A stretch of 64,000 nt of DNA from a virus (IMGVR_UViG_3300011242_000001:114439-178438), one strand, 5' to 3'; positions 1 to 64,000 are shown, counted from the stretch's first letter. Notes: generated by a model not told the origin, from the letters alone. A program made the numbers and translations.

Positions 1-33
1 GCCAATAAGTAATTTTTTTACTTAAAAATTTTA

Positions 34-288
34 ATGTTAAATAGATTGATAATCCAAAGAACATTAAAAATCATGAGTAAAAAAAGCTATTCTATATTTG
101 ATGTTATAAAAGACACTGTTAAAGGTAATGTTCAAAAATCGGACGCTACTATTATTAGTGATCGAATTGCAGTATGTAATATATGTCCTGAATTAAAAAA
201 ACCGTTACGGATATGTGGTAAATGTGGTTGTCAGGTTGATGCAAAAGTAAAATATAAATTGGCAAATTGCCCAATTGGAAAGTGGTAA
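34..288 (+). CDS. small Cys-rich putative metal-binding protein (true start may be ATG 73)
   Basis: CxxC...CxxCGC...CP pattern. Confidence 0.6.
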   Translation: MLNRLIIQRTLKIMSKKSYSIFDVIKDTVKGNVQKSDATIISDRIAVCNICPELKKPLRICGKCGCQVDAKVKYKLANCPIGKW

Positions 289-467
289 TGGAAATAAAGA
301 GTGAAGTCACACCTGAATTCGAGGAACACTATGCTAAGCTTGATCGTCAAGCAACAGAATTAGCATTTGCAATCCTTGAGCATGTCAAAAAAAATGATGT
401 TCGACTTTTAAAAAAAATTGAAATCAGACTATCAAAAGTTATTGACGAAATCAACAATTTACAGTAA
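267..467 (+). CDS. hypothetical protein (likely start ATG 288)
   Basis: ATG overlaps the upstream TAA; lies directly before nrdA. Confidence 0.55.
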   Translation: MPNWKVVMEIKSEVTPEFEEHYAKLDRQATELAFAILEHVKKNDVRLLKKIEIRLSKVIDEINNLQ

Positions 468-496
468 ACATATATAAAATACGGTGGTATATTTAA

Positions 497-3403
497 ATGA
501 TTAAAACTATTATTAAACGTAATGGTTCTAAAGAAGTATTCTCTGCAGAAAAGTTAAATGGCTGGTCAGAATGGGCAGCCAATAAGTTAGGTCGTAGTGT
601 TAATTGGTCTGAAGTAGTTCTTCATACTGTTAGTTCTCTCCCGGAAACATGTAGTTCAAAAGACTTACAAGAGACACTAATTCAATACTGTTTAGGCAAA
701 AATACATGGGAATATAATCTCATGGCCGGACGATTGTATGCTGCCCTATTAATCCGATTGATTCATAAATCTGATACATATCCTACTGTAAAAGAAGTTC
801 AAGATCGTCTTGCTAAAGCAGGTCTGATGCGCAAACTTGACTATACAGAAGCTGAATATGCGGAAATTGAAAAAATTATTGATCACGGATATAACTTAAA
901 ATATCCTCATTATGCACTTCATCAAAACCGTAAAAAATATGCTTTGCAAAACAAAACCAATGGCACTGAATATGAAACTTCACAGTTTACATATATGCGT
1001 ATGGCAATGGCTGCAGCTGAATTCGAACCTAAAGAAATTCGTTTAAAAGAAGTTAAAGAATATTATCTTGAATTCGCTCAACACAAGATTAATATCCCAA
1101 CTCCTTATTATGTTAACCTGGGTACTAAGCTTTCTGGCTTTGCTTCTTGCTGCGTTTATACCACCAAAGATACAGCTGAATCACTTGCCGCAGCCGATCA
1201 TATTGCATATATGATGACTGTAATGTCTGCTGGTATTGGTTACCATTTAAAATCACGTTCACTTGGTGATCCAGTACGTGGCGGCGCAATTGAACATCAA
1301 GGTAAAGTTCCTTATGCTCGCGCTTATGTTGGTGCTTTAGGTGCAAACTTGCAGAATGGTCGTGGCGGCGCAGGTACATTGTACTACAACGCATATGATC
1401 CTGAAGTTGAAACAATTGCTAAACTTAAAAACCCAATTACTCCATTGACTCGTCAAGTACGTGGGTCCGATTATAGTTTTGGTTCTAACCGTTTAGTAGT
1501 TAAAAAAGCTGCTGCAAATGAAGATATTGCGTTATTCTCGTACTATCATGCACCTGAATTATATGAGGCAATTTATTCTAGCGATCAAGATTACTTTGAA
1601 AAATTATATGAAGAATTCTTGACATCAAGCTTGCCACGTAAAATGGTATCGGCACGTAAAATTGTATTGAACGCTTTAACAGAAGCATTTGAAACAGGTC
1701 GCCATTATGAACACTTTACAGATCATTTAAACACACATACACCATTCTTGGATAAAATTTATTCAGGTAATTTATGTGTAACAGGTGATACCGTAATTAA
1801 ATACTGTGATGAAAATGGTGTTGATTATGTTAATACTATTAAAGACTTCGCAGAACAATTTGATGAAGATAAACGTTATTATGCATTGTCATATGATGTA
1901 GTTACTAAAAAAACCACATACTCAATTATTGAAGATGCCGGTGTAACAGCTACTACTGATGCGCTTTATCACATTATTGACAACCTGGGTAATGTTGTTA
2001 AATGTACACCTGATCATAAAATTTATACTACAAATAAAGGTTATGTAGCAGCTAAGAATATTGTCAACGGCGATAGCTTAATTGTTGAAAAAAATGGTGT
2101 ATTAGGCGATTCTCATGTTGTAACAATCAAGATTGATATTCTTGATAAAAAAGAGCCAGTATATGATATTAAAGTACGTTCAACTGAATGTTTCTTTGCT
2201 AACGGCGTACTAGTTCATAACTGCGTAGAAATTGCATTGCCAACTGCGGGATATAATTCTGTTAAAGAGTTATATGAATCATATAATGAAGATTTAAACT
2301 TTATTAAATTTAAAACTCTTAATAAAGCAACTCATCAATTATATAGTTTTGAGCCTGTAGAAACTCAACGCGGTACTATTATTGCTAAAGATCTTCGCTT
2401 AGGTGATAAACTTAATTCGAATGATGACTTAGAAATTTATAAGATCGTTGAACGTTCAAGTACACCAGAAATCGCGGTATGTAATATTGGTGGCGTAATT
2501 GTATCTAATATCAATAGTGATGAAGAATATGAAAAATCAACTTATCGTATTCTGAAACTTATTCGCTACGGTATTTTGAATTCTGAATATGTGTTCAAAA
2601 ACCTTGAAGATTCAGCTAAGGGACGTATGTCGGCTGGTGTTGGTATTGTTGGTCTTGCTCACCTTATGGCGAAAAAAGGTCAAAAATATGATACACAAGA
2701 AGGTAAAGACTTTATTCATGAAGTAGCAGAAACTCATGCATGGCATTTGTATAACGCAGCTCTTCGTATCGGTAAAGAACACGGTAATGCGCCTTGGATG
2801 TATAAGACTAAATGGCCACAAGGTTGGACTCCATTAGATACTTATAATAAAAATGTTGATAAGATTGTAACTGTTGGAAATAAACGCGATTGGGCTGATC
2901 TAAGTCGTCGTATTGTTGAAAACGGTGGTATCGGATTCTCTGTTTGTGTAAGTCATATGCCTGCTGAGTCAAGCTCAATTTCAGGTGGTACAACAAACGG
3001 TATTTATCCAATTCGTGACTTCTATTTGAATAAAACGAATGAAACTCTTTCTATTAGTTATGTTGTACCTGACTCAACTAAATTGAAAGATAAATATCAA
3101 ATCGCTTGGGATATCGCACCAAAAGACTTGATTGATTGTTATGCAATTATTCAAAAATGGACAGACCAAGCTATTTCAGCTGACTTATATCGTAAGCTGC
3201 AAGGTGACGAAAAAGTATCTTCAACAGAAATGTTACAAGGTTACTTCCAACGTTATAAACTTGGTCTGAAACAACGCTATTACCAAAATAGCTTAACCGC
3301 CAAAGGTATCAATATGAACTCATCTGAACCTGTAGTTGGTGCTGATATCCAAGAAGATTTACAAGACGATGTTGGATGTGGTAGCGGTGGGTGCTCATTG
3401 TAA
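497..3403 (+). CDS. nrdA: class Ia ribonucleotide reductase alpha subunit, intein-containing
   Basis: N-terminal ATP-cone (IIKRNGSKE), ASCC, NL-C-VE catalytic motif split by an intein, MPAESSS, C-terminal CGSGGCSL. Confidence 0.97.
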   Translation: MIKTIIKRNGSKEVFSAEKLNGWSEWAANKLGRSVNWSEVVLHTVSSLPETCSSKDLQETLIQYCLGKNTWEYNLMAGRLYAALLIRLIHKSDTYPTVKEVQDRLAKAGLMRKLDYTEAEYAEIEKIIDHGYNLKYPHYALHQNRKKYALQNKTNGTEYETSQFTYMRMAMAAAEFEPKEIRLKEVKEYYLEFAQHKINIPTPYYVNLGTKLSGFASCCVYTTKDTAESLAAADHIAYMMTVMSAGIGYHLKSRSLGDPVRGGAIEHQGKVPYARAYVGALGANLQNGRGGAGTLYYNAYDPEVETIAKLKNPITPLTRQVRGSDYSFGSNRLVVKKAAANEDIALFSYYHAPELYEAIYSSDQDYFEKLYEEFLTSSLPRKMVSARKIVLNALTEAFETGRHYEHFTDHLNTHTPFLDKIYSGNLCVTGDTVIKYCDENGVDYVNTIKDFAEQFDEDKRYYALSYDVVTKKTTYSIIEDAGVTATTDALYHIIDNLGNVVKCTPDHKIYTTNKGYVAAKNIVNGDSLIVEKNGVLGDSHVVTIKIDILDKKEPVYDIKVRSTECFFANGVLVHNCVEIALPTAGYNSVKELYESYNEDLNFIKFKTLNKATHQLYSFEPVETQRGTIIAKDLRLGDKLNSNDDLEIYKIVERSSTPEIAVCNIGGVIVSNINSDEEYEKSTYRILKLIRYGILNSEYVFKNLEDSAKGRMSAGVGIVGLAHLMAKKGQKYDTQEGKDFIHEVAETHAWHLYNAALRIGKEHGNAPWMYKTKWPQGWTPLDTYNKNVDKIVTVGNKRDWADLSRRIVENGGIGFSVCVSHMPAESSSISGGTTNGIYPIRDFYLNKTNETLSISYVVPDSTKLKDKYQIAWDIAPKDLIDCYAIIQKWTDQAISADLYRKLQGDEKVSSTEMLQGYFQRYKLGLKQRYYQNSLTAKGINMNSSEPVVGADIQEDLQDDVGCGSGGCSL
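1775..2221 (+). mobile_element. mini-intein (149 aa) without homing endonuclease
   Basis: starts CVTGDT, block B CTPDHKIYT, ends VYDIKV...FFANGVLVHN followed by Cys(+1). Confidence 0.93.
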
Positions 3404-3418
3404 GTAATTGATTTATAA

Positions 3419-3447
3419 TAAAAAGAGAATCCTAGGGTTCTCTTTTT
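3419..3447. terminator. intrinsic terminator after nrdA
   Basis: AAAAAGAGAATCC-TAG-GGTTCTCTTTTT hairpin with A and T tails. Confidence 0.8.
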
Positions 3448-3489
3448 ATTAATTTTAATATATAATATTAATTTTTATGGATTAAATTT

Positions 3490-4158
3490 ATGCAAAATAT
3501 AGATGAAGTTAAACAATATGTTTTAGATAATGGTATGGCTGATCTTATTGATTCGCGATTAGACAGATATGAACCAACATCTGAATTAATTGATATGTGC
3601 CGATTTGATGATAATACTCACGCGTATGAGCAAGCATTTTATATCATTGATTTTTATTGTAATTATTTAAAAGAAAACCAAACTTATGTACATAAGTTTA
3701 TTGGATATAAAGGCGTTAAAGAATTCAATTTATATATGAGATTTCGTTTAGAACATATTAAAAATATTATGCATGATGTATCACATAAGTTAGATGACTA
3801 TACTTTTTATGGACATTCTTTCAGTAACGCTATTCCTAGTTTTACTGGCAATCGCATTAACTTGGTATATAATGATAGTTATGACGATATAAATGAATAT
3901 TATCATTTAGACATAGATGAACAACTTTTTTTATATGGCTCAGACGAAGCAATTAAAAAATTGGTGCATGATACAATTATTAAATTAACAAACGAAGAAT
4001 CTAAAAGGGAAGCCCGCAATATAATTGATTCATATATTTATAATAGATATATTTATAAAGCAATTGAATCATATATCAATGATAATAGCAATATTGATTC
4101 ATATAGAGATAATGAAGGCCTTATTGATTTAGTGAGCGGAATGGTAAAAAATAAATAA
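3490..4158 (+). CDS. hypothetical protein
   Basis: 222 aa ORF with GGA upstream. Confidence 0.75.
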   Translation: MQNIDEVKQYVLDNGMADLIDSRLDRYEPTSELIDMCRFDDNTHAYEQAFYIIDFYCNYLKENQTYVHKFIGYKGVKEFNLYMRFRLEHIKNIMHDVSHKLDDYTFYGHSFSNAIPSFTGNRINLVYNDSYDDINEYYHLDIDEQLFLYGSDEAIKKLVHDTIIKLTNEESKREARNIIDSYIYNRYIYKAIESYINDNSNIDSYRDNEGLIDLVSGMVKNK

Positions 4159-4167
4159 AAAAATATG

Positions 4168-4196
4168 TGTACAAATAATTTTATTTGCCATATTAT
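4168..4196 (+). promoter_or_regulatory. early promoter TGTACA-N17-TATTAT
   Basis: motif recurs at the starts of many accessory modules. Confidence 0.7.
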
Positions 4197-4231
4197 GTTT
4201 CTACCAACTTAATTAACATTGGATATATGAT

Positions 4232-4423
4232 ATGGTAACTTTAAATTCTACTAATGTACGTCTTGTCGGTCAACTATTAAATGACGACCGCTTCATGAAC
4301 AAAGATATGGGTCGCCTGGATGATAACATTGTCCTTAAAATTGTGGAAGACTTTATTGAATCAAATTTAGATATTGATGACTTTCTTGATGGCGATTATA
4401 TTGACAATATTATTAATAATTAA
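4232..4423 (+). CDS. small acidic protein, probable paralogue of 5751..5960
   Basis: MVTL...IVEDFIESNLDIDDFL versus MITL...VAKDFLESGMTVEDYL. Confidence 0.7.
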   Translation: MVTLNSTNVRLVGQLLNDDRFMNKDMGRLDDNIVLKIVEDFIESNLDIDDFLDGDYIDNIINN

Positions 4424-4437
4424 TTAATTAATTAATT

Positions 4438-4469
4438 AAAAAGTGGGACTAATTAGTCCCACTTTTTTT
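4438..4469. terminator. intrinsic terminator
   Basis: AAAAAGTGGGACTAATTAGTCCCACTTTTTT. Confidence 0.85.
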
Positions 4470-4472
4470 ATA

Positions 4473-4509
4473 TTTGAAATTATTTTATAAAATGTATGTA
4501 CAAATATAA
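4473..4509 (+). repeat. promoter-containing direct repeat, copy 1 (copy 2 at 5664..5698)
   Basis: TTTGAAATTATTTTATAAAATGTATGTACAAATATAA versus TTTGAAATTATTTTATAAACGTATGTACAATATAA. Confidence 0.8.
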
Positions 4510-4525
4510 ATTTACAGGATATTAT
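4497..4525 (+). promoter_or_regulatory. early promoter TGTACA-N17-TATTAT
   Basis: motif match. Confidence 0.7.
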
Positions 4526-4564
4526 TATTTTATTAACTATTATCATAGATGTATGGTGAACAAA

Positions 4565-4834
4565 ATGACTACTGGTATCTACTTATTCAATCGCAAATTT
4601 AGTATTCCTGCTCCATTCCGTAAAAACGGCTGGGAATCAGTAACCAAGGTTAAAATGCCTTCAAAGAAAAAACTTGCAAAAGTCAAAGTAACAAAAGAAC
4701 AATTCCTTGACGCTATTGAGGAATACTTTAATGATACATATAGCAATGGTGCATTTGATGTATCATCAACCGCTAATGTATTTGTCCGTCGCGGTTATAT
4801 CTTTATTAAAGTTACTTATATTGGCCACTTTTAA
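4565..4834 (+). CDS. hypothetical protein (start moved from 4496 to ATG 4565)
   Basis: track start overlaps the promoter; GGTGA precedes ATG 4565. Confidence 0.65.
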   Translation: MTTGIYLFNRKFSIPAPFRKNGWESVTKVKMPSKKKLAKVKVTKEQFLDAIEEYFNDTYSNGAFDVSSTANVFVRRGYIFIKVTYIGHF

Positions 4835-4845
4835 GGTACTAAAAT

Positions 4846-5133
4846 ATGATGAAATGTATTAAAACAGGTCTAACCTTATATGTCACTACTACTGATCAGT
4901 ACACTCGGGTTGATTTATTTTTTGATGGTGTTGACTTATATGTCAATAAAAATACATACTTTAATGGTAAACCAGACTGCACTATTGAAGCGTCTTGTAC
5001 TTACCTTGTCGTAGGAGACCACTATGACAAACTTATGTACCCATCAGTCGATCAAAGTGTTATCGAATATGTCGATACTATGAGGCACAAAACTTACGCC
5101 GAAGAATTTTTTGTCAAGTCTTTTAAACGTTAA
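4846..5133 (+). CDS. hypothetical protein
   Basis: ORF with AAGGT upstream. Confidence 0.7.
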   Translation: MMKCIKTGLTLYVTTTDQYTRVDLFFDGVDLYVNKNTYFNGKPDCTIEASCTYLVVGDHYDKLMYPSVDQSVIEYVDTMRHKTYAEEFFVKSFKR

Positions 5134-5216
5134 AATCAGTTTAGAACAATTTTTAATTAAATGTATGACATATTTGTTGTAACAAGATTTTTTTGGCTCA
5201 TTTTAAAGGAATTAAT

Positions 5217-5681
5217 ATGTTGACTGATAAAGATAAAGGTGAATTATATTATTTGATACATGGCAAAAGCCATATTACAAATGGGGATCGTGTCATATCA
5301 ATAGATAATGCCATTTTATATGAAGGTGTACCAAATAAAAAACCTTTATATAGGGGTATTTCTGAAAAAGAACTAATTGATATTTTAAACGGTAACCCAC
5401 TTAATCGATATCAGTCTTTTACTGAATCATGTGATATCGCCAAAAAATTTGGCCCATATATAATTACACTATTACCATCAGTAGTGCACTCGTTTCCGTT
5501 ATGGCAATGGGGTATTTGTGACTTATGTTTAATGCGATTAGAAAATCCATGTCATTATAAATCATCTGAAGGTGATGATTTATTACTTTTATATGCGGAA
5601 GAAAGAGAATGGATTATTCCGTATAATACAAAATTAAAATGTGTCGATATAGATAATTTAATTTTTGAAATTATTTTATAA
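5217..5681 (+). CDS. putative ADP-ribosyltransferase (R-S-E clade)
   Basis: LYRG...QSFT...AKKFG...EEREW motifs; AAGGA RBS before ATG 5217. Confidence 0.65.
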   Translation: MLTDKDKGELYYLIHGKSHITNGDRVISIDNAILYEGVPNKKPLYRGISEKELIDILNGNPLNRYQSFTESCDIAKKFGPYIITLLPSVVHSFPLWQWGICDLCLMRLENPCHYKSSEGDDLLLLYAEEREWIIPYNTKLKCVDIDNLIFEIIL

Positions 5682-5715
5682 ACGTATGTACAATATAATC
5701 TATCTGCTGTATTAT
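5664..5715 (+). promoter_or_regulatory. repeat copy 2 with early promoter TGTACA(5687)-N17-TATTAT(5710)
   Basis: motif match and near identity to 4473..4509. Confidence 0.75.
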
Positions 5716-5750
5716 TAATTTATCAAATCAATTATCGATGGATAAATAAA

Positions 5751-5960
5751 ATGATTACATTAAGTGCTGCTGATCTTACTAACGTTACTCTTGTATTATC
5801 TGATGAAGGCTATAAAATTTTGGCCGAATTTTTCTCTTGTCATAATGACGAAACTAATGATGCTGTGGCAAAAGACTTTTTAGAAAGTGGCATGACTGTA
5901 GAAGACTATTTAAAAAGTGATCGCTCAACAAATATTATTTTACAGCGTTCACCAGTATAA
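5751..5960 (+). CDS. small acidic protein, probable paralogue of 4232..4423
   Basis: similarity by eye; same promoter context. Confidence 0.7.
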   Translation: MITLSAADLTNVTLVLSDEGYKILAEFFSCHNDETNDAVAKDFLESGMTVEDYLKSDRSTNIILQRSPV

Positions 5961-5985
5961 AAAAGAGGCTTTAAGCCTCTTTTTT
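5960..5985. terminator. bidirectional terminator
   Basis: AAAAAGAGGCTTTAAGCCTCTTTTT between convergent genes. Confidence 0.85.
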
Positions 5986-6322
5986 ATTTATTTCTATCGT
6001 CAGAATCATCTTCAATAGTAATTTTATATTTTTTAGCTAAGGCTTTTGCTTTGTCATAATATTTATATCCGTCTTCATCAACTGATACTTGATATGCAGC
6101 TCGGTCTTTTGGTAATTCAGGCTTTAAAAAATATTGGTCAGCATTGCTTGGAAAATCAAAAATACCAGCGATATGTTCCGCTTCATACTCTTTAATATCT
6201 TGATTATTAAAGTATACTATAAGTTCAAATCCATCATTTTCAGCTAATAGTTCAATTGATTCAATCTCAGCAATCGCCGCCGCTGATGCATTTGCTTCAT
6301 TTAAAAATTCAGTAAATTTCAT
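5984..6322 (-). CDS. putative internal head protein (MKFTEFLNEA N-terminus)
   Basis: N-terminus resembles the T4 IP capsid-targeting sequence; TATAAATA at 6351..6344. Confidence 0.6.
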   Translation of the reverse strand: MKFTEFLNEANASAAAIAEIESIELLAENDGFELIVYFNNQDIKEYEAEHIAGIFDFPSNADQYFLKPELPKDRAAYQVSVDEDGYKYYDKAKALAKKYKITIEDDSDDRNK

Positions 6323-6346
6323 TTTATAATCTCTTTTTTAATATAT

Positions 6347-7543
6347 TTATATGTATTTATCAAATAGAACGGTTGATCCAAATGGTTCTTTAAATTTTTT
6401 ATTATTATATACGCACCATATAGTTGGTTTATGTAATGGCATAAGATTTAAATTCATATATCCATCAGTAATAATAAATAATGCAACTGCATCAGATCTT
6501 GCGGCTTGCTCTAATGTATCTTTAATACATGTACCGCCACCGCCTTTAAATTTAATTTCATTAAGTTCATCTAAATTACTAATTACATCATATGAAATAG
6601 TTTTTGTACTAAACTGATATACACCTATTGTCGTAATATTATGCAATAAAAGTATGTTTTTTATTTCATTAATAAATTTTGTAAAAGTTTTACCATCGAT
6701 CGATCCTGATACATCAATGGCAAAATCTATTTTTGATAAAGATTCATCGTGTAAAGTTGGGATATAAAAATCTGGTAAAAATGATAAATTTAATTTGTTC
6801 CATGAAAAATCATTTTGGGTAACTTCTCCAATATATTTTTGTAGTAAAGTATGCCATGGTAATATAGGATTTTTTAATTCATCTATCATACTTCTAACAC
6901 TATTAGGTATACCATCATCGCTACCATTTGATAATACATGATTATTATATGCTGCAACGACCATATCTTTTACTGCTTCTATTGCCTCTACCCCATCTGA
7001 TGGAATAATATCTTTCCAAATATCTCCCGCACCATTGCCGGAGCTTTCTATAGCACATCCATTAGAGTCGTCATTCTCATTATAATCTTTAATTAAAATA
7101 TCATATACTTCTTCGGTAGTTTTACCTTTAAATGCATCATCTTTTAATATATTTTTGTGCCCTGTATAAGTAAACCCAGATGCAAATAAATCTAAATTAA
7201 TAACATGATCGCCTGCAAAATTCCATATTAACATATTTCTATCTTTAATACGTTTTTGATCTAAATGATCTAACACCAAATGCATAATTTCATGCATAAA
7301 AATAAACACCATATCATCAGTTGTTTTTATATTTTTATGTAGATAATCTAAATTATAAAATATAGTATCAACAGAAACAGCAACTGTTGAGATACCATAT
7401 TCATGACCTTTATATTCTTGCTTTAATTGCAATAATATATGACCAAAAAAACTTAATTCTGTTTGCATTAATTTGATTCTTGCGCGGTCAATCATAAGTT
7501 CAACCGCCGCAATATCTTCAGTTGTTAGATCATTTATACTCAT
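6347..7543 (-). CDS. metallopeptidase-like plus VWA domain protein (DUF2201-like)
   Basis: HEIMH motif; DVSGS, GGGGT and ITDG MIDAS motifs. Confidence 0.85.
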   Translation of the reverse strand: MSINDLTTEDIAAVELMIDRARIKLMQTELSFFGHILLQLKQEYKGHEYGISTVAVSVDTIFYNLDYLHKNIKTTDDMVFIFMHEIMHLVLDHLDQKRIKDRNMLIWNFAGDHVINLDLFASGFTYTGHKNILKDDAFKGKTTEEVYDILIKDYNENDDSNGCAIESSGNGAGDIWKDIIPSDGVEAIEAVKDMVVAAYNNHVLSNGSDDGIPNSVRSMIDELKNPILPWHTLLQKYIGEVTQNDFSWNKLNLSFLPDFYIPTLHDESLSKIDFAIDVSGSIDGKTFTKFINEIKNILLLHNITTIGVYQFSTKTISYDVISNLDELNEIKFKGGGGTCIKDTLEQAARSDAVALFIITDGYMNLNLMPLHKPTIWCVYNNKKFKEPFGSTVLFDKYI

Positions 7544-8610
7544 TATTCAACCAGGTATTTTTTATATTTGGTAAGCAAATTATTAAATTCAAAATGAGTT
7601 GACATAATAAGTTTGCGGTGCTTTCTCATAATTTTTTTCAAAATCATTGAAGGATATTCAATACTATAGCCATCATTATCAACGCCGCCACGTTGTTCAA
7701 AATGAGTAATAACATTTACAATATCATCTTCATCATCACTTAAATTATTAATGGCATTGATAAGTGTTGCATAACGTACACCCATATCGTTAGGAGGATT
7801 AATAAACGGATTCGCAATAATATTTTTTAATGGGATAACCGATTTAAAGTAATTTAAGTATGCATAAAAATCTTGAGTGGCTACTTCACCAATAGCACCT
7901 TCTATAGAGTGCCTAATTGATCCATATGAGCGACTTTTGTCTTTATCTATAAGATAGAGTAACTTACTTACTTTTTCGTGCGTACGAGGACATGGATAAG
8001 CAGAATCTTTATCTTTGGGATTGAACCGATGAATATATTCCGGACGATATTGTAAATATGACAATAAAAGAGGATGAAATTTATCAGACGTTTCAGCCCA
8101 CTTTAACCATTTATCGGTTTTAATTACTGCATGGAATTGAATCATTCGACTTGCTAATGCACTACTTAACGGCATTACAACAGCGCCGTCGGTATCAAGA
8201 TTACCATTTGCACATAACCGAACAGCTGGATGCAAATTATAATCACCGACCATACGATCATGTAAAATTTTATACGCAATAGCTTGTATACTTGGTACCG
8301 CGGAATTAATTTCTTCAAATGAAATCAACCAACCATTTTTTCCTTCTGGTAAAGGGTCGTGTTCCAATGGAAAAATATCTGGTGGAGCGTAAAAAGAACG
8401 TTCATTTTTAAATTGAGGAAAACCGTTCAACCGCGTCTGGTCACACATAGATAATCGAAAATCGATAAACTCTAAATTTAATTCATTTGCAATCCATTTA
8501 TACATTGCAGATTTACCAATACCGGGTGAACCTTTTACAAATGGAATTTCGTCAATATTAATAACGTCTAAAACATGTTGTCCTAATTCAGTAAGGCAAA
8601 GTGGCTTCAT
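7543..8610 (-). CDS. MoxR-like AAA+ ATPase
   Basis: Walker A GSPGIGKS, Walker B-like SFEEINSA, ALASR, PCPRT; coupled to the VWA gene. Confidence 0.85.
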   Translation of the reverse strand: MKPLCLTELGQHVLDVINIDEIPFVKGSPGIGKSAMYKWIANELNLEFIDFRLSMCDQTRLNGFPQFKNERSFYAPPDIFPLEHDPLPEGKNGWLISFEEINSAVPSIQAIAYKILHDRMVGDYNLHPAVRLCANGNLDTDGAVVMPLSSALASRMIQFHAVIKTDKWLKWAETSDKFHPLLLSYLQYRPEYIHRFNPKDKDSAYPCPRTHEKVSKLLYLIDKDKSRSYGSIRHSIEGAIGEVATQDFYAYLNYFKSVIPLKNIIANPFINPPNDMGVRYATLINAINNLSDDEDDIVNVITHFEQRGGVDNDGYSIEYPSMILKKIMRKHRKLIMSTHFEFNNLLTKYKKYLVE

Positions 8611-8623
8611 TTACATCTCTTCT

Positions 8624-9097
8624 TTATTTTAATAATAGTAATTTGGTATATCCAATCGAATCATCTTGTTTATTTTTTTTACATTGTTCTATAATTTTAT
8701 CTATTTCAGCTGGATTATTCATTAATATATCTAAAAATATATCCGGTATATAAGTTAAAAAATCGTCAATATGAACATCATGTAATAATATTTGATATAA
8801 GCCTTCTATATTATAATAGGCGGTTCTTCTAAATAAACCAGCTTTTTGATCTTTATCTAAATTTAATTTATTATTTAAGTTATCTAAAAATTCTAAAAAC
8901 CCCGGTGGAAACATATTAGTCCATGACCGGGGGATAATTTTAAGTGCTTCATATGGATCTAAAATAAAAAAAATTACTGATTGACTTATTTGTTGTGTTT
9001 CTTCAATAAAGCGTTCTATCGATTCCCAATCATAATCTTTCATGCCATTGGATATTAATAAATTTTTAATAGTGGCTGTATCTATTGGCTGTTCCAT
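8624..9097 (-). CDS. hypothetical protein
   Basis: ORF in a tightly packed minus-strand operon. Confidence 0.7.
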   Translation of the reverse strand: MEQPIDTATIKNLLISNGMKDYDWESIERFIEETQQISQSVIFFILDPYEALKIIPRSWTNMFPPGFLEFLDNLNNKLNLDKDQKAGLFRRTAYYNIEGLYQILLHDVHIDDFLTYIPDIFLDILMNNPAEIDKIIEQCKKNKQDDSIGYTKLLLLK

Positions 9098-9100
9098 AAG

Positions 9101-9415
9101 TTATTCTTCTTCAATCAATTGTTTAGTTTTAGAATCAAATTTATCATAATAATGCTTTATCATTACATCCGGGAGATCATACTTTTTAACAATATAATAC
9201 CAATTAACATAGTTGTCATGGTTAATAATAAAAGGCAATGATAGCTTTTGATATCTGCAAATAGCATTCCAATCTAAATAATCGCGGTAATCATGGATAA
9301 ATGATTCTTGTAATAACATTTTTATTGACACACGATGCCAGTCTATATCCCTAATATTAGATACACGCTTGAATAATTTAATATTTTGTTCTATTTCGTT
9401 CATAATATATCCCAT
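9101..9415 (-). CDS. tryptophan-repeat-like protein
   Basis: repeated IDW..VS / LDW..IC.YQKLS..FI / VNW units. Confidence 0.6.
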   Translation of the reverse strand: MGYIMNEIEQNIKLFKRVSNIRDIDWHRVSIKMLLQESFIHDYRDYLDWNAICRYQKLSLPFIINHDNYVNWYYIVKKYDLPDVMIKHYYDKFDSKTKQLIEEE

Positions 9416-9444
9416 ATCATTATTAAGTTATTTAAAACAAATAT

Positions 9445-9473
9445 TTTACAAATATAATTTTGTACATTATAAT
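9445..9473 (+). promoter_or_regulatory. early promoter variant TTTACA-N17-TATAAT
   Basis: motif match upstream of denB. Confidence 0.55.
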
Positions 9474-9553
9474 AATATGGTATTGGTTATGTTTTTTTAT
9501 ATTTTTCATTTGTGATGCCAAACATATAACATAAATTTGTTTGGTATATATTA

Positions 9554-10090
9554 ATGAAAAGTTTACATCAATTAAGTCAATTGTCGATGTTTAGTATGGA
9601 TCATATTGAACTCACCGCAGAATCACGTAATAAAATAGATACTACCGTTCTTTATTCAATGAACCGCGATCCAAATCAAAATATTAACCAGGTAACTAAC
9701 AGATGCATTATTGCAACCATGGCCGAACAAAAAGTCGCTTCTCATATGTTGGGATATGTGATGAATGGAACTGTTGATTTTTCTGACCCTTTATCGTATG
9801 CATACGATGTATTATCTGGTATAGAATATCATGGTGCTCGTATTGAAGTTAAAACACATCAATCAAATGCTCGGTGGATTAGTGTAAATCTTGATGAACG
9901 TAATACCACAGGATTCATGAATCTGTTTCATTTTTTAAATTATGAAGCTGCCGATTATATTACTATTTTCAATAGTTTGCCATTAACACCAACATCATAT
10001 AATTTTAAAACTGCTTTTGTGGGAACGCGAGCCGATATTAAAAAAGTTATTCGAAAGAGTAATTATAATGGATGGTATCTACATATCTAA
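9554..10090 (+). CDS. denB: endonuclease IV homologue
   Basis: colinear with T4 DenB as I recall it: PNQ, RC.IA..AE, DP.SYAYDVL, RIEVKTHQ..RWISV, terminal RKSNYNGWYL. Confidence 0.85.
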   Translation: MKSLHQLSQLSMFSMDHIELTAESRNKIDTTVLYSMNRDPNQNINQVTNRCIIATMAEQKVASHMLGYVMNGTVDFSDPLSYAYDVLSGIEYHGARIEVKTHQSNARWISVNLDERNTTGFMNLFHFLNYEAADYITIFNSLPLTPTSYNFKTAFVGTRADIKKVIRKSNYNGWYLHI

Positions 10091-10147
10091 TAAGTGTTTC
10101 GACACTTACTTTTTATTAAATAATAAGAAAATACTTTAGGAATACAA

Positions 10148-10903
10148 ATGAATTTTAGCACTTTCTTAAATGAGGCCGTATCTGATGGCAACTATAAAAT
10201 TAAAATAGATATTGAAAATGCAAAAGAATTATTAAAAAAACATTGTACTGATATGGATTTTAATGAACCTTATTGGCGAGGTATGAGAGGAAAAACGCCC
10301 GCTTATATATTAGAAGGTCAATTAAGTGAACGTAAATCAATAGACCAAACAAATCATTATACAGTTTTAATTGACCATTCCATTAAAAAAAATCATATGG
10401 GCTATCCATTAAGATCAAAATCTGTTATTGCTGCAAATGATATAATATTAGCAGACGGTTATGGTAATAATGTATATGCAATTTTCCCATATAACAATAT
10501 TAATATTGGTGTCATTAATGGTGATATTTGGGGGACCAGTATAACAATAAATGAGACTCGTAAAGGTATTACTAGTTGGAATGAATTATTTGAAGAAGCT
10601 GGTGTTAAATCATATCCATTACCAAATGCAGCGGAATTAATTATTAATCAAATTAAATCATTATTTAAATATGAAAAAAATAAATTAACGCATGCCCAAC
10701 AGGTTTTAGTTGAAGTATTTGAAGATGTTGATAGTGTAGAAGATCATTTAATTGATGCTTATAATCCAGATATGCATTTTTCATTAGAAGATACAAAGAG
10801 TATTGGATTCGATAATCCATGCGAAGTATGGTTTAGCGAAAAATGTATTGCTATTAGTAAAGATGTATGGGAACAATTAAAAGAAGAGGAATTTACGATA
10901 TAA
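10148..10903 (+). CDS. putative internal head protein with ART-like motifs; paralogue of 37069..37812
   Basis: MNFSTFLNEA N-terminus; WRG, NHYT, P.RSKS, CEVW; ATTAAATA at 10115. Confidence 0.6.
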   Translation: MNFSTFLNEAVSDGNYKIKIDIENAKELLKKHCTDMDFNEPYWRGMRGKTPAYILEGQLSERKSIDQTNHYTVLIDHSIKKNHMGYPLRSKSVIAANDIILADGYGNNVYAIFPYNNINIGVINGDIWGTSITINETRKGITSWNELFEEAGVKSYPLPNAAELIINQIKSLFKYEKNKLTHAQQVLVEVFEDVDSVEDHLIDAYNPDMHFSLEDTKSIGFDNPCEVWFSEKCIAISKDVWEQLKEEEFTI

Positions 10904-10910
10904 AAATATC

Positions 10911-10935
10911 GACTAAATAACTAATAAAAACTTAA
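10911..10935 (+). repeat. direct repeat copy 1 (copy 2 at 11762..11787)
   Basis: GACTAAATAACTAATAAAAACTTAA versus GACTTAAATAACTAATAAAAACTCAA. Confidence 0.7.
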
Positions 10936-10959
10936 GAGAAGCTATTGCTTCTCTTTTTT
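10935..10959. terminator. terminator between convergent genes
   Basis: AGAGAAGC-TATT-GCTTCTCT followed by T run. Confidence 0.8.
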
Positions 10960-11671
10960 AATATTCAATAATTACAAATTTAGAGTTTGTTTTAGTATCA
11001 GTAAAAGAGCGAGCCTTTAATTTACCTTTACTAATATAAAGTCTATCATCTGAAATTTTAAAATTATCTTCTTTAACTAATGTTTGCAGAAATTTAATAT
11101 TTTGGTCATCATTTTTAAATGCGATCTTAACTTTATTTTTTGCATATGGAATTAAGTCAAGTTGATATTTAGTTTGAATTTTTTTAATTGCTGCTGGATA
11201 GATAACACTATTATCGCCATTTAATACTTCATTGATTGACTTATAAAATTTGTTTAAAATGGTCCAATCAATATAATCATTATAATAGGCTGATATATTT
11301 TTACTTTTAACCTTATTCATTACATATGATAATGGGCCTTTAATATAATCTAAATCGTCCCATCCATTATTAATTTCAAACAAAAATGAATCTTTTGTTG
11401 ATGATAAAGTTAATCTAGCAACAATCATAAATTGATCTTCTTTTTTTAAGCGAGCTTTACGATTATTATATTCTTCGTCAGTTTCGGCCGAATTAAGGTA
11501 TTCTCTATTTAAAAATTTTGCTTTGGATTTACTAGGAAAATTAAAAATTAAACATCCGTTATCTTCAATATACGGTATATTAATTTTATTTGCTGCTGAT
11601 ATCAACATATTTTTAATATCATCGTAATTTAAATTTTTAGATTCATTCATAACAAAATCATTAAGTTTCAT
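10958..11671 (-). CDS. putative internal head protein (start revised to MKLNDFVMNES)
   Basis: internal Met gives a targeting-sequence-like N-terminus; GAG upstream. Confidence 0.55.
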   Translation of the reverse strand: MKLNDFVMNESKNLNYDDIKNMLISAANKINIPYIEDNGCLIFNFPSKSKAKFLNREYLNSAETDEEYNNRKARLKKEDQFMIVARLTLSSTKDSFLFEINNGWDDLDYIKGPLSYVMNKVKSKNISAYYNDYIDWTILNKFYKSINEVLNGDNSVIYPAAIKKIQTKYQLDLIPYAKNKVKIAFKNDDQNIKFLQTLVKEDNFKISDDRLYISKGKLKARSFTDTKTNSKFVIIEY

Positions 11672-12000
11672 AAAATATACTCTAATCATTTAATAAATTT
11701 ATTATACAGCAAATAATATTAAATGTATATACAAATTAAATAATATTATTGAAAAATTATTGACTTAAATAACTAATAAAAACTCAAAAATAAGTTGCCG
11801 TTTTTTGTTTAAATTAAAATGCAAATAAAAAGCAAATATAATTGTATTTTCAAAATTATATTTGCTATAATGATTTTGTTCTGCGATACTAAATTGAACA
11901 TAAGTATAAAATACTTAATATGACTCTTATCTCTTATATGTAATTAATTTCTTCTTTTTATATCCGCATAAATAATATTTTAATTTATACGGAGTTCTTG

Positions 12001-13110
12001 ATGACTACTGCAATTTTTAATAGTAATAAAACTATTGAAGAATATAAAAATACACCTATTTTTATGGGAACCCAACCCGGTTTTATGGATACTATTTATA
12101 AAAGTCATCCTAAATTGTGGAAATTATATAAAGAATTAAAATCGCTTGACTGGTCAGAAGATGAATTTGACTATTCACGTTGTACTATTGATTTTAAAAA
12201 TGCCCATCCAGATATTTCAGACATGATGATCGAAACTATCGGCTGGCAATGGGAAGCTGATTCAGTTGCAGCACGTTCTGTAATTGCAATTATGGCCCCA
12301 TTTATTTCATCAACTGAATATTGGACTGCTTTACTTCGTATTTCTGATAATGAATCAATCCACGCTGCAACTTATTCCGAAATCGTTAAATTATCATTTA
12401 ATGATACAGACGGAATCATGCAACGTATTTTGAATTTCAAAAATACACAAGCTCGTATGAACATCTTAGAAAATACTTTAGATGAAGCATTAACTCTAAG
12501 CCGTAAATATGCAGCCGGTTTAATTCCAGCATCAGATGAACTATATCGTGATGTGCCAATTAAAACAACTGTATGTCTTCTATTCTTAGAACGTGTACAA
12601 TTCATGGCTTCTTTTGCTGTTACATTCAGTATTTGTTTAACTGGTTTATTCCAACCTATCGGTAAAGCTGTTCAAAAAATCTGCCAAGATGAATTAGAAG
12701 TTCATGCAGAATTCGATAAAGAAGTGCTTAAATACGAGCTAAAAACAGAACGCGGTCAATGGGCAATGCAATCTTTACGCCCTTGGATGCATGAAATGGC
12801 TGAAGAATTTATCCAATGTGAATTCTCTTTCATTGATTCATTATTCCGTGATGGCCGTTGTTTACCTGGTGTAACATCAGATATGCTTAAACAATGGGTG
12901 CTATATAACGCTAAAGATGTAACTCGTTTCTTAGACTTAGATATGAGCGATAAATATACATTCCCTAAGCATGATCCAATGCCTTTGCTTGAAACATGGA
13001 TTAATGCAAATAAAACACAGGCTGCACCTCAAGAACAAGACCTTGCACAATATAAAGTGGGTGTTGTAGTCGATGATGCATCAGAAACTGTCTTTGATTT
13101 AGACTTTTAA
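12001..13110 (+). CDS. nrdB: ribonucleotide reductase beta subunit
   Basis: W..DE, EADS, NESIH..TY, FMASF, DELEVH di-iron ligands, APQE; GGAG RBS. Confidence 0.95.
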   Translation: MTTAIFNSNKTIEEYKNTPIFMGTQPGFMDTIYKSHPKLWKLYKELKSLDWSEDEFDYSRCTIDFKNAHPDISDMMIETIGWQWEADSVAARSVIAIMAPFISSTEYWTALLRISDNESIHAATYSEIVKLSFNDTDGIMQRILNFKNTQARMNILENTLDEALTLSRKYAAGLIPASDELYRDVPIKTTVCLLFLERVQFMASFAVTFSICLTGLFQPIGKAVQKICQDELEVHAEFDKEVLKYELKTERGQWAMQSLRPWMHEMAEEFIQCEFSFIDSLFRDGRCLPGVTSDMLKQWVLYNAKDVTRFLDLDMSDKYTFPKHDPMPLLETWINANKTQAAPQEQDLAQYKVGVVVDDASETVFDLDF

Positions 13111-13151
13111 TAGATTAACTTAAACTTTATATATATTATAGGAATAAAATA

Positions 13152-13391
13152 ATGTTCACTGTTTACTCAAAAGAAATGTGTCCAATGTGCGATAAAGCGA
13201 AAGCTTTACTTACAACTCAACAGCAAGAATTTGAAGTAATTCAAATAGTTACAGAAATTACGGGTGAAAATCAGATTACTCGTGAAAAATTTATGGAGCA
13301 ATTCCCTGGTATTCGAGTAGTACCATATATTGTTAAAAATGATGGGTCTGTATATAAAACGTTTGCAGAACTAGCACACATCTTCAAATAA
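13152..13391 (+). CDS. nrdC: glutaredoxin (T4 NrdC-like)
   Basis: VYSKEMCPMCDKAK and VVPYI motifs; follows nrdB. Confidence 0.85.
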   Translation: MFTVYSKEMCPMCDKAKALLTTQQQEFEVIQIVTEITGENQITREKFMEQFPGIRVVPYIVKNDGSVYKTFAELAHIFK

Positions 13392-13505
13392 TTAGCATAT
13401 AATAACAATTGTTAGCATAGCTCGTACATACTTTCTGGATTTATATTCTATTATGTATTTACGAGTTGAATATATGAACAACATACTTTTTTAGGAGATA
13501 TTATT

Positions 13506-13805
13506 ATGTCAAATTCAAATTCAAGTGCAAACGAAATTGTTAAAAGTTCTACACGTCATTTTTATGCAGTTAAAGAAGACAATCGTGGAGCAAAACCATA
13601 TGTATTCGAAAAAATCGCTGATCGTAACGCATGGTTAGAAAAATATCCTGAAGCTGCCAAACCAGCATCGGCTACGGAAGTCTATAAATTGTTACGTAAG
13701 CAACGTAATGCAATCCTGGCTGCCAATCGTACTAACCGTGTATACGTAGTTGATTCAATCGAAGAAATTGATACTAATAAAGGTCATCGCTTAATATTAT
13801 CTTAA
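13506..13805 (+). CDS. hypothetical basic protein
   Basis: AGGAG RBS; own terminator. Confidence 0.8.
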   Translation: MSNSNSSANEIVKSSTRHFYAVKEDNRGAKPYVFEKIADRNAWLEKYPEAAKPASATEVYKLLRKQRNAILAANRTNRVYVVDSIEEIDTNKGHRLILS

Positions 13806-13822
13806 GCCGATAAACATCAATC

Positions 13823-13855
13823 AAAAAAAAGGAGGTTATAAACCTCCTTTTTTTT
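13823..13855. terminator. intrinsic terminator
   Basis: AAAAAAAAGGAGGTT-ATA-AACCTCCTTTTTTT. Confidence 0.85.
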
Positions 13856-13955
13856 AATTTAAAAAAATAATATTTTTATTGCAAAAACTATTTACAAAAA
13901 CATCTATTTTGATTACTATGTTTTTGCGTAATCAAACAAACGGATGACTACTTGA

Positions 13956-14357
13956 ATGTCAAATATCGCAATAACAATGGATTCAGCTGTAGAAGATCAA
14001 CCAAATGAAATGCATCAAAAAATAATGTCAAACATGCTTTGGGTGGAGCAGATTGACTATATTTTAGATATGGAAATCCAATATGATGATGAAAATTTGA
14101 ATGTTTATCTAATTGAACTCTATGAACAATTAAATATAAATTCATATGAATTTGATAAAATGCGTACAAATTATGCATTTGCAAAATGTATGAATATGGA
14201 TCAAGCTGTTAATTTGTACGATTCATTAACTGAAAATGGAAAATCAGACTTAATTGAAGTAATTAAATTTGATTTTCCACATTTACATGATCTTGCTCGT
14301 ATTCACGATACGTTTGAATTTGAGTCAGCTGATGTAATTACATCAACCGTTCAATGA
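13956..14357 (+). CDS. hypothetical acidic protein
   Basis: 133 aa ORF; start uncertain. Confidence 0.65.
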   Translation: MSNIAITMDSAVEDQPNEMHQKIMSNMLWVEQIDYILDMEIQYDDENLNVYLIELYEQLNINSYEFDKMRTNYAFAKCMNMDQAVNLYDSLTENGKSDLIEVIKFDFPHLHDLARIHDTFEFESADVITSTVQ

Positions 14358-15071
14358 TTTTAATGCATTAGCAATCTTTATATGGTACTCATATAATGTA
14401 TATGATGAACCATTATAGCCTTTGGCAAAGTCTCTACAAGTGTTTGAATTTGTAGAGATTCTTAAAAATGCAGGCTTAAGATTAGCAACTTTTAAAATAT
14501 AATTAGCAAGCATACGATAATGTGAAGCCTCACTATTTCTAGCATCCCATAACATATCGATAGGGTGTTTATAACCCATATAACTATAATACTTTCCTAA
14601 CACTTGAAATTTACCAATAGATATAGATTGTAACGCTCCATCTGGATCAATACAAACTGCATAAGAAAGTTTTTCCCATGAGTCATTGATTTTATTATCA
14701 TTAATATCTAATGTATAGCCGCCATATTTTTGAAATGAAATATATTCATTTTTGTAACCAACAAAGTAAATAGTGCGCTTTACATATTTATAAAATAAAT
14801 GTCGTTCCCATAAAATCTTTACAAGACCTTCATTAGTATATGCACCGCCTCCAGATTCAACCTTTGCGACTGCTTTTATACGTTTGTTAGATGTATCACC
14901 TAAAAGTTGTGCTATGGACGTTATATCGCTTTCTGTGACGGCTGTAGCATTCTTATTAGTAAACACTTGAATAAAAGCGTTTCTTGTTTTAGGGCCACCG
15001 ATTCCATCCTCTACGACCTTTGGATTGGCACCTTTATCATTTAGCCATTTTTGTAATTCTTTAACATTCAT
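14343..15071 (-). CDS. modular endolysin: peptidoglycan-binding domain plus N-acetylmuramidase (DUF3380-like)
   Basis: VKELQKWLN...DGIGGPKT; AVAKVESGG, ILWERH, SIGKFQVLG, FAKGYNG. Confidence 0.9.
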   Translation of the reverse strand: MNVKELQKWLNDKGANPKVVEDGIGGPKTRNAFIQVFTNKNATAVTESDITSIAQLLGDTSNKRIKAVAKVESGGGAYTNEGLVKILWERHLFYKYVKRTIYFVGYKNEYISFQKYGGYTLDINDNKINDSWEKLSYAVCIDPDGALQSISIGKFQVLGKYYSYMGYKHPIDMLWDARNSEASHYRMLANYILKVANLKPAFLRISTNSNTCRDFAKGYNGSSYTLYEYHIKIANALKSLNG

Positions 15072-15090
15072 TATTAATATCCTTTTGTTA

Positions 15091-15126
15091 AAAAGCCCTT
15101 TACTCTATTTAAAGTAAAAGGCTTTT
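15091..15126 (-). terminator. terminator hairpin with a late-promoter core (TTTAAATA) in its loop
   Basis: 14-bp stem with one G.U on the minus strand, U tail, upstream of the endolysin RBS. Confidence 0.65.
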
Positions 15127-15144
15127 ATAATGAATGATAAAAAA

Positions 15145-15505
15145 TTAAACGTCTGTTACTATAGTTAATTCTTTATCAGATAACGCTTTTTCCCAATTGA
15201 TTAAAGGTATATTTATCATCTCTTCGCATGTCATATTTTGGGTATTAACAATTGATTCATATAATGACATCATTGGGTTTTTATATAAAGATATATCAAT
15301 ACCTAAATTAGTTAATAAATTAAAATCTTTAAACATAATATATTGTTCGATAGTCCACCAAGAATGACACCCCAATATATTTCACCTTTATCATTTTGTA
15401 ATTTTATTCCAATATTATTTGGTCCTTTTCCTAATATCTCATCTAATTGATTTATTAAAAAACATTTTCATCATCAATAATATTAACAATTGATAAATTA
15501 TTCAT
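15145..15505 (-). pseudogene. doubly frameshifted gene (MNNLSIVN...GPNNIG...W/GCHSWW...)
   Basis: adding one base to a T6 run and one to a G4 run gives a single ~120 aa frame. Confidence 0.55.
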
Positions 15506-15663
15506 TAATCGCTATCCCTGATTTTTTTGCCATGTATTTTTCTATAACGTATTGCTGATCACTTGTAAGATGTTTATCAAAGCTTATAAAGCCGTAAAAT
15601 GCTTTTTGTATAGTGTGAAGGTAATGTTGATATTACTTTTTCAACTCGTAAAGTGTTACTCAT
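15498..15663 (-). pseudogene. out-of-frame join of an N-terminal relic (MSNTLRVEKVISTLPS) and a C-terminal relic (...IEKYMAKKSGIAINE)
   Basis: two protein-like fragments in different frames; GGAG RBS and CTTAAATA upstream. Confidence 0.45.
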
Positions 15664-15715
15664 TTATACAGAGCTCCAAATAATTTTTATTTAAGTCGTA
15701 TAAATAATATACATG

Positions 15716-16294
15716 TTATTTTTTCTCGTTAAGCATTTTCAAAATATCAGCCGGGTCTTTACATATAATTGTATTATTTTGAGTGTTATTTACTGTAGGA
15801 TTGGCTGTTGGCGTTACATCTTTAGATGTTCCAGCTTTGCCAGTCTTCCGCTTATCTTTACGATCATGTACATCTAATAGCTTTTCATTTAACTCAACAA
15901 TCATTCTTAAAAAGTTTGCAGCTGGTTCAAACGCTTTTGGTGATTCTGCCATTCGCACAATCTCAAACATCTCATCTGCAATATCCATGCTTTTATCAAT
16001 TAATTCACGAATATTTTTCTTAACAAGCTTTTCATCTTTTTTATATTCTATTTCTTCTGCGCTTAATGGCTCAGCAACAGCAACTGCATTAGTAGCAGCC
16101 GGTACAGGTAAAAGATCATCCGGCTCACCATATTCTTCATATTCGTCGACTTCAGTATTTTCATCTAGCTCAGCCGGCAATAAATCGGTACCACTCATAT
16201 TATGATGATTAACCACATTAACAATTTTGCCAGTTGATAAATCAAAGCCGTGTTCTGTTTCAAGTGCTTGAGATATGCTATCAATTTTTCCCAT
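15716..16294 (-). CDS. gp16: terminase small subunit (gp16-like)
   Basis: AESPKAFE helix, C-terminal NNTQNNTIIC..DILKML; follows gp15. Confidence 0.75.
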   Translation of the reverse strand: MGKIDSISQALETEHGFDLSTGKIVNVVNHHNMSGTDLLPAELDENTEVDEYEEYGEPDDLLPVPAATNAVAVAEPLSAEEIEYKKDEKLVKKNIRELIDKSMDIADEMFEIVRMAESPKAFEPAANFLRMIVELNEKLLDVHDRKDKRKTGKAGTSKDVTPTANPTVNNTQNNTIICKDPADILKMLNEKK

Positions 16295-17019
16295 TATTTA
16301 CTCCAAGTAAATTCTTCATCGGCATTATCTCTATGCCCTACTAATTTATCAAATAATTCATCGTGATCTTTTTCAGACATATTAATAATTACGTCTTTAA
16401 TACGTTGAATTGAGCGCGGATTACTATGAAATTTAGTATGTGCGCTAAAACTAAAGTTAGCTAAAATTATTCGTTTTTCATCAAAGCTAGATTCGTATTG
16501 AATATCTTGCGATACTGAATTTAAATCAAAAGTAATGTTAGTTTTTAAATCATACAAATCTTTATCATTAATAGTAACAGTTAATTGCGGTGCAAAGAAC
16601 GGAGCAATTTGTTCAATTATCTGATATAGTTCATCTAATGTATTAGTGGCCAAATATAGCTCAATACCAATTGTATAAGGTACTGATGTAAACATAAATG
16701 TTACATTATCTTTTTCAATAATTTTATTCTGTACATTTAACGGGTTCGTCATTTTTTCAGGATTATATGCATAATTAACAACTTCAAAACCTAGTACCGG
16801 TAAACCAACATCCGTGTACATATTTCGAACATCTTCATTATTTGATAATACTTCTACAAATTTTTGTTTTTGTGCATAATGTATCGGTACTTGTACAAAG
16901 TCGCCCTTACCTGTTTTTATAGTTACATCGCTGAATAGTGAACCAAATGTCGCTATTACTTTTTTAATTGAACGGTGATAAAAATGTTCGCCTATCATAG
17001 ATCGTCGTCTAAACCCCAC
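16294..17019 (-). CDS. gp15: tail sheath stabiliser/terminator (gp15-like)
   Basis: HFYHRSIKK.IATFGSLF, VPIHYA, QIIEQIAPFFAP. Confidence 0.9.
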   Translation of the reverse strand: MGFRRRSMIGEHFYHRSIKKVIATFGSLFSDVTIKTGKGDFVQVPIHYAQKQKFVEVLSNNEDVRNMYTDVGLPVLGFEVVNYAYNPEKMTNPLNVQNKIIEKDNVTFMFTSVPYTIGIELYLATNTLDELYQIIEQIAPFFAPQLTVTINDKDLYDLKTNITFDLNSVSQDIQYESSFDEKRIILANFSFSAHTKFHSNPRSIQRIKDVIINMSEKDHDELFDKLVGHRDNADEEFTWSK

Positions 17020-17654
17020 TTAGTAAATGGATTACCCGCAGGAACTACATTTGAGTCACTAAATTTATCTGCGGCTTTCTTAATTGTTGTTTTATTTTCA
17101 CTTTCGGTGGTTGGATTTAAGAAGTCATTAATATCAGTATATGTTGTATCCATAATATTGTTATAACTCTTATTGGCAACTACTAGTGTTAATCTATATG
17201 ATGCAACCGCACCAAATTGGAATGGGTCCGGATGACCATCCCATAATTGTGTAACTTGGAACATACAGTTTACAAATGATCCATATTGAGAGTCTGGATT
17301 ACCAATGTATATATAATCACCTTCGCGAGGCTGCGCAAAACCAGTTTTTAATTCGTCCCATGATTTAGCTGAAATAATAATCTCGGTTGATTCTTCAAAC
17401 CGGAAACCAAATTTACTCATATGCTTTTGCATATTCATATTTTGACCTGCATTAGTCATATAAGCATCTATTTTATAAGTAGTTCTAAATACACTTAATT
17501 TTTCTTCACGTAAAAGCTCATCAAAGTCTTCCATATCACGGACAATATAAAGCACATCTATACCATGTTGTTGAATAGATTCCTGTACTATATCCATGTA
17601 TTCATTTTGTTCATTCTCATTATATAAATGATCAAAATATCGATTGACTGTCAT
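16995..17654 (-). CDS. gp14: neck protein (gp14-like)
   Basis: NEQ...IVQESIQ.HG.DV.YI.R, MSKFG, PREGDYIY. Confidence 0.9.
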   Translation of the reverse strand: MTVNRYFDHLYNENEQNEYMDIVQESIQQHGIDVLYIVRDMEDFDELLREEKLSVFRTTYKIDAYMTNAGQNMNMQKHMSKFGFRFEESTEIIISAKSWDELKTGFAQPREGDYIYIGNPDSQYGSFVNCMFQVTQLWDGHPDPFQFGAVASYRLTLVVANKSYNNIMDTTYTDINDFLNPTTESENKTTIKKAADKFSDSNVVPAGNPFTKWGLDDDL

Positions 17655-17684
17655 TTTATTTGATTCTTTTTGTATCTTTATTTG

Positions 17685-17694
17685 TATTTAAATA
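17685..17694. promoter_or_regulatory. palindromic late-promoter core TATTTAAATA between divergent gp14 and PAAR genes
   Basis: TAAATA present on both strands; T4 late consensus is TATAAATA. Confidence 0.55.
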
Positions 17695-17719
17695 AAAGAA
17701 AAATAAAAGGAAAATTAAT

Positions 17720-18013
17720 ATGGGCAAGCCAGCGGGGCGCATCGGAGACGTTCAATCAGGTCACGGATGTTTTCCACCAACTAATTGCATATCGGGATCA
17801 GGGAATGTCAAAACAAATAAAAAGCCGGCAATGCGAGTTGGTGATAAATTTGTATCGCATTGTTGTCCAATGAAAGGGTGTCACCCACCCGTATTGGCAT
17901 CTGGATCAAGTTCAGTGAAAATAAACGGTAGACCTGCCGGTCGCTTAGGTGATCCGTGTGGATGCGGCGGGAAAGTAATGGTTGGATCCGGGAATGTATT
18001 GATCGGTGGTTAA
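17720..18013 (+). CDS. gp5.4: PAAR spike-tip protein (gp5.4-like)
   Basis: three PAGR/PAMR-x-GD repeats with His and Cys ligands. Confidence 0.92.
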   Translation: MGKPAGRIGDVQSGHGCFPPTNCISGSGNVKTNKKPAMRVGDKFVSHCCPMKGCHPPVLASGSSSVKINGRPAGRLGDPCGCGGKVMVGSGNVLIGG

Positions 18014-18059
18014 TCTACTTATCTTTAATTCACTTAAATAAAAAGTAAAAGGTAAAACA

Positions 18060-18434
18060 ATGGCGATATATACAGACTTCGATATGACATTCGGAAAAAC
18101 TGCAAATGGCGATATCAATGCTTTAAGCGATGAAGGTTGTATTCGCCAGGTTATTAAAAATTCAGTTCAAATGAATTCATACGATATTCCATTTAATAAA
18201 TGGCATGCAGCAAATATTAGAAATTATTTATTTGAACACCCTAATAAAATCTCTGAAAGCGAAATAAAAAATTCTATCCGCGATGTTCTTTTATTAGATC
18301 CACGATTACAAAATCCAGTAATTAACATTACATATTCCAGTGACTTTCAATATTGTTATATCGATATAACCGTATATGTAGTGTTATTGGATAAAGAAGT
18401 AAACCAAGTAATAGAATTAGAGCGAGTACGATAA
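18060..18434 (+). CDS. gp25: baseplate wedge protein (gp25-like)
   Basis: YTDFD..F, IPF, YLFE, DPR, terminal LERVR; CTTAAATA upstream. Confidence 0.8.
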   Translation: MAIYTDFDMTFGKTANGDINALSDEGCIRQVIKNSVQMNSYDIPFNKWHAANIRNYLFEHPNKISESEIKNSIRDVLLLDPRLQNPVINITYSSDFQYCYIDITVYVVLLDKEVNQVIELERVR

Positions 18435-20186
18435 ATGAGTTCAGTTAATAGCTTAGAATATAATGATATTCGTAATAGTATCATTAACTTTTTAAGACAA
18501 GATCCATATTTTAAAGATTTTAATTTTGATGCATCTAACTTTAGCCGTTTAATAAACATATTAGCATATTCTAGTATGTATAATGGCTATTATATGAAAA
18601 TGCTATTAGATGAATCTATGCCCGATTCCGCTCGTACTAAAACAGCATTAATCGGACATGCGAATAGCCGTAACTATTTGACTAAATTTATTACATCATC
18701 TAAATCTATTATTAATTTATCAGTAAAAGCTGATGACATTAATATCGATGAAGTGCCTTATATTCAAATTCCAAAAGGTCAACAATTCAAAGGTGTAAAT
18801 CGTGATAATAAATCTATTTATTTCATGGCACCTTATGATATTACACTTTTATATAATGAGGAAACTAAAACATATGAAGGCGAAGAATTTTTATTGATCC
18901 AAGGCCAATACCGTACATTTACATATAATGTGCTAGATCCATTCAAGAAATATCAAATTAATGATAATTTTTGTGATGATACTACAATTACAGTTCGTGT
19001 TAAATCAAATAAGAATGCAACTATATCAACTGAATATATTCGTAATTATGATTTTTATGATGTAAAAGCTGAAGATCTTTGTTATTATATTACAGCATCA
19101 ACTAATAATATATACCAGGTGCATTTTGGTCATAATATTTTTGGCCGTGAACCTCGACCTGGTGAAGTAGTAGAAATTACTTATATCAAAACCGATGGTA
19201 CTTCTGCAAATGATACTTCTAATTTTGATATCGTCTTGGCTAAAAAATCTGACACAGAACCAACCAATATTAATTATTATAAGTTGGCAGATATAACTCT
19301 TAAAACAGTTGAAGCTTCTTCTGGTGGACTTGATGGGGAAAGTATTGATGAATTAAGATTCGGTATTCTTAACCATACACGTCAACGTGGACGCGCTATT
19401 ACCCCGGATGATATTAAATCAGTTATTTTGGCTGATTTCCGTGATATCGAAAGTATTAATGTATGGTCGGGCGGTAATTCAAAAAATAAACAATATGGTA
19501 AAACGTATATTAGTATTAAACCAAAAACAGGTGAACTTTTAACTCATGCAGCAAAAAAAGTTATTACTGATTTAATGGTTAATAGATATGGTATTATGTC
19601 AAAGACTGACTTAATATTTATTGATCCTAACTTTACAGATATTATTCTAAATGTAAAATATAGAATCGATCGATCAATGACTTCTATTAATTCAACATCA
19701 GTAAAAGCGGCTATTGAATCAGCTATTGTAGCTTTTAATAAAGAAATATTATCTAAATTTGATGCTCATTATTATGAAAGTGATTTATTGACATATATTC
19801 GCAACGCCGTACCAGCATTATCAAATATTTTTTCAACAAAATTATTGCAAAAAACGTTGATATTAAATTATAGCAGTGGTCGATTCCAGGTAGATTTTGG
19901 TAACCCTTTAAGAGGTATTACTAGCTCGTCATTTGCTTATGGTAATTTAACATGCGTAATAGAATATAGAAATAATAATATGGTAGTAGTAAATACCGAA
20001 AATAATGAATCTATTGCTAGTATTGGCAGTGCTGATTTATCTAAAGGCACTATTGATATCATTATTCCTCAATATGTTTCAACTGAAATATTAAATATTA
20101 TTGCAGAGCCATTATATCCAGATATTAATACATTAGAAGATAATATTGTGCGTATTAAATCAATGACTATTACTGAAGCTGTATAA
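18435..20186 (+). CDS. gp6: baseplate wedge subunit (gp6-like)
   Basis: FKDFNFDASN.S.LINILAY, ESM.DSA, SSGG.DGESIDELR, QRGRAITPDD. Confidence 0.92.
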   Translation: MSSVNSLEYNDIRNSIINFLRQDPYFKDFNFDASNFSRLINILAYSSMYNGYYMKMLLDESMPDSARTKTALIGHANSRNYLTKFITSSKSIINLSVKADDINIDEVPYIQIPKGQQFKGVNRDNKSIYFMAPYDITLLYNEETKTYEGEEFLLIQGQYRTFTYNVLDPFKKYQINDNFCDDTTITVRVKSNKNATISTEYIRNYDFYDVKAEDLCYYITASTNNIYQVHFGHNIFGREPRPGEVVEITYIKTDGTSANDTSNFDIVLAKKSDTEPTNINYYKLADITLKTVEASSGGLDGESIDELRFGILNHTRQRGRAITPDDIKSVILADFRDIESINVWSGGNSKNKQYGKTYISIKPKTGELLTHAAKKVITDLMVNRYGIMSKTDLIFIDPNFTDIILNVKYRIDRSMTSINSTSVKAAIESAIVAFNKEILSKFDAHYYESDLLTYIRNAVPALSNIFSTKLLQKTLILNYSSGRFQVDFGNPLRGITSSSFAYGNLTCVIEYRNNNMVVVNTENNESIASIGSADLSKGTIDIIIPQYVSTEILNIIAEPLYPDINTLEDNIVRIKSMTITEAV

Positions 20187-20197
20187 GGATAATTTAA

Positions 20198-21526
20198 ATG
20201 ACTCCAGAGTTTGCTTATAATAGGTTACCCGAAGATGTAACCATAAATTATCCTGAATTTACAAAATTTATTCAGTTATATTATCTATGGGGTCAACAAC
20301 ATGGCTATGACTCTATTATAAATAATAATCGATCTTTATTATATCAACAAGTTTATAATAAAGAATATGAAGAACGAGTAATTAAAAATTTAGGTATTGA
20401 TATATCGATTATTAAAGATTCTCCTATTAAAACGGAAATGCTTTATAAATTAGTAAATGAATTTTTAGAAACACGTGGTACTGCAACGGCATTTGAAATT
20501 TTATTCAGAATGATGTTTAATCAACAAACATCAATCACTTATTCGCGTGATTCGCTTTTCAAAACTAGTGCAGCGACGTATTTACGCACGTCAGTTATTC
20601 TTATCAGTGGTCTTTACCCGCTAAGCCAGTATTCAAAGATTCGTGGTATGCGAAGTAATACTACTGCAAATATTGAATCATTTATCCCATATTATATCAA
20701 TAATACACGATATTATATTATTGAATGTAATAATATATATGACCAATTTATTGTAGGTGAACCGCTAGAAATAACTAATTTAAATTATACCTACAATGAA
20801 ATGCATATTCCATTGATTCATCTTGATATTGTTAATCCTGGTATATTATATAAGAAAGGTGATATTTTAATACCTTCAAATAACTTATTCAACGGTACAT
20901 TTATTGTTAAATCTGTGTCAAAAGGTACTATTGACAGCATTGAAATTATTAATGGCGGTACTGATTATAAAGTTGGTGATAAAATTTTAACCGTACCAGC
21001 AAGTCATTTTGACGCATTTGTATCGGGTGTATCTGGCACCGGTACTATTACTTCTGTTAAAATCAGAAATAAAGGCTATAACTTTGAAGATATACCTGAC
21101 TATAAAATTAATACTATAGATGGTAAAGACGCAATATTAAAATTAAAAACTACAACCATTGGTAATATTAAAGAGATTGATATCACACCAGGTAGTATAA
21201 TTTATGATATTCGCGCAATTAATTATTATATTGATAGTAAAAATGGCACCGGCTTGCAAGTTAAAAATAAATTGGCTTCTTGTTATTATGCAGCAAAGTA
21301 TGTCGATACAGTAGGTATGCTATCTTATAATAGCACAATACTTAATAGTGAAAATAAACATACGCATTCTTATAATATTACGTCAAGTGTTCCAGCCGTT
21401 AAATATAGCAATATAGTAGATAAATATGCCAATCCATCAGGCTATTCTTATAATAAAATCTACTCAAAAGAAAATAAAATAACAATACCACATATCGAGG
21501 TTGACGGTGAACTTATTAGAAAATGA
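20198..21526 (+). CDS. baseplate wedge protein (gp7-like)
   Basis: YPEF.KFI.LYY, TRGTA.AFEILFRMMFN, repeated IINGG.DY; position after gp6. Confidence 0.65.
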   Translation: MTPEFAYNRLPEDVTINYPEFTKFIQLYYLWGQQHGYDSIINNNRSLLYQQVYNKEYEERVIKNLGIDISIIKDSPIKTEMLYKLVNEFLETRGTATAFEILFRMMFNQQTSITYSRDSLFKTSAATYLRTSVILISGLYPLSQYSKIRGMRSNTTANIESFIPYYINNTRYYIIECNNIYDQFIVGEPLEITNLNYTYNEMHIPLIHLDIVNPGILYKKGDILIPSNNLFNGTFIVKSVSKGTIDSIEIINGGTDYKVGDKILTVPASHFDAFVSGVSGTGTITSVKIRNKGYNFEDIPDYKINTIDGKDAILKLKTTTIGNIKEIDITPGSIIYDIRAINYYIDSKNGTGLQVKNKLASCYYAAKYVDTVGMLSYNSTILNSENKHTHSYNITSSVPAVKYSNIVDKYANPSGYSYNKIYSKENKITIPHIEVDGELIRK

Positions 21527-22601
21527 TATTACAAATATTTTAATTCAGAATTATGATATATCCATTGGTCATACTAGCTCAATTGCCGATATGGATATCC
21601 ATGCTTTAAATGAAGGTATTGTTGCAACAAATACATTAAGAGCGAATAATATTACTCATTGTACAATCATTCCAGAATGGAAAGAATCATTAATATATTC
21701 GCCAAATACATTTTGGCGACACCAAAATAAAATTTATGTATTATTATATTCACCTGGTAGTGTATCCGTATTCCCTCCCACAGGATCAATCAGGTCTAAT
21801 ATGATCCTAGATGATAACCATGTTTGGAAATACATTTGCGATGTTGATTATGTGGCATCAAATGACTATGTTGTACCCAAGCATATTACTGAAATTGTAA
21901 AGCGCGGTACTGTGTCATCAGTTAATATTATTAAAAATTCTAATCATAAATTAGAAACTTATACCGGTTTTTATGCCCAAAATAATTATTTGAGTGGTCA
22001 AAATATAGTCTTTGTTGTAGAAAATGATCAAAATACATTCTTAATTTCAGATATTCTTATCCAAGATGGTGGCGGCAATTATAAAAAAGATGATATATTT
22101 GTTTTAACCGATAAAAATCATAAGGTAGAAGATGCTGCAACTATTAATCTATATGTTGAAAATGGCAGTGTAAAGCTTGCTGATTTTACAAACGGCCAAA
22201 ATTATGAGTACCTGGATATTCTTATTATAGGCGATGGGGAAGGTGCACAAGCTACTTATACAGCAGTCGCCGGCGTATTAACAAACGTTAGTATTTCTAA
22301 TGGTGGTACTGGATATACGTGGGCAAAAGCTATTATCTTAAATTCAGAACGGTATGTGATTGGTAATATTAATATTGAGCCATTAAATGGATATAACTCT
22401 GATTTAATCAGACATATTGGTCCCAATAAATATATTATAACAACTACATTTAAACTTGACAAAGAAATTAATTATTACGGAATACACCGCAAAAAGAGCG
22501 CGGATAATAAATTTGTATTTTTTGATAATATATATATTATTGATGAATTTGTTCCTGAATCAGACGAAGAAGTTACAGTCAAGCTATTACTAGGAAATTA
22601 A
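21501..22601 (+). CDS. baseplate wedge protein (gp8-like)
   Basis: S.FPPTG...DDNHVWKY, GDGEGA, ISNGGTGYT; position. Confidence 0.65.
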   Translation: MTVNLLENDITNILIQNYDISIGHTSSIADMDIHALNEGIVATNTLRANNITHCTIIPEWKESLIYSPNTFWRHQNKIYVLLYSPGSVSVFPPTGSIRSNMILDDNHVWKYICDVDYVASNDYVVPKHITEIVKRGTVSSVNIIKNSNHKLETYTGFYAQNNYLSGQNIVFVVENDQNTFLISDILIQDGGGNYKKDDIFVLTDKNHKVEDAATINLYVENGSVKLADFTNGQNYEYLDILIIGDGEGAQATYTAVAGVLTNVSISNGGTGYTWAKAIILNSERYVIGNINIEPLNGYNSDLIRHIGPNKYIITTTFKLDKEINYYGIHRKKSADNKFVFFDNIYIIDEFVPESDEEVTVKLLLGN

Positions 22602-22603
22602 GA

Positions 22604-25600
22604 ATGGAATTTAATAACGCGCCATATCATGACGACTTTGATGAAGATAAAAATCATTATAGCGTATTATTTAAGGCTGGCTACGACGTTCAAGCAAGAG
22701 AACTGAACGTCTTACAATCAATGAAACAATTTCAAATTGGGTCATTAGGTAATCATTTATTCAAAAATGGCGCCAAAATTTCAGGTTGTTCTAATTCATT
22801 CATTCAATACGATTATGTACGTATTAATGATATTGAAAATAAAATAAAATCATTTAATAATACAATATTTAAATTGGTAGGATTAACTTCAAAAGTTGAA
22901 GCTACTATTATTGAAGCATATGAACAAAGTCAAGATGATGATGCACTACTTTTAGTAATGTATACTAAAACAGGTGATAATCAAGAATCAGTATTTCTTC
23001 CTGGCGAAAGTATTGAAATTTATAAAGATGATATTTTACAATATACTGTTAGTGCTAAATTACCTGATAGTCAGCCGACAGATGCGTCTGTACCTGTTAC
23101 CGGCAAATCACTCTTATTTGTGATGGATGAAGGTGTTTTCTTTTATAACAATTATTTTGTTCGTGTACATAAACAGTCTCTATTAGTTGAACGATATCTT
23201 AATAAAGATGAAAACGGTAATATTATCTCAGATGACGCATATCGTATTGGATTTGATATTGTCGAAGATATTATTACGGCTGACGAAGATAAATCATTAT
23301 TAGATCCTCATTTTGGTGCTCCTAACTTTGGTGCACCTGGCGCAGACCGTTATAAGATTAGTTTATATCTATCTATTCGTGATTATGTAGATGATGGTAC
23401 AACAACAAATTTTATTCTTATTGCCAAAGTCCGTCAAAATCATACAGTTGAATATAAAAAAGACGATACTGAATATAATGAAATAATGAAAGAAATTGCT
23501 AGACGTACTTATGAAACGTATGGTGATTTTACATTAGTACCTTGGAAAGCTCACTTCTTAAATGAAAAGAAATCTTTCGAAACAGATACTACAGGATGGT
23601 CATTAAATGGTGATCCAAATAAATATGTTGCTATTGTTTCACCTGGTACAGGATATATTAAAGGTCATCGTATTGCAACACAATCAGATATAGTTGTACG
23701 AGGTAGACTTGCTAAAGATGTTGGTACATTATCCAACCTAAGCACAAATATCAATGAGCCAAAAAGCGTAATTGTTACCAGCAATACAGTTGTTGATTGG
23801 GGTGTTGACTCTAATTTTAAAGCAACTTTACATAATTCAAATGATGCAATTGTTGGTACATTGAATATTTATGACATTTATAAATTAAGCGATACACAAT
23901 ATAAAGTTTTCTTTTATAATGTTGTACGTAATGGAAATGCTAAATTAGAATCAGCCGTTAAAATTAAATTACAAAATGGTTCATTTATTGGCACATGCCC
24001 AATTAATAGCTTTACCAATGCAATAAGTTATGAATCTTCATTATTGATCCCAACGGGTTTAAAAAATATTGTTGGCATTAGTAATGTGAGTATGAAAGTT
24101 AGAAGTAAATTTAGTGCAGTGTTAGATTCATCTGGATCATATACATTTAATGCACAAGGCGATTCAACATTCGTGCAAGATAATTATGCCATTGCATGGG
24201 TAAATAATTCTGGTACTAAATCTAATATTGCATTGTCAAATATTAATATAACTAATGATACAATTAGTGTGTCATTAGGTGCATCTTATGCTGGCGCTAC
24301 TTTTACTTTAATCACCACTGTTAATAAAGTTAATATTCCAAACAGAACTAAAACAAAGACATTAAAAGATGAAAGCATTAATGGTGGCACTGCTGTAAGT
24401 AAAGCAGGATGGTCATATAAATTAAAGTATGATGTAATTAAGCTTGAATCTGTTACAATATCATTTGGTGATGGTACTCCTGAAATTGATATTACTAAAG
24501 AATATTCTTTAGAAAAAAATAAAGGTGATAACTATTATGGTGAATCAATTATTCGTCGTAATACCTATAGAAATATTAATCCTGACGATGTAATTAAAAT
24601 TACATATAGCTATTTCTTACATAGTGCAGAAGGTGAATATTTTAATATCAATTCATATAATGAAGATGATCTATCAGAAATTCCTTTATATAATGGTTTA
24701 AATGCTTCTGATTACTTTGATTTTCGTACAGATGCTACTGATATTAATAAGTCATATTTTAAAAATATACCGGTATGTAATACAAGTATCACTTTTGATG
24801 CTCAATATTATATGTCGCGTACAGACTTATTATTAGTTAATACAAAAGGTGATTTTTATATTAAAGAAGGTATTCCTTCTCGAACAGCTAAAATACCTAA
24901 AGTTGATGAAGATAGCTTGGCAATATGTGCAATATTTTTAGAATCTATGGGCACAGCAGAAGATATTAAAATTCAATTTTATGATAATAAATCTTATCAA
25001 AGTAAAGAATTAAATCGTGTTGCTGAACGTATTAATAAGATTGAAGATGCTGTTACTTTATCTATGCTGGAAATGCAAACTGTTAATATGTCAATTAAAG
25101 ACAGTAATGGTATGGATCGTTATAAAAATGGTTTTCTAGTAGATAATTTTAAATCATTTAGCGCATCAGATATTAATCACGCAGAATATAATGCAGCAAT
25201 TGATACTAAAAACGGTGAATTGAGACCTCAATTTAGACAAAGCAATATTAAAATGTTACTTGATTCTGCTAAAACCGTAAATATGAAAATTAAAAATGGC
25301 ATGGCTATTAAAGAATATAGCGATGACTTATTTATTCAAAATCCATATGCAACACAATCTGTATCTATTAACCCATATTTTATATTCTGTAATACGGGCA
25401 AAGTTGTATTGTCTCCAAATATTGACACATGGGCAGATGATACACATTTACCAAATGTCGCAACTACAATTGATGCCGGAGTCGAAGCACTAACAAAAGT
25501 TGCTGATGCTGCTAAGTTGCTTGGTACAAATTATGGTAGCTGGACCGATCTTAATACTTCAATTGTACAATCTACAAATACAGTTGATAAAGTAAGTTCA

Positions 25601-28600
25601 ACTACTGCACAAAAAGTATTAAATTCTGGCACCGACGGTAAAACAGTTCAAGATATAAAAACGACTACTACTGTCACTACAACAGAAAAGATTAAATCAA
25701 CAACTGTAAATAGTCAGCGCGATGTAAAATCGGTGGAAATTAAATCTAGTATGAAAGCTTATACCATTGAAGATATGGTAAAAGATGTTAGCTTTGTGCC
25801 ATATATTAGATCTAAAACTGTTCAATTTTATGCTAGTAAACTTAAGCCAAATACTCAAGTATATGCTTATTTTGATGGTATCAATGTAACTCAACATTGC
25901 CGACCAATCGCACAAATTGATCCCAAATCAGATAATGTTTTAGTTAATCGTAATGCATCTATGTTTGGTACTGCAACTCTTGTTTCTGATAAAGATGGTA
26001 ATTTAGTTGGGGAATTCCGTATCCCAGCTGCAACATTCTTTACTGGTGAAAAGAAATTTGTTCTTACAAATGACCCACAAAATAGCGGTAATCCAGATAT
26101 TGAAACAACAAGATGCGAAACTTCATATTTCGCTGGCGGTGTTTCTCAAACTAAACAGTCTTCTACATTAAACGTTATTACTCCTACATATAGTTCAACC
26201 AATGATAAAGAAAATAAGTCTACAACATCGGTTAGCCGGGACGTGACAACTTCTACTAAAACTATCACAACCGAGTCTGAAGCTTATTTTATTGAACGTG
26301 AATATACAATAAACGAAGTAAAAGAATATTTTGAAGCAAATCATCCATTATTATCAAATAATTGTAAGGTTAAATCAATTAATCCACATTTTGGTGGTAT
26401 TACATGGGGGGGTAGTGCATCAAGTAGTATACAAAGTGATTTTAATTATGCCAAAATTTTAGCTATTAAAGAACGAGTAGAAGATATCGAAATACTTATT
26501 AACCAATTTGATTCAGCTCGACGTATACAAGCAGATTGGTTTAATTATTCCAACTTACCACCCAAAGAAGCATTCGCTCGTATTAAAGGTGCCTTTGAAA
26601 AAGAAAACGCATCTTGTAAAATTGCCGGTGATAGATGGTATAATAGTATAGAATATCAAAGCTATCTTAAGGAATATAGTAAAGAAAAAGAAGAGGCATT
26701 AATTGCTCGTAATAAAAATGCAGGCTGGACCCGTGTAAATTGGAACGGCGGCTGGTTCCGTGCAATTAATGACCCTGTTGCACAAGGTTTTAAAGTAGAT
26801 GATTCATGCTTTATTTCTAAAGTTGATGTATTCTTTGAATTTGTAGATGACAAATCAGAAATGATATGGTTTGAAATTCGCGAGTTGGTAAATGGATATC
26901 CAGCTGGCCCAAGTGAAGCAATTGGTCGTGTCGAAATAAGTGGGGCCGACCTTAAAAAATATGAAGATAAAACTGGTAATACATCATATCCTGTAGAATT
27001 TGAAGTTCCACTTTATGTAGATGCTAGCAAATCATATGCATTTATTGTAGGCGGATATTCTCCAGAAACGCGCGTATTTATGTCTAAGCTCGGTGCTAAA
27101 TTAATAAACTCTAATTCTATTTTAGAGCAGCCTCCTTTACCGTATACTATGTTCCGTTCTTTAAACGGTGAAACTTGGAATGCTGAACAATTTGACACAA
27201 TGAAAATTAATATTTATCGTTGTGTATTTGATATGTCGCCAAGTAGTATATCATTCTATACCGATAGCCATGATACCACTAATCTTAAATGCCAATTTCA
27301 ACCTATTGAAATACAAAAAGGTAGTAACAAAGTTCGTATATATGCAAATAATCATAATTTAAGAGCAAATGATCGGGTAACTTTAAACTTTAACTCTGGT
27401 TTATATTTCCAGATTGAAGTTACTAATGGTGGTATTCCACAAATTGGTCAACCAATCTCTACATTAACTGGATCAGGTTATATACATGATGTAAAATCAA
27501 CTCCATCATTAAATGTATATGATGTAAATGTTGAAAAAATGGTTGGCGTTTTTAAGAAGGGGCAAGAATTTACTTGTCAAACTCGTAATTATGAATATCG
27601 TGACCTTGTGTCTGCATCAGCAAGTGGCGTTCCAGCAGGTGTTCCTATTGTACAAAATATCGTATTAGGTAATGTTAAAAATATTTCTGATGCGTTAGAA
27701 ATTGATTTGGCAGGCGCATCTTTAGATTTATTTGCAAAAGAACATATTGTAAGAGCAGTTGATACCATCGATAGCTTTATTATTGAAGTAGAAAGCCCAT
27801 TTACTTCATCCGGTCGATTTGGTGGTGAAAATATTTATATCCACGGTAATAATATTAAAGTTGATGTATTCAATGTGAGTGGCCAATATTTAGCATATAA
27901 TAGTAAAGAAGTATGGAATGCAGTTACTCATTCATTTGATGACACAGTTATTCCAGATGTACCATTCTTGCCAATGCATGACGTTGAATTAAGTAATCCT
28001 AGTGTAGTATTATCAAATCGTAATGAATCTCGTGTTATGGGTAAAGGTAATAGTAGCTTTAATGTAGTGGCGAGCTTTACTCCAATTAATCCGTACTTAA
28101 GCCCGGTGATTAATACAGATTCGTTCTCAGTAACTGCCATTAGCAACCGTATCGACTTTATAACTGATACTGTATATAATGTTGAGCCAAATGCAAAAGA
28201 TCGCTATATAAGCGAAACAGACGCATCCAGAGGCGCACAACCATATAAGCATATTACTAATAAAGTATTATTAGAAAATCCGGCCCATGATATGCGAGTT
28301 ATATTTGATGTGCATTTACCGAGCCAAACAGATTTTGAAGTATACGTTAAAGTATCAAAACCAGGTGAAACAGCGGCAGAAAAAGACTTAAGCTGGATAA
28401 AAATTGATAATTATACTAAGAAAAATACAAGTAATAATAAAGGCGATTATATTACATATGATTTAACTTTATCTAAAAACTGTACTGTATGGACTGGTAA
28501 TATTGAGTATATTACATACCGAGTAAAATTAGTAGGTAAATCTAAAAACTCAAGCCTCCCGGTGATATTCAAAAATCTACGAGCGATTGCAGTAACATAA
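22604..28600 (+). CDS. large virion structural protein (DUF4815/VrlC-like), paralogue A
   Basis: PYHDDFD...VQARELN..QS, APGADRYKI, RYKNGFLVDNF, DPVAQGF, terminal NLRAIAVT. Confidence 0.85.
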   Translation: MEFNNAPYHDDFDEDKNHYSVLFKAGYDVQARELNVLQSMKQFQIGSLGNHLFKNGAKISGCSNSFIQYDYVRINDIENKIKSFNNTIFKLVGLTSKVEATIIEAYEQSQDDDALLLVMYTKTGDNQESVFLPGESIEIYKDDILQYTVSAKLPDSQPTDASVPVTGKSLLFVMDEGVFFYNNYFVRVHKQSLLVERYLNKDENGNIISDDAYRIGFDIVEDIITADEDKSLLDPHFGAPNFGAPGADRYKISLYLSIRDYVDDGTTTNFILIAKVRQNHTVEYKKDDTEYNEIMKEIARRTYETYGDFTLVPWKAHFLNEKKSFETDTTGWSLNGDPNKYVAIVSPGTGYIKGHRIATQSDIVVRGRLAKDVGTLSNLSTNINEPKSVIVTSNTVVDWGVDSNFKATLHNSNDAIVGTLNIYDIYKLSDTQYKVFFYNVVRNGNAKLESAVKIKLQNGSFIGTCPINSFTNAISYESSLLIPTGLKNIVGISNVSMKVRSKFSAVLDSSGSYTFNAQGDSTFVQDNYAIAWVNNSGTKSNIALSNINITNDTISVSLGASYAGATFTLITTVNKVNIPNRTKTKTLKDESINGGTAVSKAGWSYKLKYDVIKLESVTISFGDGTPEIDITKEYSLEKNKGDNYYGESIIRRNTYRNINPDDVIKITYSYFLHSAEGEYFNINSYNEDDLSEIPLYNGLNASDYFDFRTDATDINKSYFKNIPVCNTSITFDAQYYMSRTDLLLVNTKGDFYIKEGIPSRTAKIPKVDEDSLAICAIFLESMGTAEDIKIQFYDNKSYQSKELNRVAERINKIEDAVTLSMLEMQTVNMSIKDSNGMDRYKNGFLVDNFKSFSASDINHAEYNAAIDTKNGELRPQFRQSNIKMLLDSAKTVNMKIKNGMAIKEYSDDLFIQNPYATQSVSINPYFIFCNTGKVVLSPNIDTWADDTHLPNVATTIDAGVEALTKVADAAKLLGTNYGSWTDLNTSIVQSTNTVDKVSSTTAQKVLNSGTDGKTVQDIKTTTTVTTTEKIKSTTVNSQRDVKSVEIKSSMKAYTIEDMVKDVSFVPYIRSKTVQFYASKLKPNTQVYAYFDGINVTQHCRPIAQIDPKSDNVLVNRNASMFGTATLVSDKDGNLVGEFRIPAATFFTGEKKFVLTNDPQNSGNPDIETTRCETSYFAGGVSQTKQSSTLNVITPTYSSTNDKENKSTTSVSRDVTTSTKTITTESEAYFIEREYTINEVKEYFEANHPLLSNNCKVKSINPHFGGITWGGSASSSIQSDFNYAKILAIKERVEDIEILINQFDSARRIQADWFNYSNLPPKEAFARIKGAFEKENASCKIAGDRWYNSIEYQSYLKEYSKEKEEALIARNKNAGWTRVNWNGGWFRAINDPVAQGFKVDDSCFISKVDVFFEFVDDKSEMIWFEIRELVNGYPAGPSEAIGRVEISGADLKKYEDKTGNTSYPVEFEVPLYVDASKSYAFIVGGYSPETRVFMSKLGAKLINSNSILEQPPLPYTMFRSLNGETWNAEQFDTMKINIYRCVFDMSPSSISFYTDSHDTTNLKCQFQPIEIQKGSNKVRIYANNHNLRANDRVTLNFNSGLYFQIEVTNGGIPQIGQPISTLTGSGYIHDVKSTPSLNVYDVNVEKMVGVFKKGQEFTCQTRNYEYRDLVSASASGVPAGVPIVQNIVLGNVKNISDALEIDLAGASLDLFAKEHIVRAVDTIDSFIIEVESPFTSSGRFGGENIYIHGNNIKVDVFNVSGQYLAYNSKEVWNAVTHSFDDTVIPDVPFLPMHDVELSNPSVVLSNRNESRVMGKGNSSFNVVASFTPINPYLSPVINTDSFSVTAISNRIDFITDTVYNVEPNAKDRYISETDASRGAQPYKHITNKVLLENPAHDMRVIFDVHLPSQTDFEVYVKVSKPGETAAEKDLSWIKIDNYTKKNTSNNKGDYITYDLTLSKNCTVWTGNIEYITYRVKLVGKSKNSSLPVIFKNLRAIAVT

Positions 28601-28602
28601 GA

Positions 28603-28630
28603 ATATGGACCTTAGGGTCCATATTTTTTT
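28603..28630 (+). terminator. terminator followed by late promoter TATAAATA (28632..28639)
   Basis: ATATGGACC-TTAG-GGTCCATAT plus T run. Confidence 0.85.
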
Positions 28631-28677
28631 ATATAAATATAAGTAGTCATATAAAAATAATTAGGCACGGAAATAGA

Positions 28678-31600
28678 ATGAAATTTAATTTTGCCCCTTA
28701 CAGCGATACTTTTTCAGAGGATGAAAACTTTTATAAGTTTTTATATAAACCTGGATACGAAGTACAAGCTCGTGAACTCAATGCGATGCAATCAATGTTG
28801 CAAAACCAAATTGCTTCTATTGGTAACCATTTATTTAAAAATGGTGCAAAAATTTCAGGGTGCTCAAATTCATTCGTGCAATATGATTATGTACGTTTAA
28901 ATGAAGTATATAATGATCAATTAATTAAATTGGCTCCATATAATAATAGAGAAATTACTTTAATTGGTGTTGTTTCTGGCGTAGAAGCAACTATTATTGA
29001 TGTGACTGAACAAACAAAAGATGATGCACCGTGCCTAATTGTTATCTATACAAAAACTGGTGTTGATAATGTTCAATCAACATTTATTCCTGGCGAAGAT
29101 ATTGTCTTTGTAGATTCTAATAATGTGACTGTTTATGCCGCAACCGTTCGTTGCCCATCTTGCCCGGAAAATACTACTGCTGATTTAGTACCACCTATTG
29201 GTAAAACATTAATATTCAATATTGATGAAGGTATATTTTATTATAATGGTTACTTTGTTAAAGTTCATAATCATCATATTATCATTGAAAAATATTTGAC
29301 TAAAAATGATGAAGGCGGTATTGTATCTAATCGTACATATCAAGTTGCATTAGATATTACTGAATCAATCGTTACTGCCCAAGATGATGAATCATTATAT
29401 GATCCACATTTAGGTTATCCTAACTATGCGGCAGAAGGCGCCGATCGATACAAGATTTCATTAGAATTGGCTATTCTTCCTTATGAAGATGCGGGTGATG
29501 ACACTAGCTATATTACTCTAGCAAAAGTTCGTCAGAATCATACAGTTGAATATAAAAAAGATGATACTGAATATGCCGATATTATGAAAGAATTGGCACG
29601 CCGTACTTATGAATCATCTGGTAACTTTGCTAATATTCCTTGGAAAGCTCATTTTTTACATGAAAAGAAAAAAACGACTGCTGATACTCAAGGTTGGACC
29701 ACTAATGGTAAAGATGGTAATTTTGTTGCCGTTGTGTCACCTGGTAATGGCTATGTAAAAGGTTACCGAGTATCAAATAATAGCGATACTATTGTAGTTG
29801 GTCGTAAAACTCGTGATACTAAAAAATTACGTGGTGCGGCTGTATCTATTCCAGAATGTACCAATATTACTGTTACTGTAAATGATAGTATTTCTTGGAT
29901 TAATCATAATGGTACGTCTACTCTTACAGATCAAACATTCAATATTTTAGATGCTGAAAATAAATCAATTGGCGCTTTTAAAGCATACGATATCTATAAA
30001 ATAGGTGATAAAACTTATAAGATTTATTTGTACGATCTTAAAATGGTAGCCGGTAAATTATTATCTGCTGGTAAAAGTGTTTCTGTAGCTGATATGTCAT
30101 TTAAAGCAACTATTACAGGCGTATTAAATTTAGAAAGTGCAAATAATACATCTTTATTATTCCCATTAGGTTATTCATCAATTAAAACTGTTCGTGATAA
30201 TGACAATAATAATAATGGTAATACATCAGTTGAAGTTCGTCGTAAATTTACCGGTGTATTAGATAGTAGTGGCAATATCACATTTACCGCTGGTAGTAAT
30301 GAAGCATTTGTTTCACCGGCGGCGGCTAACCCTATTTGTTGGGTAGGATCAAATCCTACTGGTGTAAGTATTGCAATTACATCAAACGCATATACTTATA
30401 CAAGCAGTACATTAAGTCTTAAATTAGGTGGTTCTCACGCTGGCAAAAATATAAACTTTGTTACTACTGTTGCTAGAACTTCACAACTAGAAAAGACTAA
30501 GACATTAACACGTCATTCTTATACATTATCTGCGAAGCCTCCATCAGATACAAATACTGTAATCACATTACCTCATGCAGATGGATATAGATTGGATAGT
30601 GTTAAACTAATTTCTATTAGTGACACTGAAATGAATGAGGATATCACTAATGAATATGTATTCAATGATGGTCAAACGGATAATTTTTATACTGCTGCAA
30701 CATTAACTCGTACCGGTGCGCGTATTTTTAATAATGACGACCGTTTAATTATCACATATTACTATTTTGAGCATAGTGGTAATGCACCATTTTTCACTGT
30801 AGATTCTTATAGCCAATTGGTTAACGATCCTGATTTAGATTTAGAATATAGTGATATACCAACATATACCGATAAAAATGGAACAGTTCATCGCTTAGCT
30901 GAATATATCGATTTCCGGTCTATTAAATTGACATCATTCAGTAACACTGCATTAATACCAACATTTAACTCAACTGTTATTTTTGATGTTGAATATTATT
31001 TGGCTCGTAATGACTTACTGTTAGTAGATGAAAATAGTAACTTCTATTTTAAAGAAGGTATTCCTAGTGAAAACCCAATTTTACCTACTTTAGATGAAAA
31101 CTCAATGGGCTTGTATGAAGTTTATCTTGCTCCATATGTGTATTCAATGGATGATGTTAAAGTAAAATATATTGATAATAAATCATTTAGCATGAAAGAT
31201 ATTGCTCGTTTATTCAAACGTGTTGATAATCTTGAATATGCAATTTCATTATCAATGCTTGAACAGCAAACTCTTAATATGTCTATTAAAGATACAAATG
31301 GATTCGATCGATATAAAAATGGATTCCTGGTAGATAACTTTAAAGGATATTATGCAGCTGATGTAAATCATACAGACTTTAAAGCGGCGCTCGATCGTAC
31401 TAAAGGCCATCTACGACCTCAATTTAAACAAAATAATATTCGTTTAAAATTTGATCCAACTGAATCAACTAATATCGTTAGATTCGGTAATATGGCTATT
31501 ACTAAATTTGAGCATGACTTATTTATTCAAAACCCGTATTCAACACAATCATTATCAATTAACCCATATATGGTGTTTAGACGTAATGGTCAAATGTCCA

Positions 31601-34305
31601 TTTCACCAAATATTGACACATGGTCTGATGATACTCAATTACCAAATATGGTTACAGATATTGATACTGGTGTTGATGCCTTAAAACAAGTAGCTGATGC
31701 AGCAAAATTACTTGGCACTGATTATAGCTCGTGGGTAGATTTTAACTCATCTATTATTGATGAGCAGGTTGAAACTAATACAAGCGCATCTTGGAATTGG
31801 AGAACTTCGGTTCAAACAATTAAAACACAGACGGTTCAAACCGATAGTGCCCGTAATAAAACTGTTACGTCTGTTGGTTCAGAAACTCAATCTTATACAA
31901 TCGATGATATTGTTAAAGATGTAAGTATTATTCCGTATATCAGAAGTCGTATTGTACAATTCTATGCAACTAATCTTAAACCAAATACTCAGATTTATGC
32001 ATATTTTGACGGTATGAATGTTACGTCTCATTGTCGACCAGTCACACAAATATCGGGTACCTCTAATAGTGCAATTTTTGGAGCTACTCCATTAATTACA
32101 GATGCCGAAGGTAATCTTGTTGGCGAATTCCGCATACCGGCAAATACATTTTTTACAGGTGAAAAGAAATTTGTATTGTCGAATGATAAAACAAATAGTG
32201 GCAATCCAGATGTGGAAACAACAAGATGTGAAGCTACTTATTTCGCCGGAGGCGTTGCTCAATCTAAACAGTCTTCTACATTAAACGTTGTTACTCCTAC
32301 ATTTAATCGCACAACTACTGTTGAGAATAAGTCTACAACATCAGTTAACCGTGATGTATCAGTTGTATCATTTTTAAATAGCAACCCATCAGTTATTATT
32401 TCTAGTTTTTCTGGTCCTAATATTCCAGATATGCCAGACTGGGAGGGTCGTCGTGACTGGCACTTCCACTGGATGTTCAACGGTACAAGATGGGTATGGG
32501 ATCCAATTGCTCAAGGTTTTAAAGTAGATCAATCATGCTTTATTTCTAAAGTTGGTGTATACTTTGCAACGGTCGATACTAATGCCGATATTATTTGGTT
32601 TGAAATTCGTGAAATGGTTAATGGATATCCTTCAAATGAAGGAATTGCACGTCGCGAAGTTAAAGCTAGTTCATTAGCTAGCTTTGCATCTGATAATGCC
32701 GATATTGAATATCAGGTTGAATTCCCGGTACCAGTATATGTTGATGCTAATAAAACATATGCATTTGTAATTGGTGGATTCTCGCCTGAAACGCGCGTAT
32801 ATATTTCTACATTAGGTAAACCATTATTGAATCAGCCTGATGTAATTCTTGAGCAACCGCCTCTTGGCTATACTATGTTCCGCTCTTTAAATGGCGAAAC
32901 TTGGAATGCTCAACAGTTCGATACTATGAAAATTAATATCTATCGTTGTGTGTTTGACATGAGCGGAACTACTTTTAAATTCAATACTGAAAATGTTGAC
33001 GCATTTAGTATGACATGCGACTCTACGCCTATTGAAATGGAAACAGGTTCTAAATTAGTTCGTATCTATGCTAAGAATCATAGCTTAAGAGAAGGCGATA
33101 AATTTGTTCTTGATTTCAGTAAAAATAAAATTTATAAAGTTGAATTGACAGCTGGTATTCCACAGATTGGTCAAACAATTAAAACTGATACGGCCGAAGC
33201 TGTTATTCGCGATATTCGTATTAATACAGCAGATGAATATGAAATAATGGTTGAACAATTAGTTGGTACATTTGAGCTGAATCAAACATTTAATTGTGAA
33301 GCTAAAGCATATGAATTCCGTGATACTTACATTATGAATGACATGGGTATCAATGCTAGCAATATTACACAGAATAGTGCGGATGGTAAAATTATAGCAA
33401 TTAGTAATTATACTGCTGGTAGCACAACAGGTGGATTGCCAACATCTGTTTTGGCTAAACAACATACTGTAAAAACAGTTGATTCATTAGATTCATTTAT
33501 TATTCAAATTTCACAAAATGCAGTTGAAACCGGCCGTTTTGGTAATGACTCAATTGTGATTAATGGTAATAATATTAAATTTGATATGTTCAACGTAGCA
33601 GGTCAATGCTTAACATATGATTCAAATACAGCATGGTATGCAAATACATATAAAGCAAGCGGCTCATTTGGTAATAGAATGGATATTACACCACTTGCTG
33701 ATAATTATGTATCTGAAGCATGTATTGCATTATCGGCAATCAATGAAAAAGCAACTGTTGGTATCGGTAATAGTTTTACAATTGAAGTTACTTCTAAATT
33801 AAGCAGCCCATATGTAAGCCCTGTATTTAATACAGATTCATTCTCAGTGACAACTGTATCTAACCGAATTGAAGATATTAATGCATTAAACTATAATGTT
33901 GCACCAAATGCAGCAAATAGATTTATACCAGAAACTAAAAACTTTGGTAGTGAAATTTATAAGCATATCTCAACTAAGGTATTATTAGAAAATGCTGCTC
34001 TTGATATGAGAATTATCTTTGATGTATTCTGCGCTAATACAAGTAATTTTGATGTATATGTAAAATTATTAAATTCTGCAGAAGAAGATGAAACTTTAGT
34101 AGATTGGATAAGAATTGATAAATACGATAAGGTACGTGTGAATAATACAGATTTTGTTGAATATGATTTAACTTTATCTAAACATTGTACGCTATGGACC
34201 GATACAACACAATACGTGTCATATCGTGTTAAATTAGTAGGTCGGGGAACAAATTCAAGTCAACCGGTCATATTCCAAAATCTAAGAGCCATTGCTATAA
34301 CATGA
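28678..34305 (+). CDS. large virion structural protein (DUF4815/VrlC-like), paralogue B
   Basis: colinear with 22604..28600 over its full length. Confidence 0.85.
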   Translation: MKFNFAPYSDTFSEDENFYKFLYKPGYEVQARELNAMQSMLQNQIASIGNHLFKNGAKISGCSNSFVQYDYVRLNEVYNDQLIKLAPYNNREITLIGVVSGVEATIIDVTEQTKDDAPCLIVIYTKTGVDNVQSTFIPGEDIVFVDSNNVTVYAATVRCPSCPENTTADLVPPIGKTLIFNIDEGIFYYNGYFVKVHNHHIIIEKYLTKNDEGGIVSNRTYQVALDITESIVTAQDDESLYDPHLGYPNYAAEGADRYKISLELAILPYEDAGDDTSYITLAKVRQNHTVEYKKDDTEYADIMKELARRTYESSGNFANIPWKAHFLHEKKKTTADTQGWTTNGKDGNFVAVVSPGNGYVKGYRVSNNSDTIVVGRKTRDTKKLRGAAVSIPECTNITVTVNDSISWINHNGTSTLTDQTFNILDAENKSIGAFKAYDIYKIGDKTYKIYLYDLKMVAGKLLSAGKSVSVADMSFKATITGVLNLESANNTSLLFPLGYSSIKTVRDNDNNNNGNTSVEVRRKFTGVLDSSGNITFTAGSNEAFVSPAAANPICWVGSNPTGVSIAITSNAYTYTSSTLSLKLGGSHAGKNINFVTTVARTSQLEKTKTLTRHSYTLSAKPPSDTNTVITLPHADGYRLDSVKLISISDTEMNEDITNEYVFNDGQTDNFYTAATLTRTGARIFNNDDRLIITYYYFEHSGNAPFFTVDSYSQLVNDPDLDLEYSDIPTYTDKNGTVHRLAEYIDFRSIKLTSFSNTALIPTFNSTVIFDVEYYLARNDLLLVDENSNFYFKEGIPSENPILPTLDENSMGLYEVYLAPYVYSMDDVKVKYIDNKSFSMKDIARLFKRVDNLEYAISLSMLEQQTLNMSIKDTNGFDRYKNGFLVDNFKGYYAADVNHTDFKAALDRTKGHLRPQFKQNNIRLKFDPTESTNIVRFGNMAITKFEHDLFIQNPYSTQSLSINPYMVFRRNGQMSISPNIDTWSDDTQLPNMVTDIDTGVDALKQVADAAKLLGTDYSSWVDFNSSIIDEQVETNTSASWNWRTSVQTIKTQTVQTDSARNKTVTSVGSETQSYTIDDIVKDVSIIPYIRSRIVQFYATNLKPNTQIYAYFDGMNVTSHCRPVTQISGTSNSAIFGATPLITDAEGNLVGEFRIPANTFFTGEKKFVLSNDKTNSGNPDVETTRCEATYFAGGVAQSKQSSTLNVVTPTFNRTTTVENKSTTSVNRDVSVVSFLNSNPSVIISSFSGPNIPDMPDWEGRRDWHFHWMFNGTRWVWDPIAQGFKVDQSCFISKVGVYFATVDTNADIIWFEIREMVNGYPSNEGIARREVKASSLASFASDNADIEYQVEFPVPVYVDANKTYAFVIGGFSPETRVYISTLGKPLLNQPDVILEQPPLGYTMFRSLNGETWNAQQFDTMKINIYRCVFDMSGTTFKFNTENVDAFSMTCDSTPIEMETGSKLVRIYAKNHSLREGDKFVLDFSKNKIYKVELTAGIPQIGQTIKTDTAEAVIRDIRINTADEYEIMVEQLVGTFELNQTFNCEAKAYEFRDTYIMNDMGINASNITQNSADGKIIAISNYTAGSTTGGLPTSVLAKQHTVKTVDSLDSFIIQISQNAVETGRFGNDSIVINGNNIKFDMFNVAGQCLTYDSNTAWYANTYKASGSFGNRMDITPLADNYVSEACIALSAINEKATVGIGNSFTIEVTSKLSSPYVSPVFNTDSFSVTTVSNRIEDINALNYNVAPNAANRFIPETKNFGSEIYKHISTKVLLENAALDMRIIFDVFCANTSNFDVYVKLLNSAEEDETLVDWIRIDKYDKVRVNNTDFVEYDLTLSKHCTLWTDTTQYVSYRVKLVGRGTNSSQPVIFQNLRAIAIT

Positions 34306-34520
34306 TAAATGACAAAAAAATAAAAGATCAACCGGGCCTCGTTAAACGCGAGGCTTCGGTCGTTAATACAAATAAAGAAGAATATTTGGCGGCTTTGCAG
34401 CGTCGTCAGAAAGAACAACAATTAGACTCTATTATAGAGAGAACTAAAACATTAGAAACTAAAGTTGAAGACATCGATGAAAAGTTGAATTTAATTCTAG
34501 AACTATTAAAGGGGAAATAA
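34302..34520 (+). CDS. small coiled-coil protein
   Basis: ATGA overlap with upstream gene; heptad-like C-terminus. Confidence 0.75.
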   Translation: MINDKKIKDQPGLVKREASVVNTNKEEYLAALQRRQKEQQLDSIIERTKTLETKVEDIDEKLNLILELLKGK

Positions 34521-34521
34521 T

Positions 34522-34731
34522 GTGTCAGAGTATACAAAAGAACAAATAGAACGATGGTGCAAACAATGTGGAATTAATATCCATCAATGTTTTGCTGATA
34601 TTGAACAAATCAATAAACAGCTTGATAAAAATCCAAAAATTAAAAATAAAGATACAATTACAAAGCTAATGCATAATGCAGAAGACTTAATTAAAAATAA
34701 AGGAATAATTGAATATGAGACAAATAATTAA
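34522..34731 (+). CDS. hypothetical protein
   Basis: fills the operon gap; GTG start. Confidence 0.55.
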   Translation: MSEYTKEQIERWCKQCGINIHQCFADIEQINKQLDKNPKIKNKDTITKLMHNAEDLIKNKGIIEYETNN

Positions 34732-35479
34732 TTCACGATTTGACTTTGTTCAATATTGCTTACGAAAATTAGGTGCTCCTATTATTCGAATTAATATTAC
34801 AGAACAACAGATCGATGATCGCATCAATGATGCATTAGATATGTTTTTCCAATTTCACATGGATGGTAGTTATCGTGGTGTATATGTACATACATTAAAT
34901 GAAAACGATGTTGCGGCTAAAAAAATTATTTTACCAGAAACTATTATGTCAGTGTTAAGCGTTTTTCTTACAACAGACGCAACTACAAATTCAATGACAG
35001 CTGGTAATAACTTGCAGATGCAAGCCTACTTCTCAGACCTTATCTCAAAAACATATAACCAAGGTGATATTTCATCTTATACGATTTCTCAATCATACTT
35101 TAATACATTGTCAAGCGTTATGCCAAACGGTATTTCACGCGTAACATCATATAGTATATATGAAAATGCTTTAACTATTCCAGACTTTAAATGGAAAACT
35201 GCTAAATTAGGTATGCTAATTGGATTAGACTGTTATCAGTTTGCCGATCCAGATACTGTTGGGAAAGTATTTAATGACTATTGGCTTAAACAATATGCCA
35301 CTGCATTAATTAAATTACAATGGGGTCAAAATATTAGTAAATTTACCAATATTGCATTACCAGGTGGTGGTACTTTAAATGGTGATAATTTAGTACAACA
35401 AGCAATGCAAGAAATTTCAGACCTTGAAATTAAATTACAAAATCAATATAGCTTACCAATCAGTCCTTTTATGGGCTAA
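34715..35479 (+). CDS. gp13: neck protein (gp13-like)
   Basis: YCLRKLGAPIIRINIT.QQIDD.I.DAL, WLKQYATALIK.QWGQN..KF, LPGG.TLNG. Confidence 0.93.
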   Translation: MRQIINSRFDFVQYCLRKLGAPIIRINITEQQIDDRINDALDMFFQFHMDGSYRGVYVHTLNENDVAAKKIILPETIMSVLSVFLTTDATTNSMTAGNNLQMQAYFSDLISKTYNQGDISSYTISQSYFNTLSSVMPNGISRVTSYSIYENALTIPDFKWKTAKLGMLIGLDCYQFADPDTVGKVFNDYWLKQYATALIKLQWGQNISKFTNIALPGGGTLNGDNLVQQAMQEISDLEIKLQNQYSLPISPFMG

Positions 35480-35491
35480 TTATGTTACACC

Positions 35492-35569
35492 ATTCGCTCT
35501 ATATGGAACAATTAAACCAGTTATAGTAAAATCTATATCTAACTATATAAAACTCCATATAGAGCGAAT
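35492..35569. other. 16-bp perfect inverted repeat between convergent genes
   Basis: ATTCGCTCTATATGGA (35492..35507) and TCCATATAGAGCGAAT (35554..35569). Confidence 0.8.
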
Positions 35570-35577
35570 ATGATCAA

Positions 35578-35955
35578 TTAAGGATTGTTATTCCTATTCC
35601 GTACTAACTCCACAACTTTTTTACATTGACTAACATTAAACATTCCAATATGGCAATATTTCGATTCAATTCCCATTTGTTCTGATAGCCATTGATATGC
35701 TTTACCGCGAGACATTGTGCCGCTTTTCCATAAAGGATCAAACGCTTCATGCGCTTTTGATTTAGCTCGACGTAGTTCAGCATTAGCAAGACGACCTAAA
35801 GGTTGATCCGTTAAACTATGTGTACCAACCCATGCATTATCTGCCCCGCACATATAAAATAATTTATTATATAAATCGGGTCGATGTGGATAAACTTTTT
35901 CGCCTGTTACTAATTCAGACTCATATCCGCAATAAGGACAAATTGGATTACCCAT
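35578..35955 (-). CDS. zinc-finger protein (DUF3268-like)
   Basis: CPYCG, WVGTH, PLGRLANAELR, AH.AFDPLW, CHIGMF. Confidence 0.85.
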   Translation of the reverse strand: MGNPICPYCGYESELVTGEKVYPHRPDLYNKLFYMCGADNAWVGTHSLTDQPLGRLANAELRRAKSKAHEAFDPLWKSGTMSRGKAYQWLSEQMGIESKYCHIGMFNVSQCKKVVELVRNRNNNP

Positions 35956-35958
35956 ATC

Positions 35959-36189
35959 TTACTCCACCATTTCAATATTATCAATTTTTAAATTTGTGGT
36001 GTATCCACTTTTATCTTTTACAGATACATATTTTTCAGTAACTAGTTCAAGAAATAAGTCTTCTGTCATTTGATAAGATTGATTTAATCGATCATAAACG
36101 GCTTTAGTCGTTTCATCAGGCGTGATAAATAAAACTTCATCAAATGAATATGTGCATTCATCCGAATACATAATGAATATACCTTTCAT
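35959..36189 (-). CDS. hypothetical protein
   Basis: AGGA RBS; early promoter at 36248..36220. Confidence 0.7.
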   Translation of the reverse strand: MKGIFIMYSDECTYSFDEVLFITPDETTKAVYDRLNQSYQMTEDLFLELVTEKYVSVKDKSGYTTNLKIDNIEMVE

Positions 36190-36219
36190 GATATTTCCTA
36201 CAATTAGGTTGTTACCATA

Positions 36220-36248
36220 ATTATATATTACTTATTTTTGTATGTACA
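36220..36248 (-). promoter_or_regulatory. early promoter TGTACA-N17-TATAAT
   Basis: exact motif on the minus strand. Confidence 0.7.
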
Positions 36249-36393
36249 TTCTTTTATTATTTTTCTTTTTTACTTTCTTCTGAGTATGACTATCCCCATT
36301 GTATCCATGGTGAATAAGAAATTAAAAAAATATAAGAATGAAGAGACATATAAAAAAGAAATAAAGAACATAAAATTTAATAATAAATTATTC

Positions 36394-37000
36394 ATTTCAT
36401 AAAAATAATAAATGACTATTAATAAAGAAATACATAATTGTATAACTCTATATTAGCCATTTTTATAATTATTATTTTATGAAATTTACATGGAGAGCCC
36501 AACAATGCTCGCATCAATCAATTATAGTAAATTGAAATTGCTACAATGGTTTATCCCAAAAGGTTTGACCTTTATACTCTTTGCCATAGAGTATGCATCC
36601 TAATACCATTTTTTAGAGGCTGGTATTACAAATGAAATTAACAATACTTATTTGACTTCCATTTATGGAATGTCATGAAGTGCTTGTCACTTCAATATCT
36701 GAGCAGTAGTTATTAACCTACGTATATCAGATCATAGACTACGGTTGGTATGGCGGATTTTAGAAAACTTACTAGCTACAATATCTTTCTAAAATCTGTA
36801 CTCTTAATCGAGTCTTCATCTATGTTGACGGTGACCTCAACCTGCTTTCACAGGACACCACGTCGTCTGTTGTCAGGGGTAGACAGTGCAGACACTTTAT
36901 TTTGTTAGTAGCATCAGTATTTCAACTAATTTTCATAATACCTATTATTTCGCGCCCGGTAATATGTAAAGGCAGGCTGCAGATTATATCTGAGACTTAT
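36394..37000. ncRNA. candidate large structured ncRNA (alternatively a hairpin-rich origin)
   Basis: no ORF of 60 aa or more; over ten nearly contiguous stem-loops; TATAAATA on the minus strand at 37012..37005. Confidence 0.55.
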
Positions 37001-37068
37001 GTACTATTTATATCATATTTTTACTATAAAATACATATATAATTAAAAAAAGAGCCGAAGCCCTTCTT

Positions 37069-37812
37069 TTATTTTAACGCTTTAACAATTTCATCATAAA
37101 TTTCGTCAGTGACAGCCAGGCATTTACCTGATAACCAACATTCATGATTAGTTTGTTTAGGGGCAGTAGAGCCAGTATAAAAATTAAATCCTATTGAGTT
37201 AAAGTCAAAAATATTTTTTAATTCAAGCTCAATAGATTTAATATCCAGGTCTGCGTCTTTGAATAATTTTAAAAAATCTTCCATATCACGATCAAGATCA
37301 TCTTCATCGGTATCGCGTAATTTTTTCAATAAATTTAATGTATCTTTTACAATTTGATCGTATGATTTATCATTGATATCTAATCGTGAATATAAAGCCG
37401 AAAAATCTTCAAATGTCATATCAACCTTAGAATTAAGGTCTACATACCAAAGATCTTCTTTACCGGTATTACCAATTTGTGCATCGTCAAATGGAATAAT
37501 ACGTCGACTTATCCCAAATGTGTCAGACGTTCCAGACTCACCAGTCATAATAAATGATTTTGATCTCATTGGTAAATCTTTCTCACCTAAAAACTTATCT
37601 AAAATTATAGTATAATGATTAGATGTATTGGCAGATCGTCTTACTGTACTAGATGTATCCATGAGATAGCAATCATCATCAAAGTTACCACCACGCCATA
37701 ATTCTACATGCAATGATTTAGAGCAATATTTTTTGACAATTTCAATTGCCTTTTCAAGAGTAATTGATTGTTTGTGTTTTTCTGATTCATTTAAAAATGA
37801 TGCAAAGTTCAT
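37069..37812 (-). CDS. putative internal head protein with ART-like motifs; paralogue of 10148..10903
   Basis: MNFASFLNES; LWRG, NHYT, PMRSKS, HECW; ATTAAATA at 37840..37833. Confidence 0.6.
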   Translation of the reverse strand: MNFASFLNESEKHKQSITLEKAIEIVKKYCSKSLHVELWRGGNFDDDCYLMDTSSTVRRSANTSNHYTIILDKFLGEKDLPMRSKSFIMTGESGTSDTFGISRRIIPFDDAQIGNTGKEDLWYVDLNSKVDMTFEDFSALYSRLDINDKSYDQIVKDTLNLLKKLRDTDEDDLDRDMEDFLKLFKDADLDIKSIELELKNIFDFNSIGFNFYTGSTAPKQTNHECWLSGKCLAVTDEIYDEIVKALK

Positions 37813-37874
37813 TGGATTCTCGATTTTTTAATTATTTAATGATATTTAATTACATATATAAGCAATTAAATGTA

Positions 37875-37903
37875 TGTACAATCTATATTCTATAATATAT
37901 GAT
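37875..37903 (+). promoter_or_regulatory. early promoter TGTACA-N17-TATGAT
   Basis: motif match. Confidence 0.65.
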
Positions 37904-37927
37904 TAGATTTTTATAGGGATCATTGCC

Positions 37928-38353
37928 ATGAATTTAGAAACTATTAATACAATGATTAAAAAACGGGAAAGTGAAATCTCTTTCTTAAAAAAAGCGAGAC
38001 TTGCTATTACAGATAAAGCTTTTTATACAATTGCCACAGAATTGGATATTAAAAATTATTCATTGGTTGAAGCTCTATATAGTAATTCTTTAACGAAAAG
38101 CTATACACAAGAGTCAATGACAGACTTTAATGATCTTTTCCATAAATTGAAAAATGCAAATTATCTAGGCCATTATACACTTGATCAATATTTAGAAAAT
38201 GGCATTGTCATTAATAAGCAGTTTATTGACTCTTTGGATAAAGATGAAATTCTTCGATTCAATGCTAGTGGCTCACCTGCATTAGTTGAAAAGTTTGAAT
38301 TAGTATTTGAAGAGCTAATGACCGAATATTGCAAAACAAATCAATGTCCTTAA
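37928..38353 (+). CDS. hypothetical protein
   Basis: AGGGA RBS behind an early promoter. Confidence 0.75.
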   Translation: MNLETINTMIKKRESEISFLKKARLAITDKAFYTIATELDIKNYSLVEALYSNSLTKSYTQESMTDFNDLFHKLKNANYLGHYTLDQYLENGIVINKQFIDSLDKDEILRFNASGSPALVEKFELVFEELMTEYCKTNQCP

Positions 38354-38598
38354 AAATAGTAGAGCTTCTTTATATGAACACACCTCAAAGTAACGATTTA
38401 CAAAAATTAAGTTTAGATCAACTTAAAGAAATTTATGATCTATATTGTCAAACGACTTATATTTCTTCATCTGTTATTAAAGATGATTGGATTCCTTTTC
38501 AATATGACGCATTAACAACCGGTGTAAGTCAATTTGATATTGATATGATTAGTTTAAATGATGATGACTTTGCAGCCAAGTATCAAACAAAAGATTAA
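38344..38598 (+). CDS. hypothetical protein (likely start ATG 38344)
   Basis: overlaps the upstream gene end; terminator follows. Confidence 0.65.
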   Translation: MSLKIVELLYMNTPQSNDLQKLSLDQLKEIYDLYCQTTYISSSVIKDDWIPFQYDALTTGVSQFDIDMISLNDDDFAAKYQTKD

Positions 38599-38613
38599 GT
38601 AACATTTAACATA

Positions 38614-38652
38614 AAAAATGACCAAGAAAAAAATAGCTTGGTCATTTTTTTT
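38614..38652. terminator. intrinsic terminator
   Basis: AAAAATGACCAAG...CTTGGTCATTTTTTT. Confidence 0.8.
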
Positions 38653-38776
38653 AACTATAAAATAGTGAAACTATATGTAAATAGTATCTATATGTTATAA
38701 ATAGGCTTGTTTTTGTTTATTTTTTATACAAATAAATAATATTTTTAAAATTTATCAAATTTATCAAATAAAACTA

Positions 38777-38805
38777 TGTACACACAAATATAATCCTTAT
38801 ATAAT
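38777..38805 (+). promoter_or_regulatory. early promoter TGTACA-N17-TATAAT
   Basis: exact motif. Confidence 0.75.
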
Positions 38806-38837
38806 GATCTCATACCGCCAAATATGGAAAAAATGTT

Positions 38838-39710
38838 ATGTCACTTAAATTAATTGATGCGAAACAAACAACTACTAAAGTAGAAAATGGAGTTACTTGG
38901 TATTCAAACCCTCTTCTTGCCGTTACAGTATTAAGTGATGGTCGAGTGTTTAATAACAAGACTAACAAATTTTTAAAACCTACTGGTAAAGGTCTGTTTA
39001 GTGTTTATTTCACAGAGGGCACACCATACAGTCACCCTACTACATACGAATCTTTAATTGGTCATTTACTTGGTTTAGATCGTGCCTGGGGTGAAAAGAT
39101 TAAACTAATTGATGAAACCAAAGGCTATATCCAAGGTAATCTTCAATTGGTTAAAGAAAAACGGACGTGGGCACCACGTAAATCACGTAAAGACATTGGT
39201 GACAAAAAAACGCGTGTCAAAAAGAATCCTATTAAAGAAGTATCTGCCGATATTCATATCTTAGAAACTTCGGAAGTAGAACTTCATGGATATAAACTTC
39301 GTGTTACAAAAGCTGAACACGTATTTATTACAGAAGATTTTAAAACCTTTGATACTCGTAAAACCGCTGTAGAACATCAAAATCTAGTTGATAAGGGTAA
39401 AGAACTTGCGTCAATGTTGATCACTAATAATGTTGGATGGAATCTGGCTCGTGAAATTTTCCATAAAGTTGTTCCTGATACTGATGTAAAGTATAAACAC
39501 TTTAAAGATGTTATTGAAAATAATAATGGTATTGTAGAAACAGGTACTAATCCTACATATCGTTTTATTGAACAACCTTATCTTGGTGATTATAAAGAGC
39601 TTTTATTAGATCGTGAATTTAGTAAAGCAGAAGCCAATCAAATCGCCTCTTTATTGGCGAAGTTGAATAATCTTTCAACTGAATTGTTATCTGTTGTTGT
39701 AAAAGATTAA
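38838..39710 (+). CDS. hypothetical protein with NUMOD4-like N-terminus; paralogue of 39768..40187
   Basis: WYSNP...V.SDGRVFN..TNKFLK shared with the next gene. Confidence 0.7.
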   Translation: MSLKLIDAKQTTTKVENGVTWYSNPLLAVTVLSDGRVFNNKTNKFLKPTGKGLFSVYFTEGTPYSHPTTYESLIGHLLGLDRAWGEKIKLIDETKGYIQGNLQLVKEKRTWAPRKSRKDIGDKKTRVKKNPIKEVSADIHILETSEVELHGYKLRVTKAEHVFITEDFKTFDTRKTAVEHQNLVDKGKELASMLITNNVGWNLAREIFHKVVPDTDVKYKHFKDVIENNNGIVETGTNPTYRFIEQPYLGDYKELLLDREFSKAEANQIASLLAKLNNLSTELLSVVVKD

Positions 39711-39720
39711 GTATGATTTA

Positions 39721-39746
39721 AAAAGGGGGAATATACTTCCCCTTTT
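39721..39746. terminator. hairpin, probable terminator
   Basis: AAAAGGGGGA-ATATAC-TTCCCCTTTT. Confidence 0.7.
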
Positions 39747-39767
39747 CCTCTTTAAGGTATATGTATT

Positions 39768-40187
39768 ATGATTAAATTAACTGACATTGATTCATCAAAA
39801 ACAGAAACCCTTTATATGGATGGTATCCTTTGGTACTCGAATCCAATTTTAGAAACTATTGTATCTAGTGATGGAAGAATGTATAATCCTTATACTAATA
39901 AATATATTTCTAAAAATAAAAGCGGATTATTCACAGTGGTTTTATCTAATAAATATCAAACATCATCAAAATACGATAATTTATTGTCGCGTTTATTAGG
40001 TATTCCTCTTAAAAAGGGTGAATCCTTTGTTTTAATTGATCCATCATTAGGGTACGTTGTAGAAAATTTAGTTACAGGAACACAGGTTGAATGTACTAGT
40101 AAAGAAGCTATACTTAATAAAATCCATGAAATGGAAATGATGATTTCATCTTTAAAAAGTATGGTTAATCAATTGGCCGATAATTAA
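39768..40187 (+). CDS. hypothetical protein, paralogue of the 38838 N-terminal domain
   Basis: WYSNP..ETIVSSDGRMYN..TNKY, LID...GY...NL. Confidence 0.7.
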   Translation: MIKLTDIDSSKTETLYMDGILWYSNPILETIVSSDGRMYNPYTNKYISKNKSGLFTVVLSNKYQTSSKYDNLLSRLLGIPLKKGESFVLIDPSLGYVVENLVTGTQVECTSKEAILNKIHEMEMMISSLKSMVNQLADN

Positions 40188-40208
40188 CCAAAATGTTTAA
40201 AAAAGTAG

Positions 40209-40236
40209 TGTACAAATAATTTAATTATTATATAAT
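40209..40236 (+). promoter_or_regulatory. early promoter TGTACA-N16-TATAAT upstream of the tRNA-like RNA
   Basis: motif ends 11 nt before the acceptor stem. Confidence 0.65.
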
Positions 40237-40247
40237 AAAAACATAAA

Positions 40248-40316
40248 GATTAACGATGGTTCTCTAAAAGCCTCTAAAACTTGTCAGACTGGGTTCGATT
40301 CCCAGGTTAATCACCA
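40248..40316 (+). tRNA. atypical 69-nt tRNA-like RNA, anticodon CUA (amber), D-arm reduced
   Basis: acceptor GATTAAC/GTTAATC plus A-CCA; T-arm CTGGG-TTCGATT-CCCAG; loop CTCTAAA at 40272..40278. Confidence 0.75.
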
Positions 40317-40330
40317 AATTCTCAGTTTAT

Positions 40331-40367
40331 ATACCGGTACTTCCCCCAAAGATACCGGTATTTTTTT
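40331..40367 (+). terminator. terminator after the tRNA-like RNA
   Basis: ATACCGGTA...TACCGGTAT plus T run. Confidence 0.75.
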
Positions 40368-40440
40368 ATTTGTAATTTGTATATACAAGCGGTATTATTA
40401 TTGTTATAATAAAATATCATTTTATAATGGGTCAATTATT

Positions 40441-41016
40441 ATGGGAAGCAGCTTTTATAAATTAGAGCATGTACCAGCTCGATATGTACAACATCCTATT
40501 AAAGAGCATAACTATAAGTATATGACAATGCCATATACATTAGATGAATCAGATTCATATAATCAATGCTTTGTTAGACTCAGTAAACAATTTTTAAATG
40601 AACAAATTATAGAAATAAGCACTAACTATGATTTATCTAAATTGACTGGTTTAAATAAAGATTCTCCTAATTATAAAGTAGAATATTTTAGCTCTATTGA
40701 GCAAATACCTCATAGATTACGCCAATATGCACCTCAAGAAAATGGATTAATCATTATGGGTAGCGATGGTATTAATATTAGATTTATGGGGTCAAACGAT
40801 GCAACAGATACTCCAAAAGAAGTATTAGCCTTTATTGAAACATCATGGCATTCTAAAGGATATTATTCAGATAAATTTGACGAATTTTTGAATAAATATG
40901 ATACTTACATTATTTTTCCTGAAATGCTTGAAGAATTTAAACAATGTTTCCCAATGAGTTGTCCGATTCAAGAATGGGTATTGAATAAAAATGAAATTAT
41001 TTATATAAGCATGTAA
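40441..41016 (+). CDS. hypothetical protein
   Basis: ORF behind TATACA-N17-TATAAT (40382..40410). Confidence 0.75.
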   Translation: MGSSFYKLEHVPARYVQHPIKEHNYKYMTMPYTLDESDSYNQCFVRLSKQFLNEQIIEISTNYDLSKLTGLNKDSPNYKVEYFSSIEQIPHRLRQYAPQENGLIIMGSDGINIRFMGSNDATDTPKEVLAFIETSWHSKGYYSDKFDEFLNKYDTYIIFPEMLEEFKQCFPMSCPIQEWVLNKNEIIYISM

Positions 41017-41079
41017 AAATATATTTACATTGCATATACAAACGATTATAATATTTATATTGTTCATGAGGATGAATTT

Positions 41080-41658
41080 ATGCTAAGTTTTGAAGATGTT
41101 AAGTCAGTTTTAATTGCAGTTCAATCTAATCCAGAATTACATCAACAAGCTCTTAAAGAGTGTTCTGATTTATATTCTGAAATGTTTGTTGCCGAAGATG
41201 GTAACTTTACTGGCGCTGACGTTCTTCAAAACTTAAATCTAAATGATCCATGTATGAAGCATTCATTAAATGGTTATTTGGGCGAAATTCTTCAATTGGA
41301 AAAAGATATCGAATCTTATAAAGAATCTTTACAGACAGATAATATAGCTTTAATTTATGTAGAAATTCTTAAAAAAGAAGCAACAAGACAAATTCGCTAT
41401 AATCCTTTCTATTATGATGAAGATGAAGATACTCATTATAACGATGAGGATTTTTATCATTCAATTGATTATTATCCGGATGACGAAGTTGATTTATCAG
41501 ATGAAATTGAAGCCCGATTTGATGAACTTTTAGAAAAATTTAAAAACACTGTATATGTAACACTTGTAAATTATAAAGGCGAGTGTGAAGGTGAAAGTAT
41601 GTTAATTAAGGCATCACATCTTCGTAAGTTTTATTCAAAATATTGTTATGGAGATTAA
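41080..41658 (+). CDS. hypothetical acidic protein
   Basis: GAGGA RBS; TTTACA-N17-TATAAT at 41024..41052. Confidence 0.8.
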   Translation: MLSFEDVKSVLIAVQSNPELHQQALKECSDLYSEMFVAEDGNFTGADVLQNLNLNDPCMKHSLNGYLGEILQLEKDIESYKESLQTDNIALIYVEILKKEATRQIRYNPFYYDEDEDTHYNDEDFYHSIDYYPDDEVDLSDEIEARFDELLEKFKNTVYVTLVNYKGECEGESMLIKASHLRKFYSKYCYGD

Positions 41659-42400
41659 TATGCATAAGTTAGCACATGAGAAATTTGAACTTGAAGAAAA
41701 ACCTTTTTCAAAATTATTGGAATCATATTTTGAAAAACAATATAAGGCGCCAAATAAATTATTTAAAAATGCTCCGTTAAATAAACCGGAACACTTTTAT
41801 AAAGATACTTTTAGATATCGACCTAATAATTCATTTTTATGGTTTAAAAGTGGTTGGATGACCTGTTATGATCATATTACTGCATTAGGCCGTATTGCTT
41901 TAGTACCAAAAGTAAAAACTGATTTTCATCACAATTTTCTAATGGCTGCTACAAAAGATTTAACTGATAGATCAGAAATTATTAGTAAAACTTATGAATA
42001 TGCTATTCGTCATGCTGACTTTGTAGCTGATATGAATGGGAATCAAAGACTATTCCAAAAAATTAAAAACGTAATTTCAGAAGTAAAAGAGATAAATTTA
42101 TATGCATATCAAATACTTGATATAATTAGTAATATAATCTCTAATATGCCATTAGATGAAAAAATCGATAATTACGATTTTACAGATAATACATATAATA
42201 CGGTACCGGTGTATATTAATGATACGTATACATATAAATCATACGGTAAAACGCATGACTATAAATGGACTTCATTTATCGGTAAAGGCGAATATAATTC
42301 AGCCGGTCAGTTTAATATGTTACAAATTATTGAAGATTATAATGATATTTTTACCAAATATCATGATGTAATTCAAATATATAAATCTATGGGCGAGTAA
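41648..42400 (+). CDS. hypothetical protein (start may be ATG 41660)
   Basis: ORF in operon; GGAG before 41660. Confidence 0.75.
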   Translation: MEINMHKLAHEKFELEEKPFSKLLESYFEKQYKAPNKLFKNAPLNKPEHFYKDTFRYRPNNSFLWFKSGWMTCYDHITALGRIALVPKVKTDFHHNFLMAATKDLTDRSEIISKTYEYAIRHADFVADMNGNQRLFQKIKNVISEVKEINLYAYQILDIISNIISNMPLDEKIDNYDFTDNTYNTVPVYINDTYTYKSYGKTHDYKWTSFIGKGEYNSAGQFNMLQIIEDYNDIFTKYHDVIQIYKSMGE

Positions 42401-42402
42401 GT

Positions 42403-42861
42403 ATGAGTATTGAAAAATATAAAAATTTAGTAAATCATGCTAATATGACATTAGATGATTTAAATGCTATTAAAAAAGAGCGGGATGCTAATACAGAATC
42501 CGCACTAATGTTTATTAAAACGCATAAATCATATTTGCAATATCTTATTCATGGATTACCAATTAATTGTCGTTATAACGCATTAATTAATTATTTTACA
42601 AGTAATATTGGGATTATAAATACTAATAAATTAATTTTTCCATTAATGCGTATTGGTATTTTTAATAATAAAATATTAGCGACTATATGTTTAACGATTG
42701 CATATATTCATTATTTTATGGTATATTTTATTTTGATTAATTGGTTTTCGACAAAAACGTGGCCATTAATGATTGCATTAATGTCATTTTTTATAATATC
42801 ATTTGGATTAGCAGCTTTTTGTAAAACTAAATTTCATTTATATAATAGGACAAAATGGTAA
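42403..42861 (+). CDS. two-TM membrane protein, family member 1
   Basis: ALMF...R...G...GIF core plus two hydrophobic helices. Confidence 0.75.
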   Translation: MSIEKYKNLVNHANMTLDDLNAIKKERDANTESALMFIKTHKSYLQYLIHGLPINCRYNALINYFTSNIGIINTNKLIFPLMRIGIFNNKILATICLTIAYIHYFMVYFILINWFSTKTWPLMIALMSFFIISFGLAAFCKTKFHLYNRTKW

Positions 42862-43160
42862 TGAAAAAACTTTTATTAATTCCGCTTTTAGTAATGTTGG
42901 CATCATGTGAAAACAGCTCTAAAAATATTACGGGTAATTATGTTTTACCTCCAGAATTAGCTGATTGTAGTATCAATTATTTAAAATCCACGGTTGAATA
43001 TAATATTACTGTTGTGCGTTGTCCTAATTCATCGACTGTATCTTCATCAGTACAAAATTGTGGTAAAGGTTGTACCACAACTCGTAATGTTACTGTAATT
43101 GATGGAGTTGAGTATGTGCGAGCGGATTCAACACCGACAGCCACTAATGGAGTAGAATAA
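42861..43160 (+). CDS. lipoprotein
   Basis: MKKLLLIPLLVMLASC lipobox; four further Cys. Confidence 0.8.
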   Translation: MKKLLLIPLLVMLASCENSSKNITGNYVLPPELADCSINYLKSTVEYNITVVRCPNSSTVSSSVQNCGKGCTTTRNVTVIDGVEYVRADSTPTATNGVE

Positions 43161-43642
43161 TGAGTAATAATGAGCATTATTCTAAATTAGTAAATATGGC
43201 AGATAAGCATATTGAAAAACTTAATTCCGCTAATAAAGAATTAAATGATCAAACACTTGCTGCTCTTATGTTTATTAAATCACATAAAAATTATATTAAA
43301 TTTTTGGTGCTTAATAGTAAAATTCGATGCCGCCAGGATGATGTATTAAAATTTATTAAAGAAAATGTTGGACCATTCGATAAAGATATTGTTAAGTGGG
43401 AATTGACTAAAATTGGTATCCCATCACATACATTTATGGAAAGATTACTAGCATTAATTTTTATTTCTATTTATATATTTTTAATGATGTATTTTTATCC
43501 AACAGAGATTGATGATACTTCATTAGTAAACTATTACGTCAATATTGTTTATGGTGGTGTTACATATTCAATGATTATGTGGTGTATCGGTGCCAAATTT
43601 ATTTGTTCTAAATTACCACTTTATTTTTATAAGAAATATTAA
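43160..43642 (+). CDS. two-TM membrane protein, family member 2
   Basis: family motif. Confidence 0.75.
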   Translation: MSNNEHYSKLVNMADKHIEKLNSANKELNDQTLAALMFIKSHKNYIKFLVLNSKIRCRQDDVLKFIKENVGPFDKDIVKWELTKIGIPSHTFMERLLALIFISIYIFLMMYFYPTEIDDTSLVNYYVNIVYGGVTYSMIMWCIGAKFICSKLPLYFYKKY

Positions 43643-43644
43643 TT

Positions 43645-44436
43645 ATGCATTTTATTATTCAAGAAAATATTAATCAAGATGATTTTAACTCATTGATTGA
43701 AGCAATTAATGATCAAGGTTTTACTTATGAATCATTTTTTCATATTCCCTTTGATACATCATACCCTGAATTACCTAGTCATTCAGGGGTATTTGTTTAT
43801 GCGGCAAGTTCAGTAACAGACGCAATTTATAATGATCATGAAGATTTTAAAGGTGTATATAATCATACATCTCAAATTAATATTCATAACTTTTATAAAA
43901 ATACGGCAGGTTTAATGTGGAGCCCTCGAGCAAATCAATGTACTCTCGCGGATGTATTATTATTGCCATTATCAGATGACAAAATTTTTGTTAGACCTGC
44001 AATTGATAATAAGTTATTTTCTGGACAAGTTTGTACACAAACAGAGTTCATTGAAATGGCTAGAAAAATGATTGCAGCTGAACCATTATATGCGAATGAA
44101 GAAATATTTATTGGTGGCGTTAATTATCCAGAAGAAGAATATAGATTATTTATTGTAGATGGTGATATTGTTGCATCAAGCTTATATCGTTTAAATGGAG
44201 AAGTTAAAAAACTTGAAGGTTCTACTAATGAGGTTAATAAATTAGCCTTAGAATTTTATAAAAAGAATTATCGATCAGGTTATTTACCCCTTTCTTGTGT
44301 AATTGATGTTGGATATAGCTTTGGTGAAAATAAAATTGGCGTAATTGAAGTAAATTGTATAAATAATTCGGGTTTTTATGGTATTATTAAAGCTGATCTA
44401 GTAAAAGCGTTAGCTAATGGCATAAAGGTGAAATAA
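43645..44436 (+). CDS. ATP-grasp protein (DUF4343/R2K-like)
   Basis: FVRP..DNKLFSGQV, EYRLFIVDG.IV.SSLY, VIDVG, VIEVNCINNSGFY. Confidence 0.8.
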   Translation: MHFIIQENINQDDFNSLIEAINDQGFTYESFFHIPFDTSYPELPSHSGVFVYAASSVTDAIYNDHEDFKGVYNHTSQINIHNFYKNTAGLMWSPRANQCTLADVLLLPLSDDKIFVRPAIDNKLFSGQVCTQTEFIEMARKMIAAEPLYANEEIFIGGVNYPEEEYRLFIVDGDIVASSLYRLNGEVKKLEGSTNEVNKLALEFYKKNYRSGYLPLSCVIDVGYSFGENKIGVIEVNCINNSGFYGIIKADLVKALANGIKVK

Positions 44437-44437
44437 A

Positions 44438-45310
44438 ATGATTACATTTAGAGATAGATTTTTCGGCTGTTTCTTTGGATCTATTCTTGGTGATGTATTA
44501 GGAATGCCATACGAATTCGAATGTGCCGGTGATTTCTATTTTGATGGTACAATGGAAGAGGGCGGCCCATTTAACCTGCAACGTGGCTATTATACCGATG
44601 ACACAAGCATGATGATTGCAATGGCGGATTCCATTATCGAATTAAAAAAAATTGATATGGTAAACCATATACATCGTTACAGTCAATGGTATCGTCGCGG
44701 TTTATATTCATCAACAGGTGAATGCTTTGATATTGGGAACCAAACACGTACTGCAATTGAATATTTTGAACAATTCAACGAATTTTTACCAGAGTCAACT
44801 GGGGCAGGAAACGGCTCATTAATGCGAGCAGCCCCAGTTATTTTGTATTCAGTAAATGATTATAAAACTACTTTTGCTGAAAATATTAAAAAGTCTTGTA
44901 TCACTACTCATCATAGCGAAAAATGTATTGATTATACAACGCGATATGCTGAATTAGTACGTGACATCATTACTGAAGATACCAGCGCATTGGATAAGAT
45001 TCGTGAAATAGTTGATTCGTATGATTACGGTGAAGAATATGAAGCTACTGGATATATTGTAAATAGTTATTATGCATCACTACGTTCTTTTGCTAACACA
45101 ACCAGTTTTAAAGATTGTATGATTGACATTATCAACATTGGCGGCGATACTGATACAAATGCTTGTATTGCTGGTATGCTTGCGGGGGCTCATTATGGAT
45201 TTAGTGGCTTACCAAAAGAATGGGTGTACAATATTCATAACTTTGAGTACTTATATAAAATGTGTGAATCTTTATTGGAGTTAGTACAAGAAAATGCACA
45301 ATCCTATTAA
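44438..45310 (+). CDS. ADP-ribosylglycohydrolase (DraG/ARH family)
   Basis: GDVLG.PYEF, YTDDT, FDIGNQT, GNGSLMR, TTH, GGDTDTNA. Confidence 0.93.
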   Translation: MITFRDRFFGCFFGSILGDVLGMPYEFECAGDFYFDGTMEEGGPFNLQRGYYTDDTSMMIAMADSIIELKKIDMVNHIHRYSQWYRRGLYSSTGECFDIGNQTRTAIEYFEQFNEFLPESTGAGNGSLMRAAPVILYSVNDYKTTFAENIKKSCITTHHSEKCIDYTTRYAELVRDIITEDTSALDKIREIVDSYDYGEEYEATGYIVNSYYASLRSFANTTSFKDCMIDIINIGGDTDTNACIAGMLAGAHYGFSGLPKEWVYNIHNFEYLYKMCESLLELVQENAQSY

Positions 45311-45560
45311 TACACAAGACGATTATTTAAAATTCAAATCAAGATGTAATGTTGCATCTTGGTTTGACATTCCCACACTTAATGAGTTGAACGAAAATAA
45401 TATTAAAATTGTTCATGAAGATATTTATGAAGAACGATATTTACAAGAGACGGAAAATCTTATTCGTCAATTTGTAAAAAATATTAATTCAATCTATTCT
45501 ATTACTTCAATGAATGGTTTATCAACCAATTATATAATGCATATAATTAAAGCGATTTAA
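45294..45560 (+). CDS. hypothetical protein, paralogue of 61256..61549
   Basis: NT..DY..F..R.....F..PTL.ELN.NNIKI.H shared. Confidence 0.7.
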   Translation: MHNPINTQDDYLKFKSRCNVASWFDIPTLNELNENNIKIVHEDIYEERYLQETENLIRQFVKNINSIYSITSMNGLSTNYIMHIIKAI

Positions 45561-45562
45561 TT

Positions 45563-45889
45563 ATGATTAATATTAATATGCAAAAAGGTCAATGTTATGA
45601 ACTAACTTGGGATTATGGTGGTATTAGTAGATCATTGATTGGAAAAGTTGAATCTATAAAAATCACTGATTATAATATTCAGGTCCAATTTATCATGCCT
45701 AACTACAAATATAATGGCCATTGGCGCGGCGATAATTTGTTTAAATACTTATGGTGGACAAATACATCTCGCCATTACCAATTGAAAGATGCAGATATTC
45801 GCCATATAACATTGGGATCATGTTTTATATTAAGAGGCTTATTACCAAAATATGAAACTATGGAACGATATTATAGTAATTTAAATTAA
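45563..45889 (+). CDS. hypothetical protein
   Basis: ORF in operon. Confidence 0.65.
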   Translation: MININMQKGQCYELTWDYGGISRSLIGKVESIKITDYNIQVQFIMPNYKYNGHWRGDNLFKYLWWTNTSRHYQLKDADIRHITLGSCFILRGLLPKYETMERYYSNLN

Positions 45890-45901
45890 TTTATAAATGT
45901 A

Positions 45902-45930
45902 TGTACATTAGGGCAAACATAATATATACT
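45902..45930 (+). promoter_or_regulatory. early promoter TGTACA-N17-TATACT
   Basis: motif match. Confidence 0.7.
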
Positions 45931-45959
45931 ATAGATATACAAATTTATGGAAATATATT

Positions 45960-46805
45960 ATGTTTGCTCTACCTATTTTTGAGACAGCTCATCCACGTTG
46001 GGCTAAAAGTATGGCTAACTCCATGCATGAAGCTGGATATACTGACTATGAACATCGTGAATGTGTAGTATTTGATCCTGACGCCCCACACGGTATTGTA
46101 TATTGTAAAGGCCATAATATTAATTATGAATTGCATCCCTTATTTAATGAAATAACATATGACGCACGACATTCATTAATTGTTGATGTCACAAATAAAA
46201 AATCTAAATTAATGCGCAATCGTAAATTTAAAAAATCTTTATGGTATGCACCAAGCTTTCTATTTACTGATGAATATCAAAAGCCGTTTAGAGATGTATA
46301 TCTACTAAATGATTATGGTGTATGTGATAGCGCTGAACAAGTAATGGCACATTATAAATTTTTGGCAGATGATCCAGATAATACATACTTTATTGCATTA
46401 ACACCTATTGTTAAAAAGCATCAACCTGCAAATGGTGGCTGGAGATGGCACAAATGGGGCCCATATATTGGAAATCATAAACCAAGCAGTGAATATATTT
46501 ATGATGAGCCAAATATTGATTATGTATTTACATATCATGTTTATAAATTTAAAAAATGTGAGCCTCTATTAAAGACTGAACATTTTTCATTTGTACAGAT
46601 TGGTAGAAGCGCGTTTCATGTTTACTCAAATGAAACAAATTTAAATATCTTCACTGTCGATTTAGAAAAGCGTGAAGTTACTATTATTAATGATGATATA
46701 TCAATTAATAAAACACATATTACAGTCGCGACGATCCCAGAAGATATTACCGCCGAAAATATGGGTGAATGGGTTGAACTTAATTATAAAGATACATGGT
46801 TATAA
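45960..46805 (+). CDS. conserved phage protein of unknown function
   Basis: YGVCDS.EQ...GGWRWHKWGPYIG motif recognised from other phage hypotheticals. Confidence 0.75.
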   Translation: MFALPIFETAHPRWAKSMANSMHEAGYTDYEHRECVVFDPDAPHGIVYCKGHNINYELHPLFNEITYDARHSLIVDVTNKKSKLMRNRKFKKSLWYAPSFLFTDEYQKPFRDVYLLNDYGVCDSAEQVMAHYKFLADDPDNTYFIALTPIVKKHQPANGGWRWHKWGPYIGNHKPSSEYIYDEPNIDYVFTYHVYKFKKCEPLLKTEHFSFVQIGRSAFHVYSNETNLNIFTVDLEKREVTIINDDISINKTHITVATIPEDITAENMGEWVELNYKDTWL

Positions 46806-46817
46806 TTGGAAAAATTA

Positions 46818-47336
46818 ATGAGTATTGATAAAGAAAAAATTGATTCTCTTTCGCAAGTTTGGACAAATAAAGTCCAAACTATTGCCGATGATAAACGTTA
46901 TAAGGATGCTAAGTCTGAAGAGGCTATTGCATTTTTATTAAAAAATATGGATCAAATTAAATTTGTTTTATGTACTCATAAAATGAAAAATAGATATGAA
47001 AATGTAATAGAATATATGGGTTCTAATTTTGAATATTTTGATATTAAATCCGTGAATAAGATTTTATTTAGAAATGGTATATATAGTCGTGATGTATTAT
47101 TTATTTTAGAAATTTTAATATCTATATTTTTAACATTATTGTTTTTTATTATTTTGTTTATAATTAATTTATCAATTGTGGCAATATTTTTTATAACGAT
47201 ATTTGTATTATTGCCGTTTTTTGGCATATTATGCGATTATATTCAAAATATAAAAAATACTAAATTTGTTAATTATAGATTAGCGAAACAGTATAAAAAA
47301 TTACCAATTCCGACAAAGAAGATTCAATTAAAATAA
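46818..47336 (+). CDS. two-TM membrane protein, family member 3
   Basis: family motif; ATG 46818 after GGA. Confidence 0.75.
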   Translation: MSIDKEKIDSLSQVWTNKVQTIADDKRYKDAKSEEAIAFLLKNMDQIKFVLCTHKMKNRYENVIEYMGSNFEYFDIKSVNKILFRNGIYSRDVLFILEILISIFLTLLFFIILFIINLSIVAIFFITIFVLLPFFGILCDYIQNIKNTKFVNYRLAKQYKKLPIPTKKIQLK

Positions 47337-47348
47337 GGTATTTGACTT

Positions 47349-47840
47349 GTGAACGATATTGTTAAACGAAAATCAGATGAGCTTAAAAATGTTATAAGCC
47401 AATATAGCAATAATCAGATTAAAGAAAATACTGATAATGCGGTTACATATTTATTAGCTAATATGGATGGGCTGAAATATTTATTATCTGCTTATAATAT
47501 TAAAGATCGTCAAAGAATTATGCTTAATCATTTAACCCAACATTTTGGTAAAATTGATAATCACGTAATTACTAAAATTCTTAATAAAGAAAGAATTTAT
47601 TCTGTCAAATTAATGAAATTTTTAACATATATATTACCATTTATTATATTAGTGATTACATTTATAAGTTTTAATTTATATATGATTTCAGTTGGGTGGT
47701 TTATTTTCTCTTTATTAGTCGGTACATTTTTATATCTATTAATTGGTGTATACTTAGAAAGTAGAAATAAGACAAGTGCTTTAACATATAGATTATCCAA
47801 AGAATATAAACATTTATATAAGCCTAACCAAAAGCTATAA
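47349..47840 (+). CDS. two-TM membrane protein, family member 4
   Basis: family motif; YRLSKEY tail. Confidence 0.75.
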   Translation: MNDIVKRKSDELKNVISQYSNNQIKENTDNAVTYLLANMDGLKYLLSAYNIKDRQRIMLNHLTQHFGKIDNHVITKILNKERIYSVKLMKFLTYILPFIILVITFISFNLYMISVGWFIFSLLVGTFLYLLIGVYLESRNKTSALTYRLSKEYKHLYKPNQKL

Positions 47841-47848
47841 GGTGTAAA

Positions 47849-48343
47849 ATGTTAGACAAAGAAAAAATTGCCGATGCAACAAATAGACTTGATGAAATTG
47901 TTATTAAATCAACTTTTGATGAATCAACTCAAAATGCTTTAATTTATTTTACTGGTAATAAAGATAAATTAAAATATCTTTTAACCGCTTATAAAATATC
48001 GGACCGATATAATATATTAGTAGATCATTTAAAAAATCAATTTGGTGATAAGATTAATATACATATGTTAAGACCTCATATTATAAAACACGGCATTTGG
48101 GACATAACGCGGCTTACTTTTATTAATTGGGCAGTACCTATTATATTATCGCCAATTATTTTTTGTTCTCTTTTATATATAGTAGGTATACATTTTTTTA
48201 GCATATTATTATCTCTCCTGGCTACATTTTTATTATTTGTAATGATCGGTGCATTAGTAGAATGTGTAAATGATAGTAATGTTGTTTTTTACAGAAACAG
48301 TAAAGAATATCGATCATTACCAAAGCCTAAAAAAATGTTATAA
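47849..48343 (+). CDS. two-TM membrane protein, family member 5
   Basis: family motif; YRNSKEY tail. Confidence 0.75.
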   Translation: MLDKEKIADATNRLDEIVIKSTFDESTQNALIYFTGNKDKLKYLLTAYKISDRYNILVDHLKNQFGDKINIHMLRPHIIKHGIWDITRLTFINWAVPIILSPIIFCSLLYIVGIHFFSILLSLLATFLLFVMIGALVECVNDSNVVFYRNSKEYRSLPKPKKML

Positions 48344-48417
48344 ATTATGCAAATATAATAAAAATATGATACAATATAAATCATTATATTTGCAACTCTC
48401 ATTTGGATTACTAATAC

Positions 48418-48813
48418 ATGAGTATTAAATATGCCGTTTGCGGTATTTTACCAGTTACAAATGGTTTTTTCTTATCAGTATCTCGCAAAGATGACCCTAA
48501 TAAAATTGGATTTATTGGTGGTAAAATTGATGAAGGTGAAAACCCAGAGCAAGCACTAATCCGTGAAGCTTTGGAAGAAACAGGTTTACATATTGAAATT
48601 GATAATTCATATGAACCATTTATTGAAAAAGATTATACAAATGGCGATACTTATATGGTTTATTGTTATTTGGTAAAACTTATAGATAAAGAGCATGAAC
48701 CTATTTGTGAAACTGAAACAGGTATCATTCGAGTTGCATCACGACTTCAATTAATCAAAGCATCACCATACGCTTCTTATAATGAAAAAGCATTTGAATG
48801 GTTTGATCTATGA
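48418..48813 (+). CDS. Nudix hydrolase
   Basis: Nudix box GGKIDEGENPEQALIREALEETG. Confidence 0.92.
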   Translation: MSIKYAVCGILPVTNGFFLSVSRKDDPNKIGFIGGKIDEGENPEQALIREALEETGLHIEIDNSYEPFIEKDYTNGDTYMVYCYLVKLIDKEHEPICETETGIIRVASRLQLIKASPYASYNEKAFEWFDL

Positions 48814-49361
48814 ATAAAGTGACTGAATTCCGTAAAGAAGTTTATCGTATATTAGAACTTGCAAATGCAAAATATAATATATATGGACTTATAAAACATC
48901 AATGTATTTCACAAGAAGTGAACATTAGTTTTTATACTGCGGGTTCATCAGCCGGCTGGGCATCACATTTTTATGAACACGGCAAAATAAAAAGGCTATC
49001 ACTTAGATTTAATTCATATTTTATTGAAAGTAATTATAATTATATGGTATATGATACTATTCCACACGAAGTAGCTCATTTAGTATGTTACTTATTATAT
49101 CCACATCAAGAAATAGGTCATAATCATATATGGAATGAAATATGTATCAATCTTGGTGGTACAGGTAAGCGTTACCATACAATGAAGACACCAACTGGTA
49201 AAAAGAAAATTACTTACGAATATAATGTAAACGGTATAAATGTATATTTGCCAGAAAAAGATCATTTTAAAGCTCAAAAATCATTTATTAATTATCCAGT
49301 TAATGGTATAATGACCAGGGTTTTTAAAAATATGTTTACTGGTGCTATTATCAAAGGATAA
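48810..49361 (+). CDS. SprT-like zinc metalloprotease
   Basis: AGWA, LRFN, TIPHEVAH, GH...W. Confidence 0.85.
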   Translation: MNKVTEFRKEVYRILELANAKYNIYGLIKHQCISQEVNISFYTAGSSAGWASHFYEHGKIKRLSLRFNSYFIESNYNYMVYDTIPHEVAHLVCYLLYPHQEIGHNHIWNEICINLGGTGKRYHTMKTPTGKKKITYEYNVNGINVYLPEKDHFKAQKSFINYPVNGIMTRVFKNMFTGAIIKG

Positions 49362-49366
49362 TATAT

Positions 49367-49831
49367 ATGTCTGATCGTCGCTATAAAACTCTACTTTTAG
49401 TAGATTTATTTGAATGTTCACCCAAAGTTGTTGATACAGCTATTAAAGGTGTGTTCCCAGAATTTTTAAATAGAGAACGTTTTCATTTTACACAAGATAC
49501 AAATGATACAGCTTTTTCATATGAAAAAACTCTCAAATTATTAGCTGGTACCAATACAGTAATTATTATCGATGTTAAATATGATCCTCTATATCCAATG
49601 CTTTCATATAAAGCATGTACAGAAATTTCAGATTACTTATTAAGAAATCCTCATAATTTAGATATTCCATTAGTGATTCTAAATTATGAATCATCACCGG
49701 AACGTTGCTTATATATGTGTGACTACGCTATTACTGGTCATAGTAAAGTTAATTATCCAGTTCCAGATAACTGTATTGAAGTAATTAGAAGTCGTACAGG
49801 ATCAACTGGTCGGATGTTGAAATTGGATTAA
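49367..49831 (+). CDS. hypothetical protein
   Basis: AAGGA RBS; in operon. Confidence 0.7.
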   Translation: MSDRRYKTLLLVDLFECSPKVVDTAIKGVFPEFLNRERFHFTQDTNDTAFSYEKTLKLLAGTNTVIIIDVKYDPLYPMLSYKACTEISDYLLRNPHNLDIPLVILNYESSPERCLYMCDYAITGHSKVNYPVPDNCIEVIRSRTGSTGRMLKLD

Positions 49832-49836
49832 TAAAT

Positions 49837-50445
49837 ATGACTGAATATTGGGGAAACGGTGAAGATATGTATGTACCACCCCCTTTACCAAAAGAACCAC
49901 CACCTTTACCAAAAGAACCGCCGCCTATCGCCGACTTTACTGATGAATTTAATCGGTATAAAAAAGCAAGCTTACTTATTAAAAATCAGGTAGCCGACTC
50001 TTCTAAAAAATTTGATATTATTAACAATAATACAGTTGAAGCTTTAATGTATCTAACTGATAATATTGAAGAAATTAAATTTATGCGTCGCGATGATATT
50101 TTAAAAAATAGGCATGAAAAAATTTGTGATATGTTAGATATAACATTTGGCCAAATTAATTATATTGAAATAAATAAATTTCTTCAACGAAATGGTATCT
50201 ACACTAATAAATCGATGAAATGGACTATTACTATTATTCATTGGATTTTAGTATTTATTATTTATACATCAATATGTTATTTTAAAGACATTAGTGTTAT
50301 ATTAATGGTACATGGATTTATTGGTATAGTATTAATGGGATTCTTTACTAATATACTATTTCTTACGTTATTAGATAGTAAAATCCGTACTTATCGTTTA
50401 GATAAAAAATATCGTGCTATTATTGCATATAGAGGTCGACCATGA
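49837..50445 (+). CDS. two-TM membrane protein, family member 6, with Pro-rich N-terminal repeat
   Basis: family motif; PPPLPKE twice. Confidence 0.75.
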   Translation: MTEYWGNGEDMYVPPPLPKEPPPLPKEPPPIADFTDEFNRYKKASLLIKNQVADSSKKFDIINNNTVEALMYLTDNIEEIKFMRRDDILKNRHEKICDMLDITFGQINYIEINKFLQRNGIYTNKSMKWTITIIHWILVFIIYTSICYFKDISVILMVHGFIGIVLMGFFTNILFLTLLDSKIRTYRLDKKYRAIIAYRGRP

Positions 50446-50927
50446 AATATGAAAAATATGAATCGTTAATACAAAAGGTTGACGCAGAAATTAATAGTGC
50501 TAATACTACTGTTAATGAAATTGAAAATAATACACATCAAGCAATTATGTTTTTAAACGCTAAAATGGATTATCTTAAATTCAAATATGCAAAGTCTACT
50601 TTAAGTTTACGACATAAATCAATTATAGATTATCTGACAGAAAATTTTGGTAAACTAGATGAGGCAAAAATTAATAAAGTTCTTTATAAAAATTTTATTT
50701 TTAAAAAATCTCATATGATGTTTACTGCTCTTACGATAATGCTCATGTCCAATATTTTTGTTTTTAAATTGCTGTGGGATTGGTTATTATCATATCATTT
50801 AGGATTTGCAATTGCAGGTAGTGTAGTATATTTATTTATTGTACCAGCGTTATCTATTGCGTGTACAATAGATACATTAGATAGTGTAATGGGTTTACGC
50901 TTTTATAGATTGAGATCGCCAAAATGA
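50442..50927 (+). CDS. two-TM membrane protein, family member 7
   Basis: family motif. Confidence 0.75.
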   Translation: MKYEKYESLIQKVDAEINSANTTVNEIENNTHQAIMFLNAKMDYLKFKYAKSTLSLRHKSIIDYLTENFGKLDEAKINKVLYKNFIFKKSHMMFTALTIMLMSNIFVFKLLWDWLLSYHLGFAIAGSVVYLFIVPALSIACTIDTLDSVMGLRFYRLRSPK

Positions 50928-51403
50928 ATGATAAATTTAAAACTGTATTAACCGATATTGAAAAAGACATTCTTCTTATTAAAGAACGTCAAATGAAAGA
51001 CGACGAAGTTACTAAAAATGTATTAATGTTTTTATCCACAAAAATGGATTATTTGAAATATCAATATAAAGATTTGCCGATTAAAGAGCGTCGATATCAA
51101 GCAGAAAAATATTTAGATCGCACTTTTGGTAAATATGATCCTAAAAAAGTTGGTTTAAAATTAACTTTAAACGGTTTTTATGAATTTAAGCACGTTGCCT
51201 TTATTGCATTTATACTTTCAAATATTGTATCAATACCTCTTTCTATTCTTATGTTAGGTGATGTAGATACACTAGCTGGATGTTCAGCTTTGACAACATT
51301 ATATGTGATAATCTCATTCGTATTTACACTATTTATTATATCATTCTTGATATCTTCTTATATGCCAACATACCGCATTAAACCAGTTAATAAATGGAAA
51401 TAA
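50924..51403 (+). CDS. two-TM membrane protein, family member 8
   Basis: family motif. Confidence 0.75.
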   Translation: MNDKFKTVLTDIEKDILLIKERQMKDDEVTKNVLMFLSTKMDYLKYQYKDLPIKERRYQAEKYLDRTFGKYDPKKVGLKLTLNGFYEFKHVAFIAFILSNIVSIPLSILMLGDVDTLAGCSALTTLYVIISFVFTLFIISFLISSYMPTYRIKPVNKWK

Positions 51404-51404
51404 T

Positions 51405-51833
51405 ATGGGAAAAAGATTTGGTCGTAATCAGAAACGTAAATTAAAGTCTGAAATAAAACGATTAGAAGATAAAATGCGATATGTAGAATATTCACATCAA
51501 CCTATTTCATCTTCATATAGAACATATAGTTATGGTGAACTATTTGAAACGCATAGCTTAAAAGATAAAGATTTATTTTTTTTAAACCCAGTAATAAATC
51601 AGCAACAGCATCATTTATTAGATATATATTCTCGTATAATTGATGATGATCGATGTAAACAAATATTAGCAACATCTGTTTTAATTAATGGTGAAGAATT
51701 ACGACACTATATTGATACTGATTTGTTTAAAAATCTATTACGTGACGGCTATCCAATGGATCACTTATATAAACATTTATATGAAGAATTTAAGATGGCC
51801 GTGGAAAAAGCAGTTAAAACTATTCGGTTTTAA
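51405..51833 (+). CDS. hypothetical protein with basic N-terminus (MGKRFGRNQKRK)
   Basis: last ORF of the operon, before a terminator. Confidence 0.75.
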   Translation: MGKRFGRNQKRKLKSEIKRLEDKMRYVEYSHQPISSSYRTYSYGELFETHSLKDKDLFFLNPVINQQQHHLLDIYSRIIDDDRCKQILATSVLINGEELRHYIDTDLFKNLLRDGYPMDHLYKHLYEEFKMAVEKAVKTIRF

Positions 51834-51847
51834 TATACCGTGTATAT

Positions 51848-51872
51848 AAAAAGATGCAAATTGCATCTTTTT
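51848..51872. terminator. intrinsic terminator
   Basis: AAAAAGATGCAAATTGCATCTTTTT. Confidence 0.8.
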
Positions 51873-51946
51873 TAATTTTTGTATGTACAAATCATTTTTA
51901 TCGTATATAATAAATAACTTATATTACTTAACAAGGAAAAATAAAA

Positions 51947-52132
51947 ATGACTTCAGATAATTCAAAACTTATGGAATATGCAGATATATTGGCGGCTTTT
52001 ATTAAGGGTCAAACTGTGGTTATCCATACAAGTAATGGTACTATACTTTTAAATAAAAAATGTAATACCACCGTTGATGATTTACAAGCTTATTATAAAC
52101 AAGCTTATGAAGCTCGTGTAATTACAGTATAA
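51947..52132 (+). CDS. small hypothetical protein
   Basis: AAGGA RBS; TGTACA-N16-TATAAT at 51884..51911. Confidence 0.7.
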   Translation: MTSDNSKLMEYADILAAFIKGQTVVIHTSNGTILLNKKCNTTVDDLQAYYKQAYEARVITV

Positions 52133-52730
52133 TATACTTTTGGGTACCATCACCTTGTATATTATCTAAAAATTTAATGAGCCCGCTTATTTCATGCATT
52201 CTATGAATAGACATACAATTACCCAGGTCAAACCAAAAAATTGCATTTGATTTAATTGACTTGCCACGTAAAGAATCAGGATAATCAAGTGAAAAGGATT
52301 TCATTTCTGTCAATATATCTTGTCTGTCATTATTAGTTAATTGTTTAACAATTCCAAATAGTTTAGAAATAATTTTATCTTGCGTTGCACTATCAATATA
52401 ATTATAATAACGATTCATTGTAAAATACTTAAATTCCAATGATGTTTTGTTTTTAGTTTTTCCTAAACATAATAATTTATTATTAAATTCTTTTATCACG
52501 TCTAATTTAGAACTAATATAAATATCTTTTGACGGATCAAACAAACGAGCGCACGCGATAGTGCTACCACTTTGTCTAATTCCACCTGCAATAATTGTTC
52601 GTGCTTCCTGTAAAGTTTGTTCTTTATTAAGAGATTCTTTATACTTTTCTAATAATTTATCTGAATAACCAATTTGAGATAATATGAATTTTTCAATTGG
52701 GCTAGGTAAATAGGTATTAATATCTTGCAT
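52122..52730 (-). CDS. hypothetical protein
   Basis: GGAG RBS; 202 aa ORF. Confidence 0.7.
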   Translation of the reverse strand: MQDINTYLPSPIEKFILSQIGYSDKLLEKYKESLNKEQTLQEARTIIAGGIRQSGSTIACARLFDPSKDIYISSKLDVIKEFNNKLLCLGKTKNKTSLEFKYFTMNRYYNYIDSATQDKIISKLFGIVKQLTNNDRQDILTEMKSFSLDYPDSLRGKSIKSNAIFWFDLGNCMSIHRMHEISGLIKFLDNIQGDGTQKYIIL

Positions 52731-52754
52731 TTTTATTACTCCATTAGCCTTTAT

Positions 52755-55700
52755 TTAAGGTAAAATACGTAAATCTGAATATGATGACCATGATCCGTCA
52801 CCAGTATTAGTATATGCGTTACGAGCACTGATATCAGTTATTCTAAGTCTTGTAACTTTATACATATTTGTATTTGATATAGTAAAGCTATTTATATATT
52901 GACTTGTCCTTATATTTATATATTTTAATGATGTTGTTGTTAATTCAAATCGACCTTCTATAGATGGATTTGAATCAGTTTTAGCTGCGGTTGTTAATGA
53001 TGAAGTTGTTGTACCATATTGTACCATTGCACCTAATCCGCTCGAGTCTACACCATATTGTAAATATGCATAAATATTACCGTCATCGTCTTCAAAATAC
53101 ATTTTGCAGTTATTATAGCAACCATTATATAACCAGTTATATAATCTAAAATATAAAGACACTCCAAAAAGGTTCATTCTATATGTTAATGTTTGTGGCG
53201 TTGTTACTGTAAAATTGCCTGTTGCTCTCACATTGATAAAATCAATTTGATTTTGAGGTTCTATATATGAGTGATACTCATTCCATGTATTATAGAATAT
53301 ACCGGTCGACCTGCCAGGTTGTATACCATAATAGAAGTTTGTTGTAAAACATATATAGTTATTATATAGTAATCCATAAACATTTGTGTGATATGATTTA
53401 TTATAAAATGCGACGACTTCATTATTAATAATTCGTTCAATATAAACATAGTATTTTTTATTTTGTGTTGGTCTACTTATAGTATATGTATTTGTATTAT
53501 TAACTGTAAAATATATATTTTTATTAAGCTCTGTTGGATTTTTTTTATCAGTTATATATATTCTATATGTTGAATCATCCGTATTGTCAGACTCCCATGT
53601 AATAGTAGTATCCATTCTGTCATATACAATATTTACAGTTTGAAAATGATATCCACTTTCGTTTGTATATATATTAACCCATTCACTAAATATTAAGTCT
53701 GTACCACCATATAATTTAGCAATATAACAATAAGAAGTATTATTTTCTATATTAATATCATCTATTATAATATTGGTATTCCATGCACCTTGCGAAACAA
53801 TGGTTCCTGCATTGTGGTGCGAAATTCTATCTATTCTATAGATGATATAGTTTGTAAAGCTACCTTCACTTTGTAAAGTAATTATATTTTTTATACCATT
53901 ATAAGTTACATTAAAATTATTAATATTGCCTATTTTATATGGCTGATCTTTATAATTATATTCATATGTATTTTGTCCAAAATATCGCCATATATTAGAT
54001 ATTCTTATATTTTTATATAATGCATGTATTAGCTCACCTCCACCATTTGGATAAGTATTTACATATTTTGCAAATCGTAAACCGGTCATCATAGTTAATA
54101 TTGATGGCGTTTTATATCTACCAATTATCTTTTTATTTTTATAGCTATAAAAATCTGTTTTATTTCTAGTTATACATATAGTAATTGGCTTTGATAATTC
54201 TTCTTCGGATAATTCAGATGCGCCAATATTATACCATGCTCCATTATAGTATAATTGTACCAATAGCATATTTATAGTATTCAATGCTATTTTTAAGTGG
54301 CCCGCCGCACCAAATTTACCTATTGTAAAAATAGTTCTCCATGTATTTTGCAGACCCGACTGCAATACAAAATCAAATTCAATAGTAAAATCACTATTTC
54401 CAATATATGTATCATATAAACCGAATAAGCTGCTGCTGCCATTTGCATATATATAGTTATCATCTGTTGGTAATGATATATTTGTAACACTACCGACTGG
54501 TATTATTATTCTTTTATTTTTCGACATATCATAAATGACATTACTATATATAGATGAGTTAGCAAAGTCTATAGCTAATTCAACGTTGTCATATAAATAG
54601 TCTGTTTCTATAAGCATTTTATTTGGTACAGTATAATTAATACCGCTATATCTTGAATTACCAATTGTAGCTTTTATATTTGTATAATATCCTTGTATAT
54701 TATTAATACGAGCAATATCGGTAAAGAAATATAAATTGCTTCCTAATATTGATATATCAGTCATATTATCTAAGTAAGCAACAACAATACCATCAACGTG
54801 TATATAAAATATACCATTCATGCGTGACACTGTTATATCGTGTATCTTATTTTGTATAATAGTACCATTAGGTATAGTTATAGTAATTGGCGTTATACCA
54901 TTATAGAATACTAATCCATACGTACCGGCACTATATCTAAACCATATACCAGTTTCTTTTGAATTAGTATCAGTCTGAGCTGTTCCAATAGTAAATATTC
55001 GGCTTTGCTCAGCCGCCGTTTCAGTTAATATACATCTAATTTCGATACAAAAATCCTGTATACCAATATTATCAATGTGGACAGAAAAACCCCCATTTAC
55101 AGTATTATTTGCAGTCGTATTTGTGCCAGTAATTTTACAGAAATTTTTAAATTTAGTATAGTCTATAATAATAGCCTTTTCACTAGTATGTGGAAAATTA
55201 CCTTTTTCATCATATATATATGATAAGTTATTATTATTATATATTTTTGGTGATACAACCGATCTAAGATTATCTAAATCAACATCATATTTGTGTTTAT
55301 CTAATATTATACTGCCTTTATTATATGGGCCATAATTATCTTTATTATAATATACATCATATTTATATATACCATTAATTATATCATCTGATATATCATA
55401 TGAATTATTATCTATTTGATTGGCTATTAATATTGCATTATCTGTATTATATTCTGTTCTTGTAATATTAACTACATCAGTATTATTAAATATTAATGCA
55501 TTATTTTGGGCGAGTAAATATTGCTTTGGCGATATTCGTGTGGATACTATTCGCTCATTAATATCATATCCTTCTAATTGATATACATTAGTATTATATA
55601 TTTTAAAATTATCAATTACACCAATAATACCAGCAGTTCCATTACCACCAATTGAAATAAATGCTTCTGCTGCATTAACGTTAATATTCTCAACTTTTGT

Positions 55701-57491
55701 CTCTAATACACCATTTATATAGACATAAAAGTATATACTGTTGCGCATAATACAAATATTATAATCAATATTTGGTAATATATATGTATTTGTTGAAAAA
55801 TATATGCCTTCAATTGTTCCAACAATATTTCTAGTGGCGCCAGTACCAGAAATATATACATTCATATCTAATGAATATTGACCAATTTGAAATATAGTAG
55901 CATTGGCGGCGGTTGAATTATCAATATTAATTGTAAATTCAACTGTAAAATTATCATGTAAATATTCCATATAACCATACATACGATCACTTGCGGTCCT
56001 CATATATATAGGATTAACATAATTATAACTATTATAATATAAATTGTTTGTGACCAATCCATATTGTGATACGGTTGTATTTGTATTATTTACATTTGAT
56101 ACAATTCCATTTTTATTAAATTTTAGTATCGCAATTGTATTGGTATCATTAATAAGATCAATATTTGGAGTAAATCCATTTATATTATATGAAAGATTAT
56201 TTGCAATTTTTATTGATTCAAAATATGCATTACATGAACTTATCTTTGTTGATGTTGTACCAATATATATTGATTTGTTTGTTATAGCAAAATCAGGATC
56301 AATTATTACTTGATTACTTAATTCACCATTAATATATAAATTTATATAATTTGAATCACGCATCACACAAACGTGGTTATATTGATTGTATAGCAACGGG
56401 ATATTATTATTGATATTCGATGTCGTTTCGTATATTAGATTATGGGTTTTACCGGCAGATGATTCAGTATATTTACCGTGTATTCTGCTATCAAATACGG
56501 TAAACCAGTTTAATCCATCTAATGATACTTCTGTTTTAGTAGCATTGTATATTCGACTATCTGCGTAATAGTGCCATACTTTTATAGTTTCAATTTTATA
56601 TTCGCCACCAAGGTCTACTTTAACCCATTGTTCTAATGACCCGACACTATAATATGGTGAGCTTGCTGTTGCATTATTTGTAACAAGTGAATCCCATGTA
56701 TCCATACTAGATATACCTGATTTACCATATGCAACATTAACGCCATATTGATCAAATGCCTGTATTTCAACCCAATGATTACCACTATTTACATTACTAC
56801 CGTTTAGCCAGTCTCTAATATATCGAACTCGAGTTGGTATATTTACAGATAGTCCCGGTATAATATTATTATTTTCAGTCTTAGTATTTATTGATATATT
56901 ACCACCAGAATCTGCCATTCGTAATAGTGTTGTATTAGTTGTATTATCAATGGGTGAGCATGCTGTATACATTTCAATACTAAATTTATTGTTATTAAAT
57001 GCGTCACTTACATTTATTTTTAACCCACCATTTTCTGTATTATTAGTTGTTGTATTTGTACCGCTTGCAAAATATATGCCTGTACTATTATTATTTCTAT
57101 TATATAATGTTCTAGTATAGCCGGCTAAAATAATATCATATCCATTGATAGTTTTATATTTTTTTGAAAATGCTAAATTATCTATCGTATCTTCATTTAT
57201 AAAAGGATTATATTTTAAATTATCAATATATAGATCATCATTTGAAGTATTAATCTTTTTATTAATTGTTGCGATATAAGTACCGAACTCATTTTTATAC
57301 CTTACTACATAGTAATAAGTTTTATTTTTTAATATATCACTATCAATATACATATTGTCAGTATAATCTTTTAATAATGGTACAGGTAAATTATTTATAG
57401 AAATAGGCAACGTTGATTTATATAAATCAATATAATATATGGATGTATCTTCTTCATCCATCTTATCAAAATTTAAAATTATATTATTCAT
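52755..57491 (-). CDS. large fibre/receptor-binding-like protein with about three LamG (ConA-like) domains and a discoidin-like insert
   Basis: repeated F(T/S/C)(I/V)E...(H/N)(V/I)C.MR....YINGV/EL motifs; WVKVDLG...IKVWHYY..SLDG..W. Confidence 0.7.
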   Translation of the reverse strand: MNNIILNFDKMDEEDTSIYYIDLYKSTLPISINNLPVPLLKDYTDNMYIDSDILKNKTYYYVVRYKNEFGTYIATINKKINTSNDDLYIDNLKYNPFINEDTIDNLAFSKKYKTINGYDIILAGYTRTLYNRNNNSTGIYFASGTNTTTNNTENGGLKINVSDAFNNNKFSIEMYTACSPIDNTTNTTLLRMADSGGNISINTKTENNNIIPGLSVNIPTRVRYIRDWLNGSNVNSGNHWVEIQAFDQYGVNVAYGKSGISSMDTWDSLVTNNATASSPYYSVGSLEQWVKVDLGGEYKIETIKVWHYYADSRIYNATKTEVSLDGLNWFTVFDSRIHGKYTESSAGKTHNLIYETTSNINNNIPLLYNQYNHVCVMRDSNYINLYINGELSNQVIIDPDFAITNKSIYIGTTSTKISSCNAYFESIKIANNLSYNINGFTPNIDLINDTNTIAILKFNKNGIVSNVNNTNTTVSQYGLVTNNLYYNSYNYVNPIYMRTASDRMYGYMEYLHDNFTVEFTINIDNSTAANATIFQIGQYSLDMNVYISGTGATRNIVGTIEGIYFSTNTYILPNIDYNICIMRNSIYFYVYINGVLETKVENINVNAAEAFISIGGNGTAGIIGVIDNFKIYNTNVYQLEGYDINERIVSTRISPKQYLLAQNNALIFNNTDVVNITRTEYNTDNAILIANQIDNNSYDISDDIINGIYKYDVYYNKDNYGPYNKGSIILDKHKYDVDLDNLRSVVSPKIYNNNNLSYIYDEKGNFPHTSEKAIIIDYTKFKNFCKITGTNTTANNTVNGGFSVHIDNIGIQDFCIEIRCILTETAAEQSRIFTIGTAQTDTNSKETGIWFRYSAGTYGLVFYNGITPITITIPNGTIIQNKIHDITVSRMNGIFYIHVDGIVVAYLDNMTDISILGSNLYFFTDIARINNIQGYYTNIKATIGNSRYSGINYTVPNKMLIETDYLYDNVELAIDFANSSIYSNVIYDMSKNKRIIIPVGSVTNISLPTDDNYIYANGSSSLFGLYDTYIGNSDFTIEFDFVLQSGLQNTWRTIFTIGKFGAAGHLKIALNTINMLLVQLYYNGAWYNIGASELSEEELSKPITICITRNKTDFYSYKNKKIIGRYKTPSILTMMTGLRFAKYVNTYPNGGGELIHALYKNIRISNIWRYFGQNTYEYNYKDQPYKIGNINNFNVTYNGIKNIITLQSEGSFTNYIIYRIDRISHHNAGTIVSQGAWNTNIIIDDINIENNTSYCYIAKLYGGTDLIFSEWVNIYTNESGYHFQTVNIVYDRMDTTITWESDNTDDSTYRIYITDKKNPTELNKNIYFTVNNTNTYTISRPTQNKKYYVYIERIINNEVVAFYNKSYHTNVYGLLYNNYICFTTNFYYGIQPGRSTGIFYNTWNEYHSYIEPQNQIDFINVRATGNFTVTTPQTLTYRMNLFGVSLYFRLYNWLYNGCYNNCKMYFEDDDGNIYAYLQYGVDSSGLGAMVQYGTTTSSLTTAAKTDSNPSIEGRFELTTTSLKYINIRTSQYINSFTISNTNMYKVTRLRITDISARNAYTNTGDGSWSSYSDLRILP

Positions 57492-59100
57492 TGTATCTTG
57501 CCTTAAAATTAATAGCGAATTTATTGTTGTATGTTATTAGCTTACTATATTGAACTGTATTGCTATATGTGACTGCAATAATATAGTATTTATATAATAG
57601 TCTGTCTGCTATAGTAATACTAGAACCAGTAATATATTCACTATATATGGTTACTTTATTTTTAACAATATCATCTATATTAAATATTTCATTCGAATAG
57701 TATAATATAGTGGATTCTATATTTGTATTTACTGTTAATTCATATTCCCATATTATAATTGGTCTTCTGTATTGTTGATATATAATTTGTTCATTTATTA
57801 TAGCAGGTGCACTTATTAACAAATTTGATTCATATTGCTGAGGGCGTCTACTAGATTGTACAATCCATTCAAACTTTTTAGATGTATCTATAAGAATAAT
57901 GTCATATTTTTCATTTATATTTAAATTTGGTATGCTATATGACCAGTTAGCATCAATAAAATAATCGTTTCCTATTCTTGTACCATCCTGTCTATAACAC
58001 CTTATTTTTAAGCTATCTCTATTAAAAGTACATGCTATTGTACTAATATTACCTTCAATTTTTCCACGAACCATATCGGTGTATGAATTTACAACTAAAT
58101 TATATGTTGGATAATTAGGTGTTGTTAGTATGTATGTATTATTATAATTATTATTAATTATATAGTTATCTTTATTATTATATGTTACTTTGATTAAATC
58201 ATTCGTATTAATATTTTTAATATTGATAATTATATCAATATTATCAAGCCCCTCTATAAAAAATGAATATTTTGTATCAATATTTTTTAAGGGTAATATA
58301 TTCAATTGTGTCATATTTGATATAGTCTGTAATGTTACAGCTTTATAATCTGGATTTGCAATAATATTTTTATAAAGTTTTTTTGGCGTAATAGACAATA
58401 TATCATTTCTTGAATCTATATTTAAAATTGACGTATCTAGTGTAATAGTATAATATGTATATGATCTAATATAGGTAGTGGTGGTTGGTACTGTTATTGT
58501 ATTATATACCCACGATATCGAACCACGATCATACATTTTATAACCAAACCAAACTGGATTTGTTCCCCATACCTCATTAGCTTTATATGCATAATCCAGC
58601 ATAATATATCCATTTTTAGCAATTGTAAATGTTATGCTATAACTATATGAGTTACCGAGGTTACGACAAGCGAAATAAAATATCATAAAATCTGCATTAT
58701 ATCTAATAGTTAAATTATTAAAGTATTGGTCAGTATCGCGTTTAAAAATCATCATATAGTCTGGCTCATTACCAGTAGCTAGATACATACGTCCAAGATT
58801 TGCGCCAGAGTTCCTTTTTGGTAATGTCGGTATTAGGTCAAAACCGACCATACCTTCAGCTGTATAACTGACTAGAATATTCCAATTTCTTTTGTTTATT
58901 GTGGTTGATCTGGCACCGTCATCATATCCGCCAGTATCAGCAAATTGATCATATCCGGTTGATGTAAATAATTTTGTTGTATTTTCATTAAAAATTTCGA
59001 GTGGGGTTTTTGTTGTAGTCGAATCCGTATAATCAAACGAATTTGTAAAAATGCGATCAACAGTTTTAGACGATTCAAACGGGGATATATATTCACTCAT
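57484..59100 (-). CDS. putative fibre-associated structural protein; paralogue of the ORF starting at 63268
   Basis: MVRG.I...C....KI.CY..DG.RIGN...IPNLN.N..Y shared. Confidence 0.65.
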   Translation of the reverse strand: MSEYISPFESSKTVDRIFTNSFDYTDSTTTKTPLEIFNENTTKLFTSTGYDQFADTGGYDDGARSTTINKRNWNILVSYTAEGMVGFDLIPTLPKRNSGANLGRMYLATGNEPDYMMIFKRDTDQYFNNLTIRYNADFMIFYFACRNLGNSYSYSITFTIAKNGYIMLDYAYKANEVWGTNPVWFGYKMYDRGSISWVYNTITVPTTTTYIRSYTYYTITLDTSILNIDSRNDILSITPKKLYKNIIANPDYKAVTLQTISNMTQLNILPLKNIDTKYSFFIEGLDNIDIIINIKNINTNDLIKVTYNNKDNYIINNNYNNTYILTTPNYPTYNLVVNSYTDMVRGKIEGNISTIACTFNRDSLKIRCYRQDGTRIGNDYFIDANWSYSIPNLNINEKYDIILIDTSKKFEWIVQSSRRPQQYESNLLISAPAIINEQIIYQQYRRPIIIWEYELTVNTNIESTILYYSNEIFNIDDIVKNKVTIYSEYITGSSITIADRLLYKYYIIAVTYSNTVQYSKLITYNNKFAINFKARYNE

Positions 59101-60365
59101 GGTCTATCCAATTTTATTAATGAATATGAGCCATTTGAAAATACATTCATATATAATGTATTTTCAAATACAGCAATAGTACCAGCTGTTTCTACATAGC
59201 TACAGTTAATCCATTTTACATCATATAAAGATCCAATATAATCGCTACTACTACTATAAATTATAGTATCAGATATATATGTACCACCATCTGTTAAATT
59301 TGGTCTAGGTATACCAGCATTGCCACTTGGAGCAGTACCACCTAATGCGAACGATCCCATAATATAGAAGTCAATTTCTTTATCATATGAGTTATTAAAA
59401 ACTACACAATGTGAATATGCTGTTGAACGAGTATTTAAAAATGATGGCGCTTCATTTGCAATACTTGTTCGCATATATGTACCCGTTATTGTATATGGCT
59501 GATCACCGTTTAAACGAGAACTAATAATTAATCCATTTACTTTAGATTTATCGACAGCATCAAATCCACCAATTACATAAAATCTAGATTGTGATCCATT
59601 AATAGAAGTTGATGAAATAAGCTGTATATATATACATTTATCTGATGCCCATACTCTATATTGCCCACCAGCTCCATTGTTAACGCCTTCAATTAAGTGT
59701 TGTGTTGCTCCACCAATTGCATTATAAAATATATGAGCTTGCCCAATATAGTTACCAGCCGGTAAAAAGTTTTCATTTGGACGTGTATAATTATATGGCC
59801 ATATACGGCCAGTTGTATAGTCAAGCGTATCATAAGATTCAGACATAGATACGCGGGCTGTTTTTGCCCAATTATTATTTGTTACTATTGGTGTACTTAA
59901 TAATGGTCCAAAGTCTCTATCGTCGATCCTAAATTGTACTGTATCAGTAAATTTAATAATAGTTCTTTTAGCATCAATACCACCAAAAATTCTAGTAACG
60001 CCACACGGCTTCATTCTTGCTTGAATTATAGTAGTATCTGTTGATTGTTCTAATAATGAAGTGGAAAATATAATACTTGCGTTATATACAATCATATATT
60101 TTTCAATCACATTTATAGATTCAATAAAAAAGTCTAAATTATATGTTGTGCTATTAGTTACAGTAATAGTTTGAAATTCAACCCACGGACAACCTAATAG
60201 AGTTTCGTCAAAATATATTTTTACTGTTTTATCAGATCTAGGTTCAATTTTAACAATATTATATAAATTGCCACCATCAATAATATAATTGATTATATTG
60301 TTAAAGTCACCATATGTGTTTGTTAACTTTGGCGCGTCACTTGATGCGCTTGAAAAAAAATACAT
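59097..60365 (-). CDS. putative virion structural/fibre protein; paralogue of 61880..63265
   Basis: SS.APKL..TYGD....I...IDG, RIDD, WAK.AR.S shared. Confidence 0.7.
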   Translation of the reverse strand: MYFFSSASSDAPKLTNTYGDFNNIINYIIDGGNLYNIVKIEPRSDKTVKIYFDETLLGCPWVEFQTITVTNSTTYNLDFFIESINVIEKYMIVYNASIIFSTSLLEQSTDTTIIQARMKPCGVTRIFGGIDAKRTIIKFTDTVQFRIDDRDFGPLLSTPIVTNNNWAKTARVSMSESYDTLDYTTGRIWPYNYTRPNENFLPAGNYIGQAHIFYNAIGGATQHLIEGVNNGAGGQYRVWASDKCIYIQLISSTSINGSQSRFYVIGGFDAVDKSKVNGLIISSRLNGDQPYTITGTYMRTSIANEAPSFLNTRSTAYSHCVVFNNSYDKEIDFYIMGSFALGGTAPSGNAGIPRPNLTDGGTYISDTIIYSSSSDYIGSLYDVKWINCSYVETAGTIAVFENTLYMNVFSNGSYSLIKLDRP

Positions 60366-60557
60366 TATTATAGCCCTAATTTTTTTCTATTTATTATATT
60401 TATTAAAAAATATAACGGTATTAAATTTAATCGACATAATGTATAGAGTCAACTACATTAAAATTTATTTATTATTTATTATTTATTATTTATAAAGTGT
60501 ATTAGTTGATCCTAAATTTATTAGGAATATTAAATGAAATCGCTTATTTATAAATCA
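60330..60557 (+). repeat. ~230-bp direct repeat, copy 1 (divergent promoter block)
   Basis: aligns by eye with 61668..61903. Confidence 0.9.
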
Positions 60558-60713
60558 CGATTGATAGCAGATGATTTTATTAAGGACTTTACATCTAATG
60601 TTGATTTTACTAAATTATATAAGTTACGTATAGAATCAACTATATATGAAGGATTCACTAAATCATCATCTAGGCTTGATCGACAAACATCAACATATAT
60701 TAAATGTATCTAA
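60534..60713 (+). pseudogene. 59-codon ORF starting with a relic of the 61880 gene N-terminus
   Basis: MKSLIYKS...ADD versus MKPLIYTSDD. Confidence 0.5.
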
Positions 60714-60779
60714 TATTTGAGTGTACGGATAATTTTATATTTGATATAATATAAAAAAAGTTTTAAATATGGTAATCGT

Positions 60780-61247
60780 ATGTCAAATGATAAAAGTAAG
60801 CAAGATTATATTAATATAGAATTAAAGGTTAAAGAAGATATTGATAAGTATCTTCTTAATCATACTAAAATTATGGATGCTAATCAATTAGCTAAAATAC
60901 ATATTAAAAATAATATCAACTGGTACCGTACGAAATATAAAGATGTACAAAGCGATAGTCGTAATAAGCATATTGTTAATGATGTAGCTTCTAAATTTAC
61001 CAATGTAGATACAAAAGATTTATCTCTGTATCTTATACGGTTTGGTATATTTACGTTACTTCAATATATTATGATATATATTATGTTATCAATTACAATT
61101 TTATTTGTATTATATTTGAATAATATAGTACATGGTCATATTATTGGTGGCTATTTAATTAGTTGTTTAATACTTGGTTATATTTCCGCACTTATATATG
61201 ACGTATCATCAGTTATTAAATTTTATTACACACGCAAACTAAAATAG
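60780..61247 (+). CDS. two-TM membrane protein, divergent family member 9
   Basis: R...I...V...F..VD...L...LIRFGIF plus two TM; TGTACG-N17-TATAAT at 60722..60750; ends TAG TAG. Confidence 0.7.
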   Translation: MSNDKSKQDYINIELKVKEDIDKYLLNHTKIMDANQLAKIHIKNNINWYRTKYKDVQSDSRNKHIVNDVASKFTNVDTKDLSLYLIRFGIFTLLQYIMIYIMLSITILFVLYLNNIVHGHIIGGYLISCLILGYISALIYDVSSVIKFYYTRKLK

Positions 61248-61255
61248 TAGGTTTT

Positions 61256-61549
61256 ATGAATACAGAACACGATTATAAATTATTTTTAGAACGTAGCTCA
61301 TCAAGTGCCGATTTCATTCTTCCCACATTAGAAGAATTAAACAGTAATAATATTAAAATTATTCACACAATTAATGATGTGATAACTCGCCAAATGTATG
61401 GTGTAATAGATGGTGAGCTTGACGAAAATAAAACACGAAAATTTCTTACAGTATGTGATAAAATTTTCTCTATTGAAAGTGCCCATTATTTTAACACAGA
61501 TACATCTGAAATAATTGTTGGAAATAAAATTAGATATATTAAAAAGTAA
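61256..61549 (+). CDS. hypothetical protein, paralogue of 45294..45560
   Basis: shared N-terminal motif. Confidence 0.7.
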   Translation: MNTEHDYKLFLERSSSSADFILPTLEELNSNNIKIIHTINDVITRQMYGVIDGELDENKTRKFLTVCDKIFSIESAHYFNTDTSEIIVGNKIRYIKK

Positions 61550-61555
61550 ATTTAA

Positions 61556-61592
61556 TAAAATAAGAATGGAGGCTAGCCTCCATTCTTATTTT
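61556..61592. terminator. intrinsic terminator
   Basis: AAAATAAGAATGGAGG-CTAG-CCTCCATTCTTATTTT. Confidence 0.85.
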
Positions 61593-61667
61593 ATAAAGAA
61601 AAGAAAAATAAATAAATTTAGGTCAATAAATGTCTAAACATGTAAATTATATTTCGAGCGAACATTA

Positions 61668-61903
61668 TGGTGCGACACTTGACATACTTGAAAAAAATAC
61701 ATTATTATATCCCTAAATTTTTCTATTTATTATATTTTTTAAAAAATATAATGGTATTAAATGCAATAAATTTGGTCAACATAATGTATAGAGTCAATTA
61801 CATTAAAGTTTGTTGATTATTATTATTTATAAGTGTATTTGTTGATCCTAAATAATAGTAAATTTATTAGGAACATTAAATGAAACCACTTATTTATACA
61901 TCA
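61668..61903 (+). repeat. ~230-bp direct repeat, copy 2
   Basis: aligns with 60330..60557. Confidence 0.9.
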
Positions 61904-63265
61904 GATGATTATGGCTCACCTCAATTAAAAGGTAATTGGGGCGATTTGGTTAAAATGCTTAAAACTGTATTAGTAGATGGTTTTGGCGATGTAGTCGGAT
62001 CAATCGCCCGACGGGTTGATCCAAATTCACTTCAAATTACATTAGGCTTTGAAGCAAATTTGCAAGTAGAGGGCGTTATTTATATTAAAGATGTTGTTGG
62101 GCATGAAAATACAAGATTTCATATTAAGTCTAGACCGTCGGCTGGTGTAGTCATTGTAAAAAATTATGATAATGTTGACCTTTCTGCTTTTGCTGATAAT
62201 GATGTTGTATGTACAGTTACTCGTAAGCCACTAGGCTATACTATGTTATTTGATGATATTACTAATTCTGGTAAAGCTGTATTTACAAATCGAAATGGCT
62301 GGAATTTACGTGTGCATGATGCATTCCCGACAGAAAATGCCATATGGCAAAGTACATGGGCAAAAGGAGCTCGTATATCATATGGTCGAGAAATGGTAAA
62401 TATTGATACATGGGCAACACAACCAAAAAATTATAATCCTAGTCGTCCGGATAGTTGGAAAGTACCACATCATGTTGGAACAGTATCTAACGGTAATGTA
62501 AAATTATCGGAAAATGTATGGCTATATTGTACAGCTCGTGATTCTTTATCCGCGTATGTATATAGTTCAACTGCATCAAATAATACTACCAATGTATATA
62601 GTTGGACTATTATTGGTACTGATACTACATTTTATTTATATATAAATTGTGCGCAATATCAATACTATTCGATAGCACAGCATTGCTATGGATTTGGTGA
62701 ATTCGATTCATTAATTGCTAACGATATTAATAACGCTTTCTTAATATCTTGGGTCTCACCCGGCAGTAGCTATATATTTAATACTGAGTCTATGTTTAGA
62801 TGGGCTACACAAATGAACAGTACCACTAATCAGGATGACTATAGTTATAAGCAGCTTAATTTAGCTAGCCCATCATCACAAGCATCTAGCCCTAATTATA
62901 TACCATATGCATCATTAACATGGCTTAGATATTCAGGTCTAAGCACCCCTGTTAGTGGTCAATCACCTTCATTTTATCAAGCTAATGGTGATATTGCTTC
63001 AATAATGTATTCACCTGCGTATATTGATGAAGTTGGTTATTTATTACGGGGTACAATGAAGGGAGCTCATATTATACTAAATGACGTACGACAAATTGTT
63101 AGAGGCGTATTATATAATGGTCAGTTTTTAACGGTTAATGCATATAATCCTGGAAGTAACACCGATGACAAAAAATATATATTAAAACCGCATATTAATT
63201 ATTATTCCAGTCCAGAATCATCATTATCTGTCATAATGTTTAATCTATATGAGGACTGGAATTAA
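61880..63265 (+). CDS. putative virion structural/fibre protein; paralogue of 59097..60365
   Basis: YTSDDYGSPQL.G.WGDL..ML...LVDG; W.IIGTD..FY; YGFGEF.S; LRG. Confidence 0.75.
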   Translation: MKPLIYTSDDYGSPQLKGNWGDLVKMLKTVLVDGFGDVVGSIARRVDPNSLQITLGFEANLQVEGVIYIKDVVGHENTRFHIKSRPSAGVVIVKNYDNVDLSAFADNDVVCTVTRKPLGYTMLFDDITNSGKAVFTNRNGWNLRVHDAFPTENAIWQSTWAKGARISYGREMVNIDTWATQPKNYNPSRPDSWKVPHHVGTVSNGNVKLSENVWLYCTARDSLSAYVYSSTASNNTTNVYSWTIIGTDTTFYLYINCAQYQYYSIAQHCYGFGEFDSLIANDINNAFLISWVSPGSSYIFNTESMFRWATQMNSTTNQDDYSYKQLNLASPSSQASSPNYIPYASLTWLRYSGLSTPVSGQSPSFYQANGDIASIMYSPAYIDEVGYLLRGTMKGAHIILNDVRQIVRGVLYNGQFLTVNAYNPGSNTDDKKYILKPHINYYSSPESSLSVIMFNLYEDWN

Positions 63266-63267
63266 TA

Positions 63268-64000
63268 ATGTATGATGAAACATATTTACTTCAAGATGGC
63301 ACTACCGGTGTAACAGCCGGTATTACATCTAATAATAATTTTATTTATGTAGCCCAAGATATTGATAGAAAAAATGTAGTAATACAAAATATATCTTTAA
63401 ATATAACATCTATTAATACACCAATATTTTTTAGTTCATATAATTCATCATATATTAATAATAAAGCTAGTACATTACGTCCATTTTTTATTAATGATTA
63501 CGATAATACAACATACTATATTGAAAGTGATTTTAATAAATCACTTGGCTTTATACCATCTACAATATATATAATACCTGTAAAAGAAACATATTCTAAT
63601 ATAGGTGGACCACTATTTATTGAGGGTGCGCCTAATACATTAGAAGATAATTTATTGATATATGATTATAATGGTGATCATGTAAAATCACATATAATAA
63701 ATACCCAAAATTTATTCGGCAATTTTACAATATTAACACCAGATAATGAGTTTAATAAAACAATATCAGTTAAATATAAAGATCAATATTATACAATAGA
63801 TCATACAAAACCGATGATTAGAGGTTATGTTAGTATAACAATCAACACAGCAGTATGTGTCGATTCCGACTTTTGTATAAAAGCTTTTACTAGTGAAGGT
63901 CGATATTTAGGCAATTATGAGATAGATATGGAGTTAGGTGAATGTATAATACCGAATCTTGATTGTAATAAAACATATTCTGTCATGCTATATGACAGAA
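63268..64000 (+). CDS. partial fibre-associated protein running off the window; paralogue of 57484..59100
   Basis: open frame from ATG 63268 (MYDETYLLQDG...MIRGYVS...IPNLDCNKTY); absent from the track because no stop is in the window. Confidence 0.75.
   Translation, partial: MYDETYLLQDGTTGVTAGITSNNNFIYVAQDIDRKNVVIQNISLNITSINTPIFFSSYNSSYINNKASTLRPFFINDYDNTTYYIESDFNKSLGFIPSTIYIIPVKETYSNIGGPLFIEGAPNTLEDNLLIYDYNGDHVKSHIINTQNLFGNFTILTPDNEFNKTISVKYKDQYYTIDHTKPMIRGYVSITINTAVCVDSDFCIKAFTSEGRYLGNYEIDMELGECIIPNLDCNKTYSVMLYDR

Follow-up and report, generated by a model that had tools for sequence, protein, structure and literature searches.

Positions 36190 to 37068 of the DNA analysed here contain no ORF above 54 aa, which raises the question of what a phage maintains in such a gap. 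The DNA is a 64-kb stretch, called the window below, taken from a virus record of 380,997 bp (bases 114439-178438) that carries direct terminal repeats. The phage is T4-related, and its baseplate protein shows at most 35% identity to the baseplate proteins of cultured T4-like phages. An earlier note on this DNA had picked out the gap as the longest non-coding one in the window, and this is correct: it measures 879 nt, while the next longest stretches without an ORF of at least 75 aa measure 414 and 403 nt. The note had further proposed that a large structured RNA of no known family lies here, or else a structured replication primer. Covariation in seven paralogues and two orthologues bears the former proposal out, and the element described below is likely a large folded RNA of a new kind.

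Seven copies of one element and their relatives

An all-against-all comparison of the long ORF-free gaps with blastn and nhmmer yields exactly seven colinear paralogous elements in the 381-kb genome. nhmmer profiles of three blocks (left block, 5' core and 3' core) have exactly seven matches apiece in the genome, which always occur together and in the same order. In every element, an AT-rich spacer separates a 57-nt left block from a core of about 530 nt. Window positions 36263-37029, which hold the copy designated A, correspond to genome positions 150701-151467. The parts of copy A and the two signals just outside it are as follows:

36263-37029, minus (the likelier strand): whole conserved element, copy A, about 770 nt, as defined by the nhmmer profiles with seven genome matches
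36263-36319, minus: conserved left block, holding ATGACT and TATCCRTGAT (alignment A1; nhmmer E 1e-14 to 8e-11, 7 of 7 copies)
36320-36488, minus: AT-rich spacer of variable length, purine-rich on plus, GC 0.175-0.20 in copy A
36220-36248, minus: sigma-70-like promoter TGTACA-17-TATAAT (10 of 12 matches), serving gene 35959-36189 and outside the fold
37044-37071, minus: intrinsic terminator of the upstream gene 37069-37812, outside the element and scored on minus only

The locus had earlier been drawn at 36394-37012; this interval does lie inside the element but is too narrow, as the element extends about 130 nt further to the left.

The copies are found at 26.4, 57.9, 86.9, 150.7 (copy A), 190.3, 264.7 and 343.1 kb of the genome, five of them in one orientation and two in the other. 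No two copies are closer than 29 kb, and they are distributed more evenly than expected by chance (P = 0.011 on a circle, 0.014 on a line). Core identity among the copies is 48-72%, and the cores form two subfamilies, A/B/C and D/E/F/G. The distance between left block and core ranges from 168 to 349 nt, and the spacers align poorly except at short motifs.

Complete ORFs border every element, and both relative orientations occur. The genes flanking the copies are mutually unrelated, and no partner protein linked to the element was found among them. The next gene to the left is co-oriented with the minus strand in six of the seven copies. At copy C, and at its orthologue C2 in a related phage, the neighbouring gene is convergent and there is no co-oriented gene downstream; the fold is still kept, and it is the plus sense that is co-oriented with the flanking genes. 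In copy D, the left block contains the ribosome-binding site of the next gene, whose start codon follows within 30 nt.

Given that the longest ORFs within the seven copies vary in place, frame and length, we conclude from the sequence that the element is non-coding. A coding reading was rejected, as the small ORFs are not conserved, the left-block ATG and the ATG/GTG/TTG of GGTATGGCGG included. ARAGORN detects no tRNA or tmRNA in the 64-kb window; it reports 16 tRNAs in the genome, at 2.4, 12.9 and 370-381 kb, none of which adjoins an element. The GC skew of the genome tracks gene direction only, without a turn at the elements.

Relatives outside this genome come from one related phage. A pattern scan of metagenomes returned 33 loci, two of which are real, and these are the orthologues A2 and C2 at loci A and C. 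In the two related phages, the copies keep to fixed loci with even spacing. Identity at locus A of the second phage is 91.8% for the flanking gene and about 70% for the element. Copy C (82% identity) is closer than copy A (70%) to the right half of A2, which hints at segment exchange between copies. A blastn search of the gap against 50,697 phage records gave no match. Five pattern scans of viral contigs returned 25 loci, in which the real ones lie only on fragments 95-99% identical to the genome; six matches on four such fragments represent orthologues of copies B, D, E and G. One viral scan gave five matches, three of them on those same fragments; only the other two were tested, and neither is real. 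Two further viral pattern scans gave no real match out of nine, and a scan of 185,579 prokaryote genomes produced 20 loci, none of them real. Three Acinetobacter matches were dismissed as one conserved protein gene that fits the pattern by chance. No homologue beyond this phage lineage is therefore present in the 20 bacterial, 33 metagenome and 25 viral pattern matches. Relatives were also sought through proteins: the baseplate protein led to none and an RNA-ligase alignment only to the same strain. Relatives of the RNA ligase, at 58-83% identity, occur in other assemblies. A search of the literature found no description of the element family. The family thus appears to be new, being without a relative in Rfam, the phage records or the bacterial genomes searched.

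Evidence for a selected fold

Two checks put forward in the earlier note were a folding comparison with shuffled sequences and a test of covariation among homologues, and both came out in favour of a structured RNA. When 36480-37000 is folded and compared with dinucleotide shuffles, the plus strand has z = -2.71 (1 of 100 shuffles as good) and the minus strand z = -3.30 (0 of 100 as good). Among the seven paralogues, paired cells amount to 92.7%, compared with 74.5% in shuffles and 32-48% when the partners are slid. Compensatory changes are seen in 46 of 73 pairs, as opposed to 26.5 in shuffles, none of 500 of which reached 46, and to 10-14 with slid partners. The orthologues give the same picture: between A and A2 there are 16 double changes to a Watson-Crick pair and 2 single disruptions, and between C and C2 there are 13 double changes that restore the pair and 3 single disruptions. 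At least 13 helices covary. In addition, two pairings join a loop to a distant strand, and one of these covaries. Seven diverged copies in a single genome suffice to define the fold, which makes the element unusually tractable.

All stems listed in the earlier note are present in the sequence, and 10 of the 11 are usable. Its closing helix TTTACAT/ATGTAAA had to be abandoned: it is 50% paired, holds no compensatory pair and does no better than shuffles. Its place is taken by P0, a pairing of 36304-36309 with 36489-36494 that closes the AT-rich spacer. The parts of the fold in copy A are listed here:

36304-36309, minus: left strand of P0, TCCATG on plus, pairing with 36489-36494; duplex predictions in nine copies
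36489-36494, minus: right strand of P0, CATGGA on plus, pairing with 36304-36309 across the spacer
36495-36510, minus: hairpin GAGC/GCTC around the loop CCAACAAT; covarying stem, 8-nt loop without variation in 9 of 9 copies
36558-36573: stem AAAGGT/ACCTTT, kept with changed letters in 5 of 9 copies (by eye)
36574-36594, minus: hairpin ATACTCT/AGAGTAT with the conserved 7-nt loop TTGYCRT (helix 11; both sides changed in 4 of 7 pairs; 91.8% paired)
36601-36628, minus: hairpin TAATACCA/TGGTATTA, loop end invariant GGC (helix 10; both sides changed in 8 of 9 pairs; 100% paired)
36653-36694, minus: two hairpins, 36653-36675 and 36676-36694, an insertion private to copy A
36697-36732: stem ATCTGA/TCAGAT, kept with changed letters (by eye)
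36744-36748, minus: GTTGG within the invariant TACGGTTGGT, likely partner of the CCAAC loop (pseudoknot 1)
36753-36799, minus: long stem of 14 bp whose loop holds GCTAC (36775-36779), kept in 9 of 9 copies
36775-36781, minus: first strand of pseudoknot 2, GCTACAA, pairing with 36905-36912
36800-36813, minus: short hairpin ACTC/GAGT adjoining the long stem; a hairpin in 9 of 9 copies, with different letters
36830-36859, minus: helix GGTG/CACC around the hairpin CCTG/CAGG at 36841-36854 (helices 5-7)
36865-36893, minus: nested hairpin GTCTG.TGTC/GACA..CAGAC (both sides changed in 4 of 6 pairs of helix 3 and in 4 of 4 of helix 4)
36905-36912, minus: second strand of pseudoknot 2, TTAGTAGC, pairing with 36775-36781 (helix 2)
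36914-36929, minus: hairpin with the minus-strand loop UGAAAUA, UGAUAAY in other copies (by eye)
36935-36965, minus: hairpin with the conserved 15-nt loop TATTATTTCGCGCCC (helix 1; both sides changed in 6 of 8 pairs; 92.5% paired)
36980-36992, minus: terminal hairpin CAGAT/ATCTG (by eye), a hairpin in other copies as well

On alignment A1, 78.9% of the P0 cells are paired, compared with 28-49% for slid partners, and 5 of its 11 pairs have changed on both sides, a number reached by 10 of 500 shuffles. As P0 joins the left block to the core, both belong to one molecule of about 770 nt, in which the spacer would be looped out.

The hairpin next to P0 has a covarying stem and a frozen loop. The four pairs of its stem (alignment pairs 565-568 with 577-580) read, in turn, GC in seven copies and UA in one, AU in six and GC in three, GC in six and AU in two, and CG in five and UA in three. 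CCAAC in its loop has a complement, GTTGG, 240 nt away, and none of the five pairs varies among the seven paralogues or among all nine copies. The two strands likely form pseudoknot 1; since invariance argues neither for nor against a pairing, this contact is one that we infer. A frozen loop with a distant partner suggests a specific contact, either tertiary or intermolecular. Letters that do not vary in any of the nine copies occur in the CCAACAAT loop, TACGGTTGGT and the GGGCGCGAAAUAAUAG-type loop, and we infer that they make up a binding or tertiary core. Pseudoknot 2 is the long-range pairing that covaries: 4 of its 7 pairs have changed on both sides, 93.9% of cells are paired, and the subfamilies have GCUAC/GUAGC and GCAAU/AUUGC, respectively.

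Elsewhere the fold is kept while its letters change. All nine copies have a stem of 9-14 bp at the site of the long one, and its letters in one subfamily are unrelated to those in the other. Within helices 5-7, the hairpin at 36841-36854 (helix 7) has changed on both sides in 4 of 4 pairs; its loop on minus is UGAAAG, and GAAA is present in four of the nine copies (A, G, F and C2). By eye, the hairpin at 36914-36929 reads AAGAT/ATCTT, ATAGT/ACTAT or GAAT/ATTC depending on the copy, and the terminal hairpin has CAAC/GTTG, CAATG/CATTG or AATATT/AATATT in other copies. The site of the two hairpins at 36653-36694 is a gap in the other six paralogues and in A2, and C2 has a different insertion there. 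As the insertion is found only in copy A, these two hairpins are without comparative support.

Promoter, strand and RNA libraries

At the right boundary of copy A, one further feature bears on the direction of transcription:

37005-37015, minus: promoter-like TGATATAAATA reading into the element, predicted start near 37000

The octamer TATAAATA had been read in the earlier note as a T4-type late promoter. Its exact occurrence at 37012-37005 on minus stands, and it lies in the final 40 nt or so of the element in 7 of 9 copies, but an extended -10 sigma-70 site, to which the conserved TG one base upstream would belong, fits equally well. TGnTATAAA is present at the right boundary, pointing inward, in 7 of 9 copies; combined with a -35 box TTTACA, TGTACA or TTTACT at a distance of 17 nt, it constitutes the best sigma-70-like boundary site in B, D, F and G. 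A promoter-like site at the same boundary and with the same inward direction is found in five of the seven paralogues. Intergenic TATAAATA sites are co-oriented in 35 cases and anti-oriented in 13, similar to other AT-rich octamers in the genome. Because TATAAATA is not specially tied to gene starts, a late promoter is no better a reading of the octamer than an extended -10 promoter of host type. The strict promoter motif occurs at only five sites in the whole genome, three of them at elements, and is therefore not a general promoter type of this phage. Upstream of the left block, no comparable or conserved promoter-like site was found on the plus strand; past the left block in the minus direction, no terminator was seen.

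Mainly on account of the conserved TGnTATAAA promoter, we regard minus as the probable strand of the RNA, of which the left block would then be the 3' tail. The minimum free energy is lower on minus than on plus in 7 of 9 copies, and minus is also the sense of the next gene in six of the seven paralogues. The conserved unpaired columns have the composition A36 U22 G11 C7 when read on minus, and functional RNAs are usually A-rich and C-poor. Among the strand cues cited earlier, the promoter and the GAAA loop continue to speak for minus, but the supposed excess of G.U pairs on plus has dissolved into a balance: pairs common to both strand predictions give 7 on plus and 8 on minus, and a strand-neutral stem finder gives 34 and 40. 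The second pair of the long stem is a plus-sense G.U in 6 of 9 copies and would be an A.C mismatch on minus.

Contigs from three RNA libraries, belonging to three studies, match 36636-36955, 36801-37024 and 36728-36891 at 99% identity or more. One of them, from run X16, reaches 37024 and hence 24 nt upstream of the predicted minus start. These contigs indicate presence in RNA libraries and are not proof of transcription, strand or ends. The element stretch occurs in many DNA runs as well as in the RNA libraries. In three of four runs, 2.8 kb of flanks are uncovered by RNA-library contigs, which was not counted as evidence.

Known RNA families and competing readings

A search of the 64-kb window with Rfam 15 (4227 models, GOLLD, ROOL, OLE, HEARO, RNase P, tmRNA and 6S among the families covered) gives no match at the gathering threshold, in agreement with the earlier note, which had recognized no signature of tmRNA, RNase P or group I/II introns. 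At E <=10, the interval 36000-37300 has ten weak matches, none of which involves a large-RNA family; their scores reach 20.6 bits at most, where the thresholds are 37-130. Several memberships were considered and rejected. ROOL and GOLLD usually adjoin tRNA genes, and the elements do not (0 tRNAs in the window). A group II intron has no Rfam match here, and RVT_1 is absent genome-wide (3 of 14 control genomes score); a group I intron likewise has no Rfam match, and the elements are intergenic, bordered by complete ORFs, and occur in either orientation. For a guide RNA of the IS200/605 type (HEARO/omega RNA), both PF07282 and PF01797 are absent from the genome, whereas 8 and 6 of 14 control genomes, respectively, score. 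Membership in a cis-regulatory leader or riboswitch family was set aside on the ground that six of the seven copies only have a co-oriented downstream gene, with C and C2 lacking one. Guide-like complementarity to the rest of the genome reaches 32-38 bits, compared with 34-42 for the best shuffled sequences. Resemblances to 16S helix 45, group I R/S elements and the uL11 site consist of short words only and have no model support.

Large ornate RNAs are thought to act through their shape. Given that the complexity of the fold and its frozen loops suit an RNA of this kind, we tentatively favour, at somewhat less than even confidence, a stand-alone and intricately folded RNA that is transcribed leftwards and acts as a scaffold rather than a message. 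The minus-strand RNA would start near 37000 and end at about 36263; it would be stable and would work through its fold. Several observations fit this reading poorly. The even spacing of seven diverged copies better suits a role tied to the locus than a diffusing RNA, no partner protein is linked to the element and the flanking genes are unrelated. As to the minus strand, the X16 contig passes the predicted start, no terminator follows the left block, wobble counts are balanced and the long stem has its plus-sense G.U.

Very few classes of large RNA with a complex fold are known in bacteria and phages, and most of them are without an assigned function. From its sequence, the element would be like GOLLD, ROOL and OLE in being an RNA selected for its fold. 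These ornate RNAs of bacteria and phages share with it a length of more than 500 nt, the absence of ORFs, covarying helices with pseudoknots and carriage by phages (PMC12286853, PMC5737381). The element differs from them in matching no Rfam model, in not lying beside tRNA genes, in having seven diverged and dispersed copies per genome and in its looped-out AT-rich spacer. If it is a stand-alone RNA particle, it would be a new 'ornate' RNA and the first with an obligate multi-copy organisation. A second point of comparison is the jumbo phage PA5oct, which depends on the RNA polymerase of its host and in which abundant long transcripts, ncRNA001-004 of 236-619 nt, arise from loci devoid of ORFs (PMC7318152). 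The element has no sequence match among the 50,697 phage records, and the passages on the PA5oct transcripts report neither structure nor paralogy.

The closest competitor concerns the strand alone: the functional RNA may be the plus strand, running from left block through spacer and core to the right-end hairpins, which we hold to be possible but rather unlikely. It would account for the conserved G.U in the long stem and for the X16 contig that crosses the predicted minus start, and it agrees with the orientation of C and C2 relative to their flanking genes. Beyond the right end, hairpins followed by T-runs are present in A, B and D, and, more speculatively, a GYC/GGC loop-loop contact could contain G.U in three copies. 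However, the plus strand has no conserved promoter-like site upstream of the left block and a higher minimum free energy in 7 of 9 copies; its loops would be U-rich and G-poor, the short hairpin at 36574-36594 would have C.A mismatches in three copies, and the terminator at 37044-37071 is scored on minus only. A different role, in replication, is suggested by the origin-like layout of promoter, fold of about 530 nt and AT-rich spacer. ColE1 RNA II is a pre-primer, and T4 oriF and oriG are R-loop origins; like these, each copy combines a promoter, a folded RNA of about 500 nt and an easily melted AT-rich stretch, the spacer being about 100 to several hundred nt long. It is unlikely, on our analysis, that each copy is an origin making a folded pre-primer, about 530 nt long, whose end falls in the AT-rich stretch or which hybridises to it, even though the dispersal more even than random, the retention of the same loci in the related phage and a role independent of the orientation of flanking genes, as observed, all agree with it. 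On the likelier minus strand the spacer RNA is pyrimidine-rich, and pyrimidine-rich RNA gives weak RNA:DNA hybrids. P0 pairs the two RNA flanks of the spacer, which fits a looped-out RNA better than a hybrid; the 13 or more covarying helices and two pseudoknots go far beyond what known primers need, and the fold is far more complex than those of ColE1 RNA II and the T4 origins; there is no GC-skew turn at the elements, and no iterons were found. T4 also has several origins per genome, as the element has several copies, but the T4 origins are not homologous to one another, unlike the copies of the element. A fuller version, with seven homologous RNA-built origins, a pre-primer like ColE1 RNA II at each locus, a frozen core (the CCAAC loop, GUUGG and the conserved loops) that recruits the replisome and a spacer that opens the DNA, is in our analysis quite unlikely. 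Were it true, a conserved large RNA fold would for the first time define a multi-origin system; more generally, an element tied to its locus could reveal how such a giant T4-like genome uses RNA to start replication or to organise itself. Either way, about 5.5 kb of 'empty' phage sequence would be marked as functional.

The stand-alone RNA that we favour must also be weighed against readings in which the fold serves a neighbouring gene, its own spread or the DNA. Families of leaders typically show diverged paralogues with a frozen core before different genes, as T-box and riboswitch paralogues do, which are multi-copy cis-regulatory RNA families. The element resembles these in its diverged copies, frozen core, covarying helices and, mostly, position upstream of a co-oriented gene: the left gene is co-oriented with minus in 6 of 7 copies, different genes lie behind, and in copy D the ribosome-binding site falls within the left block. 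A role as a giant cis-regulatory leader serving the left-hand gene is nevertheless very unlikely, considering that C and C2 keep the fold without such a gene (one locus in two phages), that A and B have promoter-like sites of their own between element and gene, that the downstream genes are unrelated and that about 770 nt is far above the size of known leaders, three to four times larger than members of the T-box and riboswitch families. A selfish, non-autonomous mobile element, intron-like or akin to IS200/605-type guide RNAs, whose fold serves its own spread, is very improbable, although HEARO was first marked as mobile by just such a pattern of multiple dispersed copies, which here occur in both orientations and with apparent segment exchange in the right half of A2. 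The genome is without reverse transcriptase, TnpB-type nuclease and Y1 transposase, no group I/II intron model matches, the copies lie outside genes and at the same loci in the related phage, and no copy beyond the lineage is among the bacterial, metagenome and viral pattern matches. We give very little weight to a fold that acts in DNA, through hairpins in single strands or cruciforms. Departures of the G.T and A.C kind occur equally often on the two strands, as selection at the DNA level would give, but pairings across 130-350 nt and two pseudoknots are ill-suited to cruciforms, the conserved promoter points into the element, and the stretch is present in RNA-library contigs.

Possible mosaic exchange and short repeated words

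Among the seven paralogous copies (A to G) of the RNA-fold element, and in the orthologues A2 and C2 that a related phage carries at loci A and C, sequence similarity does not always follow locus. The right half of A2 (L034:1163-1369) is 82% identical to copy C (genome 343132-343341) and only 70% identical to copy A (genome 151148-151458), and in the alignment the letters of the short hairpin in C2 are those of copy A. The patterns in A2 and C2 look like mosaic exchange among paralogues.

The word GAGACWTAT is found twice in copy A, once in the AT-rich spacer (window 36345-36353, GAGACATAT) and once at the right end (36992-37000, GAGACTTAT); read on the minus strand, the latter is the site of the predicted transcript start. 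Copies B, G and A2 also carry the word in their spacers; in the spacer of copy B it is preceded by a -10-like TATAAC. Immediately to the left of copy E and bordering its left block, the alignment also revealed about six tandem units of the heptamer CTTTATT (genome about 26370-26420, locus L013).

Genes beside copies A, E and F

Selected genes near copies A, E and F
Window 37069-37812, minus: gene right of copy A, N-terminus MNFASFLNES
Genome 27359-28315, 28342-29331 and 86433-86849: genes beside copies E and F, N-termini MKFTDYLVEN, MSFLDHLNEA and MKFADFLNEA
Window 35578-35955, minus: DUF3268 zinc-finger protein, 125 aa (Pfam E = 7e-39)

The N-termini of the genes beside copies A, E and F resemble the leader that directs T4 internal head proteins to the capsid, and because of this likeness these neighbours may encode injected head proteins. 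Paralogy among them was detectable only between E_R1 and E_R2, both beside copy E. The DUF3268 gene, the second gene leftward from copy A, shares 70% DNA identity with its counterpart in the related phage.

Putative RNA-repair genes around copy B

Copy B sits within a gene cluster (genome 263075-266554; loci L002 and L010). A polynucleotide kinase/phosphatase-like gene, identified by eye from its translation, is the second gene leftward, and a T4 Rnl1-type RNA ligase gene, identified by Pfam, adjoins the copy on the right. The two are a predicted RNA-repair pair flanking a probable gene for a large RNA.

Giant ORFs and tRNA genes

Two neighbouring, mutually paralogous giant ORFs adjoin baseplate genes, and both match PHROGs 358 and 877, families of unknown function.

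Giant ORFs in the window
22604-28600, plus: 1998 aa
28678-34305, plus: 1875 aa

The genome's 16 tRNA genes all lie on the minus strand; most are clustered near the right end (370.5-380.6 kb), with others at 2.4 and 12.9 kb. The long ORF-free gaps near the right end are due to tRNA genes.
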